From Mobula hypostoma (Eukaryota): a stretch of 64,000 bases of DNA. Under the pieces are notes generated by a model. The model saw nothing but the letters and a program-made list of their open reading frames with translations, did no database searches and was not told the origin of the DNA. Shown here piece by piece: positions 1 through 64,000 of this stretch. The first letter of the stretch is position 1. Every line of letters begins with the position of its first letter. The stretch lies in contig NC_086097.1 of assembly GCF_963921235.1 (NCBI RefSeq), positions 142,850,001 to 142,914,000 on the forward strand, in the 5' to 3' direction. Position numbers and translations under genes: made by a program.

Positions 1-996
1 ATGCCAATATCATTATTCCTCTACTTAAATGGAACCTAACTGAATTGTATAGGATCCCATGTTCTGAAAGGTGATTTCTTGTTTGAGAACTAATTAATTG
101 CTACTCCAAAGTCTTACTCATGTTAAAATCTGAACTTCCCAAGCAAGGATAGCATTCAGAAAATTATTATATAGTTTATCCCTTAAATTTCTTTCATCAT
201 GTTGTATTGTCTGTTTTGATTTCCGTGTTCTGCTTTTATGCTATTTCTTACCTCAGGTGACAATACTCAATTTTTTAGTTGTGCTTTTCATGATTGAGTG
301 TGCTAGATGTTCAAACAATGAACCAGGGAAGCAAATCACCATTTGTTGCTCTGGTGAAATATGCATATAATTCTACATGCAAATTCAGAACATCATAAGC
401 TGCTTTTTCTCTACTTTCCCAGATAGGTTACAGAACTGCTCTAGGTTTGCCTGTTGCAAACAACTCATCTGTGTTATTAATCTCCAAGGAAGAAGAACAG
501 TTAGAGACAACCGGGAATGACTGCTTCTTTCACGTTATCTTACCATGATTTATGTGCTACAGTTTAGGTATTGACACTTGTTTGCTAGTTGCTTAATAAA
601 AAAAAAAGGACTCTTAAAGCTTGATTTTCAACTAGAATGACAACTTGTAAATGTTGCAAGAAACATCATCCAGAACCTGGATCTATGAGGAAAATGACTC
701 ACAGTATCTACAACAGTCAATTTTTTTCATCTGGATGGACTTCCCAAGTGTATGGAGACCAAGCAACAGCAGGATTAGGTAGAATAAAATATTAAAGGGA
801 ATAGGGAGGAAGTAGGTTAGATTAGTTGGCATTGAAAAGTATATAGGAAATGGGAAAGATTTAAATTGCACAGTATATGGAAGGGGTGCATTTACAATAA
901 GTAGAATCAAAGAATCTGAGGATTAAGACCAAGCATGATATTGAAAGAAATGTACATGAATAGGAATGGGGTTAGATAAGGTAGAATAGTTAAATA

Positions 997-1835
997 CAGT
1001 GGATTCTGGTTAATTGGGACACATCAGGACCAGAACATTTATCCCCAATTAAGCGGCTGCCCCAATTGGCAGAAGTTTCATGAGAATAGTTAAAAAGATA
1101 TTAAAAAAAAGACAACTATTGTTTAACTCAGTAACAAAATATGTATTTAAATGAAATACAGAACAAATTGGAACACTACCAATACTACTACAGTACTATA
1201 AGACTGTGTATTTGTTCCTAATACTTATTGATGGAGGCATTCATCTAGTGTACACGGCACTGTTCTTTTGATTGAGTAAATTAACAAAATCAGCGCAGAC
1301 ACCTAGTACAGATAATGGATTGCCTTCATACAATTCTTTCGACGATTGTATCCAACAAATCTTTATTTTTCATTGTAACATTCAAGATGATTGTCAATAT
1401 ATTCAAATTCTTCATAGTTCCTAACTTGCTGAAGTGGTGAAATTGCTTCATTTTTACTCCCAGCCGTTTTTAGTATCTCAAAGCCTGTAACCTTGAAACC
1501 ACAGTGAGCAAAACAGTTCTGAATTGTCTTACTGTTTATTTCTTGAGAACCATCCGTGACAAAAATCACTGCTTTTTGAAAAATAACATATGCAATTGAT
1601 GCTATTTAAAAACTGTCTGCTCTATGCATGGTGTAGTGTCTAACAGCCACGAAAATGCAAAATGCCTGGCGCTAGTTAGAAACTGTTTGGCAGCAATTCC
1701 TGTCCCAATTAAGAGGCGCAGTGTCCCAAATAAACAAAGGTAATCTTGGCTATTTTCTCAATTTGTTTTTGTTATTTAAGGGTAATTAGTCAGCTGTCTC
1801 GATTAACCGATAGCTCATTTAACTGGAATCCACTG
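997..1835 (-). mobile_element. Tigger/pogo-type non-autonomous DNA transposon
   Basis: TA|CAGTGGATTCTGGTTAA ... TTAACTGGAATCCACTG|TA terminal inverted repeats (15/17 match) with TA target duplication; internal minus-strand remnant QEINSKTIQNCFAHCGF typical of pogo transposase C-termini. Confidence 0.85.
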
Positions 1836-1944
1836 TATATGAGAAAAAAGCAAAAGTAACATTAGAGTGTATATGTATTATTAAAGGACAAGGGGAAAAA
1901 AACAGAAGGGTGGGATTAGACAATGTGGGACATTAACAAATGTT

Positions 1945-3262
1945 AGACCATAAGGACAAGATCTGGCAGAATTAGCCAGTTTGGCCCGTCGAGTCTTCTC
2001 TGCCACATGATCATAACTGATTTATTTTCCCTCACAATTTCAATTTTCTTGCCTTCTCCCTTTAATCTTTGGCACCTTTACTAATTAAAAACTGATCAAT
2101 CTCCATGTTAAATATACTCAATGACTTGGACTCCACAGCTGGCTGTGGGAATGAATTCCACAGATTTACCACCCTCTGGCTAATGAAATTCCCCCTCTGT
2201 TCGAAAATGATGTTCTTCTTTTCTGAGGCTGTGACCTCTCCCACTATTAGAAACATTCTCTTCACGTCCATTCTATCAAGGACTTTCAATATTTGGTATG
2301 TTTCAATGAGATCTGCCCCTTCTAGTGAGTAGAGGACTAAAGACATGAAACACTCCTCATACATTAACCCTTTCATTCCTGAGATAATTTTTGTAGATGT
2401 TTTCTGGACCCTCTCCAATGCCAATATATCCTTTCTTAGATATGAGCCCAAAAACTGCTCATAATATTCTGCATAATAAAGCCTCAGCATTACATCCTTG
2501 CTTATAGATTCTCGTCTTCTCAAAATGAATGTTAACATTGCTCTTGCCTTTCTTACTGCCAACCCAACCTGCAAATTAACCTTTAGGGAATCCTGCACTT
2601 GGACTCCCTTTGTACCAGACTCTCCAATTTCTGAATTGACACCCTGTTTAGAGAACAATCTATGCTTTTATTTCTTCTACCAAAATGTGTAACCGTGCAT
2701 CTTCCCTATGCTGTATCCCATTGCCTTTTCTTTGCCTATTCTCCTAATCAATCCAAGCCCCTTTGCAGATTCCCTGCCTCATCAACACTACTTGCCCCTC
2801 CACCTACCTTTGTAATGTCTCCAGTCTTGGCCTCAAAGCCATCAGTTCCGTCATCCATATAACCCTAACACGTAACTTGAAAATTAGTGGACCCAAGCCC
2901 GACCCATGCAGAAGACTACTAGTCACCAGCAGCCAACCAGAAAAGGCACCCTTTATCCCCACTCTTTGCCTTTAGCCAGTCAGCCAATATTCTATCCATA
3001 CTGGTGTCTTTCCTGTAATACCATGGGCTCCTATCTTGTTTAGTAGCTGCATATGCAACACCTTGTTAAAGATCTTCTTAAAATCCACATAAACCACATA
3101 ATTGACTTTTCTTTGTTTATCCTGTTGTTACTTCCTCAAAGTCCACCAATAGATTTGTCAGGCAAGATTTCCCCTTTAAGAACCATTGCTGACCTGCCTA
3201 TTTTTTCATGTGCCTCCGAGTACCTTGAAACTTCATCTTTAATAATGGATTCTAACACCTTG
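1945..3262 (-). mobile_element. CR1-clade LINE, 5'-truncated and decayed RT plus 3' end
   Basis: ORF 2062-2658 ALERVQK...LVLYSLE...DLIETYQIL...FSQRVVNLWNS-like CR1 ORF2 C-terminus. Confidence 0.88.
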
Positions 3263-3510
3263 TTGATGTTAGATTGAATGGTGTTGGACTGAGTGGGAAT
3301 ATGAAATTAGTTTGGATAGATTATGCAAGAGTACAGGGGTAAGCAAGAGAATACTGTTGCCTAAGGCTGAATCATATGTGTTGTGAGCAAAATGTGAGCT
3401 TTAACACTGTGTTGAATGACTGTTCCATGCTGGGCTCTGCTCATATTGTAACAACACCAGGAGAAAGCATACAATCTATTTCTATTGCAAGGAAGACTTG
3501 TAAAACTTAC

Positions 3511-3623
3511 CAAAGATATCATTCTGGTAAAGGGGACCAACCCTGGCCGAATGTTATCTATTTGTGGTGCGAGTTGAGCTTCACTGGAAATCAGAAAGGA
3601 TTCGTTGTACCAAATATCAAACT
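3511..3623 (-). CDS. kif9: KIF9 exon: (E)FDIWYNESFLISSEAQLAPQIDNIRPGLVPFTRMISL
   Basis: ATACAG|AG...TTG|GTAAGT, 113 nt, phase 1-0; matches recalled EFDIWYNESF...IRPGMVPVNRIVSL; next exon not found in the window. Confidence 0.95.
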
Positions 3624-6562
3624 CTGTATGAAAAATAATTATAAAATAAATGATGATTAAATGTTGCCAGTGTCTGACCTTTACCAACTTGTGGAGGTGG
3701 GTGGAGGGTTGCAGGTTCCTTGTGCACCAGCTCTTTTGTGCTAAATATTGAATCTGTTGAAGTATGCGACTTGACCAGGACAGTTCAAAAAATAGCCTGT
3801 AGTTAAATTTATCCCAGGACTACCCTTGGTCTGGCATGATAAAGGACAACACTTTTTTCACAAAATAAAAGATCCAAGACATTTTGTGTAGTCGAACAGA
3901 CTTGTATGAGGAAATATGCATATAAAATTTTTTCTTCATGACCAAGATTATGGAGAATGGATATCGCAAGAAGTATGTATTTGGAGGGAGGAGAAAGTTG
4001 CTGTGGAATGTACTTGTAGAGCGGATTGTGGAATTTGAAAACAATTACATTGTTGAATGTTAGAGAGGGAGTTACATGGAAATTGGGGAGACAGATGACC
4101 ATTGTGGGGGAGAAGGAAGGTTTGGGTTGAAGATTAGGGGAATCAAAGTAATCCATTTTTCTCTATGTAGAATGCAAACAGAATGAATTGGTTTAAGATC
4201 ATTAGTAATGATAGGGATGTGATGAGGAGGTCATCAATGTTAAAAGAGATATCTACATGGAGAAAAATGGATTGCTTCGATTCCCCAACAATGGTCCAGA
4301 TAACGCCAGGACCTTTTATCCTAAAGCAGGCCTTCAGTTAAGAACTGCATTTTTGTTTAAGCCCACCCCCTCCTCTTTGTGAGGCTCATATGGTTACTTA
4401 AGCCTTGAATAAGGGACATCAAAACAAGTGTAGCATTTCCCTTGATATCACTGCAAATGCTCAGTGATATCTGTGCACACTTGCAAGAAAGCTCTGGAAA
4501 CAGTTTAGACCCATGGTCTTTTTCTCCAGCCTGAAAATATTCCTTCATGCATAAATAGTTGGGCTTCCTAGGTTTCAGTGGTGACCACAATCTGCATGAA
4601 CAAATGGTAAATTAACCAAATTTTTCTCTTTACAAGATATGGATGCTGCTGACTCAACTGACATTTTCATCTCTAGATTGAGGGAAGATATGAGAGTATA
4701 GAGTACTCTCATATGGTGAAGATTACAGTGCAGAATCAGACCACACTCAGAGAATTACATAAATTCTGTGTGACATATGAGATGAGAGAAGAACCAGAGA
4801 GAATAAGGGTATTTTGAAGAGTTAGGATACAAGGGGTTGGTTGGAAGAAGTGAAATAGTACTTGGTAATAAAGTATTTTTGATCTTGGATATACAACTTA
4901 GAAGCCACAATTTTACTCCATGGTAGATGATTACCAGAACAAAAACTAACTAGTTGTGGATGTCATTTAAAAATAAGGCAAGGAAGTAATATTGCTTTAC
5001 TTAATCAAGGGTACAAGTGGTTGCAGTCACATGATAATTCTTAATGTCCTCAAAAAATGGATAATTCACATTATTTTGTCAATATTTACTCAAGACCAAG
5101 CAGGAAGAATCAAAGAATGAGAAATAGCATGCTCTTCTTTATGAACTGAAAGCATTTCTGTTGCTGATTGTTAGGTTTACTCGTGTGTAATTGGTTTGAT
5201 TTGTCAAACTATGCTGGGAATGGCTGGTGTGTATAATATATAATCACTGAGTAATCAATTTTGCTAGAAAGTCAATGGTTTTCATAAGTTTGTAGTTAGT
5301 TTGTAATGTTTTGTTAAATCTGCTTTTTATGTCTGATACTGGGCCAATGGAAGATATGTGCCAATACTGTGGAATTTGGCAGCCACACCTCACTTAACTG
5401 TTATAAGCCTGTTCGTGAAGCATTGCTTTCCTGAGATTAATGAATACAGGGACAGAGGTTCAGTTATTGACTTTTCTGGATGTATGATGTACAATGGAAA
5501 CATCAATTCAGTGGCTCTGTGCTGTTCTTTTGTGTAATGTATATTTCTAAAGCTTTCCTTGCTCAAAATATGTTGATTACCTCTCACTAAAATTGGATCA
5601 CCCTGTTTTCAGGATGTATCTAATGTATTGGAATTATAGCTTGACTCTTTTAACTTCTAATTATTTTGTATTTGAAGCACTGGTGGATTTCGTTAAGAGT
5701 GCATATTCTTGGACTCTGAGGATCATATAGATATTTATTGCATATAACATTAATTGGCAGATCAAGATTCTGAATTTATGGTCACAATGATGATGCAATG
5801 GTTGGATTACATTATTGATAATGTTGGGAGATATCTTATTCGTTGAGGAATAACAGGTGGCAACACCACCAATGATGCATCAAATCCATTTTTTAGTGCA
5901 TTTTCTCTAAAGATAATTGTTCCAGTTTGACAGGAGGTCAGATCAAGAGCTGTGTGACTTTATTATAATATGACATTCTTTATAGGATCTGTCAGGATGT
6001 AGGGTTAAGTTTCCACACACCATCACAGTGTTCCTCTGATAAAGGTTAAGCACATCACCGAATTAAACAGAATAAAGAAGGGGACGTAGATGATGCCTAT
6101 GTGGCATCAGTGTTACCTGTAAGGACTAAATGTTTTTAAGGGACAAGGGAGAAAAAAGTTTTCCTACAAAACCCAAGACAATTTTTTAGTTTATATTGAT
6201 TCATAACAGTCATGTTTACATTATGCTTTATTGTCTCTTTCAGAAACATTTCACACCCAATGGGTGAGCTTTTAGCTTCTGTTTAAAGTAAGATCTCACT
6301 AACAGTACTGGGAACAACAATTAGCACATCTGATTGAGGCAGGCATGATGACAAATGTATGCACTTTTTTCAATTTTCTTTAAAATCCATATGAGTCAAT
6401 GCAATACGTATGACGTTTGACATAAAGGACAGACACTTTAACAATACAGTAATGCCAATGGTATCATTCATCTTTGCTAAATGATGACTGGTTTTGTTTT
6501 CCTGGTCATTGTACTTGCAACTATTGAGTCATGACACACATTATACCATGGCCTGTACATAC

Positions 6563-6742
6563 CAGTCAGCAGCCGCAGCCTGCATTGATCTACCAGCTTC
6601 TGGCAGTACTGCACCTCCACTCGCAGGTCTTGCAATACATCAAAATCCTGTCGGTACTGCTGTTTCAGATCCTTTAACTGAATGATCAGGTTGAACTCAT
6701 CTTCATCAACTATAGGTTCATCTTGTTCATTCATGTATTCAC
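6563..6742 (-). CDS. kif9: KIF9 exon: (G)EYMNEQDEPIVDEDEFNLIIQLKDLKQQYRQDFDVLQDLRVEVQYCQKLVDQCRLRLLT
   Basis: TGCTAG|GT...ACT G|GTATGT, 180 nt, phase 1-1; KIF6/KIF9 C-terminal motif IxDEEEF...LKDLK..Y...YCQ.LVDQCR. Confidence 0.95.
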
Positions 6743-7435
6743 CTAGCATGAACATGTCATAAATCAAAGACATTTCAAGATTTTAAGTCTATTGTGCTCA
6801 CTGCAGAATATTGTCACAAGAACTACAGGAAATGAATTCATTATAACTCTGATAATAAATTACATATGACTTCTGAATTGCATTATATACTTGAGGTTTG
6901 TCCCTTTGATTTCTCACATGTTAATGATGACCTATCATCAATTATTTAGATTTTAAAAGGCTAATTTTGTAATAGTGACCAAACATTAACAAACATTATT
7001 GAACTATGAATCACTGTTACAAACAGTAGAAAGAAGCAGAAAAGTAGAAAGTGAAGACAGAACTATCCAAACTGTAAGTCCATCCACATCTATTCAGTGT
7101 GCATGACATTTCATTACAGTTAAGGATATTTAGTGCTATTCTGTCCATTTCTAGCCTAAAGCTAGTTGATTTTAATTGGGGATGCTAAAAATAACAGCTT
7201 GATTCCTTGGTGTACTGTATAGCAAGTGACGGAACCATTTTGAAAAATGTTAAGTCCACGAGATTTGCAAGCAGAATCAAAAAATAGTATTTTTCTGTAG
7301 ATTTAGCAGGTTAGTGATGAGAAGGGGAATACTGCTGTCTTTCATAGCAGTTAACTCTATATATACTACGGAATTAAACTTGCAGCCTTTGAATATGTGC
7401 TTCTCAGAACCCACATGCTTTCCTTATGACATTAC

Positions 7436-7644
7436 CTTGATCTTGTTTCTCCCGTTTCTTGATGTTGAGTGACCGCTTAGTGATGTCAATCTCTTCCTTG
7501 GTGTTGTTGATTCGCTCAGTCAGCTCCTTCATGCTCTTCCTCTTTTCAATGAGAATACTTTTATTCTCAATAAGAATTCGATTAATCTCACGTCCTTTCT
7601 CTGCTTTGAACATCTCAAACATCACTGACTTCTGTGGAGGAGTG
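7436..7644 (-). CDS. kif9: KIF9 exon: (S)TPPQKSVMFEMFKAEKGREINRILIENKSILIEKRKSMKELTERINNTKEEIDITKRSLNIKKREKQDQ(G)
   Basis: GCTTAG|C ACT...CAA G|GTAAT, 209 nt, phase 2-1; resembles TPPSKPVAFEEFKNEQGSEINRIFKENKSIL; acceptor position slightly uncertain (see findings). Confidence 0.9.
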
Positions 7645-8572
7645 CTAAGCCATGGAAGTGAGAAGCAGAAATCAGACTTTATCCTAAGTATTATTTTTCC
7701 TTGGTTTTGCTCCATTTTATATCTCTTGTCTTCACAAAATGCTGTCTTTGCTCTGGTACAAATCCATGGGTTATTTGTCAGCGGGCACATAACAGCTATT
7801 TCAGAAATCAACGATCCTGATTATTTGCTGCACATTGGCTCATTTTGCTCATCCTTTAATCCAAAGATGCCAAAGAAATCATCACCCCTACAATTCAGTG
7901 TAGATAGAATTATGAACTCTACATTGGCCTTATGTCACATATGGCTATGAGTGAAGGATGCATCTCAAGTTACCTTCAAACCCTCCTGACTGCCCTTTCA
8001 TCATTTGTGCAAAACTTTACACATCTATAATAGGCAAATGATACTATTACATTTAGTAGCATCACTGTTGACTTAAAGTTGTTTTGTTTCTTCCCTACTG
8101 TGCAGTGGCATGGAGATTATTGATAAGTTTCAAAGACATAACAGGCAGTGATGAGGGCCAAATGAGGGGAGCCAAGAAGGACTTGTAACTCATTCAGATC
8201 TTACATGACTAGACTTCTCTGCTAAACAACATATAGGCTGGTCAGCTTTCACCAAGGAAATGCTCACTGGGATTTATGACCTCCCACCACTGCAGAATCC
8301 ATGCTGAAACAGCAGCATTTTCTAGTGTTTTGAGTGCATTTCTTCAAAGGCCGGGTCCTGTAATTTCAGTTGTGAGGCTAAGTACTGGTACACTAAAACT
8401 GAGGTTTGTATTAGACTGGGAAATTCAATGATGTTGCACTAGAAAACCTTGATTTTTTAATGGGACTTTTAAATGAAAGAGAGTGACACACAATACTGTT
8501 TTAATATCAGTAACAAATAGAGAAGGGACTTCTAGGGGTTTTGCACACAAATTTTCCTTAAATTCTATTTAC

Positions 8573-8725
8573 CTAGGTTCGATCTCTTCCACTTTAACAA
8601 TTGATTCTGATAGTGCAGACTCAGCACCAGCTACCTCTTGCTCTCTCTGTGCTATAAGTTTTGCAGGAACATCAGGAACAGGTTCTTTTGCTTGGGCTAT
8701 CATTTCACGTTCCTTCTTGGTAGAG
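8573..8725 (-). CDS. kif9: KIF9 exon (poorly conserved linker): STKKEREMIAQAKEPVPDVPAKLIAQREQEVAGAESALSESIVKVEEIEP
   Basis: ATTTAG|C TCT...AG|GTAAAT, 153 nt, phase 2-2; open frame that joins both neighbours; weak similarity to SSARKEG. Confidence 0.82.
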
Positions 8726-10892
8726 CTAAATTAAACACAAAGAAGGGAGAACTGGTGAAGAAAATATACAATGGACTGCCTTAAGGCATGGTATTAGGAT
8801 CATTGTTCTTTTTAAATATATGAATGACCAAGCTGTGCACTGAGGAAATAATTTCAAAGTGTACAGACGGTAGAAAATTCAGAAATGCATTACATGGTGA
8901 TGAGGGCCATAATGGAGTGAAACTGAAATGGGCAGACCAGTGGAATGTTGAAATGATATAAAATTTGCTGTGAAATGACACAAGAAAAGATGGATGAAGA
9001 ATGGAAAACTGAATCTAGATGGTGCAATATTCAGCAGTGCGAAAAATATTTAAACTAATAATTATCAGCAGATGGACTAAGATATTAAAAAGACAACCAA
9101 TATCCTTGAGTTTATAAACAGAGATACAAAGTGCGCAGAAATTCAATTAATCCATCAAAAATCCCTGATTTGGCTCAGCTGAGTGTTATGTTCAGCTCTT
9201 GCCACTAAATGCTAGGAAGGATGTTAAGGCCTTAATGAAGACATAGAGGAGACTTACCGGTTACCAGGAAAGTCACTAAATATAAAGTATAAAAGAGCAC
9301 AGAAAAAAGCATAGAATCTGGCAAATGGGAGAGCTGCAGAGAGTAACAAAAGGAGCACAAACAAAACTTGCACATTTATCAAAGTCAACACATAAAAATT
9401 TCATAACGCAGAAAAAGAGAAACTTTAGAAACTATTTATCCCATAAAAGCTGCTACTGCAAATAAGATACTGCCAAAACTTGTTAAAATAATTACATTGG
9501 TAATTTAGTAGAGGAAAAGAACCCAAGGGGAGTAATATTATAGCCTTGGTTGAGCTGTTGTATTAATGCCAAAACTGTGTGTATTGGCATTGCATTTATA
9601 GCAACTCTTGGAGTGTGAACAGTTAAAACGAAAAATCTAGAATTTGCTGTTATTCTACACAACTCTATAGATGGTGTGATTCTACAGGATTCTGCAGGAT
9701 GATCTTTATACAATCAGTAAATTGACATGAACTTCAGGCATTTAAAATCTCTTTTTGTGTAAGCCACATAAGATGCAAGTTAGTTGCCACTAGCTACTAA
9801 GCCATAATTGTTGCTTACCCACTTCTTTTGTCCTAAAATCTAATTTTTTATATGCAGATTGTCAATTAAGCTATAATTAATTGAAAATTCTGTGTTATTT
9901 AATTTTTCTTCAAAAAATTCATTTATGACATTCCAGTTTCTAACCTTTCAGGTGTTTGTATTAATCTTCGTTTTCTGTTCTGTATAAAATATTAGTGATA
10001 AATTATAGTTCTTCTAGGCTTTGCTATGTGTAAAAACATTACAATGTGACTGGCTGCCCGAATGGTTAATGCTATTATTATTGCTGAATGCCAGAACTAC
10101 CCAAATGCTGGGAATTGTGATCAACAGAGGCGAATTATACATCATGGGGATTGCCAGATGGTTAGCTGTCAATGGAGTCCGCAGTTGAGTACAATTTCTT
10201 TGCCAGTCACTGTCCTCTGGGTCAGTGCATTAGGAAAAGGGGCTCACCAAAATTTTGTAAAGGAATTAATAACAATGAAGAAAGCAAAAATAACATCAAA
10301 GAGACTCATCTTCAAACCTGCATTTCATTACAGGCTATTAAGATAAGTAGCTGAAACACTGCAAGAACTCTGTCTATGATCTTCTAAAGTTCAAGCGCTT
10401 CATGGACCAGTGCTTCAGATAAACTCCACTTTTAAACTAAGGTAAGCATTGCAAAACAGAGAATTATATACCAGCTAACTAAACAACAGTTATTGAAGAC
10501 AATACTAAAGTTCATAATTATGGATGAAATGAGAGAGCTCATTAAAAATAACTTACTAACTCAGGGTTCTAAAGTGGAGGTCACGCTTGATAAACCTTAT
10601 AACTTTTTCAAAGAGATGACTGAAGAAGAATATCTAAAGATGTTAATTCTGTGGGATTCACAAAGGCTTTTGCTCTAGTTCATTCACAAGAGTGAATGAT
10701 TGAAACAAATTTGATGGCTCTTTAAAAGAGTGGGCTAAGGCCAAAAGTCCGACTTCTGAATGTCTGTTTCCATGATAGATTGCACACAAGAGCAAATCTG
10801 TGTTGTCAAATAAAAATCAATCAAACATTTTGATGTATCAGGTTGTATGATATTAAACTAAGGTAAGCCAAAATAAACTTAAAGCCACTCAC

Positions 10893-11020
10893 CCAGTTAT
10901 TTCTTTGTTCTTTTTATTTTTTAATTTCTTAGCTTTAGCTGATGTAGGAGCAATTCCAATTCCAAACCCTTCTCCACTAAGGAGTCCAACGTGGGATTCT
11001 TCAGATATCCTGTGCTCCAC
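10893..11020 (-). CDS. kif9: KIF9 exon: VEHRISEESHVGLLSGEGFGIGIAPTSAKAKKLKNKKNKEIT(G)
   Basis: TTACAG|GTG...GG|GTGAGT, 128 nt, phase 0-2; resembles GEPEGQNFGLGVAP followed by a Lys-rich stretch. Confidence 0.9.
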
Positions 11021-11049
11021 CTGTAAATACCAGATGCCAAGATATTAAA

Positions 11050-12415
11050 AAAAGTCAAAGCTCAAGGTAAATATATTATCGAAGTACATATATGTCACCA
11101 TATAAAACCCTGAGATTCATGCTCTTGTGGGCATACTCAATAAATCCACAATAGAATAACATTCATAACAGAATCAAGGTTGTTTTCTGTTCTGTATAAA
11201 ATATTAGTTATAAATTATAGTTCTTCTAGGCTTTGCTCTGTGTAAAAACATTACAATGTGACTGGCTGCCAGGATGGTTCATCTACTGTGAACCAGTAGC
11301 AGTGTTTCAGCTACTTCCCTTAATATCCTGTAATGAAATGCAAGTTTGAAGATGAGTCTCTTTTATGTTATTTTTGTTTTCTTCATTGTTATTAATTTCT
11401 TTACAAAATTTTGGTGAGCCCCTTTTCCTAATGCACTGACCCAGAGTGCACTCTTTGTCACTGGCAAAGAAACTGTACTCAATTGCAGACTCCATTGACA
11501 GCTAACCATCTGGCAATCCCCATGATGTATAATTCGCCTCAGTTGATGACAATTCCCAGCATTCAGGTACTTCTGGCATTCAGCAATAATTTTGTGAGAA
11601 GAGAGAAGAGAGCTTGGGCTGGGTGGTAAGAGTCCCTGATAATGGATGCTTCTTTCCAATGACAGCTCTTTGTGTAGATGTGCTCAATGGTGGGGAGGGT
11701 TTTACCCATGACGGACTAGGCTGTATACACTACTTCGTGTAGGATTTTCTGTACAAGGGCATTGCTGTTTCCATACCAGACTGTGATGCAACCAGTCAAT
11801 ATATAATCAGAATCAGGCTTTCACCAGCATGTGTTGTGAAATTTGTTAATTTAGCAGCAGCATTTCAATGATAATATAGGATGAAAAAAAGTAAATCAAT
11901 TACACTAAGTACTGTGATTTTTTTTCTTTCTATATTATCATCTACTCCATTGAACTGCTGCTGCTAACAAATTTCACGACATATGCCAGTGATAATAAAC
12001 CTGATTCTGATATACCCTCCACCACACATCTATAGAAGTTTGTCAAAGTTTTAGATCTCATGCCAAATCTTCGCAAACTCGTAAGGAAGTAGAGGTGTTG
12101 CAGTGCATTCTTCATAATTGCACTTTAGTGCTGGGCCCAGGACAGGTCCTCTGAAATGATAACACTGGAATTTAAAGTTGCACCTCTGATGAGAACTGGG
12201 TCATGAATCTCTGGTTTCCTCCTCCTGAAGTCAATAATCAGTTCTTTGGTCTTGCTGAGATTGAGTAAGAGGTTGTAGCACCACTCAGACAGAGTTTCAA
12301 TCTCCCTCCTATATGCTGATTGGTCACCACCTTTGATTCGGCCTACAGGAGTGGTGTTGTCAGCAAACTTGAATATGGCATTAGAGCTGTGCTTAGCCGC
12401 ACAGTTATAAAAATA
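11050..12415 (-). mobile_element. Rex1/Babar-type LINE fragments, interrupted by a local duplication
   Basis: ORF 12125-12430 IFKFADNTT.VGRI...AYRREI...LNLSKTKELIIDFRR; 3' tail near 11050-11180. Confidence 0.8.
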
Positions 12416-12899
12416 TCCACACCATAACAAAAATGGAAAGGCTTAGCAAATGTTTAGCTCACTTTCGCTGTAATTAAAATCTGGAGATTATAGACTTCCA
12501 GTTTGACTTTTAGTATGAGATTAACAGATAAATTGATTTGCAACTTTTGAAAGATAAGTTTCACTTCCTTCATCATGACCAGTCTTAATTCTTAAATGCT
12601 TTTATGATACCTTTTCAAAATGATGCAAAATGACTCCGACCAAGATGTTACCCAAAAAAAAACATGAAAGGCATAAAGAGCTTATTGGCATAAAATGAAG
12701 GTTATTGGCAAAAGAACCAGAAACAGACATGGTGAAAAAAGTATTTATACAGTGACTGGTTAGGGTCTGGAAAGCACTTCCAGGGGTACACATGAAGATT
12801 CTTCAATTGTAAATTTCACAGGTTGGATCTTAGACAATGATGAAACAAAGTACAGAAAGGAGATAGAGAACCTAGTGTCAAGCCAGCAGTCTTTCTCTC

Positions 12900-13452
12900 A
12901 ACACAAACAAAATGCTGGAGGAACTCAGCAGGCCAGACAGCATCTGTAGAAAAGAGTAAACAGTTGATGTTTTGGGCCGAGACCTTTCACCAGGACTGGA
13001 AAGAAAGAGAAGTCAAAGTTGGGAGGGTGGGAGGAATTAATACAAGGCGGTAGGTGACAGGTAAAACTGAGAGGCGGGAGGGGTGTAGTAAAGAGCTGGG
13101 AAGTTGCTTGGTGAAAGTGATAAAAGGCTGCTGGAGAAGGGGGAAATCTGATGGGAGAAGATAGAAGACCGTGGAAGAAAGAGAAGGAGGAGCAGCATCA
13201 CAGAGAGTTGACGGGCAGCTGAGGAGATAAGGTGAGAGAGGGAAACAGGAATGGGGAATCGTGAAGGGGGGAGGGGGGCAATTACCAAAAGTTGGAGAAA
13301 TTGATGTTCATACCATCAGGATGAGGGCTACCCAGATGGAATACAAGGTGTTGCTCCTCCAACCTGAGTGTGGCCTCATCATGACAGTAGAGGAGGCCAT
13401 GGACTGACATGTTGGAATGGGAATCGAAAGTAAAATTGAAATGGGTGGCTAC
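12900..13452 (-). mobile_element. Penelope-like element 3' part with decayed hammerhead
   Basis: Reverse complement of the same terminal sequence seen at 50620-51887; hammerhead core mutated (CTGGTGA...AAAA) at 12961-12998. Confidence 0.8.
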
Positions 13453-13489
13453 CGGATATATATACCAAAATGGTGCTTGGCGAAGTGGT

Positions 13490-14185
13490 TTCCCTCAATG
13501 TCAGCAAAACGAAAGAGCTGGTCATTGACTTTAGGAAGCTGGGTTGGAGCACATGTGCTGAGATGGAGATGATTGAGAGTTTCAAGTTCCTCAGTATAAA
13601 TATCACCAATAACATCCTGGTCCAGCCAAACATTTAATATGACCAAGAAAGCATACAGGCACTCTACTTCCTCAGAAAGCTAAGGAAATTTGGCTTGTTC
13701 CTTAAGACCCTCATCAACTTTTATAGATGCGCCACAGAAAGTATCCTATCTGAATGTACCACAGCTTGGAATGGGAACTGCTCTGCCCAAGACTGTGTAT
13801 AAAAATTGCAGAGTTGTGAACCCAGCCTAGTCTATCACGACTAGCAGCCTCCCCTCCATGGCTGGAATCTGTCTATACTTCGCGATGCCTCAGGAAAGCA
13901 GCCAACACAAACACAGACCTCGCCTGAACTGAACAATCTTTCTTCTTCCCCGTCCATTGGGCAGACCAAAACTCGAGAACATGTCTCATCAAGCGCAAGA
14001 ACAGCTGAACAGCTTCTATCCTGCTGTTATAAAATTCTTGAACATAGACTTCATCTGGGGTAAAGATGAACTCTTAACCTCTCATGGTCATTGCACTTCA
14101 TTTATCTATCTGCACTGCACTTTCACTATAACTGTAACACTCTATTCCGCATTCTTTTATAGTTTTTCCTTTTATACTACCTTGA
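13490..14185 (+). mobile_element. Rex1/Babar LINE 3' fragment
   Basis: LNVSKTKELVIDFRK, FKFL, YFLRKLRKF-like coding remnants followed by a 3' UTR. Confidence 0.75.
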
Positions 14186-14345
14186 CGTATTTATAGTATA
14201 TATTTCAAGGTAGTATAAAAGGAAAAACTATAAAAGAATGCAGAATAGAGTGTTACAGTTACAGTGAAAGTGCAGTGTAGGTAGATAAATGAAGTGCAAT
14301 GACCATGAGAGGTTAAGAGTTCATCTTTACCCCAGATGAAGTCTA
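14045..14345. repeat. Long inverted repeat: 141-bp arms, 19-nt spacer
   Basis: 14045-14185 is the reverse complement of 14205-14345, with about 4 mismatches by eye. Confidence 0.92.
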
Positions 14346-14349
14346 CCGA

Positions 14350-14850
14350 ACCTACTGAAAGAAGCTGCAGAAGGTTGTAAATCTAGTCAGCTCCATCTTG
14401 GGTACCAGCTTACAAAGTATCCAGGACATATTTAGGAGGCAGTGTCTCAGAAAGGCAGCGTCCATTATTAAAGACCTCCAGCACCCAGGGCATGCCCTTT
14501 TCTCACTGTTACCATCAGGTAGGAGATACAGAAGCCTGAAGGCACACACTCAGGGATTTAGGAACAGCTTCTTTCCCGCTGCCATCCGATTCTTAAATGG
14601 ACTTTGAAGCTTTGGACACTACCTCACTTTTTTAAAAAATATACAGTATTTCTGTTTTTGCATATTTAAAAAAAATAATCTATTCAATATACGTAATTGA
14701 TTTACTTGTTTATTTATTATGTTTTATTTTATTTATTTTTCTCTCTCTCTCTCTCTCTGCTAGATTATGTATTGTATTGAACTGCTGCTGCTAAGTTAAC
14801 AAATTTCACATCACATGCCAGTGATAATAAACCTGGTTCTGATTCTGATG
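14350..14850 (+). mobile_element. Rex1/Babar LINE 3' end, 5'-truncated
   Basis: ORF 14398-14607 CLRKAASIIKDLQHPGHALFSLLPSGRRYRSL...NSFFP; ends in AATAAA plus a (GATTCT)n-like tail. Confidence 0.88.
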
Positions 14851-15519
14851 AATGGCAGGCAAGCATAGGTTTTCAATGTATCTTGATACATGTGACAAGA
14901 ATAAACCAATTACCAAAAGTGTGCCTCATAGTCACCTGAAAGAAAAGAACTTGCAGAACCACAAGTGAGTGCAAAGAAGTGGAATTATTCAGATTGCTTC
15001 CAAAAAGACTTGATAGATTAACTAGCTTCCCTGCATAATTTGTGATTCTATGAACATCTGATTCTCATTCCTCACTGCTTCCACTATCCACCTTTATTCC
15101 TTTTCCTCTGAGCTCTTTGCACTTCCTCTCTACAATTCAAAAGAAGGTTCGATATTGAAAGGATACAAGATCTGTATCTAATTTTCCATTTGCACTTAAG
15201 AGGCTACGCTTGGGAAGAGGAATGAGTGGAGAATTTTGATGTACAGAGCCAGAACAGATGGAGGACTATAACAGTATACAAAATTGAAATAATACTTACA
15301 CAGGAAAAACAGAACATACTACCCAATTGGCTTACAAGGTGCATACACTTCCATCCTTCTTCATATAATCTTAATACATACCTTTCTAATCCAATGTCCC
15401 TGTGTGTTTTGAGTTTTTCCTTATGTAATTATGCTATTCAGTCCCAATGCTTAGTATTTGTGATTGTGAGGTCCACATTTGTGTCCATTGCCTGGGAATG
15501 GCTTCTCTGAATTTTATTC

Positions 15520-16330
15520 AAAGATTCAAAGTACATTTATTATCAAAGTGTATGCAGTATACAATCCTGAGATTCGTCTTCCCACAGACAGCCATGAAAC
15601 AAAGAAAACCATAGAACCTATTTAAAGAAAAACATCAAACCCCCATGTGCAAAAAAAATCACGCATCCCGTAAAAAAAATTGGTGAAAAACACAGAATAC
15701 AAATCACAATGACATCGAAAAAGTCCAAGCATATTCTGTTCAGCTCTGTTCAGTTCAATCCAACACCACTGTATACTGTTATATCTGCAGGCTGCAGCAC
15801 TAGTCTGCCCTGATCAAATCACACAAAACAGCAACAAGAACGGGGCATCCGGAAACCAGAAACACATAATGAGAACTATAGAAACCAATCTACAAATTGC
15901 ATCAATAAAACCTTGCCCAAGGCCCATGGACTCCGGAACCATCAAGCGAGAGAGAGATAGAGAGAGACCACTCGTACGAAGGCACCTTCCTCCGGGAGCA
16001 GTGAGCGAGATGGAAAGAGACAATGTTCACACCCAAGTAGATGGCAATGAACCTTCGCCCACCTTTCACTCTCATCCTCATTGACTTCAATCTTCCTCAA
16101 CGATTTAATTGGCGGGATTGGTGAGAAAAGGCGTCGATCATGGGTTCGCACCCTGTCTCCAGGCTTCTTGGCTTCTAGGCAGCATGCTTTGTTTGAAACC
16201 TTGCTGAACTCCCTCAGAGACAGCAAAACGTCAGTTCGTTCAATCGGCCCGAAAACACACCACCAAAATGTAGTCATAGTAAACGAAGTGAAAGAAGTAG
16301 TTTCATGAACCATCTGCGTCTGAAGTTCAT
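15520..16330 (-). mobile_element. Non-autonomous LINE-derived element with Rex-type 3' tail
   Basis: Begins with the reverse complement of the Rex-like tail (TTCAAAGTACATTTATTATC); GC-richer non-coding body. Confidence 0.5.
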
Positions 16331-17119
16331 GATCATTAGTGATCATCTAATATTTGTGGCCTCTAAATTAGACCTTGATAAAAAAAAAATGCCTTATGTT
16401 CTTGTTGCATGTGTATGTTATCTTGTTTAACAATGATCATAAGAATAATCAATAATATTAGGATATTCGGGGGGGGGATGATTCTATGTGGAATCTAATG
16501 CATGTTTTACTTAACTTTCTGTAGTTTCACAAAGTTTTCTCATTATAAACCCTGAAGAAAGCTTCTGGATCGGGTGATTTTTGAGAAGGTGTTTAACTCA
16601 CGTCTGAATGCCATACGTTTGAATGTCAGCAGCCAACCCCAGTAACATAGATTGCTGAGCCCTGGAAGTTAGGTCAGAATATGGCACATCAATCACATCT
16701 TTGTGATGCTCAAGCAAAACCATGCTTAGCATAGTTGCAGCATGAGCCCATGCCAGAGCCGAGGTGGCAAGAATGAGAGCAGGGTATGGTCAACATGAAA
16801 CTGAAATGCTAATTGAAAAAACTCATGTAAACATGGAGAATGTACACACAAACATGGAGAAAGCTGGTGTAGAAGCTACATCGAGTGCGCTCAAGGAGGA
16901 CTATGAAGTTGTGGCTGCTTTAGCAGAGGCAAAGGTGTATGAAGCAGCACTGACTTAAGACAGTGATGGTCATTTCTCTAGGAAGGTGACTGAAGAACCA
17001 TCCATTGGTGCAAGTCCTCTAATATGACGTGATTGTTCAACATGTGATGAAATCAAACCAGCAGACAAAGATAGGAACCAGCTTTCTGCCATACTTCACA
17101 CCAAATTTTTACCCAATAC

Positions 17120-18020
17120 TCAAAGGTTCATATATTATTAAAGTATACAAACCTGAAATTCTTCTTCTCTGGGTAGCCATGAAACCAAGAAAGAAAAGAA
17201 AGGCAGCACGGTCATCAACTCCCAAATCCACCCCCTCCCCTCACAAAAGAACAAAAAAGGAACAGGCATGTCAAACCCCAAATTCCTCCTCACACACAAA
17301 AAAAGAACAAAAATGGAACGGGTAAATCAACCCCCACCCACACAAAAAAAACGAGGAAGACTGGGTGAAAAACACATAATATAAAAAACAATAAGACTTT
17401 TCAAAAATCTATGGTCCAAGTCCACATCCAAAACACAGAAAACCTGGGCAACGCTCTCTGGGCAGAGCAACAGGTTCTCCCCGCTCCAGTTGTGTAGCAG
17501 AGCAATCAAAAAGTAGGCACCCTCCGGACTCGTCTCGATGCTCCTATCTCCCTCGTTGCTTTACTTAGTGCATAGCAGAGCCTTTAATCAGTGAAATGGA
17601 GTCAACATTGGATTGTGCCCTGTCCCACAGAATGCCCACCATGATGTTCATGTACGTTGCCTGTCTCCTGGAATTCTCTTGGAGACTGCAGAATGTCGAA
17701 GCACCCAAACAATCTATAAACTTCCGCATCTGGCTCAATGCTTCAATCTCCCTTGTCACTTTAATCGGCGAAATGGGGTCGAACATCAGCTCACGCACCA
17801 TCCTGCAGCCTGCCCGCCATGAGGTTTGTGCACACTGCTTCAGTCACCTGGAATCCTCTCCAAACAGCAAATCACAGGCTTTAACAGTTCCAGAATCACA
17901 TGCAAGACAAAAAACAAATGTAAAGGACATAAAAGAAATGAAATATATGGTTTCATGATCTATCCAGAAGATGGTGACTGAAGGAGCATTGTACACAGGA
18001 GCCATCTTGACCGGAAGTCT
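17120..18020 (-). mobile_element. Non-autonomous LINE-derived element inserted in the BEL relic
   Basis: Minus-strand 5' end ACTTCCGGTCAAGATGGC (typical LINE 5' start, YY1-like motif) and Rex-type 3' tail. Confidence 0.55.
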
Positions 18021-18410
18021 GAACTTGCATCCTCTGCTTCAAATTCAAGCTCAAAGAAAGATGAACCCTCATTTAGGTACAAGTTGAAAAGTTCCCCAAA
18101 TCACCCAACTTGGGAACACAGTGGGGTTCACCACTTGATAAGAGCACACAAGGACTCAACAGTGCCCCAAGTGCATCAGTGGCTCACCTTTCAGCAGAAC
18201 CAACTGAACAGCCTTCAATAGCTGCACCAAGCTGTGGTGATAAATCACCATTGGACAATAGTTTGAGTAAGATGCTGAGACTGACCAGAGAAACCCTGGT
18301 GTAGAGTCAGTCTAAAAGTGGACTCCAAGAGAGTCATCTGGAGAGTGGTGGAGAATCTGGGGAGGGTAGCAAGGAGAACTAGATGAGCAGTAATAATATG
18401 ATACAATATA

Positions 18411-18547
18411 CCCTCCTGCTGAAAGGTCTTGACCTGAAACGTTGACTGTACTTTTTTCCATAGATGCTGCCTGGCCTACTGAGTTCCTGCAGCATTATCT
18501 ATGTGTTGCTTGCATTTCCAACATCTGCAGATTTTCTCTTGTTTGTG
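18411..18547 (+). mobile_element. 137-bp Penelope terminal-repeat-only insertion headed by a hammerhead motif
   Basis: Flanked by 8-bp direct repeat ACAATATA (18403-18410, 18548-18555); CTGCTGA AAGG tcttga CCT GAAA CGTT GACTG. Confidence 0.8.
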
Positions 18548-21119
18548 ACAATATATTGCAGAACACAGATGGACATATGGTCTCCAGAAACTGAGTCAAG
18601 AACCTATTGACATATTGGTAGAATTAGACCCAGATACAGCTGTAAATTCAGAGCCAGCACCTTGGGCTACTGGTTCTAGCTCACCTACAGCAGAGCACGG
18701 TGGGGATCCAGCTGAGCATCCAGATGTGACTATCTCTCTGCACACTAAAGAGGTGTTCTGGAATATCAGAAGTACTAAAGAGGTGTTCTGGAATATCAGA
18801 AGTTACCGGAAGCAGAGCTGGTGGATTTGTCATGAAGGCAATAGGAGGGGAGGTCTGCTTACCTCGCCAACTCTCATTGACTGTGACCATATTCCCAATA
18901 ACTGGGATGAAATCCCAACTCCTGAAGTGGCACACAGCTGTTAACATCTTAAGGACATAGCTGACAAGATCCTCCCATTCAACACTTCTGCTGAGATTCT
19001 CCTTTTGCTTGACAAAGGCACCATCAGTGCACATAAGGTACGTGAAGAGCGCAATGCTTGTCATGGTGCACCTTATGCCTAATGACTGGACCTGGGTTGG
19101 GTCAGAATGGGGGAAGTATGCCTTGATGGTGCTCATCAGCCCACTGTCATTGCATTTAAGACTAATGTCCTGAAAAATGGGCACCCAAAGCATTTCAGAC
19201 CCTGTGGGAGTAGTATCAATATGAAAGTGAAGATTATAGGAGTAGCCAAAGACAGCCTCTGCTGTGGTTGGTATATCTGTAAGCAACCCCTCAGCGCAGA
19301 GCAACTGAATTGGGAAAAGGTTAGAATCCTTCTTGTTTAAACACGGGTGAATTCAGCGTACGTGCAGTGCATCAGGACGCAGGAACCTCTTCCTATCCAA
19401 AATTACCTTCATGAACTCTGTTGACTTTGAGGAGATACAGCAAGTTGGAGGACGTATTAAGAAGGCACAACTCACTTCAGAGGGATCTCACCCATTCGTT
19501 AACCCTGTCAACAGTCTGCTCATCAGACATTACCATGAGAAAGTATATCATTAGGGATGACATTCTTGAAGTGGAAGCAGTTAGACTGTCCAGTAAGAGT
19601 GCTTCAAGACTAGTCTGTGAGACTGTCCATTCTTTTGCCAGATGTAATGAAATGATCATTTGACTTTTAGTTTCTGTAGTTAACTTTGACATTGTGGATA
19701 TCAGGCAGGGAGTGTTCTGCCTCTATAGGCGCTGTTCATTTTGTATGCAGTTTGTCTTTTACAAAGATCACTTCCTGTTTGCAAGATGGTTTTTTTAACA
19801 TCATTTCCTGCGAGTGTTAATTCGGATTTCAATTTGAAGCACGCACTGGAGAAAGACATCTATCTCTATCCACTCAGCAGTTTCACAAAGTTTTCTCATT
19901 AAAAATCCTGAGGAAATCTTCCGGCTTGGGTGATTTTTTTCAGAAGGTGTTTAATTCCCTGGCTAGCTTTGTACATAACACACTGCAAGGGCAGTAGAGT
20001 TACCCTGTGGGATTTTTTTTTGGGGGAAAAGTGTTCCAGTTTAGTTGATATTTTATGGTAGATATAACCTCCTAGTTCTGTCATCATCCCAGTAAAACTT
20101 TATGTCACTTTACAAGTGCTGTTTTTTTCTTGTAGTATGGATATCAGAAATGTTTGCAGCACTCTGTGGATGTGGTTGAACAAGGTTCAAGTCAAGTTTA
20201 ATGCCCTGTGCATAAATACAGTCAGCTACAGCTACACTGAAAAACTTGCTTGTTGTGGTATCAAGGCGACTCACAGAATATAAATTATATGTAAATTACA
20301 CAAGGCAAAGACTTCCAGATAGGATTTTTTGTACAAAATTCTTATCAGAGACAATTTATGATATTATAAAAGGCGGTCGGTAGTGTCTTGTTGAGGTTGG
20401 AGAGTTATGAAGGTCAGTTCAAGAACCTGATGATTATAGGAAAGTAGCTATTCTTGAAACTGGTGGTGTGGTACACTCCAGGCTTCTCCACCTGATGACA
20501 ACAGCAAGAAGGCAGCATGACCCAGATGGTGGCAATCCCACACAAATTTAATAGATCATATCTACTATTCAAATATAATCAGATTGGATTGAATCTGTTT
20601 TGTTTTCTTTTTACAGATTTACTCATACCCATTACTTTAAGTGACTGTTAAATATGTATTCTCAGGTCCCTCTATTTCCCGAGCCAACTAAGCAACATAT
20701 GGCACATTTCTCTTTTCGTAAATGTATAACAATACCCTTCGCAATGGACTGAAGTTCAAATGTGCCATTTAACTATATTGCATGCTCTTCTATTTTTGCA
20801 CGCCTTCTTATATTAAATTGTAGCTCCTCTCTATATAAGCTACCTCCCAATTTATGTTCGCAAGTGTTCAAATTATATTTCCAAAACCCGAAATCAAAAT
20901 TGTTTATGTAGATAGTGACACAAACACTGAATCTTCAGTCAATCTGTAAAAGACCCCTTGGAGAGGACAGCATTGGAATCAATAGGTGACTTTAACATGC
21001 TGTTGCTGTTGGCAGACCATGATGACAAAACAACTGATGCAAATCTATAGTGCCCTACCAAACACCCATCCACCCATATCCCTCAACCAGCTACATTTTC
21101 AACCATTTACTTGCCATCA

Positions 21120-22048
21120 TGGTCTTTCTCAACCACTTTGCCTTGGAGGAACCCTTGAAATAATTTTCAGGTCTCAGGGGACCCCTGTGTAAAAATTATT
21201 ATATCTGCAGCTCACTGTATGTTAGTATTTTTAGCCAAACTTTCTTGAAAAAAAACAGGCAGTTAAGCTTAGCTTACCTTTCTTGAAATTAATCTCTTTC
21301 TTTCCCTTTCATAAATTTTAAAAACTCATAAGTCAAACATAATAAATTTCTGTTAAATAACTAGCTTAAACCAAAATGGGATTTATTTTTTCTAAAGGTA
21401 GGGTCATAAATTAAATAATGGTTATAAATTGATTTTAATTGATGCTATTTACAATATGAAAATTTATTGAAAATTTGAATAGTAAAGTTAATAAAACTGT
21501 AAGTCAAAGCAATATGAATAAAAATTTAGCCTAAGACACAACTTTATACAAGACTTTGAAAAAACAGTTCGTTACTAAGTGACATGATCAGGCTCAAATA
21601 TAGACCAGCATGTGAAGCCTGTGCTTGTTTTTTGCTGGACAAGTCAGTTGGCGGCACGTCAGGGGAAATTGGGGGAGTTAATTCGGGAAGGAGAAGCTAA
21701 TGTCACATCCAAGTTGGGCGAGTCCATTCAATGCTCAGAAAATGCACTTCGCGCTCAACTGCCTACCATCCTCCTCTCCGTGCAATACAACACTCACCAA
21801 TTATCAACGGTTTCCCCTATCTTGCATCAAAAACTGAGAATGGACTCAACCAAATAAACATGGTCCCACTGCACACTGCCAGACTGGCTGAGAGACCTCT
21901 AACAAGATTGCAAAACGGGGCTGCTCGGTCACTGCCTACCACTGCAAGTGCTAGCATCGCACAAAGTTCAAAAAACAATGTTTTTCTTTTTAATCATGAT
22001 CTCTCGTGGAAACCTAGGGTTCTGCAGAACCCCAGTTGAGAAACCCTG
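21120..22048 (-). mobile_element. hAT-Charlie-type DNA transposon deletion derivative
   Basis: Ends GTTGAGAAACCCTG followed by GTCTAGGA (Charlie-like target); partial left TIR TTTCTCAAC; minus-strand LSSKKQAQASH at about 21610-21643 resembles Charlie transposase C-termini. Confidence 0.65.
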
Positions 22049-22414
22049 GTCTAGGAGAAGGAAGACTTTGATACTTAACCGACAGCCTAGTAGTCTCTGC
22101 AGTAATTGCAACTTGCTGTGCAATTGTGGAACGTCCCCCGACCTAAAGAATGGAATCAGTTTGTGCACACCGATCGTCACTATAAACCTACGTAGCACAG
22201 GCGGGAAGAAAAGTCCTACAGCGATGGAGTTCCCTCCTGATCTTCACAAGCAAAGATCCAGCCATCCATAAAATAATGCATCTTTTTTCTTTTTCTAAAT
22301 TATTCCTAAGTGCCACATACACCCTCCCTCACTATATATTTGTGCACATGTATCAAAGTCCCCATAATAATCCAGTTCTGAAGAACAATATTTCTTAGCA
22401 TTTCAGACACTCAC

Positions 22415-22505
22415 CAGATCTTGTGCAAGGCCTGAAGCTTTATTAGTTTTATCAATGAGGATGTACTTCCTCCGCAATGCAGCCTCAATGTCCTGTTCCT
22501 GTTGC
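22415..22505 (-). CDS. kif9: KIF9 exon: QQEQDIEAALRRKYILIDKTNKASGLAQDL
   Basis: CCCAAG|G CAA...CTG|GTGAGT, 91 nt, phase 2-0; resembles QQEQEVESTLRRKYTLID. Confidence 0.93.
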
Positions 22506-23114
22506 CTTGGGATAATAAAGGGAAAGGTTGTTTTTGAAAACGAACTGAATTATGGAAAAGGCTCACAGTCTAATATTTATTCATGCAGCTTCTTTTGCTA
22601 CCTTTTCCTTATCTGAACTGTAAAAATCAATAGGGATGTAGACAGCAGTAAGGCTGAGGTCTGGGAGGAAGAGGTGAGAAGGTTGGGGGTTGGGATAGAT
22701 TAGAACAGGCACAAAAATAAATACATTTGGTGGGTCAGTGCAGAGGGAGTTTGACTTTACATTGTATCTTTGGTGCACCTGCAGAGAAAATGATTTTTTT
22801 TTCAGGTAGTGTGGAGGAAAATTTGTTATATATCTGAGCACTCTGTAACTGATTTAGGAACATTTATACAAGAGCATAGAGAGCTTTGTTCTGTTACCTA
22901 ACCGCAATGCAACTTGTCTGCATGTACAGTATTTTATGGAGTAGGATGGAGACAGCTTCACTGTGTTGTAGATACCCTCCACCTTTATTAGGACGGTGTT
23001 AATTTAGTGGAACTTTTCCACTGTCGCTTCCCTAGGACTGTTTTATATGTAGGGAATCATCACAACTTAATGAGCATGTAATTATTTAAGATAAGAATAT
23101 ACATCAATACTTAC

Positions 23115-23170
23115 TGCAAAATAATCTTGAATTGCGCAAAGGACTCACGGAGTTGCCTGACATTTGTAAT
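23115..23170 (-). CDS. kif9: KIF9 exon: ITNVRQLRESFAQFKIIL(Q)
   Basis: CAAAAG|ATT...CA|GTAAGT, 56 nt, phase 0-2; resembles IISLRQIKEVFNQFRVVL; weak polypyrimidine tract. Confidence 0.88.
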
Positions 23171-25529
23171 CTTTTGTTTTAGAGAAAGAATTATAATGTC
23201 AGTGTTGGCATAATCAGCATAAACAATTATTCCATTTTCTCTTTAAGGTTATAACTTCAATCTCTGTGACAGATTTTTTTCTTAAAGAAACTAAATTCAG
23301 ATTTTTTGAACTGCTTTCATGGATCTATTATATGTCCTTACCTATATAGTCAGATTCTTATTGGAAAATTGTGGCATCTTCTCAGCTTCAGCATTAATGG
23401 CCAATACAGTACTCTCAGCAATTCTTAAGAGCAGTTTACTACCCAATTTTTCGTTATGTTACAAGATGGCTCAATATTAGTTTTGAAATTGAAAATACTG
23501 GATCATAAGTTCTGGCAGTACATGTCATCTTGTTTTCAACTAAACATGGATTAAAGAACAAGCTGATGAGATATATTATTGTACTCAAAGGAGACTGGCC
23601 TAGTTCAGACCAGTTTAGGTGGACAGGAGTAACACATCAAGTGAGTTGAATATGTAAAATACCCTCCATGCTTAGCTTACTTGATAATTCAAGACAGCAA
23701 TATTCCTAATGGCTGAGAACGTACTTGCCAGATTGTAGCAGACATTAAAACCTCCAGGAAGACCTGTTCTCACATTAACTATGATGATGAAATTAAGAAA
23801 TGCCCTTAGTTCATTTGTGGCTAAATCATTTCCAGATTTCTGCCAGACACATATCTAGGATCTCCCAGTTAAAGGCAGGCATAATTACTAGTTTTGGTAG
23901 ACAATTTTTCAAATTTGAATGTGCTGCATGAGGTGGAATGAAATGTAAGGGGGCTTGTATCCCTGGTCAGTTAAGTGTTTGGGATGGGAGGGGATGATGT
24001 ATCACATTGCTATACTGCGGTACATACATAGCATCAGTGCTACAGATCAACCAGGATTCAAAAGATCAACAAAGTGTTATTTCTTACAGAAACATCTGCA
24101 TGATGCTAAGCTCGGGCACATCATCAGTGATTCTTCCACTGAGCAACCTCAAAAAAATGTGTGTGCGTTCCAAATGCACTGCAAGTGCAATGACAATGTC
24201 CTTTCATTATCAAACCTCTCGAATCTGCATGAACCTTCAAAAATGTTTAAGTTGTGGTTGTAAGGAAAATATAGATAGTCCTTCAAACATTACAAACAAC
24301 ACGTGTAAGATGACAAATCAATAAAATACAAAAATTGTACAGATTCAGTTTCAGACTTAGATTTATTTATCACATGCACATCGAAACATACAGTGAAATG
24401 CATTGTTTGTATTCGCAACCAACAAATCCAAGGATATGGTAGGGGCCAGCCTGTAAGTGTTGCCACACTTCAGGAGCAAACAAAAATTTTATGACGACTA
24501 GATATTACTGATGAACTGAATGGCATGCTGAAGATGTACTTTGGATGTCTATATAGATTTGGATACACCCTTCAGCCAATGTTCAAGATTCTGAAGAATG
24601 AGTGTAGTGTTCTCCATTCTGGACAGTATCAGCAGCAAATATTAGGGCCGCAGAATGAAGATGGCACCAGAATGATCATTTAGGATTGATTCTGAGAAGG
24701 TGATAAAGATGAAACCCAGAACGTGACATCAGTTGTTCACAGTGATGCCTAAGTAAAGTATTTTCATGTAGAGAGAGATGCAAAAATAATGGTGACTCTC
24801 AAACCAACATAACATAACCATATAAATTAGGCAGTAACTAAATGAGTATTTTCTTATTGGTCTCCCATCAATTCTCATCTTCCTACTTATTAATAATCAA
24901 CTCAAAAGGTGAGTTGAAACCCTCACAACCAAGAATGGACAACTAGGAAAAATGGCGCAAATTTATGTGATTCAACTGAACAATAAAAATTAGACAACAT
25001 GGATTTTCCTCAACATAGGTTGGTATAACTACAAAGATTTAGCCTTCATTTTCCTATGCTCCTATTATGTACAAATATTACGACGGAACAGAAATACAAG
25101 CAAGTTATTACTGTCATGGTTAAGTTACCGTTGAATGATGGACATATTGGTACTCAGATGACCATTTTATATCCTCTCGTGGAGGGGCAGAATTAAAATA
25201 AAAAGAGAAAACAACAGTTTGTGTACTGAGAACACAGGTGTGAGGATGCAAATCGATAATGGGAGAGAAAGTTGAGTGCTTTGAATGGAATTTTTGAATT
25301 CCATTCCATTTTGTTATAAGTCTCATATCAGTGTAGGTCAGTGGATATTGTATACATTGAATATACAATTTGACAAGGTCCCAAAAGAGTAAATTACCTC
25401 TTGTCTATGCTATTCATTATAACTCCCTAAACTCTAGCAGATTTATCAAACATGTTTTCCTTTATCAAAATGTATGCTTACTCTACCCAATTCTATCATT
25501 ATTTTAAATAAATATTATTTTTAAAATAT

Positions 25530-25810
25530 TAGCTTTATTTATCACATATACATTGAAATATAGTGAAATGTGTTGTTTACGTCAAGTCAAATCAGCAATG
25601 ATAGTGTTGAGTAGCCCACAAGTGTCGTCATGTTTCTACGCCAGCATAGCATGCTCACAACTCACTAACCCTAAGTAAACGTCTTTGTAGTATGGGAGGA
25701 AACCCATGCGATCACAGGCAGAATGTACAAACTCCTTACAAACAGGTAGGAAACGACTCCCAAACTTACCTTTGGTTGTTGTAATGTGTTGTGCCATCCA
25801 CTATGCTACC
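25530..25810 (-). mobile_element. tRNA-derived SINE, same family as 46410-46710
   Basis: Reverse-complement similarity (GGAGTTTGTACATTCT...GGTTTCCTCCCA...AAAGACGT) and TATCACATATACATTGAAA-type tail. Confidence 0.6.
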
Positions 25811-27172
25811 ATATTTTCCAATGCCCTGTTAATACTACCTTCATAAATTATTCCAGCATTTTCTCTATCATTGGTGTCAAGCAAATTGGTCTATAATTCT
25901 CAGTTTTTTTAGTGAACCTATCCTTGCTAACTAACTCTCACACCACCACGCCTCCCCCATCTATGGAAACAAATGTAGAATCAATGGAGTTTCGGAAAAT
26001 GGCAACTATAGGCACTCCTTTCTGAACCCTGGGATGGTGATCATGGGATTCTAGGAATTTATCAGCTTTCAGTCTCATTAATTTCAGCAATACTTTTATT
26101 TTCTCAACTCACGCTAATATTTTCAAGTCATCATTGACTCTAATCCTGTTGGCCTTTACCATCTCCTCTGAAGAAGACTACACAGAAGAACTGCTAAAAG
26201 TAGACATGAAATGCTTCTTTGACTTCTCTGCCACTTTATTTTTCCCTGATAGAACTTTTTTAAGCCTCAGTAAGTTAGGGGTCCACATAAACTTTAGCTA
26301 ACTTACGTTTTACAAATCTATTGAAGATTTTAGAATTTGCTTTCTGTTTCTCACTGATTACTTCTGTATTCAACTTTTCCTTTACTTATTAATACTTTTG
26401 ACCCTCCTTCACTGAATCCTGAAATGTTCCCAATCCACAGGTTTATTGTTATACTGGTAATATTAGATACCTTTTCCTTTGACCTAATACCCAAAATGTT
26501 AACTGCTTATTCCTCCCATAGATGCTGCCTGACTTGCTGAGTTCCTCCAGTATTTTTTGTGTCACAAAGATTTCTAGCATATGCAGGACTACTGTGTTTA
26601 CCATCCCACACTTCTCAAGATAGCCAGGGCTGGTCTATTTTTCCTAGTTCCTCTTTGCTTTAATTAACGCTTGTTATTCAATTCACCAGGCTAATGTTCT
26701 AACAGAGAAAAAACTTATCTTTCTCCAGTGCTGATGCCATTACCATAATGAATCGAAACCCATTCATTCACACTACTCATTGAGCCATATATTCAACTCT
26801 TTGATCTCATCGATTTGATTTTAACACATACTGCTCAGGTAAGGATAATAGCCTTTGTTGTTCTGCTTTCCAATATATCAATCTAATCTCTCATCAATAA
26901 AACACCATCTTTGATAATACCTGATTGTTAGCCCAGATCTTGTATTCACAATTGTCTGACTTACAGACAAGACTGCTATCCTTAAGCAACAGCAATACAC
27001 AAAGTCCAGTGTATATCATTTAAGTGGGTAAATTAACTACAGAAAGCAAGCATTTCATTTGTAACAGAGCTTGTGATGGAGAATCAATGCTTGTCGTAGC
27101 CATATCTGTGACTCCTCAACAGTACTGCCATATCTTCTAGGTAAAAATTTTTATAAGTTTTCAGTCACTCAC

Positions 27173-27277
27173 ATTAATTTCTTCTATTGTTCCATCTAAG
27201 TACCTACAGACTTGAGTTTTGATGTCTTGAACCTGATTTACAGTTAAAGTTTCATAGCTGACTTGTCGACGGTTAGC
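27173..27277 (-). CDS. kif9: KIF9 exon: ANRRQVSYETLTVNQVQDIKTQVCRYLDGTIEEIN
   Basis: AAATAG|GCT...AAT|GTGAGT, 105 nt, phase 0-0; resembles KIF9 QVRRYLEGTLDEID; absent from the ORF track. Confidence 0.92.
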
Positions 27278-28104
27278 CTATTTAGGAAAGAAGAAGATAT
27301 CACTTGACAATCTGAGGAATTAAATGAATACTTAATTTAATAACTAGAAAAAAGGCTAGGGTATGGCAATATTCTGTAGCCAGAGCTAATTGTGAGAATA
27401 GATCATTCAATATTCAGAGATACAGTATATTTCAAGAATATATTACTTAATAATTCCTAAGAATATCTGTATCATAGATTCCCAAACAGAATACACACAA
27501 TATACCTGTATAATTTGACATTCAGAGATAATCACAATGAGGAAGCAGCTGATGTCAAGCTAATATATCCATTGCTTTTCAGAGAAAGTTTCTAGAATAT
27601 ATTACTCAATATCTACAGAGAATTGCAGGAATATTATCTATAGATATCCAGACAGCTTTACAAAGGTACATTATTTTATAACAAGAGGTGTATTACAAAA
27701 ATGTATAACTGGGCATCCAAAGAAAATTATTCTCCAAAGTAAAATCTACAATAAATGCTGGAAAAATAGAATATCTAGAGAACATTGATTGAGTATATCA
27801 TACAAAATCAAGACAATTTCTTGAGGAATTTTGAAAATCACTCAATAGCTACATGGGCCAGAACAGCATGTTATCCTGCTGCATCTCTAAATAAAATAAA
27901 ATATTTCAGAAGTACACGTCTAGTTATTCAAAGGGATTTTACATGAATGCATCACTTAAGTGTTCAAGCAGTAAATGGAAATATCAGTACTGAATATCCA
28001 AACGTAACACTGAAATGATTGGAAAATATTGATGCAAAATGATATCACATAGTTGCAGATGTCTGTGTTCCTATGAACAGCATAATAAACAGATAGAAAG
28101 CACT

Positions 28105-28303
28105 ATATACAAATTCTGGAGGAACTCAGCAGGCCAGGCAGCATCTATGGAAAAGAGTACAGTTGAGGTTTCAGACCGTACTGTCAAAGGTCTTGGCTCA
28201 AAACGTCAACTGTTCTCTTTTCCATAGATGCTGCCTGGCCTGCTGAGTTCCTCCAGCATTTTGTGTGCATTGTTTGGATTTCCAGCAGATTTTCTCCTGT
28301 TTG
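28105..28303. mobile_element. Palindromic Penelope terminal-repeat insertion with 14-bp TSD
   Basis: TSD AGATAGAAAGCACT at 28091-28104 and 28304-28317; arms 28116-28166 and 28206-28256 are reverse complements with 1 mismatch. Confidence 0.9.
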
Positions 28304-28456
28304 AGATAGAAAGCACTCTACAGCCAGGTATTATTAACTTGAAAAATCATACTTTCAATCATGTTCAAAATTAATCATACTTTCAGTTTCTTAACTAATT
28401 TTTATGCTATCAAAAATGATGCAAATATTTGAAGGAGGTAATGTGAAATATCTCAC

Positions 28457-28525
28457 CAGTATATTATACATAGCCAGCTCATCCTGAAGCACCTGGATGT
28501 CATGCTGAAGTTTCTGAATTAGTTT
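28457..28525 (-). CDS. kif9: KIF9 exon (neck coiled coil): KLIQKLQHDIQVLQDELAMYNIL
   Basis: TCCCAG|AAA...CTG|GTGAGA, 69 nt, phase 0-0; heptad pattern resembling KIF9 LEKELALLKQELAIHDSL. Confidence 0.9.
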
Positions 28526-30589
28526 CTGGGATAAAGAAACATAACTTAAATAAGGATGGGATATTAACTTTCTAAAGATCATTAGCTCTCTCTTTATCAT
28601 TTATTGATAAAATTGCTTTTTGTGTCACATTCATTTTTCACAAGGGACCAGATACTTATGGATAGAAAAGTTGAAGACAAGGTTGAATGCGAAGAATAGC
28701 TAAAAATTTAGCATGTGGAAGTCTTGCTAAATTTAGTGCCAAGACAAAGTATTTTTTCATTCTGTTTCCAACCCAACAGCCAGTCAGACTAACCAGGCAA
28801 GAAATTCAGTGGTGCATTGGAGCAGCAGTAACTTGAACTGTACTGTTTGCTGCAGTGTCTTAGCACATTAAAAATACATGCCTGTGATGTCAAATGTATA
28901 ATAGTATTCAACAAAAAGTGCCATTTGAAAAGTCCCTATAATTACAGAGGCCAGTGTATGCCCCTGTAAGCAATTGAGAGAGAGAAAAAAAAACAGAAGA
29001 GTTGCTGTACAAGAAACTGAGGTACTTACATGGAAAAAAGGTGGGAGTTGGTCCTGAATACTGCACATTCAAAATTGTGAGGGATAGGGGGTAGTCAGAA
29101 GATCCAGGGGCAAAGGTTATGTGAACATATCATGGAATAAAAAATGGTTTTAGAAGTTTGGAGATAGTAGGGGAGTGTGAAAGGGTTGGGGTTATTGGCA
29201 TTTTATAGGACAGAATGAGGGGGAGGGATTGTAAAGACATGAATGGAATGGGGAAATTGATAGATTGGATGCAGCAAAGGAGGCTTGCGGTAGAATATTG
29301 CAGGCATAAAGCAAGAGAGGTTGGCAGATTGGCAGAGGTTGGATGAACTGGGCCAGAGAAAAATCAAACTATAGGAGAGGGTCAGAATACCATGGAGCAG
29401 AAGATGGATTTGGAACATGAATAAGGGAGTGTGGCAGATTGTGGGTAAAGCTTAAGGAGATCATAGATAGGGAGAGTAACAGAAATTATGCGCAGAAAAG
29501 ATAAGAAAACTAGTTGAAAAAGTTAGGTTCTTGCAGCAGAAGGGAGTCAGATCAAGGTGAGAAAAGGTTTAAGAAAGGTAGAAGAGGGTTTGGCGAACTG
29601 GAGTGGTTTTGAGGAACATGATGTAGGAGGTGAATCAAAAGATATATGAAAGAAGGAGTTAGAAGAGAGAAGTAAAGAGCATAATCTGCAGATTTTAGGG
29701 GCTTTCAAGGAGAACCAGGAGAAATACGGAAGGATCATTGGAGGAGCCAATTTACAAAGCACTCACATTCTGTCTCACAAATACATTGTGGAACTTAATT
29801 GAAATGTTATGACAAAAAAACCTATCTTGAAAAATACAGGTATGCACATGGACAATAGCCTATAAAAAGTAGCCTTCCACCATCTATTGATGCACCAGGA
29901 ATCTAACTTCCATACCAGGAATTTCATTACACATTCTAAGAAATGCATTATAATAGCAGGTTCTGTACTTTGTATGAGATAATAAAACAAGGTCTTTTGA
30001 TTCTTGGGTCCTGATAGTAGACTAAAGTTCCAGTAAGACTACTTGAAAAACAGCAGATAACTATTTCTAGATCATAACTATGATTTTCCTTCAATTATTA
30101 TCACAAATAGACACATTTATCCATCTACTATTTGTGATGGGTAAAAGAATAAATTGCCAAGCTAATGATAGAGACTGTTTTTCAAAAATGAACAACCTAA
30201 TGTTCTTGGAAACTTTCTAAAAGATGTAAGAGTGTGATGAAAGCTAATGATAAATGTTGAGTGCCTGTTGGATAACATATTAAATTCTACGGCTTAGGTT
30301 AACTGGGCTGTTTATAAATAAATGCGCTAAGTTTCAGTTTTCAAGAAGAGAATTTTACAACACAGAAGCAGGCCCGACAGCCCACCAATTCCCTGCCAAC
30401 CCCTTTCCCATTTACACTTTATTCAGAATCAGACTACATAAGTTGTCCTGATGGGACCTGATACACATCACCTTGATGGTCAACTCAGACTTACAAACAT
30501 GAGTCTTAACTGATCATCAAGCATCCATTTATACTAATCCTATACCAGTCCCATTGTATGTTATTCTCCCTATTTATTTATCAAGTTAC

Positions 30590-32092
30590 GTGTGCTCATC
30601 GTCTGTGCAGGGCAGTTGGCCGGGGTCTTCACAGACACTTTTAACCTGTCCCTGGCCCAGGCAGTTGTCCCCATAAGCTTTAAGATCGCCACCATTGTGC
30701 CAGTGTCGAAGCATTCCACTGCCACGGGCCAGAATGACTTCCACCCAGTTGCACTCACCCCCATCATTGCAAAGTGCTTTGAGAGACCAGTTCTATCACA
30801 TCCGAAATTCTGTCTGCCCTCTACCTTGGACCCCCATCAACTTGCATATCGCACCAACAGGTCAACAGAGGACACCATCTCTACGGCACTTCACTCTGCC
30901 CTGACCCACCTGGACAGCCCCAACTCTTACGTCAGAATGCTGTACATTGACTTTAGTTCGGCATTCAATACTGTGATCCCCTCCAAGCTGATCGCCAAAC
31001 TTCGCCTGCTTGGTATCAGCTCATCCCTCTGCAATTGGACCTTGGACTTTCTAACTAAAAGACCCTAATCAGTTAAGTTAGACAACCTCTCCTCCTCCAC
31101 TCTCCCCCTGAATACCGGCGTGCCTCAAGGCTGTGTGCTGAGCCTTCTTCTGTACTCCCTTTTCACCTGTGACTGCGTTCCTGTACATGGTTCTAACTCC
31201 ATAATCAAGTTCGCAGACGACACCATGATGGTTGGCCTGATCGGAGGGGATGACGAGATGACCTACAGGGACAAGGTCTAGCACCCGGCTGCGTGGTGTG
31301 CTGACAACAACCTGGCCCTTAACACCCAGAAGACCAAGGAGATCATTGTGGACTTCAGACATGTTAGGAGCCACACTCACGTCCCCATCTACATCAACAG
31401 AGCTGTAGTGGAGCGTGTATCAAGCTTCAAATTCCTTGGTGGTCTCATTTTCGAGGATCTCACCTGGTCCCTGAACTCCTCCATCCTGATCAAAAAGGCG
31501 CAACAGCACCTTTATTTCCTGCAGAGCATCAAGAAAGCTCACCTCTGTCCCAGGATACTGACAGACTTTTACTGCTGTACCATTGAGAGCATACTCACCA
31601 ATTGCATCTCAGTGTGGTATGGCAATTGTCCCGTATTGGACCACAAAACACTTAAACGTGTGGTGAAAACTGCCCAGCGGATTATCGGCACCCAATTGCT
31701 CACCATTGAGAACATCTACCATAAATGCTGCCTGGGCAGGGCGAAAAGCATTATCAAGGATGCATCTCACCCTAACCATGGACTTTTTACTCTCCTCCCA
31801 TCTGGTAGGCGCTACAGGAGCCTCCGCTCCTGCACCAGCAGGCACAGGAAGAGCTTCTTTCCTGAGGCTGTGACCCTGCTGAACCTCACATCACAGCGCT
31901 AAGCAGTATTGCACTCATATTGTACTGTCTCAGTACTTTTATATTTGTGTGCTGTAGCACTTACTTTTTATTTGCAGTTATTTTGTAAGTAACACTATTC
32001 TTTGCATTTCTGGTCAGATGCTAACCGCATTTCATTGGCTTTGTGTCTGTACTCGGCACAATGACAATAAAGTTGAATCTAATCTAATCTAA
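30590..32092 (+). mobile_element. Young 5'-truncated Rex1/Babar LINE (RT domain nearly intact)
   Basis: ORFs 30592-31068 and 31348-31902: [65 protein letters not shown]; few stops; AATAAA plus (AATCT)n tail. Confidence 0.93.
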
Positions 32093-33462
32093 AACATAGA
32101 ACATAGAAAACCTACAGCACAATACAGGTTCCTCGGCCCACAAGGCTGTGCTGAACATGTACTTACTTTAGAAATTACCCAGGGTTACATATAGCCCTCT
32201 ATTTTTCTAAGCCCCATGTACCTATTCAGGAGTCTCTTAAAAGACCCTATCGTATCCACCTCCACCACCATTGCTGGCAGCCTATTCCACGCACTTACCA
32301 CTCTCTGCGTAAAAAACCTACACCTGACATCTCCTCTGTACCTACTTCCAAGCACCTTAAAACTGTGACCTCTCATGTTAGCCATTTGAGCCCTGGAAAA
32401 AAGCCTCTGACTATCCACATGATCAATGCCTCTCATCATCTTATACACCTCTATCAGGTCACCTCTCATTCTCCATTGCTCCAAGGAGAAAAGGCCGAGT
32501 TCACTCAACCTATTCTCATAAGGCATGCTCCCCAATCCAGGCAACATCCTTGTAAATATCCTCTGCATCATTTCTATAGTTTCCATATCCTTCTTGTAGT
32601 GATGTGACTAGAACTGAGCACAGTACTCCAAGAGGGGTCTGACCTGGGTCCTGTATAGCTGTAACATTACCTCTTGGCTTTTAAACTCAATCCCACGGTT
32701 GATGAAGGCCAGTGCATCATCTGCCTTCTTGACCACAGGTTGACCATACAGTCAACCTGTGCAACAGCTTTGAGTGTCCTATGAACTCGTACCCCAAGAT
32801 CCCTCTGATCCTCCATACTGCCAAAAATCTTACCATTAATACTATATTCTGCCATCATATTTGACCTACTAAAATGAACCACTTCACACTTATCAGGGTT
32901 GAACTCCACCTGCTACTCCTCAGCCCAGTTTTGCATCTTATCGATGTCCTGCTGTAACCTCTGACAGCTCTCCACACTATCCACAACACCCCCAACTTTT
33001 GTGTCTGCAGCAAATTTACTAACCCATCCCTCCAGTTCCTCATCCAGGTCATTTATAAAAACCATGAAGAGAAGGGATCCCAGAACAGATCCTTGAGGCA
33101 CACCACTGGTCACCGACCTCCATGCTGAATATGACCCATCTACAACCACTCTTTGCCTTCTGTGGGCAAGCCAATTCTGGATCCACTAAGCAATGTCCCC
33201 TTGGATTCCATGTCCCCTTACTTTCTCAATAAGTCGTTGCATGGGGTACCTTATCAAATGCCTTGCTGAAATCCATATACACTACATCTACTACTCTACC
33301 TTCATCAACGTGTTTAGTCACATCCTGAAAAAAATTCAATCAGGCTTGTAAGGCAGCACGACCTGCTTTTGACAAAGCCATGCTGACTATTCCTAATCAT
33401 ATTATGCCTCTCCAAATGTTCATAATCCTTTCCTCTCAGGATCTTTTCCATCAACTTACCAA
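32093..33462 (-). mobile_element. CR1-clade LINE, 5'-truncated, tail-to-tail with the Rex element
   Basis: VTSGVPQGSVLGSLLF..FINDLD, SKFAADTK, MEFNPDKCEVVHF, RMRGDLIEVYK; (TTCTATG)n tail. Confidence 0.93.
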
Positions 33463-34346
33463 TCAGATTCTTCCACTCACCTGTTCATTAGGGAAATTGT
33501 CCAGATTCTTCCACTCACCTACTCATTAGGGAAATTTTTACTGTGGCCAACTAGCCAACTAACTTCTATGCCTTTGGAGTACAGGATGAAACCAGAGCAC
33601 TCTGAGGAAACTCACATGATCATGGAAAGAATGTGCCACTCCATAGATATGGCACTCGAGGTCATGATTGAACTTGGGTCACTGGAGTTGTGAGGCAGAA
33701 GATTTACTATATGTGTCACAGTGTTGCTCCGTGTTGGGTTTGGATTGGGTCAACTGTCAAAGGAATCATGTCCTTGGGCTTGGATCAGTCTTGATTGCCA
33801 CGGTTGCGATCAGTTTTGGTTTTATATTCAATGAGATACCTGGATGTCTGGAATGCACTGCCTGGTTTGGTGGTAGAGGCAAATACATTAGGGGATTTTA
33901 AGATACATTTGGATAGGCACATGGGTGTAAGGAAGATGGAGGGATATTTGGAATGGTGTAGATAGGAGGGATTAGTGTTTTTGATTTGCTTTTAACTGTT
34001 TCAGCAGAACATTGTGTGCTGAGTAGCCTATTCCTGTGCTGTATTCTTCTATGAGAGCTCCAAAATCCAAAATTCAAAAACAGAAATTAAAATCTAACTT
34101 CTTTTGTTTCTAAACAAGGACATAGATTTGAAATGTGAAGTCTTGCCTATCTCTACAGATGCTGCCTGATTTGCTAAATGTTTCCAGCAATTTTTTTTGT
34201 AAAGGAAGAGAGAAGATGTCATTCTCTCAATCAATGTAGGAGTGAGATTACAGAAATATTATACTAACAATTTGTATTTGTGATGTCCGAGTACTTATAT
34301 GTGTTAGAAAGAATTAAGAAATAAAATCAATAATTTGTACACTCAC

Positions 34347-34424
34347 CATAGGGTCACTATGTACATTAGCAACTGGTTCAGCTGGTATACACTTCATTCT
34401 TGATGCAAACCGGAGTGTAGATAA
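34347..34424 (-). CDS. kif9: KIF9 exon (end of motor domain): LSTLRFASRMKCIPAEPVANVHSDPM
   Basis: TTTCAG|TTA...ATG|GTGAGT, 78 nt, phase 0-0; LRFASR motif. Confidence 0.95.
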
Positions 34425-35429
34425 CTGAAACAAAAGAATGACACTATCAGCCTCCAAGGAGGAAGATGTTTATTTTGGTTTATACCTTTTAATTGCTTTC
34501 TGTAGTCATTATTATTAATGTGTGAGCTTAATGTATGTTGAAGAGTTATTGGATCACTTGTGCTCCAAAGTCAAAAGTAGTATTCAGCAGATCTCCATAT
34601 TTACTAAAGTTCTAGATTTGGACTAATGATTAAAAACAAATGCTTTCCTAATAGCCTTTCTCCATACCAATACACTTTCTATCATCCTGCCACAGCTCAG
34701 ACTAGAGTTGGAAAATGACACCTTCTAAATTTATGCCTTACTTTTAAACTAGGCAGTGCATTTACATAAGAACTACACGAGGAGTGCCTGCAGGGTGTCT
34801 AGCCACCCTCCTTATCAGGCAGGACAAAAAACAAGACCTGTCAAAGGATGGATGAACCCTCTCGTAGAGTCAATGGCTAGCTAGCAAACACATGCCATGA
34901 AGTGCAGAAAGGGCATCCCTTGGATCGAGGCTTGGTCTGACCATTCACTGTAACAGAACTTCCCCCAGCCGTCTTGGACCCCACCATGCCACTGGATCCG
35001 GTGGGGGGGGGGATGTCGAGAGGGTGGGTCTGGACCTGTGAAACCCCCTACTCACCTAAAATCCATTCACGCACACGCTCTTCCTTTCTGAGGAGTAGGG
35101 TATCCCCACTAACTGACTGAAAGGAACTATCATCATCCTGAGGGAGAGGGAGGAGGAGTTTCATTGGTGTTAAATCAATTTGTGTGCCATTTGCACTGAA
35201 TGGGAAATATAACAATAGTGAAGATGATTTGCCATTCTTGGGATATATGCATTATTGACAGAACTGATTTTTAGTGCCAGTCCCAAAGAAGGTGATGCTA
35301 AGCCTCTTTCAACTGCTTACAGTAGTTTGATGCAAATGAACAGACTGTCTGGTTACCACAGAAGAAATCAAGAATTGGTTGTGATAATATTAGATCGTAG
35401 GCCACACTAGTTGTGTGAGGCAAGTTTCT

Positions 35430-36071
35430 TTTTTAGACTAAACTTGGATAACAGAAGGATGCTTGACAGCTGTGACAGGTACAAAGTAAAACCATGCAAT
35501 GTAAATGACAACAAAGTTTCACTCCCAGATGAGCTCAATACCTTTTATGCTCACTCTGACCAACAGAACATGAAGGTCCCCACAACCCCCAATGACCCAA
35601 TGATTTCAGTTTCTGAGACCAACCCAAGAGCACCCTTAGGAGGCTGAATTCATGGAAAGCATCTGGCCTAGACAGCATACCAGGCCAGGTACTGAAGACT
35701 TATGCTAATCATCTTGCTGGAGCATTTACAGATATTAACATTTCGCTTCGGCAGCCTGAGGTACCCACAAACAAAGGAGCTTAGGTCCCAACACCAGCTG
35801 CAGGAACATTCATTACCTCACAACCATCAGGCACCTGAGCCAGCATAGACAACTTCACTGACCAAAACTCTGAACTGATTCTACAACCTAATGACTCACT
35901 TTCAAGGGCAACTCATGTTCTCAGTAATTATTTTATTTGCACAATTTGTCTTCTTTTGCACATTGGTTGGCAGTCTTTGTTTATGTATAATTTTTTTACA
36001 AATTCTAATGTATTTTCCTGTAAATGCCTGAAAGAAAATTAATCTCAAGGTAATCTGTGGTAACATATACG
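35430..36071 (+). mobile_element. Rex1/Babar LINE, internally deleted fragments
   Basis: SLPDELNTFYA, KASGLDSIPG-like remnants and a Rex-type 3' UTR that resumes after 36604. Confidence 0.65.
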
Positions 36072-36603
36072 GGTAACACCCTGGGAAAGGTCACTGTTAA
36101 CATAATGGTCTTTCTGTAGAAGCAATGTTTGGGTTATGGTCAGAGATAACAAGTGCTTTGGAATGTGAGCTGGGTCCTTTGTTCGGTGGAGATGAAAAGG
36201 GAAGACGCTGGAGAGAACCGGTTGTAGGATTTGACCCGGTGGGGGACCGTGATTCGATGGAACAAGGTGCCTTAGTCAACTGAGGATTGGTGAATTTGAC
36301 TTTTGGAAGAGTAGAGCTCCAATTTGTGCACATTTGACTGTTTAATTATAATGGGCCCTTTTTGTTTTTTCTTTCTTTTCTTGACTAATCGTTTAGTTAA
36401 GATTCATAAATATAATTCCTTTAAGCATATGCAGTGTGCTGTCTGTTATTTCTTGGCACTGAGTCGTAGCAGAGTAGCAAATCACACAGTATCCACACAA
36501 ACCGGGGTTTGAGGTGGGACAGTCGTCTCAATCTATGGGTCTGGCAGGATTGGAGTATGTATTTCCTAGACTTTATGCAGCCAAGGAAACCAATGGAGTT
36601 TCA
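36072..36603 (+). mobile_element. Probable solo LTR
   Basis: GGTAACACCC...GTTTCA termini (TG..CA with one change), imperfect 4-bp TSD TACG/TAAG, cleanly interrupts a Rex 3' tail. Confidence 0.55.
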
Positions 36604-37424
36604 TAAGTACTTTAAAAATAAATTTACTTGATTCTGACTTTAAAATAAGAGAATTGTGACAGATTCATAATCACATCAGGAGCATCAGTTTTTATTTATT
36701 CCCAGATTCTTTAAAAACTCTGAATGAAGAGTCACAAATGAATAATTAGTTCTCTAATTGTATCTCTCTCTCCACTTTCAAAAGTATTTTGGGATCTTGT
36801 TGAATTGAATTTTCCTGTAAAGAAATCATCAATAGGTTCTTTTTACCCAGTGGCCATATTTATTGCATGATCCAGATAGATATCTCAGGCAGATTGTCTG
36901 AGCTCACCACTGTCAGACCTGGACTATTCTCATCTGACATTTAGAGTCTTTTTATTTTGTAACAATAAGAACTGTTAGGTATCTGGAGATGAATCCTACT
37001 TTGCTCAGTGAACAGGCTGTTTAAAAATATTTAAGAGACACAAGTTCATAATCATGCCGGTGGACAGAAAAACACACAGGATCAAAGCCAAGCAATACAT
37101 ACATGTTGGCTTATAGACACAAATAATATCAAATTGATCATTTGATATAAACAAAGTTAGAAGAACCTCTCGTGGAAATATGGTTTGATAGAAGCACCAA
37201 GATGCATGAACTATGCTTGATTTCCTACTGTGTTGGATTGGAAGAAAGGCATTATAATCAGTCTCAACACCTTGGTTTAGGAAAGCAGAAAACTCATGCT
37301 GCTCTGCATAGCTGCAAAACATTTTTGTAGACTGTAGAAGTACTGCAGGTAGTTATTGGACTCCAGTAAAAGATAGTTAGGTAATGTTGTACATCAGTAG
37401 TCTTGGATCAGATGGACCAGGGAA

Positions 37425-38205
37425 GACAATCTCATATTCAATCATCAATATATACACTTGAAATTTTGTCATAGACCATATTTAACACCGAGAATTAGAC
37501 ATCAAATGGGACTGGTTCCTGACCCATATTGCTCATTTTGCCCCCATGGAACTGTGGGCTCTTTTATACATGTCGTATGGGAATGTCCAGGGGTTTTTGG
37601 TTTGTGGGGGAAGGTTATCGGTACTCTTACAGAACTAATGGGGGTACAATTACCAATGGACCTTGCTGTACATCTTCTAAATGATGACTCCCACCTTTCC
37701 CTTATGGAAAAAATATGCAAAGTCTGGCTGGCAGGCCTGACTGCAGCTAAGAAGATTGTAGTTCAGCGTTGGAAACCTCCCCATGATATTTCAAGTACTC
37801 ACTGACTTCGGAGCTTTTTGGACATTTCTTACCTGGAACTATCATCAGCAAGAGTAAATGATGCACGACCAAACGCAATCTTAATGTGGACAAATTTGAT
37901 ATCTAACTCAAAAGATCTTCTGTTAAAAAATAGGAATGCTCTGTGTATGCACTACTATTCAGTTGGTTGGTGGAGGGGCGAGGGATGGGGGAGAGAGGGG
38001 TGGAGGGGCGAGGGATGGGGAGTGAGGGGTGGAGGGGTGAGAGATGGGGAGAGAGGGGTGTAGAGGGAGTGGGGATGAGGAAGAGGATGAGGGGTGGAGG
38101 GGGGATGGTGATGAAGGTTGGGGGGGGTGGCTGGGTTAAACAGTCAAAATGTAATCGGCAACTGATTATATTGAATGTAATTTGTTGATTTTGCAATTAA
38201 AAAAA
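37425..38205 (+). mobile_element. L1/Tx1-clade LINE 3' end (ORF2 zinc knuckle, G-rich UTR, A tail)
   Basis: KFCHRPYLTP...CSFCPHGTVGSFIHVVWECP (CCHC); G-rich 37970-38135; ATTAAA plus A run. Confidence 0.85.
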
Positions 38206-38974
38206 TGATTAGAAAAAAACAATATAATAAAGGTACTTAAACTGTAATTGCTGTTCTCCCCCACTACGCTATGACATTTTCTGTGACACCTATCACTCAT
38301 TTCGCTATACAGATACATATTCTCATTCATTCTCTCTCCCTCTCCCTCCTCACTTCCACTTCAGTTCACCAGGTTCTGATATGTCTGTTAGGAACAACAA
38401 TCTGCAGCAGGTTAGATGACAGATGTTTGATGGAACAGATGGGGTGTGGATGGAATTTTGCACTTCATCCATCTCTTATGTGATTCATTTGTGTGCTCTT
38501 GACAACTTTCTTTGCTGTTGATTCCTTTTTATCGACCGCCATCCTTCCACATTGTTACATGCTCTTCTCACACATATCTAGGAAAAGCAGGCTGTTTCAA
38601 TGACAATTTGTCCATCTTAAACATCCATAGGTTCCACATTTAGTTACATTGTGAACTATTTAATCTGTGACAATTTGTCAATACTTGCATGGCAATATCT
38701 TCAAATTTTACAGTGCTTAGATGGACAGAGTGAATTAGTGTGTTGTTACTTCTTTACTTGCAGGTCAAAATCTTAGAATTTCCCACCTGACAGCAATGTG
38801 GAAGCACCATTGTACATGGATTGCAGTGATTCAACCTGAGGACTTTTTATCATATCACTAAGACATAAAAACAGAAGGCCATTAGATAATGGATCTCCCA
38901 TTTTGACAATGACTTTAAGAAAAACATAGTCAAAGGAACAATGACAAATCTACGTTTTCCCATAAGGTCCTTAC

Positions 38975-39039
38975 CGTTTCCTCAATTTGAGCAGCCTCTC
39001 CATAGATATTTGCTACCAAGATTGTGTTGCAGGTTCCAC
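38975..39039 (-). CDS. kif9: KIF9 exon: (G)GTCNTILVANIYGEAAQIEET
   Basis: TTCTAG|GT...ACG|GTAAG, 65 nt, phase 1-0; KIF9-like NIYGEAAQ. Confidence 0.95.
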
Positions 39040-39999
39040 CTAGAATATTGAGAAGTGACTGTTATAATACTGCAGGCTCAAACTAAAAGTTGAAGGTTTT
39101 ACATTAATTGTTGTATTGCTTCCACTCATGAGAGAAAAGTATCTGAAAATAGATGATATAAATATATAAAAAGAACATGTCCTGGAAACTGAAGGCCTTT
39201 GCTTGTTCAGCGGCATATTGTTGGGAAATTAAGTAGCAGATTAGGTCAAAGGGTCATGTGGTACAGTATAGACTAATCAAGCACGTAAGGGCAGTGCAGT
39301 GGTGCAGCTGGTAGAGCTGATGCTTCGTAGAACTAGAAGTTTGCACATGTTTGCTGTCACTGCTTGGGTTTCCTCCCACATACAAGTTGGCAGGTATCCT
39401 GGCTCCTGTAAATTGCTCCTGGTGTATAGATGAGTGGTAGACTCTAGGGAAGCTGATGAGAACATAGTGAGAATGAAAAAGACCATTATTTAGTGGAGAA
39501 CAATTGAGAAAACTTTGGAACGAATCAGAGGAAATCCTTTCATGGGTAGGACACCCACATTATATGTTTCCTTGGCACATTCTCCTGGTACCACTACAAT
39601 GGCAGAGGTACAGTAAATTAAAGCTTTATTTTAATTCTCAATACCTAGGTGGGAAGAGAAGGATAATAATAAAAACCTGTTCATCCTTGTTAAGAAGTTG
39701 AAGACTGAATGAGTGCTTGCTAGTTCACTTCTGTTAAAATTCATCTCCATATTGGGCAGGAGTCATAAAGGTCGTGTAAGACAAGAATAACAACTTTCCT
39801 TCCCTAAATACAGTAATATTAGTAAGTGGTTGAGGTTTAACCGCAATATGAACAGGTTTTTATTCCCAATTTAAAAAAAAACACACAAACTTTAAATTTA
39901 GGATTTCCATAATAGGACTAAGATATCTTTGCTGGATTTCTAGTCCAGGTCTCTGGATCACTAGTCTAAATATAGCAATATACTAATACTCATTTTGTC

Positions 40000-40530
40000 T
40001 ACTGCCAAGTTGAGGCTAGAAGCAGGTTAGAGGATAACACCTTGTATTCCATTTTGGTAGACTCCAACTTGAAAGCATTAAAATTGATTTCCCAAGCTTC
40101 CAGTAATCTCTCCTCTCTGTAACCCTGCCCCTTTGTTTTCCATTATCCCTCTGGCCCCATTGCCCCTCCCCCACCCATCACCCTCACATTCCCCACCTCA
40201 TTCCCTTTATCTCGTGGTCCATTACCTCTTCTATCAGATTCCATCTTTTTTAAGCCCTTTGCCTCTTCCACGTATCACTTCCCAGTATCACACATCATTC
40301 CCATTTCTCCCAACCACCTGCCCCCCACCTATCTATCTTGTCCCTCTCAGTTAGATTCACCTATCACCCACTAGTTCAAGGACCTTTCCCCCTCCCCACA
40401 ACTTTCATTGTGACTTCTGCCCTCTTTCTTTTCAGTCCTGATGAGGGGTTTCGGCCAAAATACTGACTGTTTACTTCTCTGCATAGATGCTGCTGGATTT
40501 GCTGAGTTCCTTCAGCATTTTTTTGTGTTG
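40000..40530 (+). mobile_element. Penelope-like 3' fragment with decayed hammerhead
   Basis: Pyrimidine-rich 3' region, then CAGTC CTGATGA GGGG tttcgg CC AAAA TACT GACTG (40433-40469) and the shared ATAGATGCTGC...GAGTTCC tail. Confidence 0.75.
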
Positions 40531-40594
40531 ACCTTATTTCATTCAATTAATTTCTGATGCTTCTGTGCATTCACTGCTTCTTCTACATGCTTAC

Positions 40595-40742
40595 CTATGG
40601 AATCCTTCAGTACATGTGTGAGTTTGCTCTGTCTAAATGGAATATGTTCTCTCTTGGAATCAGTAAGAGCAATAATGGTCTGCTCAAGGAAGGAGAGTGA
40701 CTTATTGATGTACATAGCTTCTCGCATCACTTGTCCTTCAGA
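40595..40742 (-). CDS. kif9: KIF9 exon: SEGQVMREAMYINKSLSFLEQTIIALTDSKREHIPFRQSKLTHVLKDSI(G)
   Basis: TTTCAG|TCT...ATAG|GTAAG, 148 nt, phase 0-1; INKSL and HIPFR-SKLT-LKDS motifs. Confidence 0.96.
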
Positions 40743-40982
40743 CTGAAATAACAAAAAAGAAGTTAGTCCAGATTAAAAGGATATGATATAATGGTTATAT
40801 TGTTATTTGTGTTTTGTTTCTGATTTATTAGTGGCAGGGAAATCAAACATTTTACAATTTGGATTTCATGTTTGCCTTATTTCATTCAGAGTTCTGCTTT
40901 TCTTTCAATATTTTTATTAGTTTCTACATAAAAGAATACAGAGTACAAAGAAGTATATATAAAAGTAGAAACAAACTGAGTT

Positions 40983-41018
40983 AGTCCTGACGAAGGGTCT
41001 CGGCCTGAAACGTCGACT
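40983..41018 (+). ncRNA. Minimal type I hammerhead ribozyme motif in a Penelope terminal repeat (core intact)
   Basis: AGTC-CTGACGA-AGG gtctcgg CCT-GAAA-CGTC-GACT: stem I AGTC/GACT, CUGAnGA and GAAA cores, stem II AGG/CCT, palindromic ACGT in place of stem III, GUC triplet ending at 41014. Confidence 0.8.
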
Positions 41019-41575
41019 GCGCCTCTTCCTATAGATGCTGCTTGGCCTGCTGCGTTCACCAGCAACTTTGATGTGTGTTGCTTGAATTTCCAGCATCTGC
41101 AGAATTCCTGCTGTTTACCAATTACATTATATCTATTCATAATAACAATCTCATTACCCCATATTCATGTAGGTTAGTCAAAGTAATATTGAAATATACT
41201 AATTTATTACAAAAAAAATCTAACCCCTACCAAGACCGAAGCTGTTTATTAAGGAGAAAAAGAAGTAAAATACCTTCTCGTATAATAAAAATTAATAATA
41301 TCCAACATCTAAATTTAAACAATGAATTAAGGGTTTTGAAAATTTTGAAAATAATTCGGAAAGGGTCCCCACAATGTTTGAAAGTCTTGACGAGATTCAG
41401 AAATTGAACAACGAATCTTCTCTAAATCTAAGCATGACATAACATCGCATAACCATTGAGCATGAGGAGGAGGAGAAACATCTTTCCATTTAAACAAAAG
41501 TGCCCTCCTAGTTATAAGAGAGCTAAAGGCCAAAATATGCAAATCTGATGTCTTCAACTTGATATCTTGTCCAGC

Positions 41576-42747
41576 TGTCAGAGGACGGTGGCTAGGAACA
41601 GACCCAAGTGTAAGACACAGACACTGTACTAGGGACAGGACTAGGATACAGGGGGATGACAAGGACATGGACAGGAAAACTAGGAACCTGGAACAGGACT
41701 GAACAAGAGAGCTAGGAGCCCGGGCTTGGACTCCGAGTCAGAGACTGGACAAGGACCTAGTACCTGGGTCTTGCCTCTGGCTCGGACCCCAGAACTAGGC
41801 AAGGATGAGGCTTGGCAGGCAGGCAGGACGAGGCTGGAGTCTTCAGGCTAGAAGCTAGAGGCTAGAGACTTGGCTTGGCTTGGCAAGAGGCTCGAGGCTA
41901 GAGGCTAGAGTCTACAGGCTCGAGGCTAGGCAAGAGACAAGGCGAGGCTTGGCAGGAGGCTGGAGACTTGAGACTAGAGGTGAGGCTGGAGGCTTGAGGC
42001 GAGGCGAGGCTGGAGGATCGAGGCGAGGCGAGGCTCGAGGCGAGGCTGGAGGCTCGAGTCTTGAGGCGAGGCAAGGCTGGAGGCTGGAGTCTTGAGGCGA
42101 GGCAAGGCTGGAGGCTGGAGTCGTGAGGCGAGGCAAGGCTGGAGGCTGGAGTCTTGAGGCGAGGCAAGGCTGGAGTCTTGAGGCGAGGCGAGGCTGGAGG
42201 CGAGGCAAGGCTGGAGGCTGGAGACTTGAGGCGAGGCTGGAGGCGCGGATCACCACCCGACAGAGGCAAGGGACAGGAAGGGACAGAACCAACTCCAGGT
42301 GACGGCAAGACGGCCTGGTTTACTTGGGTGGAGGCGAGGGACAGGAAGGGAGCTAGGTACAGGGTGGCTCCAGGACCAGGCAGCAAGACAAGGCAAGGCA
42401 AGACAAGAACTTCAGGCAAGGTGAGAGTTACCGGCAAGGCTAGGCAGGGCTTCTGGCAAAGCAAGGCGAGACAGAACTTCAGGCGAGGCGAGAGTTACCG
42501 GCAAGAGAAAGCAGGGCTTCAGGTGAGGAAACAGAAGGCAGAGGAAGGGATCCAAGGAGTAAGGACAAGAACAATCCAGCAATCATGCCCTGATCTCTGG
42601 AGGTATTTATGCAGCCAGCCCCAACTAGCATCAGCTGCCTCAATTAGCTCAACAAGGACAGAAACAGGGTAGATAGGAAAACCTGGAGCAAGGGTCGATG
42701 ACCGGACCGTGAACCGGAATACGGACTTCATGGACCGGACCATGACA
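41576..42747 (-). mobile_element. Solo LTR 1 with internal minisatellite
   Basis: TGTCA...TGACA termini; perfect 5-bp TSD CCAGC (41571-41575, 42748-42752); TATA-like GCATAAATACC on the minus strand near 42602-42612; strand inferred. Confidence 0.85.
41870..42245. repeat. GAGGC-based minisatellite (31-bp unit GAGGCGAGGCAAGGCTGGAGGCTGGAGTCTT)
   Basis: Three near-perfect copies at about 42063-42155 with degenerate copies either side. Confidence 0.9.
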
Positions 42748-43561
42748 CCAGCAACGATACCGAATAGGGCCGTCAGAGGATTAGGTTTAAAATTGACTTT
42801 GAAAAGCACAGAAAAAGTTTGAAAAACTTCCTTCCAATATTTTTCAAGACACGGACAAGTCCAAAACATATGAATTAATGAAGCTTCTCCAATATTGCAT
42901 CTGTTACAGTAGGGAGATATATCCAAATAAAAATGAGTTAGCTTATCTTTAACCATATGGACTATGTACCATCTTAAATTGTATGAAGGAATAGTGAGCA
43001 CATAGCAATGACGTATTAACCAGTTAAAAAATTTCATTGCAAGTTTCCTCAGATATTGATGTCTTTTAACTGCACGGTGCAAGTTGATCTTCCAGAGCAG
43101 GGATCTGTATTCTTTGCATCAAAGATATAGGATGGATAAGGAGAAGATGGACAACTTCCCATTATCATTGTTGATCTTCATTTATCTCTGGACCAAAACT
43201 TCGAAAAACAGATGAGGTGGTCATTTATTCCATTGCTGTTTGTGTTACCTCATGTGCAAAATCATTACCGAATTTATCGACAGTATAAAGAAACACCAAA
43301 ATGTACTAGAAAATAATGAATATGCTTAAAGCTATGGCAGGAAAGATGGCCTAACATTGGATAAATAGTGTGCTATTTTTCCTTTCAGGCAATGGACTGT
43401 TAACACTCTTAGTGGTTCTATCTCATCTGAAGATACCACTATTTACTAATATGCTCATTAAAGTACACAAGTCCTGTTTTGGGTAGCTTGACCACAAATG
43501 TCTGCCCTGGAGATTTACCATCTGGGTAAAAATCAGAATGATGCATTTGATGGTCACTCAC

Positions 43562-43654
43562 TCCTGTCTTTCCTAAACGTTCAGAACCTGCAAGATCCAC
43601 CATGTTGAGTTTTGAGGTCAAGTACTTGACTTCTGAAGCCTCCTTCCATCGGGT
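43562..43654 (-). CDS. kif9: KIF9 exon (switch II): TRWKEASEVKYLTSKLNMVDLAGSERLGKTG
   Basis: TTGCAG|ACC...GGA|GTGAGT, 93 nt, phase 0-0; DLAGSER kinesin motif. Confidence 0.96.
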
Positions 43655-44215
43655 CTGCAAACCAAGAATATTAAGGTATAATTAAGAGGCTTTACTAAAA
43701 ATTTAACTTGTGGAAATAGCAATCAACTGAAAGACAAGAGTTAAGTGCTTGAATAGATGAGGGATGTATTATTCCTTCATCAGCTTTCCTGATTTGCTCA
43801 GTTGCTAGTAACAATCAGTAGATATAGGTCCTCCATAGAATACCCAACTTATTTACATACCAAAGAGCACCTGGGAGACCAGCAGGATGAATTTGCTTAG
43901 TGCCATGGGGCTATAGGAATCTTCTAACAAATGGGAATATGGTTCATCGCAATATCCTAATGGTTGAGTTAAATGTCATGGTTTAACTACACATTGCCCT
44001 TGGTTGATCTTTCTTTTTACTAAAGTACATTTTTGGGTATTTCTGACAGGAATGGAACCTTGTTATAACTTGGAGAGGACATGTATCTCACAACCTCAGT
44101 GAATGTTGCTCAATATTTACTTCTGAGGCACCATAAACCAGTACCTTAATAATATCCCCTATATGAACAAGATATTCAAGTTTTCTGTATATACGCCTTT
44201 TCAACATTCTCAAAG

Positions 44216-45658
44216 TGTCATAAGGGGGCATTGGGAGTGGACCCAAATGCAAGACACAGACACTGAAGTACTAGGAACAGGGCTTGACTAGAGGGCAGGA
44301 ACAAGAACACAGACTTGGGCTAGGACATTGGCTAGGAAAGCGGGACCAGGACAAGGAACTGGGAACTAGGAGCCTGGGCTTAGACTCCAAGCTGGAGACT
44401 GGACAAGGACCCAGAACCTGGGTCTTGACTCGGGCTCGGACCCCGGAACTAGGCGAGGACATGACGTGGCTACAGGACTGGACATGGCTTGGGTTCTTCG
44501 AGGTGAGGACATGACGAGGCTTGGGTTCTTCGAGGCAAGGACATGATGAAGCTTGGGTTCAGACTCTGAGCCAGAGATTGGACAAGGACCCAGAACCTGG
44601 GTCTTGACTCAGGCTCAGACTCCGAAACTAGGCGAAGACATGATGTGGTCTTGGGAGACAGGACTAGGCAAGGCTACAGGACAGAATGAGAGGCCCCTGG
44701 GCAGGATGAGGGAACTCCAGTACAGGACGAGAGAACTCCAGCACAGGACGAAGCACATTGACAGGACGAGGCACATTGACAGGATGAGGCACATGGACAG
44801 GACGAGAACATGAAGCCTTGACTTGGTACTCAGGAACAGCCGAGCCTTGGACTTGGGATGACAGGAACCTCGGAACCTTGGACTCAGGACGACAGGAGTG
44901 CAGAACACAGAGCAATGGTCTTGGGGAGGACAAGAACACAGAGCCTTGGTCTAGAGCATGGGAACATGGAGCCTTGGACTTGAGAGACAGGAACACAGGG
45001 ACATGGAACACAGAGCTGTGACCCCTCCTTGGGAACAGGACTTAGGGCCAGGACTTGTACACGGAACACAGAGCCAGGACACCTCCTTGGGAACAGGACT
45101 TGGGGCTGAGGCCTGACACAGAATACTGAAAATGATGAGATGGTTCCCAACACTAGGTAGCAGCAAACGGCTGGACCTACCTAGCGAAGGCGTGGACACA
45201 GAGACGGTACCCAACACTAGGTAGCGGCAAACTGCCGGACCTACCTAGCGAAAGTGTGGACACAGAGACAGTTCCAACTCAAAGATAGACAGTTCCTTAT
45301 CTTGACACAGCAAAGCTCTGGTGGTAGAACTTGACAAGGTTGCAGGCAGAGCTCCAGGCACAGGCTGCAGGCAGGGCTCCAGACACAGGCCACAGGCAAG
45401 GCTTCAGAAGGAAGGGGAAGGGAAGGGAACAGTCCAGCCTCAGGGTAACGGGAAAGACGGCCTGGCTTATCCCACAGAGGTGCGGACAGGATACTGACGA
45501 GACAAACCAGCACCCACACTTGAACCCAGGCCCAGCCCCAAGATGAGCATCAGGTGCCTATGATTAGGCCCAACTGAAACAAGGGACAGTCGGAAGACCC
45601 GGAGTCCACGGACCAGACCGTGAACCAGAACACGGACTTCACGGACCGGACCATGACA
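44216..45658 (-). mobile_element. Solo LTR 2, same family as solo LTR 1
   Basis: TGTCA...TGACA termini; perfect 5-bp TSD CAAAG (44211-44215, 45659-45663); shares AAGACACAGACACTG near the left end and CGGACTTCA.GGACCGGACCATGACA at the right end with copy 1. Confidence 0.87.
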
Positions 45659-46414
45659 CAAAGGCAGATTGAGAAAACCTCTAAGACTAGGTACATATCC
45701 ATGTCACTTTGTTCCAAAATCTGCTGAACACATAGAGGAGTAGGAATAGTTACAATTGAATTTATTTAATTCAATCAGCTCATCCTGTTTTTGAATAAAA
45801 GCACAAAAAGGTTGAAAATGTTATCCTTCTTCATCCTAAGGGTCATTTTGCTGAGATAAATGAAGTAAATTCTGATGACTATTTGTAAGATTTATGAACA
45901 CCTTCCCCTTACAATTTCCCTTTCAACAATTGAATGACCACCTGGTTCGACTAGTGTTCTCAACCCAGAAGGACTGGTGACACTCAAGGCACATGACATC
46001 CCAATAATAGCATTTTCTTTATTTATCGCTAGGGGAAATTAGGGAAGAGTAATAAATAAGGAAGGTACGTCTTTCTAAACTGCTGGTGAAGGTACCCTCA
46101 GTTTTGAAGGGCAGGGAGCTTTAGTTTTTAGAACAGTTGATTACGAAGGTGGTGATAGATTTGGATGCTTTCCAATTTAGATGGAAAATGGTGGTGTTCC
46201 CAAGTATTTGTTTCCCCTGTATTCCTGACCATACAGGCTTGGAAGCTGTTGTAGCCAAGACAGGAAACTGCAGTGTATTTTGCAGTTGGTAAATTACATA
46301 GCCATGGAGTGCTAGATGAGGAGATAGTGAATGTCTAATGTGACAAGTTCATTGTGAAGCACTGCTGGATACCTAACCACTGGTTTGCTGTAGTTATGTT
46401 GATACTTCATCACA

Positions 46415-46710
46415 CACAGTAGCATAGCAGTCAGCACAAAACACTTTCTTACAGGATTCGATTCCCACCGCTATCTATGAGGAGTATGTACATTCTCCCT
46501 GTGACCATGTAAGTTTCATCCAGGTACTCCTGTTTCCTCCCACAATCCAAAGACATACCGTTAAGGTTAGCGAGTTTTGGGCACGCCACATTGGCGCTAG
46601 AAGCATAGCAACACTTGGAGGCTGCTCAGCACAATTCTTGCTGATTTGTTTTGATGCAAACAACACATTTCATAGTATATTTAAATGTATATGTAACAAA
46701 TAAAGTTAAA
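46415..46710 (+). mobile_element. tRNA-derived SINE (V-SINE/HE1-like)
   Basis: A-box-like TAGCATAGCAG, B-box-like GGATTCGATTCC, conserved-looking core GTTTCCTCCCACAATCCAAAGACAT, AATAAA tail; related copies near 39285-39480 and 33540-33730. Confidence 0.65.
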
Positions 46711-47343
46711 CTCTCAGCGTTTATCCTGGGATGTTTTACTTGGAGGATTGAGTAAAGGCAATATCACTTGGTGTCAAGGGAATATGATTAGATTCTTTTG
46801 TTAGTGGTAGTCATTGCCTGACACATATGGCTTGGATATTTAATGTAGCTTTTCCATCTGTATGTCTTGTGTTGCAGGTATGGTCTGTTTTATATTCTGA
46901 GGAGCTATAGGTTGAATTTAACTTCCTGTGATATTGGTGAACATCCCATTTTTGATTTTGTGATAGAAGAAAGTTCATTGATAAAGATTGTTGGGTTTAG
47001 TTGTGACACATTTACAGCTGTTCAGGTTGGCTAATAACGCTACTGTTTATCTCGCTTGGGAATTTGTGAATTATTATTACTAATGTTAAATAATTGGATC
47101 ATTTCTTAATGCATGCATTACTAAATGACAATAAAAGAGGACTGTGTGTCTTCATAATGTAAAAAAAATAGAAACCTGTTGGAATTCACTCTACTTCACA
47201 TCACACCAGCTTGTGCGTTTATCCTGTTGTTTCATTTGAAGAATTTAAATAAATTTGTTTAGGTGGCTTTTAGGTAATAAGAATCTATGCATGTTGGGAA
47301 ATTAATAAAGGCTGCAGGGCAAAGAGATGGCATCTCAGCTTAC

Positions 47344-47427
47344 CTCAACATATATTGTAAAGATGCAGTGAGATCTGGAAGAGTTCGTATTCATTGAATG
47401 GGATGCAATAATTCTGTTGGTTTCGCC
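47344..47427 (-). CDS. kif9: KIF9 internal exon (motor domain, switch I): GETNRIIASHSMNTNSSRSHCIFTIYVE
   Basis: CAG|GGC...GAG|GTAAG, 84 nt, phase 0-0; kinesin NxxSSRSH motif; closely matches recalled vertebrate KIF9 GETNRIIASHTMNKNSSRSHCIFTIYLE. Confidence 0.95.
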
Positions 47428-47536
47428 CTGTGACACGAAAGAGTTGCAGTCTCAATAAAAACCACAAGGGTCAGAGAGGAATTACAGGGTAAGCAAGTCA
47501 ATAATGCTGCTACAAATATAAGGATACGATACAATA

Positions 47537-49126
47537 CAGTGGATTCTGGTTAATTGGGACACATTGAGACCAGTACATTTTGGCCAAAATAAGCAGCTGC
47601 TCCAATTAGTGAAAGTTTCATGGAAATAGTTAAAAAGGTGTAAGAAAGACATTACTGTTTAACTGAGTAAAAAAAAACTATGTATTTAAATGAAACATAG
47701 AACAAATTAGAGCACTACCAATACTACTACAGTACCATAAAAAAGTGTATTAGTTCTGACGGATATCGACGGAGGAATTCATTCAGTATACACTGTACAT
47801 GAACAATATCAGAGCAGACACCTAGTGCAGAAAATGACTTTGATGATTGCATCCCCCAAATCTCAAAGGTTCAGAGGTCCAATTTAATGTCAGGGAAATG
47901 TATACAATAAACATCCTGAAATGCTTTTTCTTCACAAACATCTACGAAAACAGAGAAGTGCCCCAAAGAATGAATGACAGATAAACCTAAGAACCCCGAA
48001 GTCTCCAGCAGCTCCCCCTCCCGTGCGAAAGCGGCAGCGAGCAACAATCCCCCGTCCCCCCACCGGCAAAAAAAAGCAAGCATCAGCACCATCTCCAAGC
48101 ACTCGAGCGTGAGCAAAGCAATAGCAAAGAAACAGATTTGCAATTACCCCAAAGACTTTGCATTACACCCAGCCTTCGACATACCGCAGATTCTCTCACT
48201 CCCTAATAAGGGAGAAAAAGGTGTCTCCATTTTCCCAGTGAGATGGGGAGACACAACAAACAACTCATTGGTTTATGATGTTAGAAGTCCATTACATCAC
48301 TTTTTTCAAGCTCTGTGCCCGAAGATCGCAAAGATTCTGGGTTTTCAGGTCCACAGCAGATATCCTGACTCCCCAGCGACACACGGGTCTCCTGTTGTGA
48401 CACCAATCCTCGATCCGCCCATTTCCAGAGCCCCGAGATCTTAGGCTTCTGAATTCAAGCTGGACTCTTAGACCGAACCCTTGGCATGCTGAACAACAGC
48501 CAGTCCTGAAACCCTGAGAACGGGTTCCATTCCCGCAAAGAACCAAAGTCATTTTTATTTTCATTATAACATTAATAATTGTCTCTGTCTGGCCTCATCT
48601 CAATAATTTCTCCTTCGGCTCCTCCCATTTCCTTCAAACCAAAGGTGTAGCCATGGGTACTCGCAAGGGTCCCAGCTATGCCTGCCTTTTCATTGCCTAT
48701 GTGATTGTTGATACCTTCAAATTCTTCGTATTTCCTAACTTGCTGAAGTAGCAAAATCTTTTCATTTTCTCCCTGGCTTTTTCTGCCATCTCCAATCCTG
48801 AATGCGTGAAATTCAGGATTGTGTTACTGCTTATTTCTCGCTAACTATTAGTGACAAAAATCATTGCTTTTTGAACAAAAATACATGCAAGTGACACTAT
48901 TTAGAAACTGTTCACTCTAAACACAGTGTAGTGCCTAGAAGTGCATGCGACTGACGCCAGTTAGAAACTACTCAACAGTCTTCTGGCCAAATTAAGTGGC
49001 ATAGTGTCCCAAGTAAATTTAGGGAATCCTGGCTATTTACTCAATTAGTTTTTGTTCTTTAAGAGTTGTCCCAAATAAGCAGCTGCCCAGATTAACCAAT
49101 GGCCCCTAATTAAACATAACCTACGG
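47537..49126 (-). mobile_element. Second copy of the same Tigger-like element, interrupted by two insertions
   Basis: Starts TA|CAGTGGATTCTGGTTAATTGGGAC; colinear with 997-1835 except for inserts at about 47863-48550 and 48573-48700; right TIR decayed. Confidence 0.85.
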
Positions 49127-49581
49127 TATACTGAAACATGACATTTTAATTATTGCACAGCAATACATGCTCCAACCTACAGGCAGTTGATCTTTGATAA
49201 TTTTGCTTATGGAGTCAGCGTTTAGTGAATTATTCTCAGAGTGTGCTAACTAAACTGCCATTTCCGTTGCACTATATTTTAGAAGTTTGATCAATTAATT
49301 TTGCACCGTTACCCACTTCCGCAATTAGTTTCCTGACATATCAGATCCCAAAGAATATGTTTAATTATGGCTACTGAGATATTGAGAAACCCAGTTATGC
49401 CACCGACTGCTGGTCTTACTAGTGCATTTTGCATTAGACTGAAAGTGGTGACACAGCTGGACAGGATGGCAAAGAAGGATTTTGGTACACTGGTCTTCAT
49501 CAGTCAAAGCACTGAGTATAGAAGTTGGGATGTTATGTTGTAATTGTGCAATATATTGTTGAGACTGCATCTAGAATATTG

Positions 49582-51887
49582 ACTAACAGACTGAGCCAGT
49601 TCCCCTCCACCACCACTTTCCTCTGTCTGGCAGAACTGGTCCTCATCTCAATAATTTCTCCTTCTGCTCATCCCATTTCCTTCAACCCAAAGGTGTAGCC
49701 ATGGGTACTCACAGGGGTCCCAACTATGCCTGCCTTTTCATTGCCTATGTGAAACAGTCCATGTTCCAAGCCCACATTAGGATCACTCCCAACTCTTCCT
49801 AAGCTACATCAACAACTGCATTGGTGCTGCTTCCTGCACCCATGCTGAACTCATCGATTTCATCAACTTTTCCTCCAACTTCCACCCTGCGTTCAAATTT
49901 AGATGCACCTCTCTCTACTATTTCTCGATCTCTCTGTCTCCATCTCTGGAGACAGTCTATCTACTAATATCTTTTATAAACCCACTGACTCTCACAGCTA
50001 TCTGGACTATACCTCTTCCCACCCAGTCACTTGTAAAAATGCCATCCCTTTCTCTCAGTTCCTCAGGCTCATTCCAGAACAACTGAGATGTTCCCCTTCA
50101 AAGAAAGGGTCTTCTCTTCCTCCACCACCAACGCTGCCCTTACCCACATCTCTTCCATTTTGCACATATCTGCCCTCATCCCATCCTCCTGCCACCATAC
50201 CAGTGATAGGGTTCCTCTTGTCCTCACCTACCACCCCACTAGACTCAGTGTCCAGCACATAATTCTCCATAACTTCCACCATCTCAAACAGTATCTCAGT
50301 ACCAAGTACATCTTTACTCCCTCCTCATTTTCTACAGGATCGCTCCTTATGTGACTCCCTTGTCCACTCGACCCTCCCTACTGATCTCCCTCTTGGTACA
50401 TATCCTTGCAAACAGAACAAGTACCACACCTGTCCCTACCTCCTCCCTCACTATCACAGTCCTTCCAGGTGGGGCGACACATCACCTGTGAGTCTGATGG
50501 GGTCACCTACTGTGTTCAGTGTTCCCGGTGTGGCCTCATATATAATCAGTGAGATCTGACGAAGATTGGCAGACTGTTTCACCAAGCACCTTCACTCCGT
50601 CCACCAGAAAAAGTGGGATCTCCCGGTGGCCACCCATTTCAATTCTACTTCCCATTCAGATTCTGACATGTCAGACCACTTGCCTCCTCTACTGCCAGGA
50701 TGAGGCCACACTCAGGATGGAGGAGCAACACCTTGTACTCCCTCTGGGTGGCCTCCAACCTGATGGCATGAACATCGATTTCTCAAACTTATGGTAATGC
50801 CCCCCAGCCCACCTCCTTCACCATTCCTCATTTGTGTTTCCCTCTCTCACCTTATCTCCTTACTTGTTCTTCCCCTCTCTCTTTTGCTCCTCCCCCTTCC
50901 CTTTATTCCATGGTCTTCTGTCCTTTCCTATCAGATTCCCTCTTCTCCAGCCCTTTACCTCTTTCACCAAACAATTTCCCAGCTCTTTACTTCACCCCTC
51001 CCCCTATCCTAGGAGGAGGAGAAGATGGCAACGTGACACAGTGCGCAGCGGCCACTCCGGTGAATGATATCTGTAATCTGTCAAGTAGGGTGCCGTGCAC
51101 AATCCTGATTTGATGGAGCCAGACGTGAGATCACGGAGGAACGTCAGGAGAAACTTCTGAAATGCCTTCTTCGCTGCTACTGCTACTGTGTGATCCAGAA
51201 TCTCCAGAGGAGAAGGCTCCAAGTCGTCGGGGCCAGGGTCGAAGCGCTCAGCAGAGATGGTGCTTGGTGCTCGGCGTCAGAGGGCTGGTCAGAGGCTCGA
51301 AGTTTTAGGATGGACTCAGAGTCGGCTGTGGTCGGGTGCTTCCAATGCATCGGCAGTTGTCGGCGCCTGGAGGTTTATGGCAGGGAGAGTTTCTCCCTTT
51401 TGCTGCCTGCTATCGGGACTATCGGGAGTCGATCGGAACTTTGAGATTTTTTTTTACCACATTCATGGTCTGCTCTTTATCAAATTACGGTATTGCTTTG
51501 CACTGTTTGTAACTATATGTTATAATTATGCGGTCTTGTCAGTGTTAGTCTTTGGTTTGTCCTTTTTTTTGTGATATCACTCTGGAGGAACATTGTATCA
51601 TTTCTTAATGCATGCATTTCTAAATGACAATAAACGAGGACTGAGTGTCCTTATAATCTAACCTAATCCTGGTTTCACCTATAAACTGCCACCTTGTACT
51701 TCTTCCTCCACATGCCCCACCTTCCTTCTCTGACCTCCCCCTCCTTTCCAGTCCTGAAGATGAGTCTTGGCCCAAAACCTCAGCTGTTTACTTTTTTCCA
51801 TAGATGCTGCCTGACCTGCTGAGTTCCTCTAACATTTTGTGTATATTACTTCGGATTTCCAGCATCTGGAGATCTTCTTGTGTCTGC
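49582..51887 (+). mobile_element. Penelope-like retroelement (decayed RT plus GIY-YIG endonuclease plus terminal repeat)
   Basis: GVAMGT..GPNYACLF, FLDLSVSI, YKPTDSHSYLDYTSSHP..CKNAIPFSQFLRL, TCES.GVTYCVQCSRCGLIY; TSD AATATTG at 49575-49581 and 51888-51894 inside a CR1 fragment. Confidence 0.9.
51011..51670 (+). mobile_element. Non-autonomous LINE-derived element nested in the Penelope copy
   Basis: Starts near AAGATGGC, CpG-rich body, ends AATAAA...(AATCT)n; Penelope 3' sequence resumes after it; a short tail of the same family lies at 47090-47165. Confidence 0.7.
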
Positions 51888-53759
51888 AATATTGTATATA
51901 GTTTTAGTCATGGCGAGTAGGAGAATAAGGGGTGATCTTATAGATGTGTATAAAATCATGAGGGGCATGATTTTGTGTGAATGTGAATGCACACTGTCTT
52001 TTTCCCATGCCTGAGGATTCTAAAAGAACATGGGCTTAGGGTCGGGGGGTGGGGGGGGGGGAGATATAGTAGGAATGTGAGGAGCAACCTTTTCACCAAG
52101 GGGGTTGGGGGGGGGGTAGTGTCGGTACATACATGGAATGAGCTGCCAGAGAAAACGGTTGAGGCAGGTACATTAGCAGCACTTTAAAGACATTTAGATA
52201 AGTACATGGATAGGGAATGATTAAAGGAATAGGGTCAAGTACAGCCAAATAGTTCAAACTTTAAACATCTTGGTAGGCATTGATTGATAAGGCTGAAAGG
52301 CCTGTTTCTGTGCTATATGACTCTGACTCTGTGTCCAACGTCATTACTGACACTTATATTCCATTTGTGAATTCATTTGGACAGAATAGTAGTAATAAAC
52401 GTACAATTAGTTTCTTCTCCTAGGCTCTCCCAAAAGACCCCAATCACATTGCTTAAACCCATTTAATGCAACAGAATTGTGGTAGATTAGTAACAATGCA
52501 TGATCAAACTGAGTGCTCACAGAGCTCATTTAGAGCTAATGAAATTATACCTGCATTAAGTGTACAGAAGCATAAGCGTATGGATCAAAATGGTAAAGTG
52601 CCCCCGTGGACTGAACTATATAGAGATCAATTTATACAAAGAAGGATGCACTAAACGTAATTCTTACTTGGTGCACTAAATGCAGTTTGCCAGCAGCACC
52701 AGCAACAAAGCAAGAACACCTACAAGAAGAGGAAATAAGGACTTTCTCATGTATTGTGGTTCTCTTCCTTTTGAAAGCAACAGAACATGACCTGCATATT
52801 TATAGTTGCCTGTTATGCTGAGCTCACAGATGCTATATCATTCATGAGCTGGACACTGGGAAGTCGGTCAACTCATCTTACAAGCAGTTTCCACTGTGAT
52901 CAAAGAAATTTCAGTGGAGGCAAACTGAAAATAGGATGGATGTGGGATGGGCAGGGATGGGGGAGTGTTGAGGTGTTCTAGTCTCCTCATAGAGGCCCCT
53001 AGTGCTATGAAGCAGCACATTTGGGCTCTATGCCACAAGTGTGTCAATGCCATAAGTAACCGGATCATTGAAACTACAGAGCATAATATTTCCACATATA
53101 CAGAGTTGCTGCAGTCTGAAAACTGTGGTGAGGAGATCAGTAAATAAAAATAAGTGTGGGCAAGTCAGCGCTTAGAAAAGTAATTTCTCAGAGGAAACTT
53201 CACCTATGGTTGCAAACTTGCTATGTGGCTTGATCTTCCTTTTAGTTAGGTCAGAGATCATGAATTTTCTGGTAGAAAGGAAGTAATAAGTGCTTCATTT
53301 ATTGGTGATGTTATTGTAAATATGAATGACCTCGCAGAAATAACTCCCACACTGGGCTGAATTACTTCTGGAATTGACAGATCGAGTTTCCTAACAGGAC
53401 CCTTAGTTGGAAATAGTCATAAACATATCAAATCTTAAATACAGTAATATTTTTGAGCATGATTTACTTATTAAAAAATCAGTCTGAGCAATTTCTAGGG
53501 AGTATTCACACTTTCTTATGGTTGCAAAGTATGTGTAGCAGTGGATTATTAACCTTGAATGAAGTGCTACAGAATGTGCAATGTGATGCATAAGACAAGG
53601 TGGGTGTGGTTTATTCCAGGGCTCATTACTGGTTTGTTCTGGAAGTTTATTCATGTTATATTGCAGACCAGCTATCAGCTTGCCACAATAAATCTTTAAA
53701 GCAGTGACAACCTTAAATCAAGAATTGTTGTTTACAACCAATATTACTTACCTTATTTC

Positions 53760-54390
53760 GAAAGTCAAAGTTAAAAGTTCAAAAGTAACTTTATTATGAA
53801 AGTACATACAGTATATGCCACCATGTACTACCCTGAGATTCGTTTTTTTGCAGGTATTCTCAGGAGATACTAAGAAACACAAGAGAACCAATGAAAAACT
53901 ACATACAAAGACAGACAAACAACTAGTGTGCATAAGTAGACAAACTAAACAAATACAGGGAAAAAAACTAATAATAATAAATATATAATATAGAAAACAT
54001 GATTTGCAGAGTCCTTGAAAGAGAGTCCATAGGGTGATTAAAGTTATTTATGCTGGTTCAAGAGCCAAATGATTGATTGGCAATAACTGTTCCTGAACCT
54101 GGTGGTGTGGAACCTGAGGCTTCTGTACCTACTCTCTGATACCAACCGTGAGAAGAGAGCATGACTTTGATGGTAGGTGTCCTTGATGATGGATGCTGCT
54201 TTCTTGTGGCAGCACTCTTCGTGGTGACGTTCAATAGTGGGGAAGGCTTTTCCTGTGATAGACTGGGATGTCATCACTACTTTTTGTTAGGTTTTCGGTT
54301 CATGGGCATTGGTGTTTCCATCCCTGGCCATGGTGCAACCTGTCAGGATACTCTCCACTGTGTATGTATAAAGTTCAAAGCTAGGATGCC
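53760..54390 (-). mobile_element. Rex1/Babar LINE 3' fragment
   Basis: CCHKKAASIIKDTYHQSHALFS...RYRSLRFHTTRFRNS; VESILTGC. Confidence 0.8.
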
Positions 54391-54754
54391 ATTTTCTGAT
54401 TTTCTTCTGATGATAAGAGCCCTTCGTCGCCGAATGAACATGCATAGAAATCATAGGCGCAGACTTTTGTGTAACAAATATGCAAGACAAATTGCTTACT
54501 TAGATGTTCATGCAGAACACCATCCCTGCCCCCATAAATTAAGTGGCTCCTAGTTGAATTACTTCATCTTCCCACATGGTGGCAGTGGGTTGCTTTGGTA
54601 CAGAATTTCTTTGAGCACATCAAACTTCTGGATAGGAATGGAAGCACAAGGCCAATATTCCAATTCTTTCTTTTTATTCTTGATATTCTAATTTTGAATC
54701 TATCAACAGTTGAGTTACACTGATAGTGGGTGTAGAAGTACTGTGGTAACCAGT

Positions 54755-56154
54755 CATGGTGGCCCTCCGCTGGTCTAGGGTGACCATGGATGTTGAGTAA
54801 TAGAGGAGACCTCTATTGCAAAGGTCACAGCTATAAGTGATCTCAGCTCTGCTGGAGATGCAGTGTTCCTTTCTAAGGGCCCGTTACTCTTCTGCCGCTT
54901 TCAGGATTTTTTCCTCACCTGGTGTATTTTCAGAATGCTTCTCCACTGGGTGCGGTCAGCTACAAGTTCCTTTTAGGACTTAATGCTGATATCCAGCACC
55001 TTCATGTCCCATTTGCAAACAACTTTGTAGTACAGTTGTTGGTAGTCAGTGGTTCTCTTGTCTGAAGCCAGCTCACCATAGAGGATGTCTTTTGGGATGT
55101 GACTGTCTTGCATGCGGCGGATGTGGCCCAGCCAACACAGCCAATGTTGACTGAACAGGGTGTATATGCTTGGGATGCTGGCGAGAGAGAGAGAACCTCA
55201 GCACTGGGTACTCTGTCTCACCAGCGGATGCTCAAGATGCGATGAAGGCACCTTAAAAGGAAGCTGTTGAGCCTTCTCTCCTGCTTAGCATACGTTGTCC
55301 AGGTCTCACTGCCATACAGCAGTGTGCTGTTGACCCAAATGTTGTACACTGCTATCTTTGTTTTTATTGAGAGATTAGAATTCTCCCAGAGTCGTGGTGA
55401 GGCGGGTAAGAATTGCAGCTTTCCTGATGAGCTTGTCAATTTTTGTGTCTAAGGAGAGGTTGCCACTGATGGTGTACCCTAGGTATGTGAACTGACAAAC
55501 AACATTCAATTTGTAGTTATCAATGGTAATGACTGGTGGTGCCACCACATCTATCCCAAGACATTTTTCTTTTTCAGGCTGATAGTCAGACCAAATTCTT
55601 TGCAGGCCTGAGAGAAGTGACCTATCAAGCTCTGGAGGTGTTGTGGACTGTGGATTGCGACTGCTGCATCATTAGCAAACAGCATGTCTCTGATCATAGC
55701 CTCTCGCACTTTCATTTTCGCTCTTCGGTGAGGTTAAAATGCTTGCCATCTAATGTAGTGTGGAGGTAGAACTCCTCTATTGCAGTGCCAAATGCATGCT
55801 TCAGAAGAAGGACAGAAGATCCTGACGAGTACTGGGATGAGAACATAGCCTTGCTTAACATTACTGTTTATGTCAAAGGGCTCCGAAGAGCTACCTTTGT
55901 ACTGCACAGTCTCCTTCATGTTGTTGTGGAAGAATTTGATCATGCTTTGCAGTCTTGGCAGACAAATTTTCTCTCTCTGCCAACTCCAGAAGAAGTGCAG
56001 AGAACAAAAGAAGCCCTTCTATGTTACGCTTATTGATCTCACCAAAGCATTTGACTCAGTCAGCAAAGAGGGCAAGTGCAGAACATTGTCATCGGTCAGC
56101 AGACACAGGCTCTTTTGGAACCTCTCCAAGGTAGGCTGCCCACCAAAATTGCAG
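54755..56154 (-). mobile_element. RTE-clade LINE, 5'-truncated, with inverted 5' segment
   Basis: Minus strand: MIKFFH..., VKQG, LSIKTKIAVY...STLLYGSETWTTY...CLHRILSIRW; plus strand 55960-56154: IFSLCQLQKKCREQKKPFYVTLIDLTKAFDSVS...KVGCPPKLQ. Confidence 0.87.
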
Positions 56155-56189
56155 GGTAAACAGCATTCCTGGTCTTATTGGCCAAATCA

Positions 56190-56685
56190 TCAAGAATAGG
56201 TAGAAGAGGTAAAAGGCTGAAGAAGGAAGAATTTAATAAGAGAGGACAGTGGATCATGGACTTCTTCTGTTTTTCCATCCTCCATTCTGGTTACCCTTTC
56301 AACCCTTCTCTTCTCCTCACATGCCCATCACTTCCCTCTTGTCCCTCCCCTCCTTCTTTATGGTCCACTATCTTCTCCAATTAGATTCCTTTTTTGTCAG
56401 GTTCTTCCACCTATCACCTCCCAGTTTCTTACTTCATCCTCTCATCCACCCATCCACCTTCTCCCTCACCTGGTCTCACTTATCACCTGTTAACCTGTGC
56501 TCCTTTCCCTCCTCCTTAATCTGGCTTCTGCCCCCCCTTCCTTTCCAGTCCTGATGAAGGGTCTTGGCCTGAAATATCAACTACTTATTGCCCTCCATAG
56601 ATGCTGCCTGACCTGCTAAGTTCCTCCAACATTTTGTGTGAGTTGCTTAAGATTTCCAGCATCTGGAGAATCTCTTGTGTTTATA
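56190..56685 (+). mobile_element. Penelope-like 3' region, preceded by a short inverted piece
   Basis: Pyrimidine-rich tract, hammerhead motif at 56546-56583 and shared terminal tail; 56190-56260 is the reverse complement of part of the same tract. Confidence 0.75.
56546..56583 (+). ncRNA. Hammerhead motif, core intact, stem I weakened
   Basis: CAGTC CTGATGA AGG gtcttgg CCT GAAA TATC AACTA, at the 3' end of a Penelope fragment. Confidence 0.6.
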
Positions 56686-56689
56686 AGTG

Positions 56690-57560
56690 GATCCAAAATT
56701 GGCTTGGTGGCAGAAGGATGTTTTTGTGATTGGAAGCTGTCTGACAGGAATTGGTGCTGGGATATTGCTGTTTGTAATATACAATATGTAAGCTTGGATG
56801 TGAATAGAGTAAGTATGATTTGTAAGTTTGCGGATGACATGAAAATTACCAGGTTTTGGAAAGTGAGTAAAGTTACCTCAGGGTACAGCATAACATAGAT
56901 CAGTTGAAAAGTTGGGCAGAGTGTTGTCAGATAAAATTTAATCATAACGAGTGCATTTTAGGAAGACAAATACAGGTAGAACATATGCAGTTAATGTCAC
57001 TGAGGAATGGTGATGGACAGCGGGTTCTTGGGATTTAAGTCCATAGTTCATGAAAGTTGTAACACAGGTAGATAGAATGACAAAGAAGGCAAGTAGTATG
57101 CTTCATTCATTGAGATGCAGAATATAAGAGTTGGAATATTATGTTGCAACTTCACAAAACTCTGGTTGGGCAAAACTTTGAATATTTTGTATAGTTCTGG
57201 TCTATATAGTTCTATTAAAAAGATTATGAGATGCCTATATAGGGTGTAGCTAAAATCTGTTTCTTCTGGTACGGATATAATAGACAGGAGGGTATAGTTT
57301 TAAGATTAGAAGTAGGAGTTTTAAAGGGAATTTGAGTGGTAGGTTGTTTGACAAAAAAGGTGGTTGATAACTGGAATGTATCATCTGCCAGAGGAGATGG
57401 TAAAATCAGGTATAATTACTACATTTGAGAGGTGTTGAAGGCCAAAGGGACTATTACTGTAATGCACAACTTTATGACTCAACATATGTGTGGCCAGAGA
57501 AGGGCATGGGCATGGTGGGCAGAAAAGCCTGTCTTTGTGCTACACAAATTTATAATTATG
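56690..57560 (+). mobile_element. Old CR1 fragment
   Basis: MICKFADDMKI and downstream CR1-like remnants. Confidence 0.65.
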
Positions 57561-57619
57561 ATCAATAAAGGGTTGTGGGTGAGGAGGAAAAAAAGGCAAA
57601 GCTTCAATCAGAGAGTTCT

Positions 57620-60250
57620 GTTATTGGGGTCATTTGGCCCATTCATCATGGCTGATCCATTTCCCTCTCAGCTGAAGTCTCCTGCCTTTTCCCCATAACC
57701 TTTCATGCCCTGACTAATCAAGAATCTATCAACCTCTGCCTTAAACATACCAAATGACTTGGCCTCCACAGCTGCCTATGGCAACAAATTCCAGAGACTC
57801 ACCAATCTCTGGCTAAAGAAATTTTTCCTCCACTCCATTCTAAATGGACATCCTTCTATAATGATGCTGTGCCCTCTGGTTGTAGAACTCCACCCCCCCC
57901 CCACACCACCACCACCATAGGAAGCATCCTCTCCATTTCCACTCTGTCGAGACCTTTCAACATTCGATAGGTTTCAATGAGCTCCCCCCTCATTCTTCTG
58001 AATTCCAATGTGTGCAGGCTCAGAGCATGAATTGGTCCTCATATAGTACCCTTTCATTCCGAGAGTTATTCTCGTGAACCTCCTCTGAACCCTCTCCAAT
58101 GTCAGCAGATCCCTTTTTAGATAAGGGACCCAAAACTGCTCACAATACTCCAAGTGAGGCCTTACCAGTATTTGACATTATAGCCTTGCTTTTATATTCT
58201 AGTCCTCCCAAAATGAATGTGAACATTACATTTGCCTTCCTTACCACTAATTCAACCTCCAAATTAATATTTAGGGAATCCTACCCAAGGACTCCCAAGT
58301 CCCCTCGCACTTTGAATTATTGAATTTTCTCTCCATTTAGAAAATGGTCTACACTTTTATTTCGTCTACTGAAGTGCATGACTAGACACTTCCGCACGTT
58401 GTATTTCATCTGCTACTTCTTTGCTTATTCTCCTAGTCTGTTTATGTCCTTCTGCTGCCTCCCTTCTTCCTCAATGCTACCTGCCACTCCAACCATCTTC
58501 GTATCCTCCACAAATTTGGCCACAAAACCATCAATGCTGTCATCCAAGTCATCAACATATATCATGAAACGAAGCGGTTCCAACACAGACCCTCGTGGAA
58601 CACCACCAGTCACTGGCAGCCAACAAGAAAAGGCTCCCTTTATTTTCACACTTTGCCTGCAATGCTCTATTCATGCTAGTATCTTTCTTGTAATACTATG
58701 GACTCTTAACTTGTTAAGCAGCCTTACGTGCAGCACCTTATCAAAGGCCTTCTGAAAATCCAAGTATACATCATCCACCGATTCTCCATTCTTGATCCTG
58801 CTTGTTATTTTGGTAAAGAATTCCAACAGATTTATCAGGCAAGATTTTCCCTTAAGGAAACCATGCTGACTTCAGCCTTTTTTATCATGTGCCTCCAAGT
58901 ATCCCAAAGCCAGATCCCTAATAATTGACTCTGGCATCCAACCACTGAGGTTAGATAAATGGGCCTATAATTTCCTTTCTTCTGCCTCTCTCCCTTCTTG
59001 AAGAGTGAAGTGACAATTACAATTTTGCAGTCTTCCAGAACTATGCCAGAATCAATTGACTCTTGAAAGATCAAGACTAATGCTTCCACAGTCTCTTCAG
59101 CCACCTCTTTCAGAAACCTGGAGAGTAGACCATCTGGTCAGATGACTTATCTACCTTCAGACCTTTCAGTTTCCCAATCAACTACTCCCCAGAAATGGCA
59201 ACTTCACTCATTTCTGCCTCCTGACACTTGAACTTCCAGCATACTCCTAGTGTCTTTCACAGTGAAGTCTAATGCAAAATACTTATTCAACACACCCATA
59301 ATTTCCTTGTCTCCCCACCTCACTCCCCCCCTCCCCCACCAACCATTACTACCTCTCTGGCATTATTTTCCAGTGGTCTGATATCTACTTTCGCTTTTTT
59401 TTACTCTTCATGTAGCCAAAGAAACCCTTGGTGTCGTCTTTAGTATTATTGACTAGTTTACCTTTGTATTCCATCTTTTCCTTCTTTATGACTTTTTTAA
59501 TTGCCTTGTATTGGTTTTTAGAAGTTTCTCAATCCTCTAACTTCCCACTAATTTTTGGTTTATTATATGCTCTCTCTTTAGCTTTTATGTTGGCTTTGAC
59601 TTCCCTTGTCAGTCACGGTTGCATCATCCTGCCTTTAGACGTCTTCTTTGGCATTTATCCATACTGCGCCTTCCAAATTGCTTCCAGGAATTCCAGCCAT
59701 TGCTGCTGTGCTGTCATCTCTTCTAGTATTCCCTTCCAATCAACTTTGGCCAGCTCTTCTTACGTGCCTCTTTAAATCCCTTTACTCCACTATAATGCGG
59801 ATACATCTGATTTTAGCTTCTCCCTCTCAAATTGCAGGGTGAATTCTATCATACAGTATAATGATCACTGGCCCCTAAAGGTTCCTTTACCATAAACTCT
59901 CAAATCAATTTTGGTTCACTGCACTACGCCCAATCCAGAATAACTGATCCTTAGTGGGCTCAACCACAAGCTGCTCTAAAAAGCCATCTTGTAGGCATTC
60001 TACAAATTCCCCCTCTTGGGATCCAACACCAACCTAATTTTTCCAATCTACCTGCATATTGAAATCCTCCCATGATTATCGTAACATTGCCCTTTTGACA
60101 TGCTTTTTCTATCTCCTGTTGTAATTTGTAGCCCACATCGTTTCTACTGTCTGGAGGCTGGTGTACAACTCCCATCAGGGTCTTTTTACCCTTGCTGTTT
60201 CTTGGCTCTACTCACAAGGATTCTACAGGTTCCATTCCTATGTCACCTCT
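57620..60250 (-). mobile_element. Long CR1 LINE ORF2 relic (endonuclease remnant plus RT plus 3' end)
   Basis: GNVTIIMGGF (IMGDFN-like), VTSLFKKG...GNYRPIYLTSVVG, GVPRGSVLEPL, KFVEDTK. Confidence 0.88.
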
Positions 60251-60359
60251 TGCTTTCTTTTTTTAAAATTTTTAAATTTTTTTTTTGCTCAACATAACAA
60301 AACTTTCAATTTCCAGATACATTTACATTTACATTTCTTCCCTTCACAGATATCAAGTA

Positions 60360-60668
60360 TCAGAACTCTCCAATACTAGACTTACAATAGAAAGTAAAAC
60401 TCCACTTTAAAACGAAACTGCGTCATGAGACGAATACGCAGCATAATGGAGTAACTGTCGAATTAACTGACGAACTAAACTGAAACTAACTGCGTCACAA
60501 CAGTGGTTTCCCTTTATGTACCTGTTGAGAACATGTCATCACGTGACCTCACACTGGCAGGAAAATCACATCACTCCACCATCACAAGACCATTACATCA
60601 GGCACACAAGATACTCAATTACATCATGGTCATAAGACAGTCACAAGATACCTACGAGGTATGTAACA
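60360..60668 (-). mobile_element. Possible truncated LTR-like insertion
   Basis: Minus-strand start TGTTACATACC, TATA-like GTACATAAAGGG, interrupts CR1 sequence; no TSD found. Confidence 0.35.
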
Positions 60669-60859
60669 CCTGCCAGTCTCTAACTGTGCTACAAGTTCAT
60701 CTACCTTATTCTGTATACTGCATGCATTCACATATAAAACCTTCAGTCCTGTATTCATCACCTTTTCAATTTTGTTCCCATTTTGTCCCCCCTCTTACAC
60801 TGCAACTCATCCCATTGACTGCAATTTTGCCTTATCATCAGTCTGTCCTTGCTAGCAGC

Positions 60860-61760
60860 CTCTGTTTGTAAACCAACTGCCCCATCTCAGCCCTATCACT
60901 TCAGTTCCTATTCCCCTGCTAAATTATTTTAACCCCTCCCGAACAACTCTAGCTAACCTGCCCGCAAAGGTATTGGATCCCATCTGGTTCAAGTGTAACC
61001 CATCCCTTTTGTACTGGTCATACCTTTCCCAGAAGAGATCCCAATGATCCAGAATCTGAACCCCTGACCCCTGCATCAGTTCCTCAGCCACACATTTATC
61101 TGTCAAATGCTCCAACTTTTGCCCTCTCTGGTGCGTAGCACAGGCAGCAATCTAGAGATTACTGTGTTGGTGTCCTACTTTTCAGCTTTCTACCTTGCTC
61201 CCTAAAATCTCTCTTCGGGACCGTCTTTGCCTTTCCTGCCTATGTCATTGGTGCCATTATGCATCAAGACTTCTGGTTACTTACCCTCCCCTGTCAGAAT
61301 GCCATGGACTTGATCCGAGACATCCCTGACACTAGCACCTAGGAGGCAACATACCATATGGGTGTCCCTATGATGTCCACAGAATCTCATCTTTATTCTT
61401 GTAATTAAGGTATCTCCTATCATTACTGCAGAAATCTTCATCTCTCTTCTCTTCTGAGCCACAGCGCCACAGACACAGTCATTGTGGCTCCCCACTGGTA
61501 GGTCGATCCCTCAACAGTATCCAAAATCGTATACTTATTATTGAGGAGAATGGCCACAGGGGTACTCTGCACTGGCTGCCCAATTCCCTTCCTTCTCCTT
61601 ACAGTCACCCAGTTACCTACCTTCTGCAACCTAGGGGGTGACTACCTCCCTATAGCTCCAGTCTATCATTTCCTCAGTATCCCATATGAGTCAAATGTCA
61701 CTGAGCTGCAGCTTCAGTTCCTTAACACGTTCTCTGAGGAGCTGCAACTCAGTGCACCAT
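60860..61760 (-). mobile_element. CR1 ORF1 relic with SGNH esterase domain
   Basis: VMIGDT (GDS block), VCCLLGASVRDV, DHWDLFW...KRDGLHLN (DGLH block). Confidence 0.82.
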
Positions 61761-61799
61761 AAGTGTGATTCTAGTCAGTGCTATTGATTTTAGGGTACT

Positions 61800-63420
61800 A
61801 ATTCAAGTTCCAGTTCTGGTTATTGTCATGATAACCGCTAAACAAAACAATGTTCCTACAGACGAAGGTGCATAGCACAGTACATATAACTCACACATAT
61901 AACATTTAATGTTAGATTACCGGTAGTAAATTAACAAATAATAAGGTGCATTTATGATATAGTTAAAAAGTAAACAGTGTAATGCAATTGGCTCTACATG
62001 CATGATGAGACCTTGGTGGAGGCAGGGAGTTCCGTAGACTTATGGTCTGAGGGAAGAAGCTGTTTCCTATCCTAACAGTCCTTGTCCTAATGCTATAGTA
62101 CCTCCTCCCTGATGGTAAGGGGGTAGGGGGTTCAAAGAGATTGTTGGATAGATGGGAGCGATCATTGACAATGCTAAGGGCCCAGTGTATGCAGCGCTCC
62201 TGATAATTATCTCTATTGGGTGGAAGAGATCTGATAATCCTTTCAGCCTTGCAATTCCTGTACCAGACAGTGATGCAGCTCAACAAAACCCTCTTGATGA
62301 TGCTTCTGTAAAACCGGGTTAGAATGGGAGAAGGGGGAACTTCATTTGCCTCAATCTCCTCAGGAAGTGGAGATGTTGCTGTGCTTTCTTGATCAAAGAG
62401 GTGGTGTTGAGGGACCAAGTGAGATTGTTCGTGAAGTGTATCCAAAAAACTTGGTGCTCCTGATGACCTCCATGGAGGAACCATCTATATGCATTAATAA
62501 ATGGTCAGCCTGTACCTTCCTAAAGTCCACAATCCTTTCTGTGGTCTTATCCACATTGAGACTCAGGTTGTTATGCTCATACCATTCGACTAGCTGCTCT
62601 ACCTCCTCTGTTTAAACCATCTCATCATCATTGTTGATCAGGCCAATGACTGTTGTGTCATCAGCCACCTTGATGGTTTGGTTTGAACAGGATTTAGCAG
62701 TTCAATCATGCATCAGCAGCGTGAACAGCAGTGGGCTAAGCACACAGCCCTGAGGAACTCAAGTGCTCAGCGTGATGGAGCTAGAGATGTTTCTGCCAAT
62801 ATGGACTGTAGCCTTTCTGTCAAGAAACCTAGGATTCAGAGAGGTGTTGAGACCCAACGACAACAGTTACCCACCAACTTCTGAGGGATGATCGTATTAA
62901 ACGCTGAGCTGAGGTTGATTTATCTGCATCCTGGCACACGAGGCACCATTTTCAGATGGTACAGAATAGAGTGGAGGCTATGGCATCTTCAGTTGACAAT
63001 CTGAGCAATAAACGAGCTGGAAAGGGTCCAGTGTATCAGGAAGATGGGATTTAATGCGATCCATAACCAGCTACTCAAAGCACTTCATTATTGTTAAAGT
63101 CAGTGCTACTGGACAGTAATCGTTGAGGCAGGTTACTGTCACCCTCTTGGGCATCGGAATGTTGGTAGCCACCTTGAAGTCTGAGGGGACAGTGGACTGT
63201 TCCAGAAAGATGTTAAAGATGCGTGTTATAATGTCTGTTAACTGTTGCAAACAACGTAGCCTAGAGACTCAAACCTTGGGTTGAACTGAAAAGCCACATC
63301 GCAGTGTCTGGCCATGACATCGCAATGTCTGTCATGTGCCACACTGAAGGTTCACATGAAACCTGCTACTGTGAATCCCTCAGCACCCAACAAGGTATGT
63401 TATCAGGCCCCGCAACTTTG
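61800..63420 (-). mobile_element. Rex1/Babar LINE RT relic
   Basis: ILTRFYRSII..VLLSCITVWY, LPSGRRYYSIRTRT..NSFFP, KVADDTTVIGLI, VALTLTIMKCFE. Confidence 0.85.
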
Positions 63421-64000
63421 AAAGAAAGAACAGAAGAAATTCTTCCATTGCCCTGGCCATACTCAGATCCCAACTAATTCCACCAGGAAGAGATTAATTA
63501 GACATTTACCTCATACTGTTTGTTTTGTCTTGTCTACACAACCCCAGTGAATGCACTTCAAAAAAGAATTAATGTATTTGAAGCAATTAAAGATGTGTCT
63601 GAAAGCTGATGAATACATGTTCTTGCTTTCTAATTGGTGTAGTTTAAAGGAATCATTTAATTGGGAACAAGACAGACAATAACAAGGCTTAAATGCTATT
63701 CAAAGTATTGCCAGAGAGAGGATGGTTTACAAAAGCACTTGAAAAACAAACAAATTACTTAGGAGGCATGTCATTTTCCAGTTCTTAAAAGTTTTTAAAT
63801 ATCCAAGACTATTTCATTCAAAATTTGATGGCGTGGTATTTATATGACAAGACTAGTTTAAGACTAATAGCATAGAAAGTGAACATTCAAATCTCATCAT
63901 GGGAGTTTTGAGGACATAAATGTATGAAAAATAGATCTTATAAGTGACCATGAAGCGACTGAATTGTTATAACAAACTTTGGTGGGAAGGAAATCTGTCG

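Follow-up and report, generated by a model that had tools for sequence, protein, structure and literature searches.

We found that the insertion around the hammerhead motif of the window (here, the whole stretch of 64,000 nucleotides that was analysed) is very probably the 5′-truncated pLTR end of a Penelope-like element (PLE) that is young and very abundant, and that it carries an intact hammerhead that is likely inert at this locus.

The Hammerhead Motif

Positions 40983–41018 of the forward strand were confirmed to hold the intact core of a type I hammerhead that lacks stem III. The motif opens with the 5′ strand of stem I, AGTC (40983–40986), whose first base is the point at which the 5′ ends of the family pile up. 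It continues with the catalytic box CTGACGA (40987–40993), that is, C3-U4-G5-A6-N7-G8-A9 with C at N7, as judged from the sequence and from the consensus in Supplementary Figure S3 of PMC4209133. The stretch 40994–41006 comprises an unpaired A (40994) and a stem II in which 40995–40998 would pair with 41003–41006 around a CUCG loop. The next stretch, 41007–41014, was read as GAA (41007–41009; G12-A13-A14), the palindromic ACGU (41010–41013; 15.1, 15.2, 16.2 and 16.1) with positions 15.2/16.2 in the palindrome and no loop III, and C17 (41014). The 3′ strand of stem I, GACT (41015–41018), was assigned from sequence and fold. There are 13 nt between the CTGACGA box and GAA, and the core boxes CUGANGA, GAAA and NUH are all intact in this copy. 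Compared by sequence, the motif was confirmed to agree with the published PLE consensus (PMC4209133).

An earlier note on this DNA, made from the letters alone, had listed the same core nucleotides, and they match as it gave them. The palindromic ACGT that it saw in place of stem III is likewise present, and the cut that it predicted after 41014 falls at C17 of the sequence. Cleavage is thus predicted between 41014 and 41015, after C17. Positions below are numbered from C3 (window 40987) as 0, which puts the predicted cut between +27 and +28.

An exact core descriptor (CTGAnGA, 9–16 nt, GAAACGTC) had one match in the window and none in 200 Markov-1 resamples. Across the genome (3.48 Gb) it had 89,768 matches, compared with 250 for a reversed-pattern control. 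The Rfam search that the earlier note had proposed gave no hammerhead at the gathering score in the whole window, and none at E ≤ 10 in 40300–41300. The stability of the fold was unremarkable (z-score = −0.37). The motif is therefore recognised by its core, and not by Rfam or by stability.

The Insertion and Its Host LINE

The motif lies in a sequence that interrupts an L1-like LINE on the reverse strand. We compared the locus with 14 further copies of this LINE (93–95% identical), and all 14 were continuous and without the insert. These uninterrupted copies set the boundaries of the insert at 40978–41116, which is 139 bp. It is read as a 5′-truncated PLE retrocopy on the forward strand that consists of the 3′ part of the pLTR, with the hammerhead and the optional PLE “tail” of about 35 nt (41080–41116, forward strand). 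A span of 40976–41116 had been proposed earlier; its end is retained, and its start is moved to 40978 by the empty-site comparison. The same 14 copies bear out the earlier placement of the insert in a LINE 3′ UTR.

On one side of the insert are the distal 3′ UTR and A-rich end of the LINE (40898–40977, reverse strand; 89–90% identity to other copies). On the other side are the proximal 3′ UTR and the end of ORF2 (41117–41575, reverse strand), with a stop near 41327. The insert is antisense to the LINE and lies about 210 bp beyond the ORF2 stop. We found no target duplication of the insert, the longest word common to the two flanks being 5 nt. The G at 40978 is foreign to both the target and the family sequence. 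We take the host LINE to be an L1 from the pattern of its ORF2 C-terminus and its A-rich end. Pfam had 0 matches for two short protein pieces, the 83-aa LINE piece included. No host gene was identified at the locus in the list of open reading frames.

The same LINE is also interrupted by a solo-LTR-like insert of 1,172 bp (41576–42747), which has TG…CA ends, a 5-bp target duplication (41571–41575 and 42748–42752) and a long internal purine-rich tandem repeat.

The Penelope-Like Element Family

The Penelope origin suggested by the earlier note was supported by the long copies of the family, which encode a reverse transcriptase (RT), a linker and a GIY-YIG motif. Upstream of the end piece, these copies have a pyrimidine-rich 3′ UTR and then the ORF, and they encode a CX4CX2C linker before the endonuclease. 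The 513-aa open frame of one long copy, L196, matched Pfam RVT_1 above the cut-off (E = 1.9 × 10−7). Its GIY-YIG motif is present, with a Pfam score of 16.6 bits (E = 0.0096) that is under the cut-off of 22.6. A PDB search with the element ORF gave 0 matches. The element has features of the Neptune/Nematis type, and Neptune is tentatively preferred on the grounds of its distribution in vertebrates.

The family is young, uniform and abundant. A 25-nt anchor taken from the insert had 69,329 exact matches genome-wide, and all 40 of the genome matches that were scored were 98–100% identical to the insert. An ORF probe identified 30 loci, and in 7 of them the hammerhead and tail unit lies in sense about 1,010 nt upstream and is followed by the ORF; in such full-length elements the stretch equivalent to the tail (41080–41116) lies ahead of the ORF or forms its start. 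Compared with 6 of these 7 tandem units, the window copy shows 3–6 differences in 138 nt, and its 36-nt motif is identical to that of four of the seven full-length tandem pLTRs. The earlier description of the copy as young also holds, with 3 mismatches in 138 nt to four full-length pLTR copies. The first in-frame ATG of the tandem units is 88 or 167 nt past C3.

Two of these seven, the adjacent units L206 and L207 (G000:C21, about 74.009–74.016 Mb), lie 3,497 bp apart and have intact hammerheads. This arrangement would be a natural way to put two hammerheads on one RNA. At the same locus the open frame passes through the hammerhead into the ORF, the stop codon of the upstream unit being altered.

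Eight older relatives of the same PLE end, 71–83% identical and with broken or missing cores, are found in the window. Six are at 12899–12997 (reverse), 18414–18544, 26511–26603, 40434–40509, 51750–51872 and 56547–56683 (the last five forward). The other two, 28122–28178 (reverse) and 28186–28287 (forward), make up an inverted-arm insertion. Related sequence is present in contigs of several other organisms.

To describe the copies, we took as an unbiased sample the 100 anchor matches that come first on contig C1, with 6 duplicate rows (overlapping loci) removed. All core bases were kept in 47 of the 69 sampled copies that cover the motif. Among the motif-spanning copies, the changes were mostly at CpGs, and the flanks were as invariant as the core; the intactness of the core therefore reflects youth. 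The earlier note had taken the intact CpGs of the window copy as a sign of possible catalytic competence, and by these counts they mark youth only.

Stem II, Folding and Covariation

The earlier note had formed stem II from AGG and CCU. We found that this register is disfavoured by the folding model, and that an unpaired, bulged A40994 followed by GGGU/GCCU with a CUCG loop is more likely. The pair probability of stem II in the insert was 0.61–0.68 for the new register and 0.02 for AGG/CCU. We aligned 34 copies (24 of them distinct), of which 30 had been chosen by their match to the core pattern; the proportion of stem II cells paired in the alignment was 96.9% as GGGU/GCCU, compared with 79.2% as AGG/CCU. 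The difference arises because the last base of stem II alternates between U and C opposite G. The closing pair of stem II is G·U in the window copy and G–C in 9 of the 24 distinct rows; in the unbiased sample, position 41006 is T in 56 copies and C in 13. A G·U closing pair also occurs among the published rows of minimal hammerhead ribozymes (min-HHRs), whose consensus has one unpaired base after A9 (PMC4209133). A40994 corresponds to this single unpaired base.

No two-sided covariation of stems I and II was seen in the 24 distinct rows of the very uniform 34-copy alignment. The stem changes in it were one-sided (G·U/G–C) only, and shuffles scored as well as the data. Because the family is young and uniform, the covariation test is uninformative.

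For the monomer, the predicted fold pairs GACG with CGUC, which would bury the core. This locked fold had an energy of −10.0 kcal/mol, compared with −6.0 for the fold with an open core. A strand-swapped dimer of the active type had −9.5, compared with −20.0 for two locked monomers. These ViennaRNA energies omit the tertiary contacts of the core and Mg2+, and the active fold is understated accordingly.

Proposed Mechanism and Activity at the Locus

We propose that the protein of the element cut the LINE 3′ UTR, as may be supposed from the biochemistry of the anole PLE. Reverse transcription would have begun at the end of the tail (41116) and halted at −8, a few nt beyond the foot of stem I. In a tandem transcript, a pair of hammerheads with a spacing of about 3.5 kb may swap strands through their ACGU palindromes. 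The strand-swapped dimer, likely aided by protein, would cut after C17 and so process the precursor RNA. A lone copy such as that of the window has no partner in cis, lies antisense to the LINE, and is predicted to have its GACG folded onto CGUC.

The copy in the window is probably inert, because a fold that locks the core is predicted and there is no intact partner in the window. The catalytic competence once suggested for this locus is thus disfavoured by the modelled monomer and by the search of the 64-kb window, which gave no second intact motif. In Schistosoma, the min-HHR monomer was inactive and cleavage by the dimer was low (PMC4209133). The anole PLE hammerhead cleaved only with its protein, and the anole RNA-seq data held no reads that start or end at the cut site (PMC11167929).

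Alternatively, this copy or many of the dispersed copies might cleave host transcripts in vivo, in trans or with the aid of protein, in which case the family would serve as a set of RNA cut sites spread across the genome. Dimers in trans are conceivable, given a total of about 90,000 motifs. The motif of the window is identical to that of four of the seven full-length tandem pLTRs, and intact cores occur about once every 39 kb, so that long pre-mRNAs could carry two copies on the same strand. Moreover, the anole hammerhead does cut when its protein is present (PMC11167929). However, the predicted locked fold, the lack of an intact partner within 64 kb, the conservation of the core, which is no greater than that of the flanks, and the anole RNA-seq result (PMC11167929) all speak against such cleavage, and we consider it improbable.

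Ends of the Copies

We then considered where the copies end. At the 3′ side, the 100 sampled copies divide into 49 that reach the end of the tail and 51 that stop at +86 to +105, which is 25–40 nt earlier. Frangieh et al. tied two PLE 3′ ends to two RT start sites (PMC11167929). At the 5′ side, 32 copies extend beyond −300, 12 begin between −300 and −31, 37 between −30 and +9, and 19 between +10 and +62, with a few assignments near −13 over-extended into inverted arms. An inverted arm was found upstream in 39 of the 100 copies. Target duplications of at least 8 nt flank 14 of 24 short solo copies; the window copy has none, which counts against our main reading. Some solo copies (L016, L158, L166 and others) have the short 3′ end and 9–15 bp duplications, and they occur beside tail-bearing ones. 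In most of the fold-back pairs listed, the tail is present on one of the two arms only.

The 139-bp unit might instead be an independent non-autonomous element, SINE-like or a retrozyme, copied from short transcripts. In its favour, 37 of the 100 copies start between 30 nt upstream of the core and 9 nt inside it, so short units are common, and retrozymes have been proposed to be derivatives of PLE pLTRs (bioRxiv 10.64898/2026.07.22.740005). However, the 5′ ends are heterogeneous, 32 of the 100 reaching more than 300 nt upstream, the window copy is a monomer and not a tandem array, and short and full-length copies differ by just 3–6 of 138 nt, which makes this origin very unlikely. Identity with a tandem retrozyme was rejected, since an array of at least two units is absent and the window has a single unit.

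That the hammerhead is a fixed part of the 3′ UTR of the LINE family, or a chance match, could be suggested by its position inside a LINE and by the lack of an Rfam match, but both are refuted by the 14 LINE copies without a hammerhead at the site (0 of 14) and by the genome-wide core count (89,768 matches compared with 250), and the hammerhead lies on the strand opposite to the LINE.

Junctions at the Foot of Stem I

The 5′ ends were also counted genome-wide. A junction was defined as three non-family bases followed by 27–28 family bases. We found 1,842 junctions at −4 (the first base of stem I, window 40983), 373 at −16, 453 at −8, 218 at +8 (within stem II), 148 at +28 (the first base beyond the cut) and 106 at +33. 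The reversed-pattern controls gave 0 for all six positions. The foot of stem I thus has a 4- to 17-fold excess over the other five positions, in a scan that sampled six positions with patterns unequal in CpG content and subfamily reach. At the predicted cut there is no excess (148 compared with 106 at +33), with the caveats that microhomology moves junctions upstream and that palindromes at the cut site may mask head-to-head junctions.

A manual check covered 40 of the 1,842 junctions at −4 (rows 4–43 of the list). An inverted arm is joined in 23 of them, another 7 are solo copies with a duplication and 10 are solo copies without one; of these last 10, two resemble, by eye, the upstream sequence of another subfamily and one joins the element ORF. 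By this check, the −4 peak consists mostly of real junctions. No report of a 5′-end peak at the foot of stem I was found in the portion of the literature that was searched.

The genome gives no sign of cut RNA as template, there being no excess at the cut site. By analogy, the absent +28 peak would fit either uncut templates, as with the anole element in vitro (PMC11167929), or circles that were cut and then re-ligated, as has been proposed (PMC4209133). We tentatively suggest that the copies record a stop of RT at the foot of stem I and not the cut, that the templates were uncut or re-ligated, and that the hammerhead delimits a SINE-sized unit without cleaving, a reading that is possible rather than probable. 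As to the cause of the −4 peak, we regard a 5′ end of the element RNA at the foot of stem I, whether a start site or a processed end, as the likeliest, with slightly less than even credence. Release set by structure might also be responsible, though we hold this with some doubt, and other causes or an artefact are unlikely.

Several other accounts were considered. The GAG that the first 30 matches appeared to have at their 5′ junction was a product of query selection. Copying of a cap G was unsupported, since G was not dominant before the junction in 100 listed matches at −4 (about 25 with G, as judged by eye); no dominance of G before the −8 junction was noticed by eye among the 100 matches listed. 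Just upstream of stem I (L217:465–490) there is a pyrimidine tract followed by CAG that resembles a 3′ splice site, and an intron of Drosophila Penelope ends at the foot of stem I (PMC4209133). A splice acceptor at this point is possible but was unsupported, as the 40 junctions have no common upstream exon. No GT..AG joint was listed in the contigs searched for splicing at the foot of stem I. Fold-back at stem I was also not supported as the cause of the pile-up, because inverted arms have inner ends that range between −16 and +53, and the fold of the cDNA plus its flank is not closed at −4.

Significance

On its own, the copy in the window is of little weight, since there are about 90,000 such passengers. 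The family, by contrast, is a good test system for the role of PLE hammerheads in vivo. It is young and uniform, includes tandem copies whose open frames are long, and has junctions that can be counted genome-wide. If some dispersed copies did cut host pre-mRNA, the hidden load on long introns would be large; nothing here shows cutting.

Comparison with Known Systems

Cervera and De la Peña (2014) described the min-HHRs of PLEs (PMC4209133). Common to these and to the motif of the window are the type I topology with a U-rich flank, CUGANGA with one unpaired base and a stem II that starts with G, the GAAA-C-G-U-C palindrome without loop III, and a short stem I. The copies are in both cases mainly scattered, single and truncated, with some inverted pairs. 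However, stem II has only 4 pairs in the family studied here and is closed by G·U in this subfamily, and the family is very uniform. Its 89,768 motifs compare with about 4,000 in coelacanth and about 9,000 in Xenopus, counts obtained with different descriptors (PMC4209133). No shark or skate term occurs in supplement file 2 of that paper.

Craig et al. (2021) described the Neptune and Nematis EN+ PLEs (PMC8557442). [quoted passage not shown] The PLE tail is described both there and in PMC11167929.

Frangieh et al. (2024) studied PAc, a Poseidon PLE of Anolis carolinensis (PMC11167929). PAc likewise has its hammerhead at the junction of pLTR and ORF, and two 3′ ends one tail-length apart. It belongs to another clade, since Penelope and Poseidon are described as lacking the linker that is present here. 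In addition, its ORF starts inside stem II, whereas the first in-frame ATG here is the downstream one noted above (88 or 167 nt past C3).

Non-LTR retrozymes (PMC7229834; bioRxiv 10.64898/2026.07.22.740005) resemble the family in their type I hammerhead and in being short, high-copy, PLE-linked repeats. They form tandem arrays of fixed-length units, whereas the copies here are solo, variably truncated ends of a coding element. The hammerheads of the retrozymes of Cervera and De la Peña (2020) are canonical, unlike the minimal one here (PMC7229834). Li et al. (2026) reported retrozymes in one chondrichthyan genome (bioRxiv 10.64898/2026.07.22.740005), and this was the only relevant report found for cartilaginous fish in the literature searched. 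Axolotl retrozymes reach up to 120,000 copies according to a section heading of PMC7229834; the copy number of the present family is high and is no record. Judged by the features of sequence and context that were tested, the motif of the window belongs to the known class of PLE min-HHRs.
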